From positions 46,066,001 to 46,130,000 of the forward strand of contig OX638153.1 of the NCBI GenBank assembly GCA_951804945.1: DNA of 64,000 nucleotides. Reading direction: 5' to 3'. The DNA is from Podarcis cretensis. Taxonomy: Eukaryota. The notes under the pieces are model-generated. The model saw only the letters and a program-made list of their open reading frames with translations. It had not been told where the DNA came from and ran no database searches. Positions within the stretch are counted from its first letter, which is position 1. Each line of letters opens with the position of its first letter. Positions 1 through 64,000 of the stretch are shown here, piece by piece. Both the position numbers and the translations under genes were made by a program.

Positions 1-138
1 TTTGGAACAGCATATATATCATGCAAAAATACCATTCTCTATGATTTAGCTGACATCATTTGGTTCATCATGACTGGCATGTCTTCTCTTTTTCTGTCAA
101 TGCCTAATTTTTCACTTCCATGTACTCGCTTCTACTGA

Positions 139-315
<177 letters not shown>

Positions 316-449
316 TAATGAGGCAATTTGTTGAGTTGAGCATGGGCTTTGGTACAACATCTGCACAGCATTATTGTGGTCTAAATTTGTCATGTTGGTG
401 GAGCTGCCCACTTAACATCACAATGGGGGGAGGTATTGGTTTATTCTAG

Positions 450-540
450 TTCCTATTTTTGTTATGGATTTTGTTTTGTTTTTATCTTGTATTTTTATGT
501 TGGGAACCACCCTGAGAACTATGGATGAAGGGTGGTATAC

Positions 541-585
<45 letters not shown>
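450..585 (+). mobile_element. L2-type LINE 3' terminus with (AAT)n tail
   Basis: gaaccaccctgagaactatggatgaagggtggtatac + (AAT)15; related to the inverted copy at ~8343-8575. Confidence 0.65.
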
Positions 586-625
<40 letters not shown>

Positions 626-935
626 TTGCCCATTTGACTGGGTTGCCCCAACCACTCCAGGCAGCTTCCAACATAATAAAAGCACAGCAAAACATCAAAC
701 ATCAAAGAACAGGGATTCCTGCAGATGCGTTCAGAAAGTGGTGTAGTTGTTAATCTCTTTTACATCTGATTGGGAAGCTGGTGGGTGCCAGTGCTGAGAA
801 GGCCCTCTGTCTGGTTCCCTGTAACTTCACTTCTTCCAGTGAGAGAACCACCTGAATACCCTTGGAGCTTGACCTCAGTGTCTGGGCAGAATGATGTGGG
901 TGGAGACACTCCAGGTATACAGGGCCAAGGCTGCT
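586..935 (-). mobile_element. L2 LINE 3' fragment
   Basis: Minus-strand peptide LGPVYLECLHPHHSAQTLRSSS...GTRQRAFS resembles the L2 ORF2 C-terminus; homologous to 37947-38470; (TAA)n tail. Confidence 0.8.
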
Positions 936-2317
936 GCATGATGGACCCATATTTTATGTCAAATGGCATAAAATAACTTGTCTAAGTATGCATGTCAGTT
1001 ATCTACTGTCTTGAAAAATCAGGTTTTGCTTGTTTGTTGTTGTTTTAAAAAATGAAGTATATCTTTACAGTGCAATCCTATGTATGTCTACTTAGAAGTA
1101 GAACCCATTGAATTCAGTGAACAGCAAAACCAGGCTTTCTTGACACCCTACTTTGGACAGTGTATAGCTTGTGACACCATAGCAAGGGAAAAAGTCGAAC
1201 ATTCCCTGAGGCAGCCTATATTTACAGTTGCTATGTATATCACTATCTCAGAAGCATCACTGTTCCCCAGAAAGCAAAGTCTCCTCCTCAAGCCCAGACT
1301 AGAAAAATAACAGAGGGCAGAATAACTAACCTACTGAGAGAAACTGGGGGTGGAGGCAGAACGTTTGCCAGTTGTTGCAGATCAAAAAAATACCTAGAAT
1401 ATTTTCCAAGTGGAAGACTGACATGTGCCTCCAGTTTTAATCTGGAAACAAAACCCCTGTACTTCAGGTATCAAATATTTGGGCAAGCTTTGTTTGGAAT
1501 GTTTACCTGCTTGCTGTGTGCCATTCTTAAGCAAATAGGTTTTGAGGGTCAGTATGAAAAGTCAGGTGAGCTGAATACCAATCAGCCTGCTCTGTGTGTT
1601 CTATCGCATTTCAACAATTTAGTATAATTTGCCAAGGTCTTTCAGGTTCACTGCTATAGTATAGATGGTTTAGTCTCAACTCTCAGCTGCTCACAGGAAG
1701 TGGTAGAGAAGTTACCTTGGATATTTGCTGGTTAGGTTAGGCTTAAGCTTTTTTGTTTGTTTGTGCTACTCATGACCCACTTATCTTCTGGGGCACAATT
1801 CATATCCTCTTAAATATGAGCAGTACCAGCCCAACAATGATCAACATGCATTCCATTAATGTAACTTGTCTTTTTAGTATAGTATTTCAGGGCATTGTAA
1901 GTTACCCATGGGCAAGACAAATAATAGTAACGGTGTCATTTTGCATTAGTGTGAAAACAGGGAGCTGTTTTGTGTATTTATGTTTTTATGTAGCATTACA
2001 TGCTCAGAAACATGGAGAAAGGCTCTCAGCGGGCTACAGGTAATCTGCGGGAGAAGTCACTGGCTTCACAGGGAATAACCCAGATTCAGCATGCTGACAA
2101 TACTTCAAAACAAAGTGCAGGCAATTTACCTTTCGAAATGCCCTGCATCGTGCAAGAAATGTCAACTGCAAGAGACTTTCTACATTCTTCATAGGAATTG
2201 TTTATAGGAAACTTGAAAATATGTTCAAATATTTGCCTACCTCTTTCCCTTGTAAGCTAGTATTTTGATGGCAACCCCACCAGAAGAAGTGCAGCTTGTA
2301 TTAAGTATTGAGAGAAA

Positions 2318-2492
2318 AGGCAGCTCAGTAGAATGCAGAATGTCAAAGGTTTGATCCCAGGCGTCTTCAGATAGGGACTGGAGAAAATGTTGTGGCCTAA
2401 AACCCTGGAAAGCCACTGCCAGACTGTAGACAATACTGAGATAGCTGAACCCACAGTCAGACCCAGTATAAGGTAGCTTCCTGTGTCCCTAT
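2318..2492 (+). mobile_element. tRNA-derived SINE, Squam3-like, degenerate
   Basis: cagctcagt (A-box like), ggtttgatccc (B-box like), body ctgccagactgtagacaatactgag...agtataaggtagcttcct; related copies elsewhere in window. Confidence 0.65.
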
Positions 2493-3298
2493 TATGCACT
2501 CAGAAAAATAAAGGAGACTCTGCAGGATGCACAGATAAGGTCCTCATACGCAATAATTTATCTTATTTTCTAACAGTTAACATTCTCTTATACCGCAAAG
2601 CTCATAGTAGTTAAATCATGCATATACTGTACTAACTCCACCCCAAAAGAACCCCCGTGTGTGTATGTGTGTTGCTGTGATCCACAACAAATTCCCAGCA
2701 TGCTAATTAGCAGCCCAATTCACAATATTTAGATTTCAGCCAATTGAGTCTCATTGGAATCAATGGGTTTGAAACAAAGTTTAATCATACGCTTTAGTTT
2801 CCCAGGCAGCAGAATCACTATTGTGGAAGGATGGAATGAGACATAAACACTGTAATGGTGGCTATGTTCACATCAGTGGCTTATAAGACAGCAAAGTCCT
2901 CCCCCCCTCCCCCCGCTGAATTTCAAGCTGCATTTGCATGGTGTTGTTTACATCAAAGAGGGGGCAGGGAAGTCTTCTCCTGATGCACCTGACCTTTTTG
3001 GCTTCCCTGCCCCTGCAACCCCCCTGGAACTCCTATTCGTGAAGCTGCTGTTTGCGCATGTGTAGCAGCTGTCAATACAAAGCGACTGCAGCTTAGGTTT
3101 TCTAGTCAGATTGAATCTGGTTTGAGAGGAAAAGTACATCAGACAGCAGTTGTTGTTGATAAACTACAGGGTCTATATGATTGTGGTTAAAGTTGTGTGA
3201 ATGCAGCTTTAAAAACTAGCAGTGGGAGTGCACTGGATGTGGAATAAGTGGTAATGCGAACACACCCAGTATTACATGATGGCAATTCACATTTTTAC

Positions 3299-3669
3299 CC
3301 ACAGCGCGGGTGGCGCTGTGGGTAAAAGCCTCAGCGCCTAGGGCTTGCTGATCGAAAGGTCGGCGGTTCGAATCCCCGCGGCGGGGTGCGCTCCCGCTGT
3401 TCGGTCCCAGCGCCTGCCAACCTAGCAGTTCGAAAGCACCCCCGGGTGCAAGTAGATAAATAGGGACCGCTTACTGGCGGGAAGGTAAACGGCGTTTCCG
3501 TGTGCGGCTCTGGCTCGCCAGAGCAGCGATGTCACGCTGGCCACGTGACCCGGAAGTGTCTCCGGACAGCGCTGGCCCTCGGCCTCTTGAGTGAGATGGG
3601 CACACAAGCCCAGAGTCTGTCAAGACTGGCCCGTACGGGCAGGGGTACCTTTACCTTTACCTTTACCTT
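3299..3669 (+). mobile_element. Sauria SINE (Squam1), full length, young
   Basis: tRNA head GGTGGCGCTGTGG...GGTTCGAATCCC, (ACCTTT)n tail, 15-bp TSD aattcacatttttac (3284-3298 / 3670-3684), CpGs intact. Confidence 0.93.
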
Positions 3670-4531
3670 AATTCACATTTTTACTAATCATACAGAGTCT
3701 TCTTCTACATTTCCCTATTGAAGGATGCAAGAATCTATTATCAAATGAAATGCAGTGCAGAGCATTGAATCTTTCCTTTGTTTCTTCGGATTCTTCAAAC
3801 AGAACCCGGTTTTTCTTGACTTTTGGAAAAATGAATCTCCAGAACTACTGATCAGTGACATCCAGTTCTATCTAGCTACTCCTCCATTGCTAACAGTGGA
3901 GTAGGAAATGGTTTTTTTTTTTAATTTTTATTATAACTTGTATACTGCTCTTCATCCTTTCTGTTGCATTGTGGAGGTTGATTTTGAGGGAATGATGTTG
4001 CTGTTTTGCTCACACTACCTGTGTGTTAGTATCTGCAAGCCTTAAGTTATTCTTCAACCTGTATATTTTCAGGTTATTAGAAAGATGCCATAAGTCTCCA
4101 GTGTTCTTTCCATGAAAATGGTTCCTAAAGGCTGGTTAGAACTTCCTTGGGGAAGGTTTGGGGAAGGAAAACTATTGGAAGATGTAGTCTTGGCACAAAG
4201 GACGGTGACCAAAATTATTTATTTAAAACAAACTCAAACAAACATGAGGAAAACCACACCAAAGATCCATGTCCCTAGCTGCCCCAGTCTTGGTTCTAAA
4301 GCTATTGGGTGAAACTTTGACTGAAACTGTTGCAAACCTAGGTGGACTGGTACAAAATATAGACTGGACTCCCCAGCATTACAAATTGGAAACAATAAAT
4401 TGAATATCTCAAGCCTATATAAATAGAACATGAAAATGGTAGCTAAATCCCCAAGGTTACAAGCGACCAGTCTTGGAGATAATAAAGTTTTTTCCTATAC
4501 CAATCCCCAAATCCCCATCCTAGAGCAATAA

Positions 4532-4891
<360 letters not shown>

Positions 4892-5055
4892 CAAATTATG
4901 CTATCATGCTCTGCATCTAAACTGAGACCTACTCCCGTAGTAGAATGTAATATCAACCCTGTCTGACAGTATTCTAATTAGGGAGCTTTTATTATAGAAT
5001 ATCTTGGGATTCCACTACTTAATGTTAGATTTATATTCTCATCTGAAAAATGTGG

Positions 5056-5061
5056 AATAAA
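5056..5061 (+). terminator. Candidate proximal polyadenylation signal of CPXM2 (alternative AATAAA at 6682-6687)
   Basis: AATAAA ~165 nt after the stop codon; usage not provable from sequence. Confidence 0.4.
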
Positions 5062-6321
5062 ATATTGTCTTCTAAAAAGATCTGATGCGTAACAATTGCA
5101 TGTATCCTCTGACCCAGAGGAGAGGCTTTATAACCAGAAGAAATTTCACAAATACACAACCTCAGACCATGTACTTCCTTGAAACCATTGAACTAAAGAT
5201 TCTGTGAATACAAGGATTGGGTTTGGGGTTGGAAATGAGACTTCAAGATTCAGCACTGAAATACTTTTAAGCTGGGAGACAGAATTCAGATTCTGTCCAA
5301 GATACTATCTGTTGCACCTGTTCTGTCATTAATCCAACAAACAAAATGCAAAAGTGAACAAAGATGTCTAAAGCAAAAGCAATTAAAATGGTGCCCATTT
5401 TTCATGGAGGAATGAAACATTAGATCGGGGTGGGTTCTTTCAAGAGTTATTTCAGATACCACCTTTGTGGTGCCAGATCAGTCCAACTTGGGGCCATGTT
5501 GGAACAGATTTCAGCATGATGTCATGAAGGCAACAGCTTGGTGGGCAAATAGCTCTGCAAAAGTGACCACTGAGCTTCACTTCTTACCCATCACCAGTCA
5601 CCATACTGTTGTTGAATATTTAACAAATGCACCACCCTTGCAAATGTGTTAAAAGTGACCTCAATATTTGGTCTCACTATAAAGTTAACATCATCTTTAA
5701 ACTAGTGTTCCATATTCTTGCTACTTCCAGGTTCACTGGACAAGTGAGAAGGAGAAATCTTTAGCAGATAGAATACCAGGGAAACTTCCATTCTCTAACA
5801 TTAATAGTAGCTTGAGTATCCTCCTAGTGATTTGCGGGACATAAACTAGTTAAAATGATTGAAAAGCAGGCTTCTTTATAGTTAGATTGTGATGGGCCAG
5901 AAAGATGAGGAGGTTTGGAGCACAGCAACTGGGCCCTGAATCAAGACATCGCTGCCATGAACTCAACAGGTGAGCTTAGAAAATTGATTCTTTTTCATCT
6001 CTGCATCACACCTGCAACACAGAAATAACAGTATTTACCTGCCTTGCAGAGATATAAGGATAATGTATGTGAAAACGGTGTGTTGCTACTGTCTTTATAA
6101 ATGAATGAGATCAGCTTGTAAAACAACCAACCAGTCAGTACTGGACATTTTCTTCAACTTGTGTAACTTGATGTAAGCTTGTATCAGTTATATAGGGTTT
6201 GAACATTATTATGCCATTCAATGGCAGAACCTCAACTCTTCTCTTATGTCTGAAAATAAGCCAGTTGTGTCACATATAGAATCATGCATGGCAACAAGAC
6301 TTTACTGAGCCCTCCTAAGTA

Positions 6322-6563
6322 CAGTGGTACCTCGGGTTAAGAACTTAATTCATTCTGGAGGTCCATTATTAACCTGAAACTGTTCTTAACCTGAGGTACC
6401 ACTTTAGCTAATGGGGCCTCCTGCTGCCGCTGCGCCCCCTCCGTGTGATTTCTGTTCTCATCCTGAAGCCAAGTTCTTAACCCGAGGTACTATTTCTGGG
6501 TTGGCGGAGTCTGTAACCTGAAGCGTCTGTAACCTGAAGCGTCTGTAACCCGAGGTACTACTG
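6322..6563. mobile_element. Tc1/mariner (Tigger-like) MITE
   Basis: TA TSDs; TIR CAGTGGTACCTCGGGTTA / TAACCCGAGGTACTACTG; internal 15-bp tandem gtctgtaacctgaagc; second copy at 52886-53126. Confidence 0.9.
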
Positions 6564-6924
6564 TACACTGTTTGTTAACCGATATGATTTTTAATTGCAG
6601 TGGTTGTCTTACTCAGTATATACTTGTGAGACGTGTAAAAAAATAATAATGATTGTCTCAGTCACATTCAGAACTAAAGAAAATAAAACTGCTGCAAGTA
6701 GGAAATTGACAGTGGATGTGCAACATACTTGTTATGTTCAATTTATTAACACTAACCAACATATCCTCTGTGATGAACAGAAGCCACAAAATGTGCAGAG
6801 TGACTAAGTCTCATTAAAAGCAAGCAGCACGTACATTCCAACCACTGCAAATCTTCACGCTGCAGCCAACTGATGATAGTGCTTGCTTACAGGTAATGAG
6901 GCTGAAGAATGTGTGCATGTATGT

Positions 6925-7040
6925 CATAGGATCACAAAATTGTAGAGGTGGAAGGGATCCTAAGGGGCATCTATTCCAACCCCTCGCCGTGCAGGAATCT
7001 CAACGAAAGCATCTATGACAGATGGGCATCCAACCTCTGC
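6925..7040 (-). mobile_element. CR1 LINE 3' end
   Basis: Reverse complement of the CR1 terminus (gacccttcca...ctacaattttgtgatcctatga). Confidence 0.7.
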
Positions 7041-8342
7041 TGTGTGTATGTGTGCATCATGATACCAGCACAAAGCATTGATTATGTAGGGCACATATAT
7101 ACAAATTCCATTTCTTTCCCTTTAGATTACAAGGAAACGGGAAGCTTAAAAAAAGGATTGTCTTCCCTTTCATATATTACTGCATGGTGAACATACCTTA
7201 TACCAGGTGAGTATTTTTGTCAAGCAACACCAATGTTGTCTGCTGCTGACTAGTTGTGGCTTTGCAGGACTTCACATCACCAGCTACCTACTCCTTTTAA
7301 CTGAAGATACCAGGGATTGAATCTAGAACCAGTGCTGGATATAGGGTTGTGTGGGGAAGGGGGTACAAAATTGAGAAGATCCATAATGGAGAAAATCCAT
7401 TTGGGTTGCCAAATTTTAGCCTTGCTCAGGGCACCATATTACCAAAGGTTACCAAACTACACCCCTGCTGGGACCTTGTGTATGTGCTGGACCACTGAGT
7501 GACGATGCCATCCCAAAAGGATTATCTTTATACAAAATAACTGTGCTCTCCATAATGGATGGCATCTATTAGGGCTGTGAATTGGGATCCCAGATCCCAA
7601 ATGAAATCAGACAGGTTTGGGTCAATCCATGGGTTGGCTGGAGCAGGTTGAGACAGCCTTGGATCACAGCAGGTCCACCTGGGGAGATCTTCTCCCCCAG
7701 CCTTCTCAACAACTCATTATATGCATGAAACTTCCCCTAGTCCCACTGACTTCTCACTGGGGTTGCCGGCTTTTCAACTGGCATCCATAGCTGTGCCTTT
7801 AATGAGAGTGTAACATAATCCCCTGGCCACATCAGGGTACTATCAAGCACTGTTCCTACCTCCTGGTCAGTTGTCAATCCTAACTTCCAGTAGTGCATAT
7901 AGTGAAAATGTTCCCAACACTCCATATCTCTCTCCCTAAGCCCTCTGCTTGTCCGAGAAAGCATGCTCACATGACTGATACAGAGCAGAACTGCCACCTT
8001 CTAAGGAGGCAGCAGGACAGAAAAAATGGTGGGTTGCTAAGGAACAGCCACCATGCTCTCCCAGAAGACTGTTCATGATGGCTTAATTTTAATCTCTCCT
8101 CTAACAACCAAGTAGCAAGTGGCATGTCCTGTGAACCAGAAGAGATTTGGCACAGGAGGAGCAGATAGAGGAACTGCTGGGCACTGACCAATGAATTGCA
8201 GAAGATTGGAATGGTTGTTGTGGTAATTAAACATGTGGTCAGAAGTGGGAAGTACATCTCTCCCCCCTGAAAAAAAATTTGACTGCATGACTGTGCAAAT
8301 CCCTCATATTTGTTTGGGTCTTGGATCTCTCCTGCATCACCA

Positions 8343-8575
8343 TTATTATTTTTTAAATTTGTATATCGCCCTTCATCCGAAGATCTCAGCACAGTTCACA
8401 ACTGAAAAAACAAACAAAATGGGAATACAAAATACATTATAAAATAAAAACAAACCGATAAACCCATTCCCACAAGCACATTTAAAAGGACATGGAATGA
8501 TAATCAGCCAAAGGCCTGGTTATAGAGAAACATTTTCTCCTGGCACCTAAAGATATGTAATGAAGGTGCCAGAAT
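8343..8575 (-). mobile_element. L2-type LINE 3' fragment
   Basis: ttattattt...tgtatatcgcccttcatccgaagatctcagcacagttcaca, same terminus as 450-585 in reverse. Confidence 0.65.
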
Positions 8576-9728
8576 TTCCAGAATTTCCTAGACATACCCA
8601 GAATACTGCAGTTGGAAGCAGTGTCCTGTTGGAAATCGGCAAAATGTTTTGGAAAATCCAGATATATGGCAACCCATGTCGGTAATGTCACTTTGGTCGT
8701 CCCCCACCCCCACCCCCAATAGCTGAAAAACATAATTTTTTGTAATTTTGCCAAGAAAGCTCAACAACATCTGTGTCTGGATTTTCATTTCTTGGGATAT
8801 GGCAATCCTAATGTAGACCAAAGCATAGAGTTTAAATCTTTTAAGTACAATACTGTCTTATGAAGTACCCATGTGGGTAGGTGCTTTTTGTGTAGTTTTT
8901 GTCATATATGAATCATTCTGAAGCCCTGGCAGAATAAGACAATGCTTTTGTTAAGTGGATCTCAGTTCTCAGGATTAGGGACTTAAGGCACAGTTTTGTT
9001 CTGTACATAATGTAAATTATTGTATTGATATTTCATGAAAAGGCTGGAATCTGGAATAGGATTGTTCCACTTTGCTTTGACACAGCAAGAGAGTTTCTGA
9101 GCAATAAAACTGTGCCCAGAGGCAGTGAATCCATCACGTTTAATGCAATCTTGTGGCGGTTCAGCTATGAGTCAAAAATTCAAAATGTCCAAAGACTTGC
9201 TCTCATTCAGGCATATACTTCGTCACCTGAATTGACTAGCATTTGTCAGGATGTATTATTGCTTGACGTCACTCTAGGTTTTGAATTAGATATTTATAGA
9301 AGAGTGTGGTGTGCGAATTTTGATTTATCTACAAGTGGCTGCTTAATCCACTTCTGCTTGTTGCTCTGATCTGCTAGAATGGCTAGATCTACTGTGAATC
9401 TGTTGATGGCTCTTGCTGAAGGAAAGGTATGTTTGTGTTCTGTAAATCTAAGACTGTTTTCAGTTTTACCTCATCCGCTGACTCAAGATAAGCAGGGGGA
9501 ATTGAAAACTGGGACTCTAGAGGATGACACCCTATTTACACTAATGGGTGAACTTTCAATTATTATTTTTACTGAAAGTGGCATCCCTTTTGCTACGTAG
9601 GCCAAACCTCAGAGGCTCTTTCAATTTTTCACCTCACAAAAGGGGCCTTTTCCTCCTTTCCTTACTCCTACATACAAAATAAGTCTATATTTGCTCTCTC
9701 TGCCTAGTGCCACTTTGTGGAGTACTTT

Positions 9729-9932
9729 AGGAACAACTTTCTGATGGTAAGAGTTGTTTGACAGTGGAACAGACTACTTTGGAAGGTAGTGGGACTTTCA
9801 TTCACTGGAGCTTTTTAAACAGAGGTTGAATGACCACCTGCCAGGGATTATTTAGCTGTGATTCTTGAATTGCACGGGGGTGGACTAGATGACCCTTTGG
9901 TCCCTTTCCAACCATACAATTCTATGATTCTA
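9729..9932 (+). mobile_element. CR1 LINE 3' fragment
   Basis: aactttctgatggtaagag...cagtggaacagact...ggactagatgaccc...ttccaacc, ending in attctatgattcta octamer tail. Confidence 0.85.
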
Positions 9933-11418
9933 TTATAAGAAGCAATGCAAATACAATTAAAAACCATCCAGCATCCAGCCCAATGCACAACAATTTTCAA
10001 GTGATCTATGGTAAAAAAATCTTTAGAAGCTGGCTCATGAGTGCACATAAAATTCCTTTCTAGCCCCATCAGCCAAGTCGTGCAGCCACAGCAGTGTCTA
10101 GAGGATCACTGAGTGCTGGGAGGGGTGCAGAGAGCACAACTGGATGCCTTCATCTACCACAACTGCAGCAAAACATGTCTCTCACATATCGGTCTCTACA
10201 GCCACAGCAGGTACTGTAGCTCTTCAACAGTTTGACTTCAGCCCTGAAGTAGCACTTTGCCATTGTCTCCCAAAACTGATGAATGGCAACCAAAGTCCCA
10301 CCAACCAGTGGTGCTAACCTTTGTCCATAGAAATGACAAACATGGTTGGGCGGAGAAGTCAATTACTCCAATGCTAGAATTCTAGATAAGGCCAGTAGTG
10401 GACAGCATGGTGGGGCGGTGGGACTTACCTGACCTCCAGGTGGCTGAATTTCTGCTGCTTATCAGGAAAGAGAGGCAAGGGGATGGCCATTGGCGAGGTT
10501 AGCACAGTGCAAACACAGCAGCAGAAATACTGGTTGGGCTCCACTTGTGTGTGTGCACTGCACTGACCTCCCTACCAACTTGGTCCTCTGCTTCTTCTCA
10601 GTAAGCGGTAGCAATTCTGTGCCCTGGTCAGGTGAGGGCAGCCCCATCACACCATCTGCTACTAGGTAAGGCCTCAGGGATAGCCTGGGAGTGAATCTTA
10701 AGGAAGAAGTTGCATCCACTCCAATGTCTCACCCCTAGAGGCCTTCCGGCACAGCCAATTTACTCTGGAGGAGAGGTATGACTTGGCAACAGATACCCTA
10801 GTTCATCACCAGCAGCACCAGGGACAGGATTATCTCCTCGTTCTTTTCCTCAACTGCCTCCCATGGTGAACACAATAAGGAACCCATGGAAAGCCAGGAC
10901 CAATAGTTTGATGTAAGTCAAGAAGTTCAGTTTGTGAATATGCTTAAACCCCAGGCATTAAAGTCAAATTATCTGTAAAGTACTTAACATTCCAATTTTT
11001 AAAGTGGAATATTCCTTTCAAATTGCCAGTAATTTCCAGAATCTTTTTCTGTGGATGAATTGCCTGCATTTTATTCCTGCACTTTGACTGCATACATTAA
11101 GCTCTGATTCAAAACAGATCTGCTATATTTGCAGGTAATCTAGATTCTAGACTATGGTTTGAGAATCAGTTAATGTGAACTGCCAGTGTAAAGACTATAG
11201 GGAATCCACAAAGCATTTAGATGTGACCGCTGTGGCATCTCATCTACTCTTGCTTACGTTGTTATGCTTCATTAAACCCATCAGTATACTTGGAGCCAAT
11301 AGGTTTGAGTGAGTCATAGGAAGCCTGAGGTATTATATAATTGGAATGTGCTGTGTTCTTCTCTTAATTGAATTTTTTTGCTGAGAATAAACAATATTTG
11401 TACTTCTAATACAGTCCT

Positions 11419-11786
11419 AGGGACGCAGGTGGCGCTGTGGGTTAAAGCCTCAGCGCCTAGGACTTGCCGATCGAAAGGTCGGCGGTTCGAATCCCTGCGG
11501 CGGGGTGTGCTCCCGCTGCTCGGTCCCAGCGCCTGCCAACCTAGCAGTTCGAAAGCACCTCCGGGTGCAAGTAGATAAATAGGGACCGCTTACCAGTGGG
11601 AAGGTAAACGGCGTTTCCGTGTGCGGCTCTGGCTCGCCAGAGCAGCGATGTCACGCTGGCCACGTGACCCGGAAGTGTCTCCGGACAGCGCTGGCCCCTG
11701 GCCTCTTAAGTGAGATGGGCGCACAACCCCAGCGTCTGTCAAGACTGGCCCGTACGGGCAGGGGTACCTTTACCTTTACCTTTACT
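11419..11786 (+). mobile_element. Sauria SINE (Squam1), full length, young
   Basis: Near-identical to 3299-3669; 12-bp TSD taatacagtcct (11407-11418 / 11787-11798). Confidence 0.93.
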
Positions 11787-12069
11787 TAATACAGTCCTGG
11801 GAAAACATTTTTTATATAATTGCATCAGGATCAGAGCTAATCAACTCAGATTTAATGAGAAGCACAGTAAGTCTTTTGTGGAGAAATTTGCATATTTGAA
11901 CCCACCTGAACCCCAGGCATTTGAAAACAGTGACACTTACTTCCTAGTAAACATGTTTTGCACTAGGAAGGACTGATCCTGAAGAGAGCATACCAAGTGT
12001 TCATGGAACAGAAAATTTAAGCTCTGGCCCCACCCCCCATTTCCTTATCTTTATCCAGCCTTCCCCTTC

Positions 12070-12140
12070 GCTGTGATTCCTGCACTGCAGGCAGTTGAGG
12101 TAGCCCCGGAGGTCCCTTCCAACTCTACAATTCTATGATT
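12070..12140 (+). mobile_element. CR1 3' terminus
   Basis: gattcctgcactgcagg...ggtcccttccaactctacaattctatgatt. Confidence 0.7.
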
Positions 12141-15100
12141 TCATATTGTGTGGAAAGATATGAAGGAAGATTCTAACAGTTTGTGGGAACACATATACAA
12201 GCCTCCCCACAATTGGAAATCCTGCATTATCAAGCTTACTTGTGGGAGTCCTGAAAGTACGTTCACTCAAATGCACCCCTTCAGATCTTCCTAGTTGGGG
12301 GTGGAACAGGCAGTGATAGAGCCCCTGGGGATATTTGGGGTAGGGCTGGCTTTCATGACCCCTCACCCTCTGTTCACGGTGAGATACATTGACTTGTGGC
12401 CAATGCTGGTTTTACTCAGAGTAGGCCCATTGAAGTTTAGAGGCATGGCCTAGATGGGCTACCTTCCCTGGTCGATAAGCCCCATCTGCCAGTCACTTAC
12501 CTCTACAGCACATGCAGAAACCACCTTCTTGACCATTGGACCTACTATTGGTTTCGTCTGCTCAATCTGCCAGAGCATATCTTTGCATGCAGGGGAGGTC
12601 CTTAACTCAACGAGGGCTTGACACCCATCGGCTCTCCTCACCTGGTTTAGTCGTTCAGTCGAAGCAGTTCCTGGGTGTGGCCGCTGTTGCATGGTAACAG
12701 CTTCTAGGAGCCACAGGTGGGAGCCGAGTGCAGAGTAAGTGGAATGGGGCAGTGCTCTTGGGCCCATTAAATTATCACAAGCAGATGAAACTTAATTAAA
12801 AGCAAATAGTGCTTGTGGTTTGGCCAATAAGCAGTATATTCATAAAGCAACAGTGATATTTCATGTTCAGTGCTGTAAAGGACAATAGGATGATAATAAC
12901 CTGAATCTTTGTTTCTCAAAAATGACAAGTGGGTAACGGGTATTTTTTTCTCTCAGTTATTACTTATGCTGAATGTTGCAGAACATCTAGGCAGTCTGAT
13001 GGTGACTTACATCTTACTTGACACCTGGTTATCTGAAACTTCCTGTTAGATGTGGTAAAGAAACTATCCAACTATGAGATACGGGTGGAAATTGCCACTG
13101 TTAATTAAGTCAGTAGCTAAAATAATTAATGTGCTGTGTGAAATATGAAATAGATTATGAAAAAAATCCTTCTTCATCCATGCCTAAATATAAACTCCCA
13201 ACACTTACTTTTCCACAGAATAAAAATGTAATCAGGGACAAAACTGTTGATTGTATGAGGAGAGCTATTATCTGGGAAGACAAAATGACTGCACAACTAG
13301 AGTAGATATTGCTTATTCCGTATATTAAACAAGGATATTTTTTTTTCAGTGGCATGTGGAATAAAGATGTTGCAGACAAATGTCAGGGCTGTATTTTATA
13401 TATATATAAAACAGACAACAGTTACACTGGAGAAATATAACTTTAAACATTATTTTCTCAATAAACCTTGATGTATCGCTTCTTGGATTTCATCATGGCA
13501 ACCTCACTTTACTGCAAGGCTGGGGAATCTGCATCAGCTAAGAAAATGGGGCAGGGATGAGATCATGTGACGGGCTGGGCTTTTGGGGAGTGAGGTGCAA
13601 AGGAAGAAGAGAGGATTTTCAGCAAGGTGGTAAATGTTTTGGGTGAGGTGATAAGACAGGTTCTTTTGGGTGAGGTATCAAGGGAGGGAGGTTTGGTCAG
13701 GCATAAAGGGAGACAGGTAGCCAAGGAAGGGGTTGGTGGGTAGATGGGGTTGGCAAGTGAACAGGGGCAGCAGCCTCTAGTGTGATAATAATATGTGCCC
13801 ATGCACAGTCTCTCCTTTTCAGATGTGGGTGAAGCTGGTAGGCAAAGTTGGAGGTGTGGCCAGAAGGTGCAGTCTTCCTTCCCCTCCATGCTCACTGTGC
13901 GCAGTGAAGCAACGTGCAAGGCTAATGTACTCTGCTAGTAATTCGCAGATAACTCTCCATTCAAAGAGGGGAAACAGAAGATGTTGCGGATATTAGCGAC
14001 TTGGCAAAAGCAAGGCTCTTCCCTCACCTCTGCCATCATTGGGAGGTGAAAAGTATGGCTTCAACAGCAGCGTTGCTATCTGATTTGTGGACTATTGTTC
14101 ATTGAGAAACACAGCAGATAATCAGAAATAAGTGCTAAGAGGTTATAACCAAAACACCCTGGAATGACCTGTTTGCATAGCTGTCTCTAAATCATGATTA
14201 CTGAAAATAAACTCAAACGCAACTAATCAATACAGCATTGTGAAATGATTGCCATTGGTAAATAACAGCCCTTTGTATATTGTTTGGGATACTTCATGGA
14301 AAGTAATTCATACATGAAATTAATAATGATGACAACAGCAGCAACAGCAACAGGAAATGTGTGGTGTAACTGTTAGCAAATCTCAAGTACAGCATCTGCT
14401 TCTTCATATTTAATGTTGTATTCAGAAGTACACTTTCAGCCTGAAGAAATGTAGTCTTTATTATTGATGATACCTGAAAAGTTCATTGAAAATACAGTGG
14501 TGCCCTATGCTATGTTCTAGATGAAGTCTAACATGAAATATTTTAAATCTGGGCTGTAAATTTGATCAGCTCCCTTGAAAGCCATTCCTTTACAGAGAAG
14601 CTGGGGTATGTTGTGCTGGGGTGCTTAAGCAGAGCAGTGAAGAAAAAACCCTCAGAGATGTGCACCTGTGTCAGGAATAAACCATCTTCAGTGGAATGTT
14701 ATAGAATTGCCCCATTAAGGAACTTTATTTATTCATTAATTTCTACCCCATTTTCTACAAATCTACCCAAACCAGAATGCAATCTAAACAACACTAATAT
14801 ATTAATATACAAGAACAGTACAAATCAAACTAGAAATATATATAGCGGGAGGAGACTCTTTCACACTTTCCTTTTGCCTATGCTTTGTAGGTACAGGTCA
14901 GCTCTGTGTCTGAGCCCCCCCCCCCTTTTGGCCACACCACCTTCCCCCAAGAAAACCCACTCTTTAACACTGAATCGGAACAAACAGCAATTCAAGTTTT
15001 ATGTGGTTTGCCGTTTACTCCAATTCTGTGATAGCGGGTTTTCATAGGAAAAGCACCCAAAAAAGGTGATGGGCTCAGATACAGAGCTTTAAAGTGCTGA

Positions 15101-16260
15101 CCTGTGCCTAGAATATTAAGTATAATTGTTTAATTGACACTGAAATGGAGAATGGCTAAACGCGTATTGCTAACATGGGGGTTTTTCCATGGCAGCATAC
15201 TAAAGGGTTCTGAGCTTTAATTGGTTGATAATGAACTGTAAATGTTATCTGCTCTAAAACTGAATGTTTACCTTTGAACATGTGATGTGGGTATTTGGTT
15301 GCAAATCTCCATTTCGAAAGGGAGCTGTCTTTACACTGTGAGAGTAAGAATATGTAAAAGACCCTGTCCAGAGAGTGAATACAGCTCCAGGCAAAATGGA
15401 GGCTGTAAAGAGAGACAGACCTTTGCTTCTAGGTCTGTTCAAAATTATATTTTATTTCTTATAAGATGCTGAGCTTGTGCTGGACATACACAATATATTG
15501 CATGGAATTATTTGGATGTATCTTTGATGTTTTTGTTCTGTTTTGAAGGAAGTTCTGCAAGTAAAGTTTTGAATAACAATCTATGGGTCTGAACAATGCT
15601 TTATTCCAGAAGGAGTCAGCTTTTATGCCTCCAGTTGCTTTAAGCTGCAATATAGAAACATGAAACAAAAGAAAGTTTGGATAAGCCCAGAGAGAGGCAT
15701 TAAAACTAGTGCCAAACTATTTTAACCACGAGAGAAATCTCCAACGCCAAATACCTATGGCAATAAAAAGTTTCAAAACCTGACCAAAAGCAGGGAATTC
15801 CTTAACTGCAGCACTGGAAATCAGAAGGTCCCACTCCTTGAATCTGCTAATTCTGGGGAGGTGGGAGGAGAATCTCTGGCCTGCCCACTGAATGTGGCTT
15901 CCATAGAGCTCTCTCTGCCCCTCTTTGGACACTGCCCAGACCACTGCCATTTCCTACACTCTCTTGCAAGGTTTTTGCCTGACTGCAGCAGAGGCTTTAT
16001 ATAGATATAGCATCTACCTAGCTAGCTATATGGGAAACTGTTCAGATGATACAGTTCTCCTCTTGCAGGATGAATTGGCAAAGTCCAGGTACACAATTTA
16101 CCCAATTATCCACTGTCTGCGTAGTTCAGGTTCAGACGTTTATCCTCTGCTGAATAGGACTGGAAGCAAGAGCAGGTTTGTAGCCTATTAAATAATAGAG
16201 AAGACAGAGCAAAGGGAATTTACTGGATTTTTTTAAAAAAATCCTCTGTCACAGTGCTTC

Positions 16261-16361
16261 TTGTTGTTGTTGTTTAGTCATTTAGTCGTGTCCAACTCTT
16301 CATGACCCCATGGAGCAGAGCATGCCAGGAACTCTTGTCTTCCACTGCCTCCCGCAGTTTG
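16261..16361 (-). mobile_element. BovB (RTE) LINE 3' end, heavily 5'-truncated
   Basis: Minus strand ccatggggtcatgaagagttggacacgactaaatgactaaa(caa)n is the BovB terminus; flanked by gcttctt direct repeats. Confidence 0.85.
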
Positions 16362-18439
16362 CGGGAGCGCTTCTTACAAACCTGCAAAAATGTTTGTGGA
16401 GTCAGAGCAGACTCCTCCCCTCCATTCACTACCCTAACTTCTACAACGATGCCAGTGCAATGATCTTGTGTATGTAATCATTTCCACCTCTTAGTGCCCT
16501 TTAGAAAGCCTTTGTTGCCCTGTAGAACCATGGCTTGTGGGGATTTTTTTGTTTTTTTAAAAAATCTCATAATTTCCTTTTCTATTGTCTACATTTGTCC
16601 ATGTTGTATTTTCTTTTAGATGTCGACACCATCTGCTGCTCTGTTTCACTTTGCCTGCCTTTAGAGAGATGCAATTACCATACTCCCACTCATTTCCCCC
16701 CCTTGTTCCTTTTCACTGCATGCTTAATTCTTGCGAAAGTTGATGTCTCCAGCTTGCTTAAAACCTGCAATTATTAGAAGACACCAAATGAGATCAGCAG
16801 TGATATTCCATGCTGGGCAGAGAAGAGGCTCCCCCCCCCCGCCCTTTCCCCCCTTTTTTTCTTTAATGGAATAAACAAAGGCAAATGATAGCTAAAGTAC
16901 TGAAAGCAAATCTCCACATCACACAACTGGAAGGAAAGGTCAATCTTCTAAAAATGAACATGCAATCAATTATTATGCAGTCTACTCCTTCCAAGGGGTT
17001 TAAACAGGCTATTTTTATTTGTCGCTTTCAAACTTTAATTGTTAAAGATCCTGTGTCGATTTTCAAGTGGTGATTACAGGTGATTTCAGTGTTGGTTTTC
17101 TGCTTCCCTGCCCTACATTCAAAGCAAGCTCACACCACACGATGAGGTGCAGAATGCTGTCGTGTTTTATCACTAGCTTCTAATTGAAACATACAGCTCT
17201 ATTTTTAGAAGGTCACAAGCAAGGGGGTGGCTTTCTGCAGATTGTGCAGTGCAATCCAGTGACTTTTCTGCTTTCTGTAATATGGTATTGTAGGATGACC
17301 TGGAAATCTGAAAAGTGCATTTATTTCTGGGAACCCCTTTGGAATATATTTCTAAAACTGCCTTTGCCAATTAGGACCACTTGCACCACACCATATAATG
17401 TCAAGAGTTTGGCAGTTTTTGACACCAGCATAAAGCAACAGGCAGTCTTTATATATGTAAGTTACGAAAAGCTTCAATTGTGAATTTTTGTCTATTACGC
17501 AGCTGCTCAGGACACAGATTTTCAGTCCATTGAAAAAGCAAAAGTTGGGGCCATGACAAACGTTTAAGCATCCAATATCTGTGGCATGAAAGATGGGTTT
17601 GAAGGAACTGAAATGTGCATTCCAGACTCCCTTCTCTTTATTTTGATTGCCATTGTTTATGAAGCTCTCCATCTCTCTTGGTGGCAATTTTGGTGCTGCA
17701 TTTTGGCAGGGATGATTCTTCTGTATAAGCCTTCATGGATGAACATTACAACCCCCTTTGCTCTTTCACAAGAGGCCTACATTGGCATTGGGGCACACCG
17801 TCAACTTTATAAGCTGCCTCTACCCTATGCCTGGCCTCTTCTTTTGCACTTTCATGACAAATTATAGTGTCAGAGCCATGCACAATAGTCAAACAGGAAA
17901 CTCACAGCATACTTCCTACCTGGATGCAGTGGGGTGATGACAGGTTGCAGCTGCACAGTTGGAGTGAGTGCTGGATTGGTGCCAAGAGTGTACCTGTGCT
18001 GCCCCAACCTTACCACTGCCTAGTCTTGGCCCATCCAGGCGAGCAACAGTGACACCTCTGCTGGAATGGAGACTCCACCTCACCACACACACCACTACAG
18101 GGGATGATATCACTATCATCAAAAAGCCAATCAGATATGGGTATATGACAAAAACACAAAGTCAGTTCAAAGTGGGAGCAAGGCTTCCAGCTCTCATTCT
18201 GAACTGGCTTTGTGGTAACACTATATTACCAGTCATTTTTGGCTACATTATATCACAAAGCCAGTTCAGAAATAGAAGGTGTTGTTCTTCTCACTCTCAG
18301 AAGCTATTTGAAGGGAACCATGTTACGAAGACTTTTACCCTTCCTTTTAACGTGCCTACATAATTTTATCTGTACACTGCCTTTCCATCATTATACAGCC
18401 TTGCTCAAGGCAGCTTACCATATGACAAAATACATATTT

Positions 18440-18657
18440 AAAGGTAAAGGTAAAGGGACCAGTTGTGACCGACTCTGGGGTTGCGGCGCTCATTTCGCTT
18501 TACTGGCCGAGGGAGCCGGCATACAGCTTCCGAGTCATGTGGCCAGCATGACTAAGCCGCTTCTGGAGAACCAGAGCAGTGCACGGAAATGCCGTTTACC
18601 TTCCTGCCGGAGTGGTACCTATTTATCTACTTGCACTTTGACGTGCTTTCGAACTGC
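18440..18657 (-). mobile_element. Sauria SINE, 5'-truncated, second subfamily
   Basis: (aaaggt)n tail; catgtggccagcatgactaagccgcttct...cctatttatctacttgcac...tttcgaactgc. Confidence 0.88.
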
Positions 18658-21600
18658 ATAACCAATAGTAATAAACAATAAAACATCAAAAAATACACAA
18701 CCAAATCAAACAATTTCCACATATTTCATTATAAAATCTAAAATATATTAAAAATTATAACAACAGTCCACCCCCCCCCCCCCCCCGCATACAAAACCCT
18801 CTAAACAAAACCCTAGTCCCAAAGCCTCAGTTTTTGCAGCTGGAGTCAGTCAGAGCTCTGCTTTCCCAACCCTAGTGGAAAAAGGCCTCCCAAATGAATT
18901 GTAGAAAGGGGTGGCTTTCAAAGGTGGTGTAAATGTTTCAGAAAGCATCCTGTCTTCAGTCTGCTCAGCCCTAATGGAAGCCTTATCTCTAAAGAGTATA
19001 TGCCTATGTAGATGGATATTTAGATTGTGACCTTGCCTGGGATTTTTTATTTTTTTAAAGAAACATTGCATGCTGAGCCATGTTGACAGCAAACCCCGTC
19101 CCCCCCTAATTGGGAAACTTTTTAAAACACTTGGGATGCTGAGGGCTACACTTTCAATTACCCTCTGATTTGTTTAAACTTTCAAGAGGTGAATCAGAGG
19201 TTGAAATTAAATATGTTGAAAGACCATCAACAACCGCTGGCAGATCAAGGGCTCTTGACTTAGCTTTACTGAAGTAAGTAATCATGTAGATGTGAACAGG
19301 GCTTTTATCTGTGGTGGGTGGAATTCACTGCTTTACAAAGATGTGAAAACTGCAGAATAAAAAAAAACTCGAGGTTCTTGCTAGTGTATTCTATCCAAAA
19401 CAGTGTGCAGTTCAAAATTTAGGGTACAACGAAACAGAAAAATGACTTACCAGAGGTTGTCTTACCCAAATCGGTGTTATTTTGGACTGTGTGCTGCATT
19501 TTCAGCAGTATTCTGTTACTGGTACCAACTCATTCCTGTGATACCTTTATTATCCTGATACGTAAACCCCTACATATCCCAAAGAGACCACTTCCTATAA
19601 GGATACATTGATGAGAAATATTAACAGCTTGTGATTTTTGTAGCCCCAACATTACAAAACCAACAACGCATTGCAACTGTGTAACATTACCATCACCTGA
19701 AAGAAAGCCAGGTCTTATCACGGACCACTGATGAGATCAGAAATGTACCAGGATGATTTGAAGTACCCATGTGCAGATGCTGAGTTAGGAAGAAAAAGAA
19801 ACAAGGCTCTATTGAGTCTTAGAGGATATTTCCATGCACAACGTGCCTGCCTCAGTAAGGTGCCCCCCCCCTTATTTTTGAAAGGAACAGTAAAAACAAG
19901 AAGGCAAAGATTGTGTTTGTCTGGAAAGTCCAGGTTGTGATTGGTGTTAACATTTTCAGTGGCAGAAAATGGTTATGCAAAAGCTATCTGACACAAAAGC
20001 AAGACTGTGATTTTGACTGAATAAAACCTAACAAAGTGATTATGCTCAACAAGTTTTCGAGCTTCAGATTATTATAATCACACACCTAGGAGGCAGGTGT
20101 CTAAAGAGAAAGTGACTCACCAGTAGCCATAGCAAAATGACAAATGATGCCCTAAAGAGCATAATTGCACCTTTTAAAAATAAAACAAAGCAATATAATG
20201 TCCCAGAAATACACACAAGGACTGTTCAGAGTGCCTGCTGAATGCATGTGCAGCATGTGGTGTAATTTCCAGGTTAACCACAGAAATACTTTAATTAACA
20301 TTCACAACATTTCAGAATGAAATGGGAAACCAAAGAGCTTCAATAAATGTATTTTTCCTTCCATAGATCTCAGGTTATCATAATTCTCGCAGTTTATCAA
20401 TCACATTTGGATGCTGCTCTTTTAATGGAAGTCCAGGACAACCTACAAATGTTATTAATGAATATTGAAAATTAAGATAGGGTGAAAGCCTTCTCCCTCC
20501 AACTGCCTATGTGAGAGAAGGGTGGTACCTAGAGACAGGGCTTGCTCTGCCATGATGCTTCAGATATTATTGTCCTCACACCATCTTTCTTATCTTTTTG
20601 ATGCCAAAGATGTCATTTTTGTTGTTGTTCAAGTTATGATGCTGTTCACTTCCTCTGCCATGCTCACATAAGCCCTTGCTCAGCACAGTCATATGCCTAG
20701 CAGAGCTTCAGGAGTGCATGCACTGTCCTTACATGTGCACAGTATTCCAAGCATCCTGATGACTGCACAAAGAGGATGGAGGTGGATAAGATCTTGTGCC
20801 CCACCATACTAGGGTTCAACATAATATTTAAATAAAAGGCCTGCAGTTTTGAGAGTACATTCTTTAGGTCCCTTGAAAGTCGCACCATCTGAAATTTCAA
20901 GGCTTTGCTGTTTGATCATGATCATGGCCATACATGAAGTGGCTTGCTTCCATTCAAAGTTGGTTTTATTCAAAGCCATGGATGTGGTTAATACACATCC
21001 CCATGTTCGCACTGTTAATGATTGCAGATGTTCATGGCTGTGAGCCTGTTTACCTAACTTGATTGGCTACATCTCCTTTCCTTTCCAGTCTGGGAAAAGT
21101 GAAAAGTTTAAAAGATCTAGCTCTCACTGGCAAAGAGAAAAATTTAAAGAGCCTTATTAAACATGGCTCTCTGTAGAGTAAAATCAAAGCTTAGCTAAAG
21201 TCCCTGCAGATTTGCCATTGCTTTCATTAGAGATTGGATTACAGCCAGATGATAGTGTGATCTGCTATGAAAGCCAGAAGATGTAATCTTTAGCACTGAA
21301 TAGAAATTAGATATAATACAGAAAAGAAAAATATCACCCCAAGGCAGAAACTGAAGAATACTTTGGAATAGCAGCTTTAATTAGGAAGGAATGGGATCCA
21401 TCATAACTAAATGCATTACATGCAAATGCAAATGGGGGAAAAACCAAAACCCTCTGCAGAATTAACTTGCAAAAGCTTAAGTACGCTTTAATGATGGCAT
21501 CTATATGAATATTCACCAGGAAATCCTTTGTCAGTATTGAAATTTACATAAGCGATGGCAGGTTCAGTGACAGTAATGTTTTACCAGGAAGATACAAAAG

Positions 21601-21858
21601 GCAAAATGAAATGAAAAGGGGAGATGTTATCTCTATCAAGTGACAGACTGAGAATTAAAGAAGATTCAATTAGGTAAAATATATTGAAAATGAACAGCTT
21701 GGAAGTCTTCCAATTAAATTGTTCAAGATTGGTCAAATCGGATGTCAGACTTCATAACAAAGCTGGAATTTGGACCTTTCCTCCCCACATCCAGAACCAG
21801 CACTCCAGTAACAGCCACTCTAGAGCACAGTTTTTCAAAGCTGGGTCCCCAGATGTTG

Positions 21859-22190
21859 TGGTTCGAGGACCCGATCCCCGCTTTGTGCGATGAAGACACA
21901 CAGACACAGAGTATAAGGTTAATGGGCAAGAAAAGGCCACAACTTTATTGATTACAGCAAGTGAGAAGGTATTGACTCGCGACGAGAAGGCGGAAAATGA
22001 GGCGGAATGGCTGGCGCAGCAGTAAGTTAAACTGCAAACCACGCCCCCTCCAAGCCGCCCGGTTGGGCGCTTACCTGTGGGCGTGGTGCGCCAGCCAGGT
22101 GAGTGGGGCAGGGGGCGTAACGCCCCCTGTGCGACGCAGAAATCGTGTCCCGCCCACAACGCCTCCCCTCTTGTAGGAGGAGAGGCTTTG
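21859..22190 (-). mobile_element. CpG-rich LTR-like insertion interrupting a hairpin MITE
   Basis: Abrupt GC/CpG-rich segment with minus-strand AATAAA (21949-21944) about 90 nt from its end; MITE halves on either side (cagatgttg | ctggaccacatctcccatca). Confidence 0.5.
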
Positions 22191-22311
22191 CTGGACCACA
22201 TCTCCCATCAGGGATGATGAGAGTGGTAGTTCAAGAACAGAAACAATGGAAATACTTGCCCATTGATATTGGGCTGGCACATTTGCTGTACTCTTTTGGG
22301 CACCTGCTAGA

Positions 22312-22312
<1 letters not shown>

Positions 22313-22356
<44 letters not shown>

Positions 22357-22475
22357 TTATTATTTGTACCCCGCCCATCTGGCTGGGTTTCCCCAGCCAC
22401 TCTGGGCGGCTTCCACAAAGACCAAAAATACACTAATATGTCATACATTAAAAACTTCCCTGAACTTCCCTGCCT
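22313..22475 (-). mobile_element. L2 3' terminus with (AAT)n microsatellite
   Basis: accccgcccatctggctgggtttccccagccactctgggcggcttcc, shared with ~625-670 and ~38000-38050. Confidence 0.8.
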
Positions 22476-23295
22476 TTGTTCAGACAAGCCTATCCAGATA
22501 TTTAGAAAGTTTAGGAAAGTTTCAATCTATATTGAATTTATCATTATTTTAACTTTTTGAAGTCTTATTGGTGTTAATTCTTCTTATTGAAATTTTTATT
22601 GTTTTACCTTTTATAAACTGCTTTGAGGTTTTCTCACAATCAAGGGGTATATAATTTTTTTATGAAATAAACAAAAAATGTATATTTTGGCAACCACCCT
22701 TCCAAGGAGCATAGGATAGCTCCCTTCACCTATTAACACTGAATCAGCATGGTTGTGGGCCATGTGAGGATTTATTTGCCTCTTCAAAGGCCTCCTCTGT
22801 CTTCCAGTGCGGCCATTCTTTTATCATATTTCGTTAGGAAACACCTCCTGAATGTCTCTCGCTTGTCAAAGGCACTTATATTTTGTGACAAGCAGAATGG
22901 TTAATATATTTTAATCCCGTTTTCCTCTCAAGCATCATTTCTGTCTGCTGACAAAGTGCTAAACATGAATAAGCTTTTGTTTACTGCCACATAATTAATT
23001 TTGATTTCCATCCTCTAATGTTCTCTATCGTTACAGCTTGGCTGCCAAGAAAATATGAATAAATGAAAAGAAATACAAATGGTTTTGAACTGGGGTGGGG
23101 GGATGCAGAACTGTGTGAGAGAGTGTGTGTTTGGGGTGGTGGTTAATCTCTCCTTCCCTTCAGACTGATTTCCACTCAAGTTGCGCATAAATCTGATTGT
23201 CGTGCCTGAGTTTCTTTCTTAACTTATTGCACTATTCTTGACATTGCGAGCTTTGGATTTTTAAAGACTCTGGAATATTCATTGGACAGCTATAT

Positions 23296-23432
23296 CAGTG
23301 TTTTTCAACCTTGCTTGCTCAAGATGTTGTTGGACTATAACTCCCATCACCCCCAAGCATTGGCTAAAATGGCTAGAGTTTATGAGATTTATAGTCCAAT
23401 AACATCTGGAGACCCAGGTTTGGAGAACAGTG
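23296..23432. mobile_element. hAT-type hairpin MITE, degenerate
   Basis: gatgttgttggactataactcccat...atttatagtccaataacatct inverted arms; same family as 26255-26390. Confidence 0.7.
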
Positions 23433-25186
23433 GTTTAGATGCTGCTAAGCAAAATTTGGGGGAAAGTTGGCTGCTTTCAAGAATGAGCAGCTGCCTGGGC
23501 TACCTAGATAGGGATGGAAGAAACATCATGATGAATGGATTCCTTGATAGACATACTGGATGCATAAATTGAAAGCTTTGGCAAGAGATGTAGACATATA
23601 AACAGGTAGCAATAACAAACAGGAGGAGCATTAGGGGCCTAGGTGTGTGTGTGTGTGTGGGGGTGATCTGTTGTGGGCCCCATGCAGAGAGGTGGAACTT
23701 AAGAGGTGCCCAGTGATGCCAAGCTCTGACACCATCCCTTATCTAAATGACATTGCAAGCAGAAGCAGGAGAAGGAGACACTGGTCCCCATGGTGAGCAA
23801 TCTGATGTGAATGCAACCACTCTCTCTCTCCCAGCTGCTGGTAGTGAACTCTGGTGGGGAAAAAACCTTCTTCAGTTTACACAGTATCAGAGAGCTTCAT
23901 ATGCCAGCCACTTTCCTTTTAGAGTTGTGACATTTGGGAGATATTTGGTGAAAGCCAGCTGTTTAGTGTTCTGCCCACAGTAATTGGAAGCTGTTTTGTT
24001 TGCTTACTACAGTGAAATGAGAAAATAAACAAAGTGTGGAAAGATGCTTGTTAACGATCTTCTCCCATAGATGCTGATGGTTCCCAAGGTGCCAGCTACC
24101 AATTAGTCATTTTGCAATTAGTCATTTCATCTACCTCAAATAGTAGCTGGAGAGGAAAATATTAACCATGCCCTCCCTTCTGCTGTCATCCCAATTTGAA
24201 TTAGGTTCCCCCAGTTTAGTATTGCATTTTTTATACCAAAGGGGGAGTAAAAAAAAAAAAAATAGTTCCACTTCCTGTGCCAGATCTCACACAGCAAGAG
24301 ATACTCAGGAAGATGTGGTTCTCTATAGGGTGGAGAAATAAATCATAGTTCACAGTTTCAACACAAGTGGTGTTAGTAGAACCTGAGATAAGAGCTAAAA
24401 TGAACAGGCACTATCCCTCTCGTTTTGAGTGAGAAATTAACTTTCCCCCTTTTTCAGTATTTTACTCCATCCACCCCCAGAAAAATTCACCCATGAAAAA
24501 TGATTATAAATGTATTCTTCCACCACTTTGAAAACCACTGAAGGCACCTTAGATAGTGGGATTACAGGAGAGCAAATGATCACATGAAAATGAAGGTGGG
24601 ATTTTGGTCTACCACTAGTTTCCAGCCCAGAATCAACCCCCCCTCCCGCTGAGCTGTTCTTTGCTCATGAAGGTTTTGTCTGTAGTAAACAGTGCCACAT
24701 CGCCCCCCCCCCCGAGTCTGTATTTATTTATTCAAAACAAAAGAGGCCAGTTTTAAGCATAGTGGCTGCTTAAAAAACAAATGCCAAGGGGTAATTATGT
24801 GCTTGATCTCACATTGAGTCTGGCCCTTAATATGACATCAGTGATGACTGTCAGTCATCAGACAGGTCTGATCTATCAATCATTTCATATTTGCAATTGT
24901 GTTCTAATGGTTAATTAATAATGATATAAACTGAGCCAGCATGGTTGTTGATTTCTAATGTAAACTTTTATGATAAAAATTTATCACAGAAGTTCATGTA
25001 GTTAGAACCACATTTTTATACCAGTAGAGTTTAACAAAATCCCAATACACACACATACACATACATACATTTATATGGTCTTTTCAGCATGAATTTTACA
25101 TAAGAAAAATATCATACAACAGTTGATATGCCTTCACACAACACAAGCCATTGTAAACAAAACAGGCAACACAGGCCCCTTATTGA

Positions 25187-25192
25187 TTTATT
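25187..25192 (-). terminator. Candidate distal GPR26 polyadenylation signal
   Basis: Minus strand: TTTTGTACATTT...TATGTATTTTTT upstream, AATAAA, then a GU/U-rich tract (CTGTGTTGCCTGTTTTGTTT...TTGTGTTGTGTG) downstream. Confidence 0.45.
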
Positions 25193-26254
25193 TTTTAAAA
25201 AATACATAATCAGGTAAATGTACAAAACAATCACTTCTTATCATTGTGGAATCCAAGAATGACTGGAAATCAAAATAAGGATGATAATGGAAATCTATTT
25301 ATGCAGAAGATTCTATATATCTGAAATACAGAAGAATAGGAGAAATAATGTTGGCATAAGCTGTTTGGCCAATACCTGAAAATGAGTTGCATCTAGACTT
25401 TTCTTCCTCCAAGAGCAGCATCCCCAGAGCAGAATTCAACTCAGACAGACTCTTCAACTGGTGCAGGGTGGTGAGAGAAACTCTACTACAGTCCACACTG
25501 CTACCTCCTGCACAGTTCCAGACCATTGGTCCTGCTGGCTCATAAACTGTTTCATTGATGGAAGGAATCTTTCTGCCTGAAGAAGGCGAAGTCTGATTCC
25601 AACCCATAACTTTAGTTCTGCAACCAGAATTTTTTTATCATGTGAGGTAGGCTCCCATAAATGCTGTTCCCTTGATATGCAGAACTATGCCGAATAGTTA
25701 TGGTTTCTCAAACTTTATAGGTTTATAGGTTTAAATGTAAGAATGGAACTGAGAAATGTAATCTCATGGGATTTGAAAGATACAGCAGTGAAGTGGGCGG
25801 GGGGGAGTGGACCTCAAAGTTGCATCCTCCCCTTCAACCACCTTCTGTTTCTGTACATCCTTGGAATTTGCCATGTTTGGTTCCCAATAGTTTCTGAACT
25901 CATTTTCATTTCCAAACCACTGAGAAATTGATCACTTAATTTCATTATTGACAAGCTGTGATAAATGCTAGGTTGTCATAAAAGGTATTATTGGTCTAGT
26001 TGAGTGATTGACAGAGGAAGTCCAAATAAAGGCCACATTCCACTGATGGATCTCTAATGTTTGGACACTTCTTTCAGAGCCTTGTCCTGCCTTTTGCTCT
26101 GCAACAACTTCCTGGAGGATATGCTGCTGCTCACCACTTGCCTAGGAGCCAACACCTCACCCCATGAAAATGGCATGTAAATTAGCTTCAAGATTCCTTA
26201 TACCATTTATACCATTGACACTCACACTTGCAGAAAAAGAAGAAAATACTAGAG

Positions 26255-26390
26255 CAGGCATGGCTAAACTTGGCCCTCCAGCTGTTTTGGGACTACAACT
26301 CCCTTCATCCCTAGCTAAAAGGACCAGTGGTCAGGGATGATGGGAATTGTAGTCCCAAAACAGCTGGACGGCCAAGTTTGGCCATGCCTG
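26255..26390. mobile_element. hAT-type hairpin MITE, intact
   Basis: Near-perfect inverted arms beginning CAGGCATGGC / ending GCCATGCCTG; exact 8-bp TSD tactagag (26247-26254 / 26391-26398). Confidence 0.92.
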
Positions 26391-27311
26391 TACTAGAGTA
26401 TTAATTATGCCAATAAAGGCTGAATGAATGAATGAATAAATGAATGAGTACCAGGGTATTAGTAACACATAAAGTGGGATCTTAAATCCTAGGCATGAAA
26501 GCTTTCAGTGAAATAGAATTGTATTTGTCTGGGACAATATATATCAAATATCACTAGAATAAATATTAAATGTTACATTCCTTTGAGAATTCTAAGAGTG
26601 ATACATAACTCACAAGGATATGAGTATTTCACCCTGAAATGGTCTTTACAAAAATAGCCATAGAAGAAAATGCCTTAGATTTATAAATACAGTTTGCAAA
26701 TCAAGGCACCGATCCATTATCCCCACCCCCTTTACTTTCAAGGCAATTTGTGATCAATTAACGTTTTCCTACAGGGAAGCTCACTTTGTTCTGCTCTAGC
26801 AGTTGTGCACCAATTTACTTTGTGGTTATTATGAAGGACAACTTCATAACAGTACAATGATTTCATTAAGGTCTGACCACTTAGGATCTCTTTATGTCTA
26901 CCACTGACGTGATACAGAAAAATGTGCCATTCTGAAGCCAGTTACCTCCTAAACAGAATCCACTCCTATAGTCTTTCCTAGCCATTGAAGCTTATAGAGC
27001 AGGCCCTATAGATGTTATTGGATTCCATCTCCCTTTCAGTACCCATTTGCCATGCTGGGGTTGGACGTGAGTTGGAATCCAAATTCCAATCCTTGCAATA
27101 TTTGTACCCCAGAGCTTACACAATGAAGTCCACTTAAAGAGGGATAGGCTTGGGTTTTATTCAATTTTTTGAGTCCACAGTCATGCCATCTACATGACAT
27201 TATGCTATCATGATGATGTGTAGCATATGCCAGAACCACAAGAGCCAATTCACTATAGCCCTTTCCATAAAATCTCTTCCATGCATTCACTTAACACAAG
27301 ACGGGGGAATG

Positions 27312-27468
27312 GAACATAGGAAACAGCCTTATACTCAGCCAGCCTGTTAGTTCAACTAGATTAGTGTTAGGTATGCTGACTGACAGCGGCTCTCCAGGGT
27401 TTTAGACCAGAGACATTCCCTTCTGCATGCAAAGCAGATGCTCTTCACGGAGCTATCACCCTTCCCTA
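27312..27468 (-). mobile_element. Squam3-like SINE, degenerate
   Basis: aacataggaaacagccttatact...ctgactgacagcggctctccagggttt...ttctgcatgcaaagcagatgctct, the reverse of the 2318-2492 family. Confidence 0.65.
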
Positions 27469-27789
27469 GCTGGGTTTGGGCCTGCTACTCATGTGCACTC
27501 TCCATGGCCCCAGGAGCTGTGTGTCTGACGGGAGTGGGAAAGGGGGGTCTAGGTGCAAAGAGTCTCTGAAAAGGGCTCTTCTAGGCAAGTAGAAGCCCTG
27601 TGGGGGTCAGCAGGTGTGCTCACTGGACCTGTGAGGCAGGCAGTTGTCTGATGAGGGCTTGCATCTTTAATTTTTACCTGTCATTCCCAAACTGGAGCAT
27701 CCAACAGCTTATGGAGCAGGGAGTGTGGTCTGGGAATTGAGAGATCCACTACTACCCCAGAAATGGCTCACACAGCTCTTACTTAACCT

Positions 27790-28071
27790 GGAGCCCTCCA
27801 GATGTTTTCGACCACAACTCATATCATTCCTAGCCATTTGCCCTGCTAGCTGGTGCCAATGAGAGAGTCCAAAACATTTAGAGGGCACTACATGGAGGAA
27901 TACTACCTACCTGGCATGACTGAAGTTCTAGTACAAGCTTAGGAAGCCTGTGGCCCTACAGGTGCTGTTGGACTCCAACTCTCATCAGCCCCAGCCAGCA
28001 TGTCTAATGGTCAGGGATGATGGGACAGGGAGTCCAGCAACATCTGGAGGGCCCCAGGTTCCCCATGCCTG
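27790..28071. mobile_element. Two adjacent degenerate hAT hairpin MITEs (~27790-27890, ~27934-28071)
   Basis: ccctccagatgtt...ggactccaactctcatc...gatgatggga...gtccagcaacatctggaggg...ccatgcctg. Confidence 0.7.
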
Positions 28072-30768
28072 CTCTAAGAAATTGCTTTTGCCTTTCTATG
28101 TTTTCTCCAAAACTAGGTCCTAGCGTTTATATTTACCAAGGTACAATGCCAAGATTTTGGCTGCAAATGCTCCAAATAAATGTGCTTGGCAAACATATTA
28201 ACAGGAGGCTTTCTGCTGATTTCAGGAAGCTGTGAACCAGAATCAATAAATCTATCAATGGCAGAAAATATAATAGATGCTAGTACATTTAGCAAAGTGA
28301 ATATAGTAATTCCACTTAATTGGCCATTCTCTTTTTTTAGTTTTTTTCATTATTGAAATGTTCCAGTGAAACCAGAAAGGTTTTTATGCTTTTAATGTTT
28401 GCACATTTGGGGGATGAATCCCCTTCCCTTCAAACACAGATGGCTTTAAACTCTATGAAGAACGGCAATATTTTTCTAGCACCCCAACAAGAACATTGAC
28501 AAAACAAACTTTTTCACATAATTTTTTTGTCAGTACGTCAACATATTGACTCGAGCCTTTGGGTATACAGTAGCTATGTGCAATAACATGTCTGTTTTAC
28601 TACACAGAGTTACTTGCACTGGCATGCATGGCATCAGACTCATGTTATAATATCACCTGTGTATCTGCTTTTCAATACAATACAACCATGGCCCGTTAGG
28701 ATGACAACCTGCTGCATAAATATAGACATACTCATGACAAATGGTCACAAATATTATAGCTCATTAGCCTTTCTCTCTCTCTTTAAAAATAATTTTATAA
28801 CATACAAAATCCATAAACAAGAATTTACATGTACTCAACAATTATTATGGTGAACAGAAAATCACACTTATATATATCTTTTAAAAAGTCTAGAGCGGCT
28901 AAAAAAAGCTTCACCCTGCTCTTTCCTTCCACACACCCGTCCATCAATGAACATATAACATAAAAAATATTGAGACTAACACAAATTATATTAATCATAT
29001 ATTGAACAAGGGACAGTTAAGGCTGAATTATTATTCTGTTTAGCCCACTCATATGGGCTTAAATATTCAGTTATCCCAAAGGAATTATCTCCTGATCCTC
29101 CAAACACATTGCTTACAAGTACTCTAAATATTATGGGTAATCTTATTAAAGCTCAGCTACAGTTGATCACAGAATCAGTGTCACTGACTTACAGCATTGA
29201 AAAGAGATTTTTTTATATTTCATCTTCTATGTCTTCTGTTTGACTGTCAATACAATACTAAATATTGCATAAGCAAAGTTGACTAAAATCCCATTGGTTT
29301 CTGAATATTTGGCCGAGGTTATTGTCCTCCTATTTTTCTAGTAACTATCAAGGAAAGCCAAAGTATTTTCAAAAAATGAAAACTTAAATGCTTAATCACC
29401 ATTTGTTATCTGCACCATCCAGGAAGCAAAAGCAAAAACACCTTGATCCTGTATCACTAGAAGAATTTTTAGACCCTACAAAACATTGTAGGCATGGAAC
29501 AGCAGCATGATTACTTTATCCAGGGTATTTTGTGTTGGTTGGAAATTCCAATGTACTTGCAGAGCTCATGATGTGCTCATTAGAAATTACCCAGTGACCA
29601 CTTGAATAGAAAAGCCAAGACAACACACCACAAACTTATACGATTCAAGCTCTGGATATAGGTATAAATAATAAAACCATATATTTTCTTAAGTAACTTT
29701 AACTTGTGTTAATAAGCCAATGAGCCACACTACAAGAAACATGGACAGAGACATCTTATAACACATTGCTCCTGAAAAGCTTTGCCATCAGTGGTGTACA
29801 CATCAGAAAGGACATGAAGGGAAGGAATGAGAAACAAACAGAAAGACAAAGAGATACCATGTGGAAAGGTAAGATGGAAGAGATGGAGAGAGCTGGGATA
29901 GAAGAGGAAATAAAAGAGTGGGATTTGTGATTAAAATCTTTGGGTGGAAAGTGGGCTCTATGGTTGAAGGGAAATATGAAGGGTGTTGATTGGGGAGTCA
30001 GTACTGGAGGAAAGTGAATTCTTAAAAATGAGACCAGCAGATAGAGGAAGGCTATTCTCCCATGAGTTGCTGATGAATTTGGGAAATGTTGTGTACAAAG
30101 GTGTTATGAGTCAAAACCTTGGTTGCAAGCACCTACTCGCATGTGCGAACTCTTTAAGAAAATTCCTATCCATTCACAGGAAATGGGTCCTGTTGTTTTA
30201 AAAGGGGAGCATTCAAATACTTAACCACCCACCCCAGCCTGAAATGGTATGCTTACATAGCTCAGCTAGAAATCTACTGGAGTTAGAAGATATATCTGAT
30301 TCTGGTTTTTTAACATATTAATGCACAATATTCACCCACAGCTTAATTTGAAAAACACAACTAGGAAAGTACACACCTAATTGAGTTTGACTATAGAATT
30401 AAGACATGAATATTCAAATATCTCATCAGTGTGTTTTTCTTAAAGCTGCAAGGTTGCTAGGGGCTAATATCCAGATCTATTTACACATTGCATGCAAGAT
30501 GCAGCAATGGATGCCCAAAATGTGTTAACTGCACAATGTGGTAACAGATAACAAGATTACATATTACAGGCTGTTATCTACTTTGTGTCATGTGTTGTGC
30601 ATTATTAAAATAGTTCAGTCTAACTAATCGATGTAACTGGCATTAATATAACAATAAATCAATTTACATACAATGTACAAAATTTTCATAAAATGTGCAC
30701 ATATCTTTATGTATCAGTTCATGAACTTACAGGTCCTGGCATTTAGTTCACATGGTGCAGGGAAGTCT

Positions 30769-31147
30769 AAGGTAAGGTAAAGGTAAAGGACCCCTGGACA
30801 GTTAAGTCCAGTCAAAGGTGACTATGGGCTTGCAGCGCTCATCTCGCTTTCAGGCCAAGGGAGCCGGCATTTGTCCACAGACAGCTTTCCGGGTCATGTG
30901 GCCAGCATGACTAAACTGCTTCTGGTGCAATGGAACACAGTGACGGAAACCAGAGCGCACAGAAACGCTGTTTACTTTCCCATCACAGCGGTACCTATTT
31001 ATCTACTTGCACTGGCGTGCTTTTGAACTGCTAGGCAGGAGCTGGGACAGAGCAACAGGAGCTCACCCCATTGTGCAGATTCAAACCACCAACCTTCTGA
31101 TCAGCAAGTCCAAGAGGCTCAGTGATTTAGACCACAGTGCCAACTGC
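30769..31147 (-). mobile_element. Sauria SINE, near full length, older
   Basis: (aaggta)n tail, conserved body, head gattcaaacc...tttagaccacagtgcca. Confidence 0.88.
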
Positions 31148-32261
31148 ATGCATGCAATATTATGTGTCATGAAGACAAACCACATAGAGGCTGGTATGTC
31201 TGATGCCCTAATGGCCAATTTACTCATTTAATGGGCCTTGGTATACTTGTCTCCAATGTTTTCTCTGTTTGACTATATTCTGCCAAAGAGGCAGAGGCTC
31301 TTTGGGGATTCAGAACAGAATCAACACACAAATGGGGTGAAGGTTAAATATTTTATTAAACAGCCCAAATAAATCTACAAAGAGTTGCCATTATCTTAAG
31401 GCCCTCTGGTGGTTTGGGATGTCAGTCAGCAATGGACATGACTCTTGAGGCTGAGCTGGTGGCCAGTATCCAGATAGCCTCGCATAGGAACTCAACCAAC
31501 TGGTGTTCTCTTGGGACTTATATATTATTGGGGTTATGTAAGCCACAGCTAACATTCACATGTGGGGTTTGGGTGACACCTCTGTTCTCACCCAAGATAA
31601 AAGCTACTTTGTTCTTGGGAGACAGATAACGTAAACAACATCTAATACTGTATGAAACCTATCTGAAAGACTAAAATATCCTCATGGTGCCATCTCAACA
31701 TAACCAGCTGTAAGAAACTACTATTATATAGAATAACAGGAAACAAACAGAATTAGCTTCATAAAGATCCAAGTACCACAAGATCTTAAGGCATTAGCTG
31801 CTCATGAGAGGGGCTATTGCTGGGCACTATCTCCTCAAAATCATAATGGTCTTCCACAATGTGGAAATACAGACTGTAAGCAGAAGCCAGGGATGTGCAT
31901 TTCGACCAATACATTTTGGGAGGAGAAATGGGGGGACATTACCTACAGGGGTAATTGACAGAGACATGTACCCTGAAAGAGCTACAAGCTACAAGGGAGA
32001 TATACTGCTCAAAATAACACATTCAACCAACATATGATTGAATAGAAAAATGTTTCTATTCCTTCTACCTTTTATCACTCTTAAGGTGAATCCATGCCAA
32101 AGGATCACTCTGTTAGGAATTTCCTGCATCCTATGCCTGGTGTGTGTCCACTACAGTAAAAATTTAATTTATGCTTAGTTTCAAAGTTCCTTGAGATAGG
32201 GATCTTTAATTTTTTGTTTTTTGTTTTTGAGAGTTTGCTTATGTGTCTTATATATATATTT

Positions 32262-32264
<3 letters not shown>

Positions 32265-32296
<32 letters not shown>
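32265..32296. repeat. (TC)n microsatellite
   Basis: Direct read. Confidence 0.95.
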
Positions 32297-32300
<4 letters not shown>

Positions 32301-32509
32301 ATATACATATGAGTTTTGTGGGCTCAGAGAATAGCTTTTGCCATGCCAATGGCATGCTTGGATTTGTCTTATAGACATAGTCACCTCCTATGGAGGACAG
32401 GCAGATATAAGTGCATGTTGAACTCCTACAAGCACGAGCCATTGGCAGGACACTAGAGCACATTTGTGCGACTTCAAAGTGGCCACACAGATGCAAGAAG
32501 ACATCACAG

Positions 32510-32790
32510 GCCCTCCAAGTGTCCCTGTTTTCCAGGAATGTCCTTGATTGAGAGAAGCCATCCCGGTTTTTGGTTTGATCAAGGAATGCCCCACTTTTTA
32601 TTAGGATGTCCCTATTTTCATTGAAGAAATGTTGGAGGGTATGAAGTTATCTGAACCCCAAGCAGTCCTGTATAGGGAAGTTTTTTTAAAAAACGATTAA
32701 TTTTATATATATATATGTTGGAAGTTGCCCAGAGTGGCTGAGTCAACCCAGTAAGGTGTGTGGGGTATAAATAGTAAAATTATCATTATG
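32510..32790. mobile_element. Non-autonomous DNA-element fragment related to 45084-45795, followed by an L2 3' end (~32717-32790)
   Basis: cctccaagtgtccctgttttccagg...gaaatgttggagggtatg; then gcccagagtggctg...ggggtataaat. Confidence 0.6.
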
Positions 32791-35436
32791 GAGGGTATGA
32801 CATCATGTTATTAAGTCTGAGTGTAAACACACCCATAGGTTCTTTTCCGTTCTCTGAGAAGTCTTTCAATTATTTGTAAATCATCTCACCTCAGATAGAA
32901 GGTCCTCCAGTAAAGAATCAGAGCATGATGGTTCGTCAGAATACAGAACTCCAAATGACAGATCCTGGACAATGCAATTGAAGAGGGTGATGACATCACA
33001 TAACAGAGGATGAAGTTCACCACTCCCTGACATGGCTATAATGCTGTACATGAACCAGGAGTTCCATCGGCATGCCATTATCCATGAAGGCCCAGTTTTT
33101 GTGATTCTTCCCCTTGTTTTCTTTGGCCACCAGGACTTTAACAAAAATGAAACCCAGCTAATATATTTATATTCTGGATATGATTCAAAAATCATTGATT
33201 AAATTAACTGCGATCAATTTTTGGATCCGGTTTCTCTGAGGTCAGTGTTAGCAGTAGCAACAAACATTTTGGAATACTCAGCTGATCACAAACAAATAAC
33301 ATGGTTAAAACATTAAGGGAATGTGGGGATTGTATTCAACTAAGCTCTGCTCAGAGTATACCCATAGAAGTTAATTGATATAAGTAACTTACGCCCATTA
33401 ATTTCCGTGGATGTACTCAGAGTAGAACTTAGTTGGATACAACCATTTGACTTTGCACAATTTAGGAAGCATTTTTATACCACCTAGTTCAACGTCTTAC
33501 AGTTCAGCCAAAGTTAGTTTTGGCTTGGCTTGAGATCCTGTACTTAGCTGTGAATGCCACAGCTCAGAAAACAATCGTATGTGAGACTTTCTCTCCATAA
33601 GCTATTTTAACTCATTGGGATTTGTTCATGGGTAAACATAAAAGCCACTCCTTCTAGGTGCTGCTACCAAGCTTTACACATGGACCAAAACCATGTGCTA
33701 AAATCAAATGTTTTCTTATGTGTTAAGATGCTTTTTGTTTTACTCCAAAGGCTGACTTTCTGTTTCAGTAGAAGAAACGGCTCTGAATAGGCCCTTCTTT
33801 TAACCCATGAATTTAGTCCCCACCCCATGAAATTAAAGGGGCACAGTTAACAGCTTTATATGTACAGTGGTATACATACAGGATTCTGAACTGAGGCATT
33901 AATAAGCAACAATTCTATCCCAATAAGCTTAACAAAACATAGTATCAGTCATACATCTCCTCCCAGTGTAGGTCTCATATTTTCAGTGCTGAGGGTCTGG
34001 CTGACAAAACCCTATTCTTCCTTTATATTTATCTGTAGACCCCAACCAGAATAAACATTTTCAGTGTTGTGAGCTTGAAAAATAGTTTAGGGGCAGTGTT
34101 TCAGCAGTGTTTTGTTTGCCACATGCTATCTTTTCTTAGGTATACATGCAATTCATAAAAAAAAAACTAAAACCAAAGCAAAATGTTAGTTTTCTGGAAT
34201 ACAGAAAGTACACAAACTAGGATCCGGCCTAAGTGATACACTTCTAATGTCATTTTGATTTCACTGGGATATCATTAAATGGGCCCTGAAAGGGCTTCAC
34301 TTTAGCTGGATCAAAAATTCCCAATATTATTTCTTGAATCTCATATCTTTATTCACTTTTAAGTTTTTCACTATGCCAGATTTGAAGATTTGTAAACCAG
34401 ATCCTAATGTTATAACAGGCAAAGCCTGGGGAAATGATTGGCCTATTTAATGTTATTATCCTTTGATCTTGGTAGCAGACAATTTGGGTGAGTGGCACAA
34501 AGGGTAAATTCGAGGAGGAGGAGACGAAGAAGGAGGAAGAGGAGGAGGAAGTATGTCTCTCAAGAAATTGTAGTGTGGCAGATTGTTGGAACCAAATAGG
34601 TTTTGCAGTGTAATCCTATGTATGTCTACAGAGAAGTAAATACAGGACTGGATTCTTCGATTATTATCTGGAACCTACCACAGCAAAAATGATTTGCTCA
34701 AAAGTACTATCCTTGGGCTTTCCCCTACTTCTATATGACTTTTTGGTTTGTACTGATTGCTATTAATAAGCTACAGCGTCAAAATAATCAGTGAAGCTAC
34801 TTTTGTATGAATCACTGGAAGATGGCCTTGTAGGTCAAATATATAAAACCATATAATTATGAAGTGGTAAGTATGCCAAACAAATACTGAAAGAAAAACA
34901 GGATTTACATGGTGGAATATTAAATGAACAGTAGGCAGTACTTGTTTTGATTAAATACTAAGTTGGTTGCAAGAGAACATTTAAGAAATCTTGTTACTAG
35001 TATCTTTAGCAGTTTAGCATTAGAAGCAACTTATAACACCAATGAAATCAATTCTTCATTTGCAACCATCCTCTTACTTACTTTCATTGAAGCTGGAGAT
35101 ATCCCCATGACAGGCTCAGAGATATGAATTCAGCTTACAGTTGGTAATTAATTGAACAGCTTTGAAAGTGACCACAAGAAAACACTTCCATCCACAGCAC
35201 TGCCATTGTTCTCACAATTCATTTCAAAGGAAGAAGAAGATCATTATGCCATTAAATGGGGCAATTCATGTTTGCAAACGCTTCTTTGAGCACTGCAGTT
35301 TGTAGGAGTTGTGGATTGAGGCAACATTTTTCAGATCAGAGTTCAGCAGTTGACCGATGCATTTTGGAGAAAAATTCATAAACGTTCATGGAAATTATGT
35401 AGGTGCATCAGTTCAGATCAGGACATTCATATGTAC

Positions 35437-35440
<4 letters not shown>

Positions 35441-35468
<28 letters not shown>
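35441..35468. repeat. (TG)n microsatellite followed by (CACACC)n
   Basis: Direct read. Confidence 0.95.
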
Positions 35469-35471
<3 letters not shown>

Positions 35472-36973
35472 ACACACCCACACCCACACCCACAATGCCA
35501 CTGAAGAATATACTTAGCATCTCCCTTGCAATCAATTATGGATTAAGAAAAAATAGCCCACACAATTGCCGTTTGTCTAATTCTAAGAGAAAATGATTTT
35601 CTTCCTTCCAACTCAGCACAAAGCATAAAGGCAAGTAGCCTATGCATCTTTGACAGAGAAGTCCCTTGTACGCTAATGCTTGAAAAAATCAATAGGAAAT
35701 ATGGGTACTAAACAAAAACAACAGAACTAGAAAATGGAAGGGAAACTCTCTTACAAATCCTATAGCATTTTTGTAGGGTGGGTGTTATTTGCTTGCTTTA
35801 AATTAAATTGTCCATCATGGTTACAGAAGGCATAGAAGGTAAACAGAGGCTTTTTTTAGGCGTAGTGTTTTTATTTCATCTGAGGCCTGACCCAGTCCCT
35901 TCTTTATACACACCACTGGGTACACACAGCAATATGTGTACAGGAGTGGGATCAGTAATTAAGGGGATTCTCACACTAAAAGCAAACTATGCACAAGAGG
36001 AAAGAGAAGATGGGGCTGATGCCTGAATGATCCCTTTTCCTTCTACATTTCTCGAAACTGAGTTTCTATTTTAGAAACTAACTTTTAGAAAAGTAATTCC
36101 CAGCATTCTTTAGTTTTGAAGTACTGCGTTCACTGGAAACAAAATATTTCCAGAGATTTTTCAAAAAAATAAATTTGGCTATAAGTGTCATACTTATTAT
36201 TTTTATAACAAGCATTTAAAAAACAAACAAACAAACAAACTTCTTACATAAGTCTTTCTTCCTTTAAAAAAAATAGATTTAGCTAATCCTATCCTTATGG
36301 CATCTGTGCAAACACTTATATCTAGTTCTGAGCATTGATTAAGGAAACCTATGCAACATTTCTGTACACGTTCTTGAAGCAACCAACCAGGGCGTCACGA
36401 TCAGACAGAAAACAAAGTTAGCTATTGCATTGTGAAGAGCATTACATTCTAGACTGCCAGCAGCCTACGCAAGCCAGAGCACTGCGGACATTAGACACTG
36501 ACACTTTAAATGCAACAACACTTTAGGTATTTTCACAGTCAGAAAACCATTACAACATGGAAACATTTTGGGCAAAATGAGACACAGCTTCCTACTGTTT
36601 TGTTATAGTTTTGTTAACACATAACTGAGGAGCATCAGAAGTGTCTTGTGAAAAGACTTCTACTCCTTCTGCAAGTATATCCCATTTCTCCCCAAACAGA
36701 TGCAGACTATGGACTATATCGTCTAATCTATTGGTGGTCAACCATTTGAATGGTGGGTCACCAAGACCCATAAGTCTGCAGACTGGAAGCAGTGCAATCA
36801 GTAGCTGAAATTAAGAGTCACAAAGCTGTGTCTCTTTTGATGTATGAAAGCAATTGTTCTGCAGCCTACCACAGGCAAGAGCGTCATTTGACAAATGTAA
36901 ACACTCAATAGTAGTTTCCTTCTGCACATAGAAAACCAGTGCAAACCTAGAGGGTGTGGATGAAACACCAACA

Positions 36974-37061
36974 TTGCAATCCTATGTACTACTACTCGGA
37001 AATAAATCCTATTATGTTCAGTGGGACTTACTCCCAGGTAAGTGTGTATAGGATTGCAGCC
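36974..37061. repeat. Short palindromic dispersed repeat in the GPR26 3' UTR; related copies ~1070-1120, ~33330-33445, ~34605-34640, ~63770-63832
   Basis: tgcaatcctat...ctactcggaaataaatcct...gggacttactcccaggtaag...ataggattgca. Confidence 0.7.
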
Positions 37062-37559
37062 TAAGAGTTTTATTTTAACAGGTTTATGTGTAATTAGGTA
37101 TGTGTGACTAAGTAGGGGCAATCTCAGGAAAAACTAGGAGTGATTGTCTTCACCTGATCATATAGTTGGCATGGTCACAGATGTCAATTTGCTGCCACAC
37201 ATCAAAACTGGCACAAATATTATCCAGTTTTTTGTTTGTTTGGGTGGTGGTGGGGAAATATGTAAACACAATCTCTTATCATTATCCATATCTAAACCCC
37301 CTTGAGGTTAGAATGTTGCTTTTCCCACACATTTTGTGAAATTGGTGGGGATCTTTGCAAACAAGATACTATCAGTACTAAAGATATCAGTACTAAAAGG
37401 CAGCCAACTTTGCTATGAAATTCGTTACCTAAGTTGCTGAAGACTTAAAAGGCAGGCTTTCCAAAATATTGTCAGCTGATCATCCTAATGGCACCAGCTA
37501 TTGTTCCTCGACTGTTCCAGTATTAGGCTACATTGAATAAATAGTTTAACCTCAGCTCT

Positions 37560-37791
37560 TCAATCAGTTGCTTGCAAAATGTTTCGACTCTGTGATTCAC
37601 TTGTGAGGGCTGATGAATTTATTGAGCTCCTTTTCAGCATCTTGTTTATTATGTCCTTCCATGTCTTCTTGTACTGGTGTCGTAACAAAGAGTACACAAA
37701 GGGATCTGAAACAGCTTTGCTATAAGCCAGACACTTGGAAATAACTCCCCAGTGTGCGTTGATGGGGACTATGGATGATAATTCTACCAGT
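37560..37791 (-). CDS. GPR26: GPR26 coding exon 3 (ECL3, TM7, C-tail)
   Basis: ttttcttgacag| acceptor. Reads (R)LVELSSIVPINAHWGVISKCLAYSKAVSDPFVYSLLRHQYKK...NILQATD*; 668+114+232 = 1014 nt = 337 aa + stop. Confidence 0.97.
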
Positions 37792-37946
37792 CTGTCAAGA
37801 AAAGAGTAAATATGATTGTCAGATAAACATATCAAGGACTAGAACCTCCTAATTAGACCAAAATCCAAACATTCTATTCCCACTAGCATTAAAGCCTCTG
37901 AGAATACTACAATTGTCCATAGTTATTGCTTGTCCACAGCATCTGG

Positions 37947-37952
37947 TTAATA

Positions 37953-37991
<39 letters not shown>

Positions 37992-38470
37992 TACTACTTA
38001 TACCCCGCTCGTCTGGATGGGCCTCTCCAGCCACTCTGGGCGGCTTCCAAAACTATATGAAAAGCACAATAAAAGATCAACAATGCCTGCTATTTAAAGA
38101 TTTCCCTAAACAAGGCTGCCTTCATATGTCTTCTATAAGTCAGATAGTGGTTTATTGCCTTGACATCTGATGGCAGGGCGTTCCACAGGGAGGGTGCCGA
38201 TACCGAGAAAGCCCTTTGCCTGGTTCCCTGTAACCTCACTTCTCTCAGGGAGGGAACCACCAGAAGGCCCTCGGAGCTGGACCTCGATGTCCGGGTTGAA
38301 TGATGGGGTGGAGATGCTCCTTCAGGTGTACTGGGCCAAGGTTATTTTAGGGCTTAAGGGTCAGCACCAACACTTTGAATTGTGCTTGGAAACGTACTGG
38401 GAGCCAATGTAGGTCTTTCAGGACTGGTGTTATATGGTCTCGGCAGCCACTCCCAGTCACCAGTCTAGCT
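37947..38470 (-). mobile_element. L2 LINE 3' fragment in GPR26 intron 2
   Basis: Minus strand encodes DHITPVLKDLHWLPVRFQAQFKVLVL, a hallmark of the L2 ORF2 C-terminus; (AAT)n at the tail. Confidence 0.9.
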
Positions 38471-41339
38471 AAATTGCTTCTGAAAATACAGGAGACACCC
38501 CCAACATGGTGCCCTCTGGATGCTTTGGACTACAATTCCCTTAATCCCTGACTATTTGCCATACTGTCTGGGTTTTGATGGGACTCAACAACTGGAGGAC
38601 ATGAGGTTGTGGAAAGCTGACATAGAGGTTTCCATTTAGTTAACTTGACTGTATATGTACAGATACAAAAAACAAAAAAACCACCCATACTTTTATATCT
38701 GAATACCTATATCACCAACATGATATAGTTAGCACATACAAACAAATTGTGCTTATTGTCTCTGTATCTACTCAAGTACACAATTGCAGAGGAAAACCAT
38801 ACTGGGGCCTGGACATTTTACGGGAGATAGTTGCAGCCATCTCTATAAATGTACCTTTCCTTATTTCAAGAAAAAAAGATTATCCAGAGAAATGGGTATA
38901 GCTGACTCAATTGCATTTGAAATAATTCTCATGTGAAGGAGCACATTTATTATTCATTTAAAATATGCTGCTTATCTTTGTAAAACCAAGACAGCTTCAG
39001 TTAATTAAAACACTATACAAGATACCAAAGACATATAATAAAAATGAGACTAAAACAAAACAATTTCTGTTGGAGATGGGGGGGGGGGAGGTTTTGCTTG
39101 TCTCTGAAAAGGCAAGCTAGCATGAAGAGCAGTGAATTTCAGAAATGGCATTTTGAAACTGGTTATCCATATGCAATTTTCAGGATTGGCTTCAGGACCT
39201 CTGGGGAAGCAGGTATTTGAAACCCCCCACCTCCTAATACTTCCTGAAAAATCCCCATATCAATGTTGTCTCTGTGAACATATATATGTCACTCAAGGAA
39301 TAATTCTGAGGACCTTCTGAACTGGACAATGTTCTCTATCCTGGGCTGACCTAGTGAACTGCTGGAGTGTGCACTTGCCTACATAAACTACAGTGACCAT
39401 ATACAAACAAGGACAGGGTTCTGCTGTTTTAATAGTTGGTATGGCAAGGTACGCCTGTTCAATTTCTTCTTCTTCACAAGTATTTAAGGGGTGGGAGCCT
39501 GATGCTTTCCCCCCTATCTTGTCATCTTAATATAAACTGAGAGTGGGGAGGAGAGAAGAAAACAGGACACTTTTGAACCCTTGTGGATCCTTCCCCCACA
39601 TAGATGTTGCACCTGTGTAGGGAAGAGTCATGCCCTAGGTGAACACTAGTCCCCTTGCACACCATTACTGCTAGTGCAGAGGTAAATCAGAATGGACGCA
39701 GGAGCTGAGCTTATTTATAGGCACTGTTACCCAAGGGGAACATTTGAAGGTAATGGTATACTATTGATTTTAAAGTGAACAATTAGTTCCACTTTCTTAT
39801 AATTACTTTCTGTCAGGTTCCAGATGGGATTTTTCTGTCACATGCTATGAGTGCCACTCTTGTGTGTAAGATCTCCATTAAGAAGCATTTCAATTTATGC
39901 AGGCCATTCTGTGGTTTTTTTTCTAGAAAGGCTTTCACTGAATAGGTTAAGGAAGTCACAATGTAGGAAAAAGCATAATTCATACTCTCATTGCTATCTG
40001 AATACTTTCCCCGCTCGAAAGGTAGAGTTATTGATATTCTGATGGAAGTTGATGAAAGCTCTGTGAATACCCTGAAACACTAAGATGCAAAGTGGTTTAT
40101 ATCTTACTTGCTATCAATCAATGTTATGAATTCCAACTAACCTTTTATAAAAGAACATCGAGAAGAAATGGCCTTCAAAGGGGAGGGGGAGTTTAGAAAC
40201 TTATTACTACATTTCCTTGAGTGCCCTTCCTTTCCCCTCAAATTTTCATACCATACAACACTTGGAAATACAACTGATAATGTTTTTATTTTTAAATTGT
40301 GTCTGTGTCTTATATCCCACTGGATATAATTTATCTAATTGCACTCTAATTGAGATAATTAGTTCTACGTGCAAAAGCACATGCTCATGGACTTCTATTA
40401 GATGCTTATCCAAATGGAGGTGTCATTTACGGAACCAGGCACAATGTGCCCAGGCCATCAGGATGGGGAGAGGGAATGAGAAATAAGGAGAAATAATGAC
40501 AAGGGATCACAAGCATGGGATCAAAATGGCCCCAACATTGTTAATTACAGATACCAGTAGGTTTTGGCATAAGCATTGGGTGTATATCCTGAACCAGCTA
40601 ACCCACTTGTTGGGTGATTTTCCTTCAGGGTCAATCCCTATGGTGCTAATCAATTCTGGGTAATCCCTCTGGAATGCAAATTTGGGGAGTGCTATGGCCC
40701 ATTAGCCCTTGTCTGGGCATTTGGACAGTATCCATCCCCCTGGACTCTTTTAACCGGGTATCCTGAAACTTTGACCAATGAAACAGGGGTTAATGAAATG
40801 GGGCTGAATGAAGCCAGGTTTGGGGAGGCTTCTCCCAGGTCTGCCCTGACCTTCCCACCCCTAAACTTGTGTGCAGTTGGGCAATTAAAATTTTAAAGTT
40901 TCACGGTGGGGCCTGCCCTCCCATGCAACCAGTGGAGGAGTTTCGTGGGCTGTCAGGTCTTGTGAGGGCAAGCAGATGCCGCTCTGACATACCTGCGGCC
41001 ACACTGGGCCACAACTGCCACACACACACACGTTGGAATTGGTAAGCAGGCTTTATTCATCCTACATTGTTTTCAGTCGGGTGTATGTTCAGATGCACAT
41101 CAAAATGCACATTTCCATCCATATTCTGATGCAGTTGATCCTGTATGACTCCAGCTGAATGACTCCAGTTGAATTGTGAAATATCCCTATTTCCCCCATA
41201 CATCCATACAAACAGTTTTTAAAGCAGTTTTTCAGCTAATAGTAGTTTTGGGGAAGGTTCATTGCTCAATGGCAGAGAATTTGCCTAGCATGCAGAAGGT
41301 TTAAAGTTTAGTCCCTGGCATCTCCAGGTAGGGCTTTTA

Positions 41340-41478
41340 AAAATGCTTTTTAAAAAAAACATTTTGAAAAATACATTGAAATTGCCATAACTCACCATCG
41401 CCATCTAGTGTCACATTTGTATGCTGCAGTTTACAACACACTTAAAACGTTTTATTTGCAGCTGTATAGCTGAGTCCT
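41340..41478 (-). repeat. Unclassified ~140-bp dispersed repeat with CTCF-like motif, copy 1
   Basis: Reverse complement aligns end to end with 49131-49268. Confidence 0.85.
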
Positions 41479-41480
41479 CA

Positions 41481-41580
41481 GTTCTGGCACCTCTCAGGTG
41501 ACCACCATTTCCATTATAAGAGAACAAGGGAAGCATTGTTGGTGAGTTCTGGTACCTCTTTTTCTAGAAAAATGGCACTG
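41481..41580. mobile_element. MITE fragment; related copy at ~61985-62105
   Basis: Shared ccattataagagaacaaggga...ttctagaaaaat(g/a)gc core. Confidence 0.65.
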
Positions 41581-41769
41581 CATATATGTATTGGATTTCA
41601 CTAACAGTAACACTACCTAGTAGCAACTTACACGTAAACTTAAAAGTAGCTGACATTTAATAAACACTTATTTAATAAGCACTTCTAACACTGACATTTA
41701 ACAATGGATTGCACAGGGGCGGGCGGGAAGTCTTTCATGCTAGAATCAATGGATCTTGAATGTGGACAT

Positions 41770-41930
41770 ATTAAACATATATTGAGTCAGACTGTGAGTT
41801 CATCTAACTCAGCATTGTCTATACTGCCTACACTGACTGTCAGTAGCTGTTTAGGGTCTCAGACAGGGGTCTTTCTTAGCCCAACCTGAAGATACCAAGG
41901 ACTGAATCTAGGTCCTCTTGGGTACAAAGC
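41770..41930 (-). mobile_element. Squam3-like SINE, degenerate
   Basis: atattgagtcagac...catctaactcagcattgtct...cactgactgtcag...ccaaggactgaatctagg. Confidence 0.55.
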
Positions 41931-43626
41931 ATTATTATTTATTAAATTGTTTATTAAAAGTGTTAGCTGCCTTATCTTGCCCAAGGCAACCCAAAGCGCT
42001 TTCAACCAGACAAGCACATGCTGTATTGCTGAACTACATCCCCCCTCCAAGTATTTGATTTTTATTTAATAAGCACTTCTGAGTATCCAGCTACTAAAAA
42101 AAAAATGGAAGTGGAAGAAAGGTGAGTGACAAGCTTCCTACAGTCTTGACTTTTATCAGGGCACTGAACACTGCTGTTAATCCCACTCCAAGTTTAATGG
42201 GTGCCAAGATATTATCATTTTTTCCAGGAAGCGCTTGGTCAAAAATAAATCAACACATTCCAAATGTTCAGAGAAGCTAACATAGCCTTTTAGCTCATTC
42301 CCTCTTATGTTGCTTCTGAAGCACAGTAATCCACATTTCAATAATTCATTTCCACCAGGCCAATTTTGAGTGAGGTTTATAAATGCAGAGGGTTTTTTTT
42401 TTTTGCTTCTTGCCTGCAACATAGCAACAAAGCCGGGGTTTCTGTGAACCTCTCTGATACTGGATGCAAAAATGTTCATAATTCAACAAGGAATGTCATA
42501 ATATCTATTATTTATTTATTTTACAATTGTCATTCAAAATTAACATTGTTGTGCATCTTCTAGCACTTATTAATCAGGAATAAGCTGTGAACAGCAATAC
42601 TGGTTTTGTAGCTCCAGGTCTGAAAAACTGTGATATGACCTGTTTGTGATGAACCTTTCTCATAAGACTGATGCATCTTAAGAATATAGAGAGGCAACCT
42701 CAAATGTTATTCCACAATGGCTTCTAAATGTTGGGGTGGTGTGCAAAAAAAGGGGTATCACCAGTTATAGCTGAAGGGGGCCAAGAAACATTGTGGAAGA
42801 AAGTAGATACAGTAAATGACAAAATTCAAAGGGCTCTTGGATATTATCAGAATTAAATGGCCCAAACAGTCTTTTCTCTTCATGGGTGTTTTTTTTAAAG
42901 AAAAATGTGTTGGGATTACATTTTTCTACCTCATAGTAATCAGATACCGTGGATCCTGAATGAAAACCCATGCAGTAAGCTCTTCTCCTGTTCAGTATAT
43001 TCTCTTGCGTTACCACTCCCATTGAGCTTTTTGTCCATCCATCCATCATACACCGTGGAACAAGTCATTAGTATTCTGTCACTATTACGCACATTTTGGG
43101 CTGTTTTTGTACTTTGGCAAAACTTGGAGTTTCTTTAAAACTGATGATATCTCCCCCTTATGCATGGAGGATGTCATTTTGATAATAAGGACCAGGACTC
43201 AGAAAATGCTGGCAGTCCCTTCATTCAAATGCTTGCTGTAAACTTGGCACATCTGTGTACATTAATTTAAAGTAGCCACCATGTGTCCCAGAACATCTGC
43301 TCTGCATCACACAGCACAACATACCCACTGAAATGTGCGGACAACATTCTGAATTCTATGTGATCTTCTTTGATGAGAGTCTAACTGTATTCTCCTTAAT
43401 CCATATCAAAGACTTTCCCACTGGGATGCTGGATTTGATCCTTTCCACTACCAAATCTTTGGCCACAGTTGGGACCATAAAATGCAGGCGCCTAAGATGG
43501 CAATGCTTCTCAGCACAGTGAAAAATGCTTAGCATAATTTTGACAAGCAGAAGTTTAATTGTCTGCTGATACAAATAACAGGAGTGTGCTGCAGATAGAA
43601 ATGAGAAAAGACTAGCTTAAACCTAC

Positions 43627-43740
43627 CTTGTGATTACATATGGTGCAAAACAGAGTATAAAAGTGCCAATAAATGTACTGATCTTCTTGGTTGCTCGTTG
43701 TCTCCGCCTCTTCTGTTCTTCTAGGCATCGCTCTCTTACA
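43627..43740 (-). CDS. GPR26: GPR26 coding exon 2 (ICL3-TM6), 114 nt; absent from the ORF track
   Basis: cag| acceptor (AG 43742-43741) and AG|gtaggt donor. Translates (S)VRERCLEEQKRRRQRATKKISTFIGTFILCFAPYVIT(R); phases 2/2 fit exons 1 and 3. Confidence 0.97.
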
Positions 43741-45083
43741 CTGTTTTTTGACATAAAAACATGAATGCAAATTATCATTTCAAACAGCATTTCATCACCT
43801 TGACTTAGAAGCCATGCTCAGGCGTTTGCCTGAAGATGCACAAAAACAAAGAGCGCTGACACAGTAAAAGGGGCTGAGGGGGAGCAAAGTAGCTCACATG
43901 GCCTTGCTGAGTCAGGGGTGGGGAAAACCAAACCTGAAAGCTGACTATAACCCTCCAGAATTCTCTGTCTCATCCTTGGAATTCTTCCCAAGCTACACCA
44001 TTCATTGGCTCTGCTTGGTGCCCCAAATGTGTTTGCCTTTCTGGAATGTGTCCTTGAACTCTGATAATGCCTCTTGCTGGCCTGCATGGGGGAAAGGTTG
44101 GGGTGTGCAGGTGTGTGTAGAAGACATGCCTGTAAGCATAGTAGAGGGCTCCTCCACAAGAAGCCCAGGGGGAGGATTAGCAATAGCATGCCCCACCCTG
44201 GTTGCCCAGTGAGACCCTGGATGCTTGCCTTGCACCACGCCGGGGCTCAGTGCTGGGTTATTAACATGGAGGGGGGCTAGGTACCTCCCTGACAGAGTGT
44301 CATTCCATTAGCAATGGCTGGTGGAATGAGGAACAGGATCCTCGCCCTACTGCCATGCCAACTCTGGTTTCTACCATAGTCATAAAGATTTGGCCTGATT
44401 TTTACCCAACCCTGCATCCCACCTTAATTATTTCACTGGGCCACAGATTGTGCCTGCCTAGGCAATCCGCCTTTGTGATGGATTGGGGCCTAATTTTGCC
44501 AACTACTATGGCAAGTAGCCTCATGGATTTGTAGTGAAATGATTATTTGCTTTAGATTAGAGGAATTCAATGCTCTTTTAAAATGTGACACTCAGCTGGG
44601 ACATAGAAAATGCATTGACACAAGCCCTTCTGTAGATTACGGTAGTTTGGGGAAAATTTTCACCTAACTCAGATAGGAGAATCTTTTGAGCAGTAACATA
44701 TTCATCTCTTAATATAAACCAATGCTTTCAAACTATACCTTTTCAATAAGCAGGCTTCTGGTAAGTAAACTGAACATTTGACATACTAAGGAAAAGATCA
44801 TATTTTGGAAAATTATTAATACATTCTTATAGTTGCAATTCAATTAACAACATAGGTGAAAGAGTTTTGAAATCTGAATCTGATGTAACTCAAATAATTT
44901 CAGCCGGGGAGCTCAAGATCCAGATAGAAGGATGCCACAAGAATCCTTGTGGGCATTGCATAGTGGACTTTCAAAATTAACTTGGGTTAATCCAACAGAA
45001 AATGTATCTAAATTCGGTACTGGTGACAAGAGATGCTTCCTTCCCAGCCTAGTAACTTATTTAATTGGTATGAGGGGGAATTG

Positions 45084-45795
45084 GCATACTCTCCAAGTGT
45101 CCCTATTTTCCAGGGACAATCCCAGAATCATGAAAGGCATCCTGGCTTCTGATTTGGCCATGGAATGTCCCTATTCCCCCTGCCAGTGCCACCTCCAAGC
45201 TCAAGGAGGAGGATGAGCCAGTGGCAGAAGAAGTGGTGGCTACAAGCTGCCCACCTTCTCTCTTGGACAAAACGGTCCACCTGCTGCCTCCTCGTCAGCT
45301 GTAGGGTAGCTGGGAGGAGGCAGGCAGACTCCTTGGAGGCCCTGCAGTGTGCCCTGCGTTGGCTGGCCCCACACCTGGGCGCAGGGCACACACGCCGCCC
45401 CAGGCGCCCGATTGGCTTGCTCTGCTGCTGGCCAGCTCTGAGGTGCAGGCAGAGAGCAGGTTTGCCCTGGGCAGGAAGAAAGGGGAGTGTAGCACAAGGA
45501 GTCTTTATTTATTCATCTATTTATTTTTTTAAAAATCCTTTGTAAACTTTCCCCTTTCTAAAGTTTATTTATTGGTATGTGTTTTTCTTTTTGTAAATCT
45601 ACCATAGGATAAAATAAAATAAAAATCGGGATTAAGGGGTTTTCTTGGAGTGGTGTGTTGTTTCCCATTGGTGTGGTGGTGGTACAAATGCTCTGTAAGG
45701 TGGGGGAGAGAAAAAATGGTGGGATGAGGAGAGTCAGTTGCAGGAATGAGGGAGAAATGTCCCTATTTTTATCTGAGGAATGTTGGAGGGTATGC
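45084..45795. mobile_element. Non-autonomous DNA-transposon-like element with GC-rich interior
   Basis: Terminal inverted repeats gcatactctccaa / ttggagggtatgc; repeated tgtccctatt motif; shorter relative at ~32510-32643. Confidence 0.6.
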
Positions 45796-47598
45796 AATGA
45801 CGGTACCTTTGCATCGAGGGAAAGGGATAAATCGACCTGGCCTACATACTGTGGTTCTCCTCCCCTCATCTCATGACTGCTATTTAAAGAATAAAAACAT
45901 GCACTTTAAAAACTCACACACATTTAACGTCACATGAATTTTGACCTTAACGCAAAGTATTGAATGAGGTTTAGGGGTTAAAGATGTGGAGACCATAACC
46001 CCAACCAGCCGTATTTTGTGCTGTCCTTGCCTACATGCTTGCTTTGCAGTCTGCAAAATCTGAACATTTATCCAGCTCCCCTCAGCTGGAAGGCCATGGC
46101 CAGGTTGATAGGTTAGAAATTGCACAGGCCTGACAAAAGAAGAGACTTGGCTGTGAGCAGAGCACTGTGGATTTTGAATACTTAAATAATAAATGATCAT
46201 ATATTATTGTGCTGTCCAAATGAACTGGGTTTTTTAATGCTTTCATTTAATATTTCTGTTAATAATTGCTAAATGAACACTACCATGTCTGACTTTTTTC
46301 TTTGGGATGTTATTTGAAGAGCCATGAGGGGCAAAAACACATTGGAGATTGAATAGTGTATATGATTTCTATGTTGCTACATTTGGTGCAGGAATATTGA
46401 ATATACATGGCATGTAATTGGCCTGAGGTGGTCCAGAGTTGAGCCAATTCTGGGCTGTTTTCAGCCATGTGAAAAGCTATTAGGGTCTTAAAATAGCCAT
46501 GATGTCCTGATAAAACACTTGGCTGAAATCAGTGCTATTTCTGTACGCAGAGTAGAAAGGTAGCTGAAGAGAAACAAGCCTCTTAGTTCAGGTTGCCTTT
46601 GACATTTAAATAGGGTTAAATGCAACTCTTTAAATCAGTCACACGTATTACATTAGTCATTTCTTTAGGTGTGATGTCATAATAGATTGCTGCCCCCAAG
46701 CTGCTCCTTTCAGAATTGGATCTCAGTACATTTTGAGTAGGTTTGCAGGAAGATTGTGGACACTTGCAACATATGTCTGGGCAATGTGTAGGGCCAAAAT
46801 CTTACTCCGCTGATTAAATCAAGAAATGTCTACATGACTGATGATGCACATTGATGATGCACATTGATGGAAAGAGGTAGAAAAAATATATATGCTATGC
46901 TTATTATTCCCAAGCCAGTCTCCATGCAATAGATAATTTAACAGATCACATTTTGCCTGATTGACGTAGCTTTTCTTGGAATGAGCTGGAACAGACTTGT
47001 TAATTTTGCGTAAATTATGAGATGCAGAGCAGATGACCCAGGCGTTACCTGTTTCAGAATATGACTCCTGTAAACATGTATATATTGCTCCTGAAAGGGA
47101 CATGCCTGCATAGATGATTTGGTTTGCTATTTACTATTTTGTCCATAGCAAAAATATTTGTTCAAAGCAAATGTGTGCCTGCAATATTGACTGGGCGGTT
47201 CATATAGGATATAGTGGTTCATATTCTGAGGAATCTAAGCATAGATCTTGCCAAGCTGCCTTATTTGCGAGTATCTTGCCCGTGCAATGGACTCATGGGA
47301 AAAATAGCTGTCCCATGAGCCCTTGCAAAAGGAAGGGGAAGACTATATAAGCCTGCTTCCTCTGGTGCTCAGGGCCATGTTGCCTTGAGAGCTTCCTGCC
47401 CACCTCCCCTCGAGCTAGAGTCTTCCCAGAACAATTTTGGGTTGCCGGTTGTCAGGGCCAGAAAGGATTTGTTTTCCCTCTCAACCTGATTGGCACCTCC
47501 ATGCTTGGTTTGGCGTATCTACCTGGTTGGAATCTGCACCTTGGTCGCCCAGTGAGACCTTGCTTTTTTGGCAAGGTTCAGCACTGGCCAACTCCAAT

Positions 47599-47948
47599 GG
47601 AACGTGGGTGGCGCTGTGGGTTAAACCACAGAGCCTAGGACTTGCCAATCAGAAGGTCGGCGGTTCGAATCCCTGCGACGGAGTGAGCTCCCGTTGCTCG
47701 GTCCCTGCTTCTGCCAACCTAGCAGTTCAAAAGCATGTCAAAGTGCAAGTAAATAAATTGGTCTCTGGCGGGAAGGTAAATGGCGTTTCTGTGCACTGCT
47801 CTGGTTCTCCAGAAGCGGCTTAGTCATGCTGGCCACATGACCCTAAAACTGTACGCCGGCTCCCTTGGCCAATAAAGCGAGATGAGCACCGCAACCCCAG
47901 AGTCGGTCACGACTGGACCTAATGGTCGGGGGTCCCTTTACCTTTACC
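47599..47948 (+). mobile_element. Sauria SINE, full length, antisense in GPR26 intron 1
   Basis: GGTGGCGCTGTGGGTTAAACC...GGTTCGAATCCC...(ACCTTT)n; flanked by a 36-bp direct repeat. Confidence 0.93.
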
Positions 47949-49130
47949 TTTGGCAAGGTTCAGCACTGGCCAACTCCAATGGAATGGGTTTGGGGTGGTG
48001 CAAGCCTAGCGGACCCATCAATGTGGGTTTTGTGGAATGATGAACCAATCCTGGCCTCAATGCCATGCCAACCTATGCCTGATCCAGCAGGCTTATGACT
48101 TCTTATGAGAAAGACCAGAGATTGCATGATCTCCAATGCACTTTTAGTGAGTGCAGCAGCTCCCATCCCTACACCAGTAGAACGCTGTGAAGGTGCCCTC
48201 AACTAACTCCAAGCAGCCGCACAGATCAGGGGTTAGGGTTGTTCTGCACCTCTCTAAAGAGCGATGCAACCATTTTCATTTTTTCCTGCATCTCCTTGAA
48301 ATCTATGCTGCGTAAATGTGCAAAGGGGGGTAAGGTTCATAGACTTTCCTTTTTAGGCCTGGAATAGTTTAAGATGCTATCATCTCTTGGACCAATAGGT
48401 TTGTGTAACAAAAAATAAAACAAACCTTTGAGATGGCCACAGATTTCTTTTTTTCTGTCTAAAATAGGAAGTACAAAATGCAGAAGAGCTGTTGTGGCAG
48501 CTGAGGTCACTTGGCTAGCCGGAGCACACTGAAAACTCCGATAAATGAAGTTAGTTCAAGAAGGAGGTTACAAGATCATGGCAATTAGCATCCATGTTTT
48601 GCTCCTTAGACTGGCTAGAGAACATAATCTTGTTAATATGTGACATTTCTTTCCTTTTGCTCTGCTCAAGCTGCACAAAATGCCTGTATTTTGGCAGTGC
48701 CGTAAACATAACTAGAAAAAGAAAAAGAAAACCACACAAGTGTTAATTGGATAGCCAAGTCTTTGCAGGTGTTTTCCTCGCAAGAACCCTTAGTGGCCGG
48801 GCATAACATGTCTAAATATTGTGCAATTGGCTTCAACACCCAGTTAGAACTACTGTAATGTGCTCTCTGTGGGCCTGCCCTTTAAGACAGCTTATAAACT
48901 GCTGGTGGAAAGCAAGACAAGGCTCCTGTGCCTTTCATAGTTGCGTAGCACAAAGAATTTCATCAGGTGTAATGAAAGTGCCTCGTTGAACAAAAGTGAG
49001 TGTATACATGGTAAAGTCTGCATGTGGCTGCTGTGTCTTCAGCTAGCTTTTATGTATGAGAGATTGTTTAACACAGGAACCACACCCATGAAGGCTTTCA
49101 TTGGTGCCTCTGGGCAAGTGCCTCAGACCC

Positions 49131-49268
49131 AGGACTCAGCTACACAGCAGCAAATACAACGTCTTAGATGTGTTGTAAAGTGCAGTGTACAAATGTGACA
49201 CTAGATGGTGAAAGTGAGCTATGGAAAATTCAATGTATTTTTCAAAACGTTTTTTAAAAAAGCATTTT
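49131..49268 (+). repeat. Unclassified ~140-bp dispersed repeat with CTCF-like motif, copy 2
   Basis: aggactcagcta...tgcagtgtacaaatgtgacactagatggtg...caatgtatttttcaaaa...aaaaagcattt. Confidence 0.85.
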
Positions 49269-50321
49269 CACAGCGTTCAGATCAACTGTTAGTTCTCTGT
49301 TTCATATCATGAATGAATTTAGTTCTCTGTCTTCTGGTAAAACTAAATCCTCAACTTCTCATTTGGCCAGCTAGAAAGTTCATTCGCAGGAGATAACGAG
49401 TAATTGCTTCTGTTTCATGAACTACTTCTATCAAGAAAATTCTGAGTTTCGTACGCAGCTCTAGCATTACATCTCCAGCATAAATTCTCTGGGCACCTAA
49501 TGAAGTTTTATAAAGTAATATTTACAGCTACATTGGAACTATTTTTGCTTGTTTATACATATGGATTATTTTGTTTGTTTGTTTGTGTGTTTGCTTATTA
49601 TTTATTATTATTCTTACATATAGATTTTTTTTTTTTGGTATGGAACTGTTTTTAATTGTTTCTATACTTTTCTTGTTTTGTAACAGTTTTATTTCCTTAT
49701 TTCTTTTATAATGATATATTTTATTTTTGTAACCTGATCTGGGAGGTAAGAAATAAAATAAGGGTGGTAAGAAATAAAATAAATAGATAAATAAGAACAT
49801 AGGAACATAACAAGAACCTGCTGCATCAGTCCAAAGACCCATTTAGTCCAGCACTCTCTTCTTACAGTGGCCAACCAAGATGGGAAGAAGTTTCCCCAAC
49901 CATCGGAAGAAGCTTTCAGGTAACAGACTTTCCCAACCCTATACAGACACATCACGAAATTGAACCTAGGATCTATTCATAAGCAAAACATGTCCTCTAC
50001 TATTGAGCCACAGCCCTTCTCTGAAGCTCGCTGCTTTTCAACATTACCCAAGTTCTTTTCCAGACAAATTGGAAGAGCCCAGGATCTTTTATCCTTGAAC
50101 CATTCTGAAGGCTTGGAAAGGCTATCTCCTGCTTTCTTCCATTCTTTCTACCCACCCCTAAGTTTGTACCCCTTAGCGTTGGGGTACAAAGCATCTGCAG
50201 GGGCAAAATAAGAGGGTAGGTAAAGTCTAGCTCAAACAGGTTCTCCCGCTTAGATTTCTTTGAAAAAAGAAGAAAGAAAATGCAAAATCTAACAGATTAG
50301 CCAAATTGAGTTACTCCATAA

Positions 50322-50324
<3 letters not shown>

Positions 50325-50361
<37 letters not shown>
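50325..50361. repeat. (TG)n microsatellite
   Basis: Direct read. Confidence 0.95.
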
Positions 50362-50365
<4 letters not shown>

Positions 50366-50981
50366 GACCAGATGGAAACAAATTCCAGGGGGAGTAGATG
50401 CCCACCACTCATGGAGGACCCTCACAAGTGGGCTTCCCCACACCGTCAGATTTTGCTCAGATGCAAATCTAATAGATTCAAACTACTGCTTTATTTAAAT
50501 ACTGCAGAACTTCTACTGTTCAAAACCATGTTTATCTGAATTCATGGTGTTCCTTATGTATAATCCTTATAATTAGTTGTCTATACAGTTCTGTGTCTGC
50601 ATGTTCCTGTGAAATCAAAGCTCCCGTTTGAACAAACTTTAGATAGTGTTATTGAACGCCTCCCAAATCATATGGAGAAGGAAGTCTGCATTATACTGCA
50701 AAATGTCAATGATCCAATCCAACCTTTGCAAAACCTAAATCCATAAGGGGTTTTTTTATTTCTCAGTTATCTCATTTATATACTTTGTTCTCACTTCCCT
50801 TCTAGGTGTGGACTGAAAATGTGCCTAAGAGGCACAGAAATGCTGTGAAATATGATTAGTTATGAAAAACATATGGATTTCAGTGGCATTTATGCCACCA
50901 CATAACAAAGAAGGTTAGTCCTACCGATCAGCTTTGATTTAAGCTTCATAATGTGGAGGGGGTACAGAAGGTGGAGACAAC

Positions 50982-51131
50982 TAGTGCTTTTTTCTGGGGG
51001 TACACATACCCCTAAACATTTTGTGAATCTAAGTTTGGCCTCATTGAGGAGCAGTATTTCAATATGAGTAGGAAAATGAGAGTAACCCTAAACTTCTTTT
51101 AAAAAAAGCAAAAAAAAAAAAAAAAGCACTG
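50982..51131. mobile_element. MITE
   Basis: TIR-like agtgcttttttt / aaaaaaagcact. Confidence 0.65.
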
Positions 51132-51367
51132 GAGACAACCCAAGTCCATTTAAACCCCACCTGTCCAAACTTGCTAGCTTGATGAAGTGAGTATTGGAAA
51201 GCAAAAATAAGGGCATAATCATCTAAGACTTGTGTACGTGGGCCCATACACACTGATGAGCACTGTGGCTTTGTTGACTTTTATGCAGCGTGGGCTATGG
51301 AGTCATGCATTCAGAGGACAACTAACCTGCTTATCCTGAATGTGATCACTAAAGACCCCATGCTATG

Positions 51368-51437
51368 GCTGAGGAAGACCATAAGTAAGGCTTCACTCAT
51401 CTGCTGAGGAAGACCATAAGTAAGGCTTCACTCATCT
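51368..51437. repeat. Perfect 35-bp tandem duplication
   Basis: gctgaggaagaccataagtaaggcttcactcatct x2. Confidence 0.95.
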
Positions 51438-52885
51438 GGTGCCAACACCCTTCAGCCCCAACCAGCGTGGCCACTGGGCAGGGATGATGGGAGTTGTAGT
51501 CCCTAATGTCTGATGGACACTAGGCTGGAAAGGGTTGATACAGGAGTTTTTGATAAGGTGATGCCGTCGAGCTTAGCTGCAAAGCTACAAGTGAGAGAGA
51601 TCTGAGTTTGGAAAGTCAGAAGGATCAGTTTTCTTCCATTTCCCTCTGATCATAAACCAAAGAGTGGGAGACAGAAGTGTTGAGTGAACCTAGATCTGCC
51701 TCAGTCCTTCCATATGCCTCCCAGTCATACTGAGCGGAACTCCTTTGGCCATTCCAATTTAAGGCACCATAAGGCATCTTCCTACTTAACATTGCTCAAC
51801 TGCCGGTTGCTGCATAGCCCTAAACAAAAGGCTTGTAAATGACTTTGCACCATGATGTACAACCAATTCTGGAGGCGGGGCAGGGGGAGACATATCCTGA
51901 CATCTGGCATAACATCATTCATTCTGGCTGCACAAATTTGGTCAATGTTTCCTTTATAAAAACGACTTTTGGGAAGGATTTACAACTTACCTTAGGTGGT
52001 ATGCAGGGAGTCTGGTATTACAGAAAGACTATAATTAAGGACTTTTACGGTGATATAGTGCATATTAGCCTCCCATATTAACAAGAGAAGGAATATAAAA
52101 TTTATAACACCTGGAATTAACCATGGTTACCAGAAATCACACTTTGAGCTGAATGCTACACTTCAAAAATAAACTCCCATTATCCATGTAAAAATAAGAT
52201 CCACTAGGAAATTAGCATAAGGAATGATTTGGTTTTTCAGAGACTTGATTATTTAGCACTTTGCTCTATCCATTTGCTGTTTTGATACTGACTGGTCACA
52301 GAACACCCGGATTTATTTTCAAGCTAAATGAAATATATGTCAAATATCAGTGAATGTATTTGATAAATATTCGATATCAGCTCTTTAAAAAGTACAATCT
52401 GATATGCATTTACTAAAAAATAAGCTCCTCTCTTCCTCTAGTGCAGCCAGAGGGGGCGGATTTAGAAGCTTACACTTCTACTTTAGACTAGCTGCACCTA
52501 TGTGCTATTTCTGAATCCAGGCAAATTGCAGTTTGTCCTATGGTTAGTTGAAACATGCTATTGTCCTGATTTAAATTGGCAACTGCTTTTAGCCACAGTG
52601 AAGACAGGTGCTCATATTAATTTGTAGCTTTCATTCCCTCTCCCTCAGTGAGGCTAATAGTGATTTAAACTGGAGAAATGACCCTGAAGGGATGGATACA
52701 ACTACCCCCTGCTGTGCTACAGCGTTTGTATCTCACCTCTGCCCTTTTAAGCCCCCACAGCTATTTCCAAGTAAATTTGAATCCATTCACTGGTCTGCAA
52801 TGCCATGCATAGATGGGCCATAAGATATTGGGATATGGATGAAGCAACTCCCAGTTTGCATCTCATCTCTGTCACAAACTCACTA

Positions 52886-53126
52886 CAGTGGTACCTCAGG
52901 TTACAGACAGCTCGGGTTACAGACGCTTCAGGTTACAGACTATGCTAACCCGGAAGTAGTACCTCGGGTTGAGAACTTTACCTCAGGATGAGAACAGAAA
53001 TTGTGTGGCGGAGGCGCAACGGCAGTGGGAGGCCCCATTAGCTAAAGTGGTACCTCAGGTTAAGAATGGTTTCAGGTTAAGAACAGACCTCCAGAACAAA
53101 TTAAGTTCTTAACAGAGGTACCACTG
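52886..53126. mobile_element. Tc1/mariner MITE, same family as 6322-6563, opposite orientation
   Basis: TA TSDs; CAGTGGTACCTC...GAGGTACCACTG. Confidence 0.9.
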
Positions 53127-53364
53127 TACACAGACTTAGGTAAACCACTGCCACGCAACCAGGGGATATAGGAGTGATTATGCTGGTCTGCCTTACTAGG
53201 CTGATATTAAGGTTATGAAGTAATGTTTTGAAGACTTTTGAGCTCTAAAGTGTTATGTGAATACTATTACCTTCTATTTCTTTCATCTGACTGTGCACTT
53301 TTTTCCTTTTTTTCCCTTTCTTGAGACCACACTGATTCCATTATTAATATTATTTTTATATATG

Positions 53365-53775
53365 AACATGAAGAATCCTGCTAGATCAGATCAAAAGCCT
53401 CTCTGGTCCCAGCATTCTGTTTCTTACAGATGCCAACCAGATGCCCTTCAGTAGCCCAAAGTTGAAAATGAGCACAGTTGCTCTCTGTGCACTCCTGATT
53501 ACCAGCTCCTGGTATCCAGAGACATGATAATATAGCCATTACGACTAGGAGCCCTTGGTAGTTTTATCCTCCAACAATTTGCTGAATCCCCCTTTAAAGC
53601 AAATCTAAGTTAGTGGACTTGCCTACTTCATGTGATAGTTGAACCACGTGCTAGTTGAAGAAGTACTTCCATCTGTCCATGCCAAATCTCCCATAATTCT
53701 TGTTTAGTGGATGACTCTGGGTTCTAGTATTATGAAATAAGGATAAATACTTATCTCTATTCACTTTCTCTATAC
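53365..53775 (-). mobile_element. Old CR1-like LINE 3' fragment; related terminus at ~49795-49880
   Basis: aacatgaagaatcctgctagatcaga...cccagcattctgttt...gccaaccagatgcc. Confidence 0.5.
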
Positions 53776-55389
53776 CTTCACTGTATACTTTTCAATGCCT
53801 GCTGAAGAAATTCTTATTTAGGCAAGCTTATTCAGATGTTTCAAAAGTTTGTATGAGCTTATTTTTTAAAAAATAGACTACTGTATTCTGGTTTCAACTT
53901 TCTGTATGCTTCAAATTATGGCTGTATTCTTTTTTTAGTGATAGTTTTATTGTTTCAACTTATTGCGCACTGCTTTGAGGGTTTTTTTTTGCACAATCAA
54001 GTGGTATGTAAATTTTATGAAATAAAAAGAAAAGAAAATAGCATGCAAAATTATATATATTCCCATCAAGTCCTTGCCTCCCCGCCTCCTCTCCCTTGAC
54101 CAGCTGCTATTACTCACAGTGAAGGGAAAAGATAGGCAGCTACATTACTTTGTTCCTGTCTTCCACAGGTTCTAAATGATCGAAATTTAACTCAGCCTTT
54201 TTAGGAAGCCACCACACTGCATTACTATTGCCTCATCAATGTATAGATACAGAGAGGGGGGTGGGGGAGACAGAGAGAAAAATTATGAGTAGCTGCGTAG
54301 CTGGGACCTTCATTAAACCCATCTCTCTTTCCTATATTCTTCCGGTGAGGTTTTTCCCCCACCCCCCACATCCATGCATTCCCACTCACACCAGAATCCT
54401 TTTTTCTCCCTGTCACATACTTGGTTACACTTCTCCCTTCTTTTTTTCTCCCCCAACTGAAAATCTCAACAAACTCGTTGTACCTTCATCTCCCACAAGC
54501 AAAATCTACTCTAGCAAAGTCAGTCAAATAACATTCCACCTGTCAAATCTTCTCACATCTGATATCTAAACCTCCACTACAAAGATCCCCTGGTTATATT
54601 TCTTCTTCATTCTCTGTGACATTCCCTTTTGTACCTCCCCCTAGTTATCCCTCCCCATCCTAGTCATTGCTTGCTTCCTCTCCCCTCCCTTGTCTTGAGA
54701 CTCCCATACCTAGAAAATATGGGTTGATTTAAGGTCTCTCGAACAAGTCTCAAGTCTCCTTTGCTTGTCAGTACTAATTTGAATCTCAATGCTATTTTGG
54801 ATGTATTTGTACCTAGTTGGTTGCTCATGCTTCTTTTGGAAATATTATTTCTCTGGGCATCCTTCCTTCAAGGAAAATAAAGTTATTGACTCCAAAGTGA
54901 CATTCACAAAGTCACAGAAAGCAGAATGGTATTCAGTGTGCTATCTCCCCACTGCAGTTTTAAGGAACACAAGGAATTTCAGCCTGAACCAGTTCATCAA
55001 ACACCCATGGACGTTACTGATTAACTTTAATGAACAGGCATGATGAATCTGTTCATGGTAAGTGAAAACAGCAAAGATTCAAGAACACTACCTGAAAGGA
55101 CATGTATGCACATGCAAACCTTTTGATTCCACTATAGCCCTCAAACACAGCCAAGGATTCCTAGATGACATATTTTGCTCTTTGCAGGATATAATTGGCA
55201 ATTAATTTTGTAGCTACAAGGAGACCTGAGAATATAAGCATGCAGATTAGAATTAGGCAAGTGCTACATTAAAAAAAAAAATTACAGATGGATGGCAATT
55301 GAGTCTGATAATAAACATAATCTTGCCTCTCTGCAGGTATCCTCAGAAGTGTGTGCCCTTGGCAGTCAAGGACACAGGTATCTCCTTAC

Positions 55390-56057
55390 CTGGGATGGAT
55401 GTCCACCAGCAGCACGAGGGTCTGCATAGTGATCACGTCAATCCTTTTACAGTGAAAGCGTGCCACCTTCAGCACTTTTAGATATGTGAAACACAAGACT
55501 ACGAGGGAGAGGAGGAAGCTGAGAGAATGAAAGACCCCTGTGAAAACCACAAACTCTGTCCTGTCCTCCAGTTTCTTGTTGTAGAGGGTGCAGGAGGCAT
55601 AAAGGTGATGGAAACCCACCCAAGAAAGAGAAGTTGCCACTATAGGAAAAGAAACTGAATGCAACCATGTATAGCTCAGTATAAGAGCAGCATCTTTGTA
55701 ACGCATCTTGGAATGGTAGTTGAGAGGAAACACCACCGCTATCCACCTGTCTATGCTTAGAGCTGCCATGCTCAGCATGGAGCTGGTGGTCAAGAAAGTC
55801 TCTAAAAAACCCACGATGTGGCAGAGCTGGTCTCCTCCAGGCGGCTTCTTGTAAATGATCCCAGCCAGGGTCAGGGGCATGTTCAAAACAGTCATCAACA
55901 AGTTGCAGAAGGTCAGGTTGAGGATAAACAATCCTGGGACTTGCTTGCGGATATCTGCGCTGTACAGAAAGCAGATCAGCACCAGCACGTTGGACAGCAG
56001 TGAGACAAGGATGAGTACCACAATCAAGAAAGCCAGGATCACTTCCCAAATGTTCAT
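55390..56057 (-). CDS. GPR26: G protein-coupled receptor 26, coding exon 1 (TM1-TM5, start of ICL3)
   Basis: ATG at 56057 in gcaccATG context. MNIWEVILAF...SADIRKQ...SMLSMAALSIDRWIAVVFPL...KVARFHCKRIDVITMQTLVLLVDIHP matches GPR26; donor AG|gtaagg at 55390/55389; 668 nt. Confidence 0.97.
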
Positions 56058-56215
56058 GGTGCCTCCATTCACAGGAGGAACATTTCCAAAACTGCACCCA
56101 GCTGGCATCCAGAAAACATGGTGTGAGGCACTCTCACACCCTCCTCCTCCTCCCCAGCCTGCTCACACTCCTGCATGCCCTCAGTATTTTTAGAAGAGCT
56201 GCAGTTTTTTCCTCT

Positions 56216-56247
<32 letters not shown>

Positions 56248-56640
56248 TCTTTCCACGTCAACGCTTTTTAGAGACATGCACAAAAAGCATTGGGAATGCC
56301 TATCAAACTATGAGGAGGGTTTTAAAAAATATGTATCTCAGCAGCACCAAGCCACGGTCTCCTTCTAAAGAAAGCAGGATGTTCACAGGAGCAGTTTCAT
56401 CCGAGATCCCTGATTATTGGTCCTAAGCTTCCCAGCAATTCAACCAGTATATTTATTCTCTTTACCTCTTTTCCACTGTCTCTCTCTTGCTCTCTTCACG
56501 CTCTCCCTCTCCCCCTCCCACCTACACACTTCCAGGCTGACTAACCTGCTTTTATGATCACAGATAAATCCCCCATTAATGGATTAAAGCATGCACACTG
56601 CTGGTGATTTGCTGGTGTGATTGACATACCAGCTTCTTTT
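56058..56640 (-). promoter_or_regulatory. GPR26 5' leader / proximal promoter region
   Basis: Repeat-free sequence upstream of the ATG with uORFs, a CAG tract, TGACGTGG (56260-56253), CCAAT (56420-56416), an AT-rich TATA-like run (~56447-56457) and a GA-rich tract. TSS not determinable. Confidence 0.5.
56216..56247. repeat. Interrupted (CTG)n/(CAG)n repeat upstream of GPR26
   Basis: CTG run with one CTA interruption. Confidence 0.95.
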
Positions 56641-57948
56641 CCCTTTTCCCCTTTGCATCCCTCAGATGATATCCCCCTGATATCTGGGGATCTTGGAAGT
56701 CTGAAAAAAAATCCCACCCATCCATTTGATATCTTTAGCAGTTACTTTTCAAACAACAGATGCTAAAGCCCCATCTTTCAGCCTTTTTTATATTTTTTAA
56801 AAATATATTTCAGTGCATCCTTAACAGGAATGATTCTTCTTTTATTTATGTTGACTAGCTTGGCTCCGGAGGATGGTGTTATTTTATCTTATTCATTTAT
56901 GTTTACAGGATTTCTATTATGTGAATTTGAAAGTTTTATCAGACTCCTTTAGAGAATGAAAGAAAGAAAACACAAATATTCAGAGAATAAATATACTTTC
57001 TTTGTAACTCCCCAGCCCAGCCCAAAGTCTGAAATAAAGAGAATCCATTTACAGTCCTCTTATATACATGCAGATTAATATGTATTTGCTTTATTTGCAT
57101 GTATGAATGGTTTCACAGAAATCAGCATCTTTTGTGAAGGACTGTGGTTATGGAGGAGATAAAAGAACGTCATGTTTGAGGGAAGAGAAGAAAAGGAAGA
57201 TACAAGTGCATAAGGTGAGGGGAACATCAAAAACATTGGGGAAGGAAAGAGGATATAGGGTTGCTTTCTAGCCTCCACCATCCACACTTCTGGAAGTCCT
57301 GTTGAAAGTCTCCTGTTGACTCACACTCTAGTAAATACTTTGTGGTCCATAACATTTTTTGCAGCCACAAGGAACTATCATCTTGATTTTTAAAAACTTG
57401 CAGACTCCAGATTTTGCAACTTTCACAGCTTCTTCAGGTATCTGTGCTATTGGGCAAGACTTCAGCTCCTATTAATGAACTGGTATGGAGGTGAAAATGC
57501 TGGATGCCTCCTCCAGTTCATAATGGTTTTAAACATTCAGAATTTCAAAGGAGTAAATTATGTGTACATTGTCTAGTTTCTTCTCCCAAAATCACCAGCC
57601 TACATTTACTCTGAAAGTTGGAGCTCTCTACTTGAAACAGGTGCCTGCCAATTAACTATGCCTGAATCATATTCAGGTTTGTCTCATATCACATTGTGCG
57701 GCAGAGCTTTGTTTTTGAGCAAATCAGAGCAGTAAATTCTCCAGATCCACCTGAATCTAAATATCCTCCCTGTTTTCCACGGTTGTGCAAAGACAGGTGT
57801 GGAGAGATAGGCCAGCAATATCAGGAAGGTTTAGGAGAAATAATAGGGAATTCTGCTTTTGATATATTGATAGGCTAATGAGAGCACATCCAGGCAAAAA
57901 TGTCTGTGAGATGGGGGAAAGGGCAGAAGCTGACAGAGAATGGAATCT

Positions 57949-58090
57949 TCACAGAATCACCAAACTATAGAGTTGTAAGGGACCACAAGGTTCATCTAGT
58001 CCAACCCCTCGCAATACAGGAATCCTTTTGCTCAGTGTGGGACTCCAAACCATGACCCTGAGCACCTCATGCTCTATCAGCTGAACCATC
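57949..58090 (-). mobile_element. Short retroposon with tRNA-like head and CR1-type tail
   Basis: acagaatca...agagttgtaagggacc...catctagtccaacccct (CR1 tail) joined to gtgggactccaaacc...catgctctatcagctgaacc (tRNA-like). Confidence 0.55.
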
Positions 58091-59178
58091 AATATGTAAT
58101 AACTATCCTCAATTACCACAAAGAAAGCCATGGTGGTGCCATGGGAGTGCTTGTTGTCATTATATGGCTGTGCACTGGGTTAAAATGCAGCAAGGTCATT
58201 CTTTTTTCAATTCAGATTAAAGCTCCTTTTTGGGGGGGGGGTGGATAATGCATCATAATGCAGTATTTAATAGGAAGCAATGCTGTGTGGAGGATGCAGA
58301 TTTTGCCTAATGTTGTGTGCACACCACTTTCCGAACCAGTGGTGGGCATGCACTGGATGCAGAGTAAATGGGAGTATAATAGCCCTTGTGTGAAATATTG
58401 TATTTTGTGTGAGAGAGTGGGGAGAGGGGTTTCTGTGGTGAGGGAGCAGGAAGTTGTATGTAGGTGTGCGAAATCCCCTTCACACATTCTGAAACCATAT
58501 GCAGCGAATGAGTGAAAACATACTCGGCTTATAAGCATCATTTATATACACACATATAGAACTTTTGGGCACACAGAGCTGATGGAGGGGCAAGGTTGTG
58601 GGTAGCAACAGTATGCACGAACCTGCTCTGGCTTCCATGCATTTGATTACAGACTAGTGAAAAAAGAGAAGTAGCAAGCCTGGATAGTGAAATCTGTGGA
58701 TTGGGTGAAGGTTTTTGTACGTTTGAGCAGAGTAGCAGAAAAAAGGAGCTGGTGGAGGGTGGGCTATATGAAACACACGTTTCTAGATGACCACAGAAAA
58801 GCTTTAGCCGAAAGCTGGATGCAACCATTGTTTCAAAAATAATAAAATGCACGACTCTCTTGAAGCTTCTGTCCTTGTCTTAAGAATGAGAGCAGTGATG
58901 GCTCTCCTCACACAAAGAGCCAAAAACCCCTCAGCCCACCTGCCCCCAAGGCAGAAAGGACAGTAATGCAATAGCTAGTATTGACCTTATTACTCATTCT
59001 CCCACATAAGTATACTAATACCCAGGTTTAGTTAAGTAAGTCTTGCTTTGTTTCATGAATTATAGGAACTCCAGCTTTTTCAGTATATACAGTTGCTGTC
59101 TCTAGATGCTCTGCCCTTTCTGGTTTTTTCTTCTTTTTTTATATAGCTTTTAGAGTAGACTCGAAAATCAAATCCATC

Positions 59179-59203
59179 CAGCAGCAGCAGCAGCAGCAGC
59201 AGC
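59179..59203. repeat. (CAG)n microsatellite
   Basis: Direct read. Confidence 0.95.
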
Positions 59204-59821
59204 CCACACAAATCTTTGACTAGGAAATTGTCTGTGGGTGGATCTGTGGGGGCGGAAGGCACTGCTCTTTCCTTTGGACAGTTTTTCTGAACACTTTCTG
59301 AGCTTTATTCCATATGACCAATTAGGTGTTGAACTGTGTTCATTTTCAGTTGCATTATGTGCATACACAGCCACTTCAGGCACATTCTTTCAATGGTATA
59401 CACACGCACACAATTTCTCTCCACACAATGCAGCTATCAAGATTTCTCTTAAGTGCCCAATATTTATAGAGTTAGTAATGGAAATATAGGGATTTCCACA
59501 ATGTAGAAATAAGTATATTTTTTCTGAATGTGAATTACATAGCTGCAGACTGTCATTAGTTGTGTGTGTGTGCACGTGCAAAATCCCAATCATCTGTATG
59601 TTTCCCCCCATAAGATTTTATTAAAGCTTAACCCCTGTCACACACAGAAAGTGGTGAACCCTTCCAGTCTCTCACCTGGGAGATCTTCCCTTCCCTTCCC
59701 TGCCTCTCACTCAGGGTCCTTCCACCTACCACCTTCTTGTGCATGTAATCCTTGGACCCAAATAAAGGCCCAGAGCAGAGGACACCAAAGAAAAAAGAAA
59801 GAGAAGAAAAAAGAAGAAGGA

Positions 59822-59870
59822 AAGAGAAGAGAAGAGAAGAGAAGAGAAGAGAAGAGAAGAGAAGAGAAGA
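59822..59870. repeat. (AAGAG)n pentanucleotide within a polypurine tract
   Basis: Direct read. Confidence 0.95.
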
Positions 59871-59959
59871 GGGGGGGGAATGGACTGCCGGTTTTCCATC
59901 TCTGTTACATTTAAATAATTATTCAAAAAAAATCACTCTAGGGTGACATCCAAATATTG

Positions 59960-60850
59960 CTTAACAGAACGTAGAACATTTTCCCAATCTTCAGATCCAG
60001 AAGTCTCAAATTTGTTCATTTCCCTCTTCACAAAAAAAGTCCAAAAGGGGTTCTCTAATGATTGTTATTAATAAATGTCAGCAATGGTTTTTCCTCTAAT
60101 CAAACATATCAACTTTGCCTCCCATAACTCTAGCAGCCATTCCTCCATATTAAAAAATAATCAATTCTTCCATTTTCATCCATATAAGAGTCTCTCCACT
60201 GTGATCTTATATTGAGATAGTATTCCTTGGTTATTCTCTTATTATGTATCCATTACTTCTCACCCAGTTCTGTATCTTCCATTCCTATTTGCTGTTGTGC
60301 TTGCCATGGTTTTCTCTCCTTCTCTAATAAATTATCTCTTCCATTTACACTTCTTCCATTCTTTTTCCAAGAAAAGAGCCAGAGATTTCATAGCTTTTTC
60401 CTCTGAATACACTCCAAGTTGTATACAGCGCCCTTTCTCTCTCAGTGCTATTTGTGCCATCTCCCCAATTCAATCCACTCCTCCAGAATCACAACACCAC
60501 CATTTGGCTGTTTCATTTTTCCAAACATCTGTGTGAATGACTTTTCCATTTCACCATCTGTTCCTTCCAACTCTGCACTTTTCACTTTCTGGTTCTGCCC
60601 GTCCTTTATCCATATTATTCTCCAGAGCCTCTGTATAATCTTTGATTCCACTTTTCAGTTCATTTGTCTCTGGTTTACTTTCATTCTCCATTAGATCTAA
60701 CTTTGATTCAATCCATTTTATTTGCTCATCAAATATTTGCTGAAGGATGCCAACAGAGAGTGGAATGTCCAAAGATATACTTGCCCTATAGAATGTTTTC
60801 GATCTTATTAACAATTCAGTCTCATTACATCTCCCATCACCGCCTTTAGA
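59960..60850 (-). mobile_element. Degenerate LINE (possibly L1 ORF1) remnant
   Basis: Strong A-rich minus-strand skew with broken E/K-rich coiled-coil-like frames (ESKLDLMENESKPETNELKSGIKD; KVKSAELEGTDGEMEK). Confidence 0.4.
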
Positions 60851-61567
60851 TCGTCACAGCATTATATCTTTTAAAAATAAACACATACCATTCTCATTGT
60901 GAGTGGCAGAGTTTCTTTTGATTTTTAAACAACACTTTCATCAAGCAAACAAAACAAAAATAAAATAAATTTTCTTAATACACAGAACTCCCATGTTGAT
61001 ATAAAACTTTCTTGACTGAAACCATCAAAGGATGCTTCTTGTTCTGCCTTCAACCCTTTAATGATCAACTTCCATTCCCTTCTTCTTGAAGCCAGAAATC
61101 AGCTCATGCACTGAATGTAAATTTCCACCGGCTGACAGATAAATCTCTCCCAGTTATAAATTATAACTGTCTCAGAAATAATTAAGAAAAGGGGGCTTTT
61201 TGGAGATACCATGCCCATCAGGGCTCTTATGTGGTATTTGGGAGTGATGTTAATTCCTCAATTCACAAGTCCCTTAACCCCATCAGAATTCCTAGGAGCT
61301 GAGAGCTTCCTGGTCTCTTGACACAGAAAACAGCCTTTTCAGAGCACCAGAGGTTAATCCTGTGTTCGCTCTTTTTTTCCAGAGTGACTTGAACCAAGAC
61401 TAGCTATCATCTAGCTATCATCAATCACCATGTAATTATCTCTGTCAGCAGCCTGCCAACAAAACTGGAATTAACCCTTTATGTCAGCACATTAGAAATA
61501 ATTGATTACACCCCCCCCCAAAAAAAAATATGGATACCAGATCAATTGGGAGCATTGTTTTATGGAG

Positions 61568-61768
61568 TTATAGAGTTGGAAAGGACCCTGGGGGTCATAT
61601 ATTCCAACCCCTGCAATGCAGGAATCTTAACTAAAGCATTCATGACAGATGCTTAAAAACCTCCAATGAAGGAGAGTCCACCACTTTTCGAATGAGTTCA
61701 TTCCACCTCTTACCATCAGAAAGTTTGTCATGATGCTTAGTTGGAATCTCCTTTCTTGTAACTTGAAA
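61568..61768 (-). mobile_element. CR1 LINE 3' fragment
   Basis: tagagttggaaaggaccc...ttccaaccccctgcaatgcaggaatc...cttaccatcagaaagtt; reverse of 9729-9932. Confidence 0.85.
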
Positions 61769-64000
61769 TTTTAGTCTATGACCAAATTTGTAACATGCCA
61801 CAAGTTTTTAGTCAACGTACCTTGAGATTTTAGTCAATGAAATGGTTTCTTTGATTGATTGCTCTTACTAATTAATCAACTGCACATTTGCAAAGACCCT
61901 AAGTGCTCCCACTCAGCCAGGGCAAATGAGGGGATTAGGCAGGATAAGCCTCTGTCTTTCCTCTTAATTCTGATATCAGGAGCAGGGGGTGTTTTCTGCC
62001 AGAACTCATATCCAGCACTTCTCAGCTGGGCACCATTGCCATTATAAGAGAACAAGGGAGGCATTCATGGTTCCAGCACCTTTTTTTTCTAGAAAAATAG
62101 CGTTGATCAGGAAGTCTACATGACGTGGAGATTGGAGTGGGAGGGAGCTTAAAATGAAACAATTTAGGTCTGATCCAAATGAAGCTCATATTCCAGACTG
62201 AACCAAGGGAAACTCACCAATCATGATTCTAATCAGAGAAAAGTACAAGAGAAGCTTTTGACAAGGAGCCTTTAAAATTGACACCTAAATTATCTGAGTT
62301 TTTGAACACATTGTATCTGGAAAGTGCTATAATTTTACCTCTTCTAACCTTTACTCATCCCCCTCCCATTCCAGACGATCATGGGGGTAGTTGTTATCTG
62401 ACACTGTATATTCCTTATAACTATAGAGATAAGTGAATTTAAATTGCAGCGCAAGGTTATGATAAAAAGTTCTTGCTTTTGTGCTAAATAAATGTCAGTA
62501 TGATTGTCTGGATACAGTCAGTTCCCAAGAGAGGAATTTTGAGCCCACAGGGAGATAGCACTTGTAAAACCCAACTCTCCTTATAAGGAAAGGGACAGGA
62601 ACTAAGAGACAAGAGTGTCACAGAGACAGCAGGATGTCACTTCCCCTCTTCCCAGGTGTAGGAGCAAATCATGCACCCTCTACACAAAGGCAACCACAAG
62701 GCATGCTCTCCCTGATCTTAGGGAAGAAAATGGAGGTGGAAAGGGTAGGGCAGAAGATGGAAATTTTCTGACAATATGAGTGATTGTAGATGTTGTAGAT
62801 ATTTGCATTTGTGTGGACAGAGTTGGCATGCAACATGACTCAGTATTTCGGAGTACCTGCCAACTGCCTTGCAATGACTTTCAGTAAATCCTTTTTGTGT
62901 ATGTACTTATTTCAGTTATTCATTCAGCTTATTAGGAAACCCACCCACCCTCAGCAATGACAAACACATAGCCTTCACAGTTTAAAGGAGAAGTCCAGTT
63001 TCAAAGTCCACATTTCAAACACTGAGGTCAAAATAAATAATAATAATTTGTGAGTCACAAATGTTGTTGGATTTCCTCAACATTTTGGTCATCTCCAAAT
63101 GGGAATACCCAAAACATAGGCCCAGGGTTTAAAATCTGTCATCAGCAAAAATTAGCCCTATGGTTCACAGCTCATGGTATGTCTGGGAGAGCTGAACCAC
63201 CAGCCTGAGGTCAGATGACATGTTAAGCCAAACCATGGCTTGGCTCAGGATAGCACAGCAACAGAATAACCACAGGAAGAGCAAAGGGTCATGGTTTCCT
63301 TTCCGCAAGCCTGCATGGTTGCACTAAGCTTTGGTTAATGTTGCATGCGAAGAAGGTCACAAAGAAGCAGTGCAGATAAAGCAGCTGTGCAAATGAATAG
63401 AGTGGAGTTAAACAGCCACTATGCAAATGCATGATCCAAGAGCCAAGAGGTCATGATAGTGATATAGGAAGGGTGAGCAGCACCATTTCTTCAAGTGCAT
63501 TTACACACCACTGCAGGATCCAACCGACTCTTCAAGGTGGCACACTCTGTGGATATGCGAGCAGGTAGGACATGGATGACTTTTAAGATGCAGCATTCTA
63601 AGCACACTGCAGTCCACAAAAGAGCTTGCAATGGACAGGACGATACAGCAATAATAAGATTTAGCCCTTCTTGAGTCTTCACGGAGCTTCCAAAAGATTA
63701 TCACAGTAATCCTTAGCTAATAGCTCTGTGAGTTAGGCCAGAATTATTATCCCCATAGAGTCATGTGTAATGCATTCCTACGTATGTTGACTCAGAAGTA
63801 AATCCCACTGTGTTCAATGGGATTTATTCCAGGGGAAAGGAGCGGGGGCCAGAAATGGTGAGCTCTCCTTCCTAGAAGCTAAAGTGTTTCATTTTACTCT
63901 TCCCACTATTCCAGAAAGGAATATCTACAATTAAAGCAAGGGTGGGGAAATGTTTTGGCTCTGTGGACCAGGTCCCTATATGTCTTCACCCACCCTTAAC

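Follow-up and report, generated by a model that had tools for sequence, protein, structure and literature searches.

Why do two copies of a repeat lie in inverted orientation on either side of GPR26 exon 2 in the lizard Podarcis cretensis, and what does the CTCF-like motif inside each of them do? The window that we analysed, a 64,000-nucleotide stretch of contig OX638153.1, had been given a functional reading in a first-pass annotation: a dispersed lizard repeat of ~140 bp that carries complete bipartite CTCF sites, placed here in a divergent, boundary-type arrangement. We indeed found that an inverted repeat pair flanks the exon, with a similarity far above chance and motifs that point apart; the arms at 41348-41478 and 49131-49261 (131 nt) are 86% complementary, and the copies share 87% identity over 139 nt (BLAST). 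The full element measures about 170 bp, and its 3' end is missing in both copies. The gene is presumably GPR26, judging by its protein and by CPXM2 next to it. All CTCF bit scores and the p values for them, here and below, come from a matrix that was not taken from a published copy. The features are:

41335..41477, minus strand: left copy, a MITE of family A, 3'-truncated, element positions 1-142 of 170 (nhmmer)
41399..41428, minus strand: TGCAG, 12 nt and a CTCF-like core with its CpG intact; 14.2 bits, p 4e-6
43627..43740, minus strand: GPR26 exon 2, 114 bp, AG/GT bounded, between the two copies
49132..49277, plus strand: right copy, a MITE of family A, 3'-truncated, element positions 1-146 of 170 (nhmmer)
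49181..49210, plus strand: TGCAG, 12 nt and a CTCF-like core with its CpG decayed to TG; 8.7 bits, p 6e-5
55386..56162, minus strand: open frame with GPR26 coding exon 1 (context)

The two copies resemble each other far beyond chance because both are copies of a dispersed repeat. Consistent with the first-pass proposal, a first look recovered 2225 candidates in the genome; the size of family A was estimated at about 2,570 copies by recapture (10/35), and exact B-type 3' ends number 837. The consensuses are 154-184 bp long and have no coding capacity. An exact 3-bp TSD flanks 30 of the 66 family A copies that retain both ends (in shuffles, 3.0 on average and at most 8) and 15/41 copies of family B (2.0 shuffled), and duplications of 4-9 bp were seen in 0/66 family A copies. 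The duplication is a degenerate YNR, with TTA or TAA in only 6/30, and the target is palindromic around C-YNR-G (C at -4 in 68/90, G at +4 in 42/66), with A/T preferences beyond these positions mirrored on both sides. The element ends, GG...CC, are sharp and conserved, and by eye they are complementary at ~10/15 positions in family A and 7/15 in family B; terminal inverted repeats of 14-25 bp are expected of PIF/Harbinger MITEs. The two window copies belong, in truncated form, to a clade of 170-bp non-autonomous DNA transposons (MITEs) that is likely of the PIF/Harbinger type. SINE, LINE, hAT and Tc1 origins are excluded by the duplication length, and Zator, whose TSD is a 3-bp TWA, was set aside because, judged by description, the degenerate extended target fits it less well.

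Like the Tourist-like PIF/Harbinger MITEs mPing and Harbinger3N_DR, the lizard elements are short, non-coding and high in copy number, with a 3-bp duplication, short terminal repeats and an extended target preference (PMC2836001, in excerpt). Unlike them, the clade has a degenerate YNR duplication and only partly complementary ends, and no autonomous partner sharing its ends was found with PF13359 (12 matches of 15 candidates) or by protein search (15/41). The intact transposase frames resemble single-copy domesticated genes, and around three broken transposase remnants clade ends are absent over about 5 kb. A decayed autonomous partner could have escaped these searches.

Compared by eye with the subfamily consensuses, the left copy is A1b-like and the right copy A1a-like. 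The copies thus differ at subfamily-diagnostic positions, which argues against local hopping of one from the other. Chance probably accounts for the position of the pair on either side of GPR26 exon 2.

The motif described earlier as TGCAG-N10 is present in each copy; we read the identical sequence as TGCAG, 12 nt and then ACACTAGATGG(C/T)G. Its core is CTCF-like, as had been stated, except that the first core base in family A is A and the CTCF consensus has C. A comparison with background had been suggested as a check, and the family A consensus core clearly exceeds it (14.4 bits, p about 4e-6; 0/2000 shuffles as high). Consensus scores are 14.2-14.5 bits in family A and 18.1-22.4 bits in families B-D, where 16.75 bits corresponds to p 1e-6, and single copies reach p<=1e-5 in 21/65 (A) and 29/41 (B) cases. 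The element supplies most genomic instances of the core word CACTAGATGGCG, with 24/30 sampled matches being element copies. Family A scores lowest of the families yet is abundant, so the motif has not been optimised upward; at position 17 of the matrix both A and B2 show a C>A change, which lowers the score.

Most documented cases of CTCF sites spread by transposons are from mammals, and two accounts have been given of why transposons carry them: host exaptation after insertion, or benefit to the element. The lizard clade lets these two be told apart from sequence. Decay of the motif as fast as its flanks, which the first-pass annotation had taken to speak against a functional site, is what the inserted copies of families A and B reveal. 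Core mutations in family A amount to 43/688 versus 184/3219 in the flanks (6.3% vs 5.7%, p 0.59), and in family B to 26/448 versus 233/2982 outside the core (p 0.15). The motif CpG of family B is retained in 17/38 copies, compared with 110/249 at other CpGs (p 1.0). In family A it is retained in 28/56 copies versus 33/107 at two other CpGs (p 0.018), and the comparison with all three gives p 0.11; this excess is a weak hint that some copies may be bound at the host level. Shielding of a copy's other CpGs by an intact core was not supported in family A (13/27 vs 37/110, p 0.18) or in family B (33/81 vs 77/168, p 0.50).

Between element lineages the pattern is different. Across nine subfamily consensuses, 11/13 columns of the 13-nt core are invariant versus 20/116 other interior columns (Fisher 1.8e-6, with columns that are not independent). 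Identity over 13 columns is 0.94 for the core and 0.95 for the 5' terminus, and 0.35-0.82 for the other interior windows sampled. When loci were chosen on the B-type 3' end alone, 59/70 clustered into families B, C and D, and the core is present in every consensus of these families, those of C and D being built from only 4 and 3 copies; family B was first found via the motif, and lineages with other ends and a lost motif would go unsampled. Judged by these consensuses, a new finding is that in the sister MITE families B-D, which were picked on their 3' end, the 13-bp core is as strictly conserved as the element ends. The six distinct between-lineage changes within the 19-bp site are tolerated by the CTCF matrix: they sum to +0.8 bits, where random changes give -20.8 (P=0.004, and P=0.007 for the inner 13 columns), a test with only these 6 changes behind it.

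A core constrained between lineages and neutral after insertion implies that the constraint acted in transposing source copies rather than in inserted ones, and it indicates a benefit to the element. Since the sister families all keep the predicted CTCF site, it likely served the spread of the transposon and not GPR26. Taken together, we favour, with a probability of roughly 0.58, the reading that the window copies are truncated MITEs, likely PIF/Harbinger, with a core that is conserved between lineages and decays once inserted, most likely since host CTCF helped source copies to transpose, and that their placement at GPR26 is likely chance. The wider formulation is more tentative, at somewhat less than even odds: a squamate Harbinger-type MITE clade may use host CTCF as a transposition cofactor, element-level selection having maintained its site in nine subfamilies with the same stringency as the termini, and may have distributed a few thousand motifs of CTCF grade over the lizard genome.

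A survival strategy of transposons based on CTCF binding was proposed by Schmidt 2012 (PMC3368268, in excerpt), and the mobility of mPing, a Harbinger-type MITE, is tuned by internal sequence (PMC9921582). For the lizard clade we envisage that a Harbinger transposase, since lost, and a Myb/MADF-like protein mobilised the elements in trans. Bound to the core of a donor copy, CTCF would leave the 155-185-bp element free of methylation and poor in nucleosomes, and might park cohesin there; in the germ line, the ends and the CpG-containing 11-bp subterminal repeats would thereby stay accessible, and gap repair with the sister as template would be favoured. Copies without the site would leave the amplifying pool, and the thousands of inserted copies would become methylated and erode, while a minority may remain bound and exapted. 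If true, this would be sequence evidence for the survival-strategy hypothesis in a cut-and-paste element and would offer a minimal 160-bp substrate for testing it; if CTCF binding holds, the clade would lend itself to a direct assay and would be one from which reptiles draw lineage-specific CTCF sites.

Similar to the rodent B2, dog and opossum SINEs, the element is a lineage-specific repeat that has carried a CTCF motif word to thousands of loci (PMC3368268, in excerpt). The SINEs are retrotransposons with ChIP-proven binding, B2 having both motif parts according to the same excerpt, whereas the lizard element is a cut-and-paste MITE whose upstream part is not consensus and whose predicted site is recognised by its conservation between lineages. 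MER20 and hAT-Charlie CTCF loop anchors (Choudhary 2020, PMC6979391) are likewise DNA transposons with an internal CTCF motif; however, their co-opted copies show reduced C>T decay (PMC6979391), which the bulk of lizard copies do not, and hAT is another superfamily, with 8-bp duplications (PMC3014272, in excerpt). No Harbinger MITE with a CTCF site was found in the literature searches; the lizard family may already have a Dfam or Repbase name.

The main rival explanation, clearly less probable although serious, is that the central block is the site of the element's own Myb/MADF-like protein, its transposase or another host factor, and that the CTCF likeness is incidental. It predicts the same pattern of conservation between lineages and neutrality after insertion, and it is in accordance with the binding of element DNA by Harbinger ORF1 (PMC2836001, in excerpt) and with the internal regions that raise mPing mobility (PMC9921582, in excerpt). 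The low-information CTCF positions (GTG, AT) are likewise conserved, as expected for any protein site. However, in families B-D the one internal block that is conserved falls on a CTCF match of 18-22 bits, and within the 13-nt core there are just two changes, a C/T exchange at a C/T-degenerate column and the gain of a consensus C. By eye, the core is also single and asymmetric, unlike the other, subterminal units, which are repeated on both arms. Other TIR-bounded MITEs that could serve as a motif-free control were not found in the flanks scanned.

A divergent boundary-type pair at GPR26, with the two copies serving as exapted bipartite CTCF sites, is improbable. The divergent orientation is real, and both copies carry TGCAG at the 12-nt spacing of the IL3 insulator site (PMC12885311, from oligo). 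Both are also among the 29 exact TGCAG-type matches genome-wide, from which about 0.1 divergent pairs would be expected (a rough post hoc estimate), and the left-copy site is the second best matrix match in the window. The right-hand site, however, is weak: having lost the core C, it ranks 24/27 among window matches above 8 bits. The 'complete bipartite sites' were not borne out at the family level either, as TGCAG is in both window copies but in no subfamily consensus; the upstream word there is TGCAA, TGCGA, TGCAT, TGCGT or TGTGC, and lies 11 nt from the core in subfamily A2. TGCAG occurs in 6/77 end-picked copies, and A>G is equally common at a control CAAT (6/68); CAAT>CAGT changes number 9/129 versus 60/2213 at other A columns (p 0.012). 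On these counts, TGCAG in the copies appears to arise from CAAT>CAGT hypermutability, a mutation context described in PMC3152918 (in excerpt). Copies with TGCAG keep the core CpG no better (13/29) than comparison copies (47/100, the first 100 listed of 138). Moreover, the site is intragenic, the two copies come from different subfamilies, and chance predicts about 9 divergent family A pairs with a spacing of up to 8 kb across the genome. Neighbours on contig C1 show no divergent excess, with 11 divergent, 8 convergent and 15 tandem pairs within 100 kb and 2, 8 and 9, respectively, within 60 kb. The GPR26 pair itself thus looks ordinary; of the earlier functional reading, a dispersed repeat with a CTCF-like core stands, but the bipartite family state and the boundary pair are not supported, nor is the core better kept than its flanks in the bulk of inserted copies.

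A motif that the MITE families share without selection, because modules were shuffled or because their left halves have a recent common ancestor, is equally improbable. Between-family likeness is 0.51-0.71 for left arms and 0.43-0.73, most of them lower, for right arms, and DNA transposons of anoles are reported to recombine between elements (PMC3014272, in excerpt). In all 10 pairings of the five major families, however, conservation of the core (0.85-1.00) far exceeds that of the adjoining left arm, which is invariant at only 11/44 columns.

The first-pass annotation had placed an inverted repeat pair with divergent CTCF-like motifs around an exon, and this arrangement is indeed present: aligned within the window, 41348-41478 and 49131-49261 are 86% complementary over 131 nt, and the motifs of the left and right copies are directed away from each other.

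41399-41428, minus strand: TGCAG + 12 nt + ACACTAGATGG(C/T)G of the left copy (sequence check)
49181-49210, plus strand: TGCAG + 12 nt + ACACTAGATGG(C/T)G of the right copy (sequence check)
43627-43740, minus strand: exon of 114 bp with AG/GT at its bounds, between both copies (sequence)
55386-56162 and about 37560-37790: further coding frames of the GPR26-like receptor, with the 114-bp exon

We take the receptor encoded by these three frames to be GPR26-like and the neighbouring last exon to be CPXM2-like. Subfamily-diagnostic positions differ by eye between the two copies, which indicates that they are independent insertions. Other common dispersed repeats of the window (at 3305-3664, 11424-11783 and 47618-47951, and at 6336-6575 and 52874-53113) make direct and inverted pairs that are longer than the pair around the exon, so an inverted pair is nothing unusual in this region.

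The claim that the repeat is dispersed was borne out, as the right copy retrieved 2225 first-look candidates from the whole assembly (G000, 1.51 Gb, 51 contigs), whose genes and repeats point to a squamate. The full-length element of this family (A) is ~170 bp long, and the window copies span positions 1-142 and 1-146, without the 3' end. We chose 90 copies by an exact 28-nt 5' pattern, leaving the motif unselected (first 100 listed of 339 genome-wide matches). A recognisable 3' end was found in 66/90, and 30 of these 66 carry an exact 3-bp target duplication, where shuffling gave 3.0 on average and 8 at most; duplications of 4-9 bp occur in 0/66. The insertion flanks form a palindrome around C-YNR-G; the ends are sharp, yet just partly complementary to each other. 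A 3-bp duplication with extended target preference is a PIF/Harbinger trait (PMC2836001, in part), and Harbinger elements are described with TTA/TAA duplications and TIRs of 14-25 bp (PMC3014272, in part). Recapture of the 5' pattern against a 3' pattern (735 matches) on contig C1 (10/35) gave ~2,570 copies, probably a lower bound. With CpGs excluded, copies diverge 5-7% from their subfamily consensus. About 11 family-A or motif matches cluster within 420 kb at G000:C1:121.6-122.1 Mb, well above the average of ~2 per Mb.

A sister family was found via three motif matches (496 candidates). A pick of 70 loci on the B-type 3' end alone (837 exact matches) fell into three clusters, with 52, 4 and 3 members, and left 11 singletons, most of which are fragments; 41 of the 52 are full-length and split into B1-B4, and the smaller clusters are families C and D. 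Target duplications occur in 15/41 family-B copies (shuffled 2.0). At L226/L228 (G000:C16:24178312-24178976) a family-B copy abuts a family-A copy across a TTA, in a unit duplicated locally 529 bp apart, and near-adjacent copies occur at two other loci (L030, L257); the clade A-D therefore sometimes inserts beside itself.

The CTCF likeness of the core was upheld: with a JASPAR-type matrix, on which all bit scores depend, the family-A consensus reaches 14.4 bits (p about 4e-6; 0/2000 shuffles as high), 21/65 full-length copies reach p<=1e-5, and the left copy (14.2 bits) ranks second in the window, while the right copy (8.7 bits) ranks 24/27 among window matches above 8 bits because its core CpG has decayed. 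The core word CACTAGATGGCG has 744 genome matches versus 85 for the reversed control; the first 30 comprise 24 from family A, 3 from sister families and 3 without a clade-model match, which resemble conventional CTCF sites. Three CTCF-like sites that do not belong to the clade (L182, L186 and L191) have a stretch similar to the upstream module; the L186 core starts with A and has TGCAA at 12 nt, as in the MITE, a hint that such a variant site can be genuine.

Among nine subfamily consensuses the core is invariant at 11/13 columns versus 20/116 other interior columns (11/44 in the left arm, 9/72 in the right arm). Across the five major families, core identity is 0.94 versus 0.95 at the 5' terminus, and the arms are 0.43-0.73 identical pairwise. 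On this matrix the B-D consensuses score 18.1-22.4 bits, with small C and D samples, and six distinct between-lineage changes sum to +0.8 bits versus -20.8 for random changes (P 0.004), figures to be read as coming from six changes, clusters of 4 and 3, and a family B discovered through the motif. Two changes fall within the core, a C/T at a degenerate column and the gain of a consensus C. Other TIR-bounded MITEs, sought in the flanks as a comparison set picked independently of the motif, were not found.

The inserted copies behave differently. Of the 90 family-A copies, 25 were left out because they are truncated or interrupted; in the 65 full-length ones, the 11 core columns outside the CpG are mutated in 43/688 versus 184/3219 in the flanks (p 0.59; 194/3284 with the single polymorphic column retained). 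For the bulk of copies this is the outcome that the first-pass annotation had itself named as refuting its reading. The family-A motif CpG is kept in 28/56, versus 20/56, 17/30 and 13/51 at other CpGs (p 0.11 against all three, 0.018 against two), a weak hint that some copies are protected there. Family B shows 26/448 versus 233/2982 (p 0.15), with the motif CpG kept in 17/38 versus 110/249 elsewhere, and in the clade copies checked an intact core did not protect the same copy's other CpGs. C>T decay is reduced in mammalian co-opted copies (PMC6979391, in part), in contrast to most clade copies here. By sequence comparison, these data show a core block constrained along source-element lineages and neutral in inserted copies. 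In the open-access literature on CTCF with lizard or squamate transposons, Harbinger elements, MITEs and non-mammalian DNA transposons, including PMC7786948 and PMC10794172, neither this clade nor any Harbinger MITE bearing a CTCF motif was found described; transposon-borne CTCF sites as such are known, and it is the clade-level conservation that appears new and makes the old survival-benefit hypothesis testable.

We infer that amplification required the core block in cis, or strongly favoured it. Host CTCF is the best candidate reader, because only one internal block is conserved, this block falls on a strong CTCF match, and the changes within it are ones that the CTCF matrix allows. CTCF on a donor copy would keep it unmethylated and nucleosome-poor and possibly hold cohesin there, and the transposase, with its Myb-like partner, would thereby retain access to the donor ends. 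A survival benefit from CTCF binding was proposed by Schmidt 2012 (PMC3368268, in part), and internal sequence tunes Harbinger-type MITE mobility (PMC9921582, in part). In the main rival reading, the core is recognised by a DNA-binding protein of the element itself. An autonomous partner of the clade was not found among the matches of Harbinger family (12 matches, 15 candidates) and protein (15 matches, 41 candidates) searches of G000, and we therefore name family A a Harbinger-type MITE rather than a confirmed member. Three broken Harbinger remnants have no clade ends nearby, and the intact frames resemble single-copy domesticated genes. About eight loci within L121-L131 hold intact, CpG-rich, single-copy Harbinger-transposase-derived frames (several of 428-540 aa), the L128/L129 frame presumably resembling HARBI1. 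These frames agree with the domesticated single-copy Harbinger-derived genes reported for anole (PMC3014272, in part). Clade MITEs lie within ~2.5 kb of two domesticated loci (L331:2490-2607 and G000:C1:52018270-52018414), probably by chance.

The suggestion that the repeat disperses complete bipartite CTCF sites did not hold. The 12-nt TGCAG-core spacing is that of the IL3 insulator site, judging from an oligo in PMC12885311 (in part). However, the family-A state is TGCAA, with G in 4/64 full-length copies; TGCAG occurs in 6/77 end-picked copies, and the corresponding G in 6/68 at another CAAT that is not part of a motif; and the TGC block, by eye the final unit of an 11-bp subterminal repeat, varies in sequence between lineages. 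The family therefore does not disperse complete sites. A>G changes within CAAT are frequent (9/129, compared with 60/2213 in the remaining A columns; p 0.012), a context known to be hypermutable in humans (PMC3152918, in part). Exact genome-wide matches number 29 TGCAG-type and 138 TGCAA-type, and core CpG retention is equal in the two (13/29 versus, counted by eye, 47 of the first 100 listed).

The boundary-type reading of the pair is also weak, and the pair as given appears ordinary. With ~2,600 copies, chance predicts that ~36 pairs of neighbours lie no more than 8 kb apart and that 9 of these pairs are divergent. Among the 181 clade copies on C1, neighbours within 100 kb are divergent in 11 cases, convergent in 8 and tandem in 15 (2, 8 and 9 within 60 kb). 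Counting against chance, both window copies are of the exact TGCAG type, which has 29 matches in the genome; by a rough post hoc estimate, 0.1 divergent pair of this type is expected. A better boundary candidate than the right copy is 10430-10448 (plus strand), outside the MITE and between the CPXM2-like and GPR26-like genes, which at 15.6 bits is the top matrix match in the window. A second repeat family in the Podarcis genome carries a CTCF-like core: 11/30 sampled matches of a strong core word (L196, L201, L202, L204, L205, L207, L208, L214, L216, L218 and L219) come from a single young repeat that has no relation to the MITE, with matches paired LTR-like on the same strand 4.6-12 kb apart (for example G000:C2:48948028 and 48954825).
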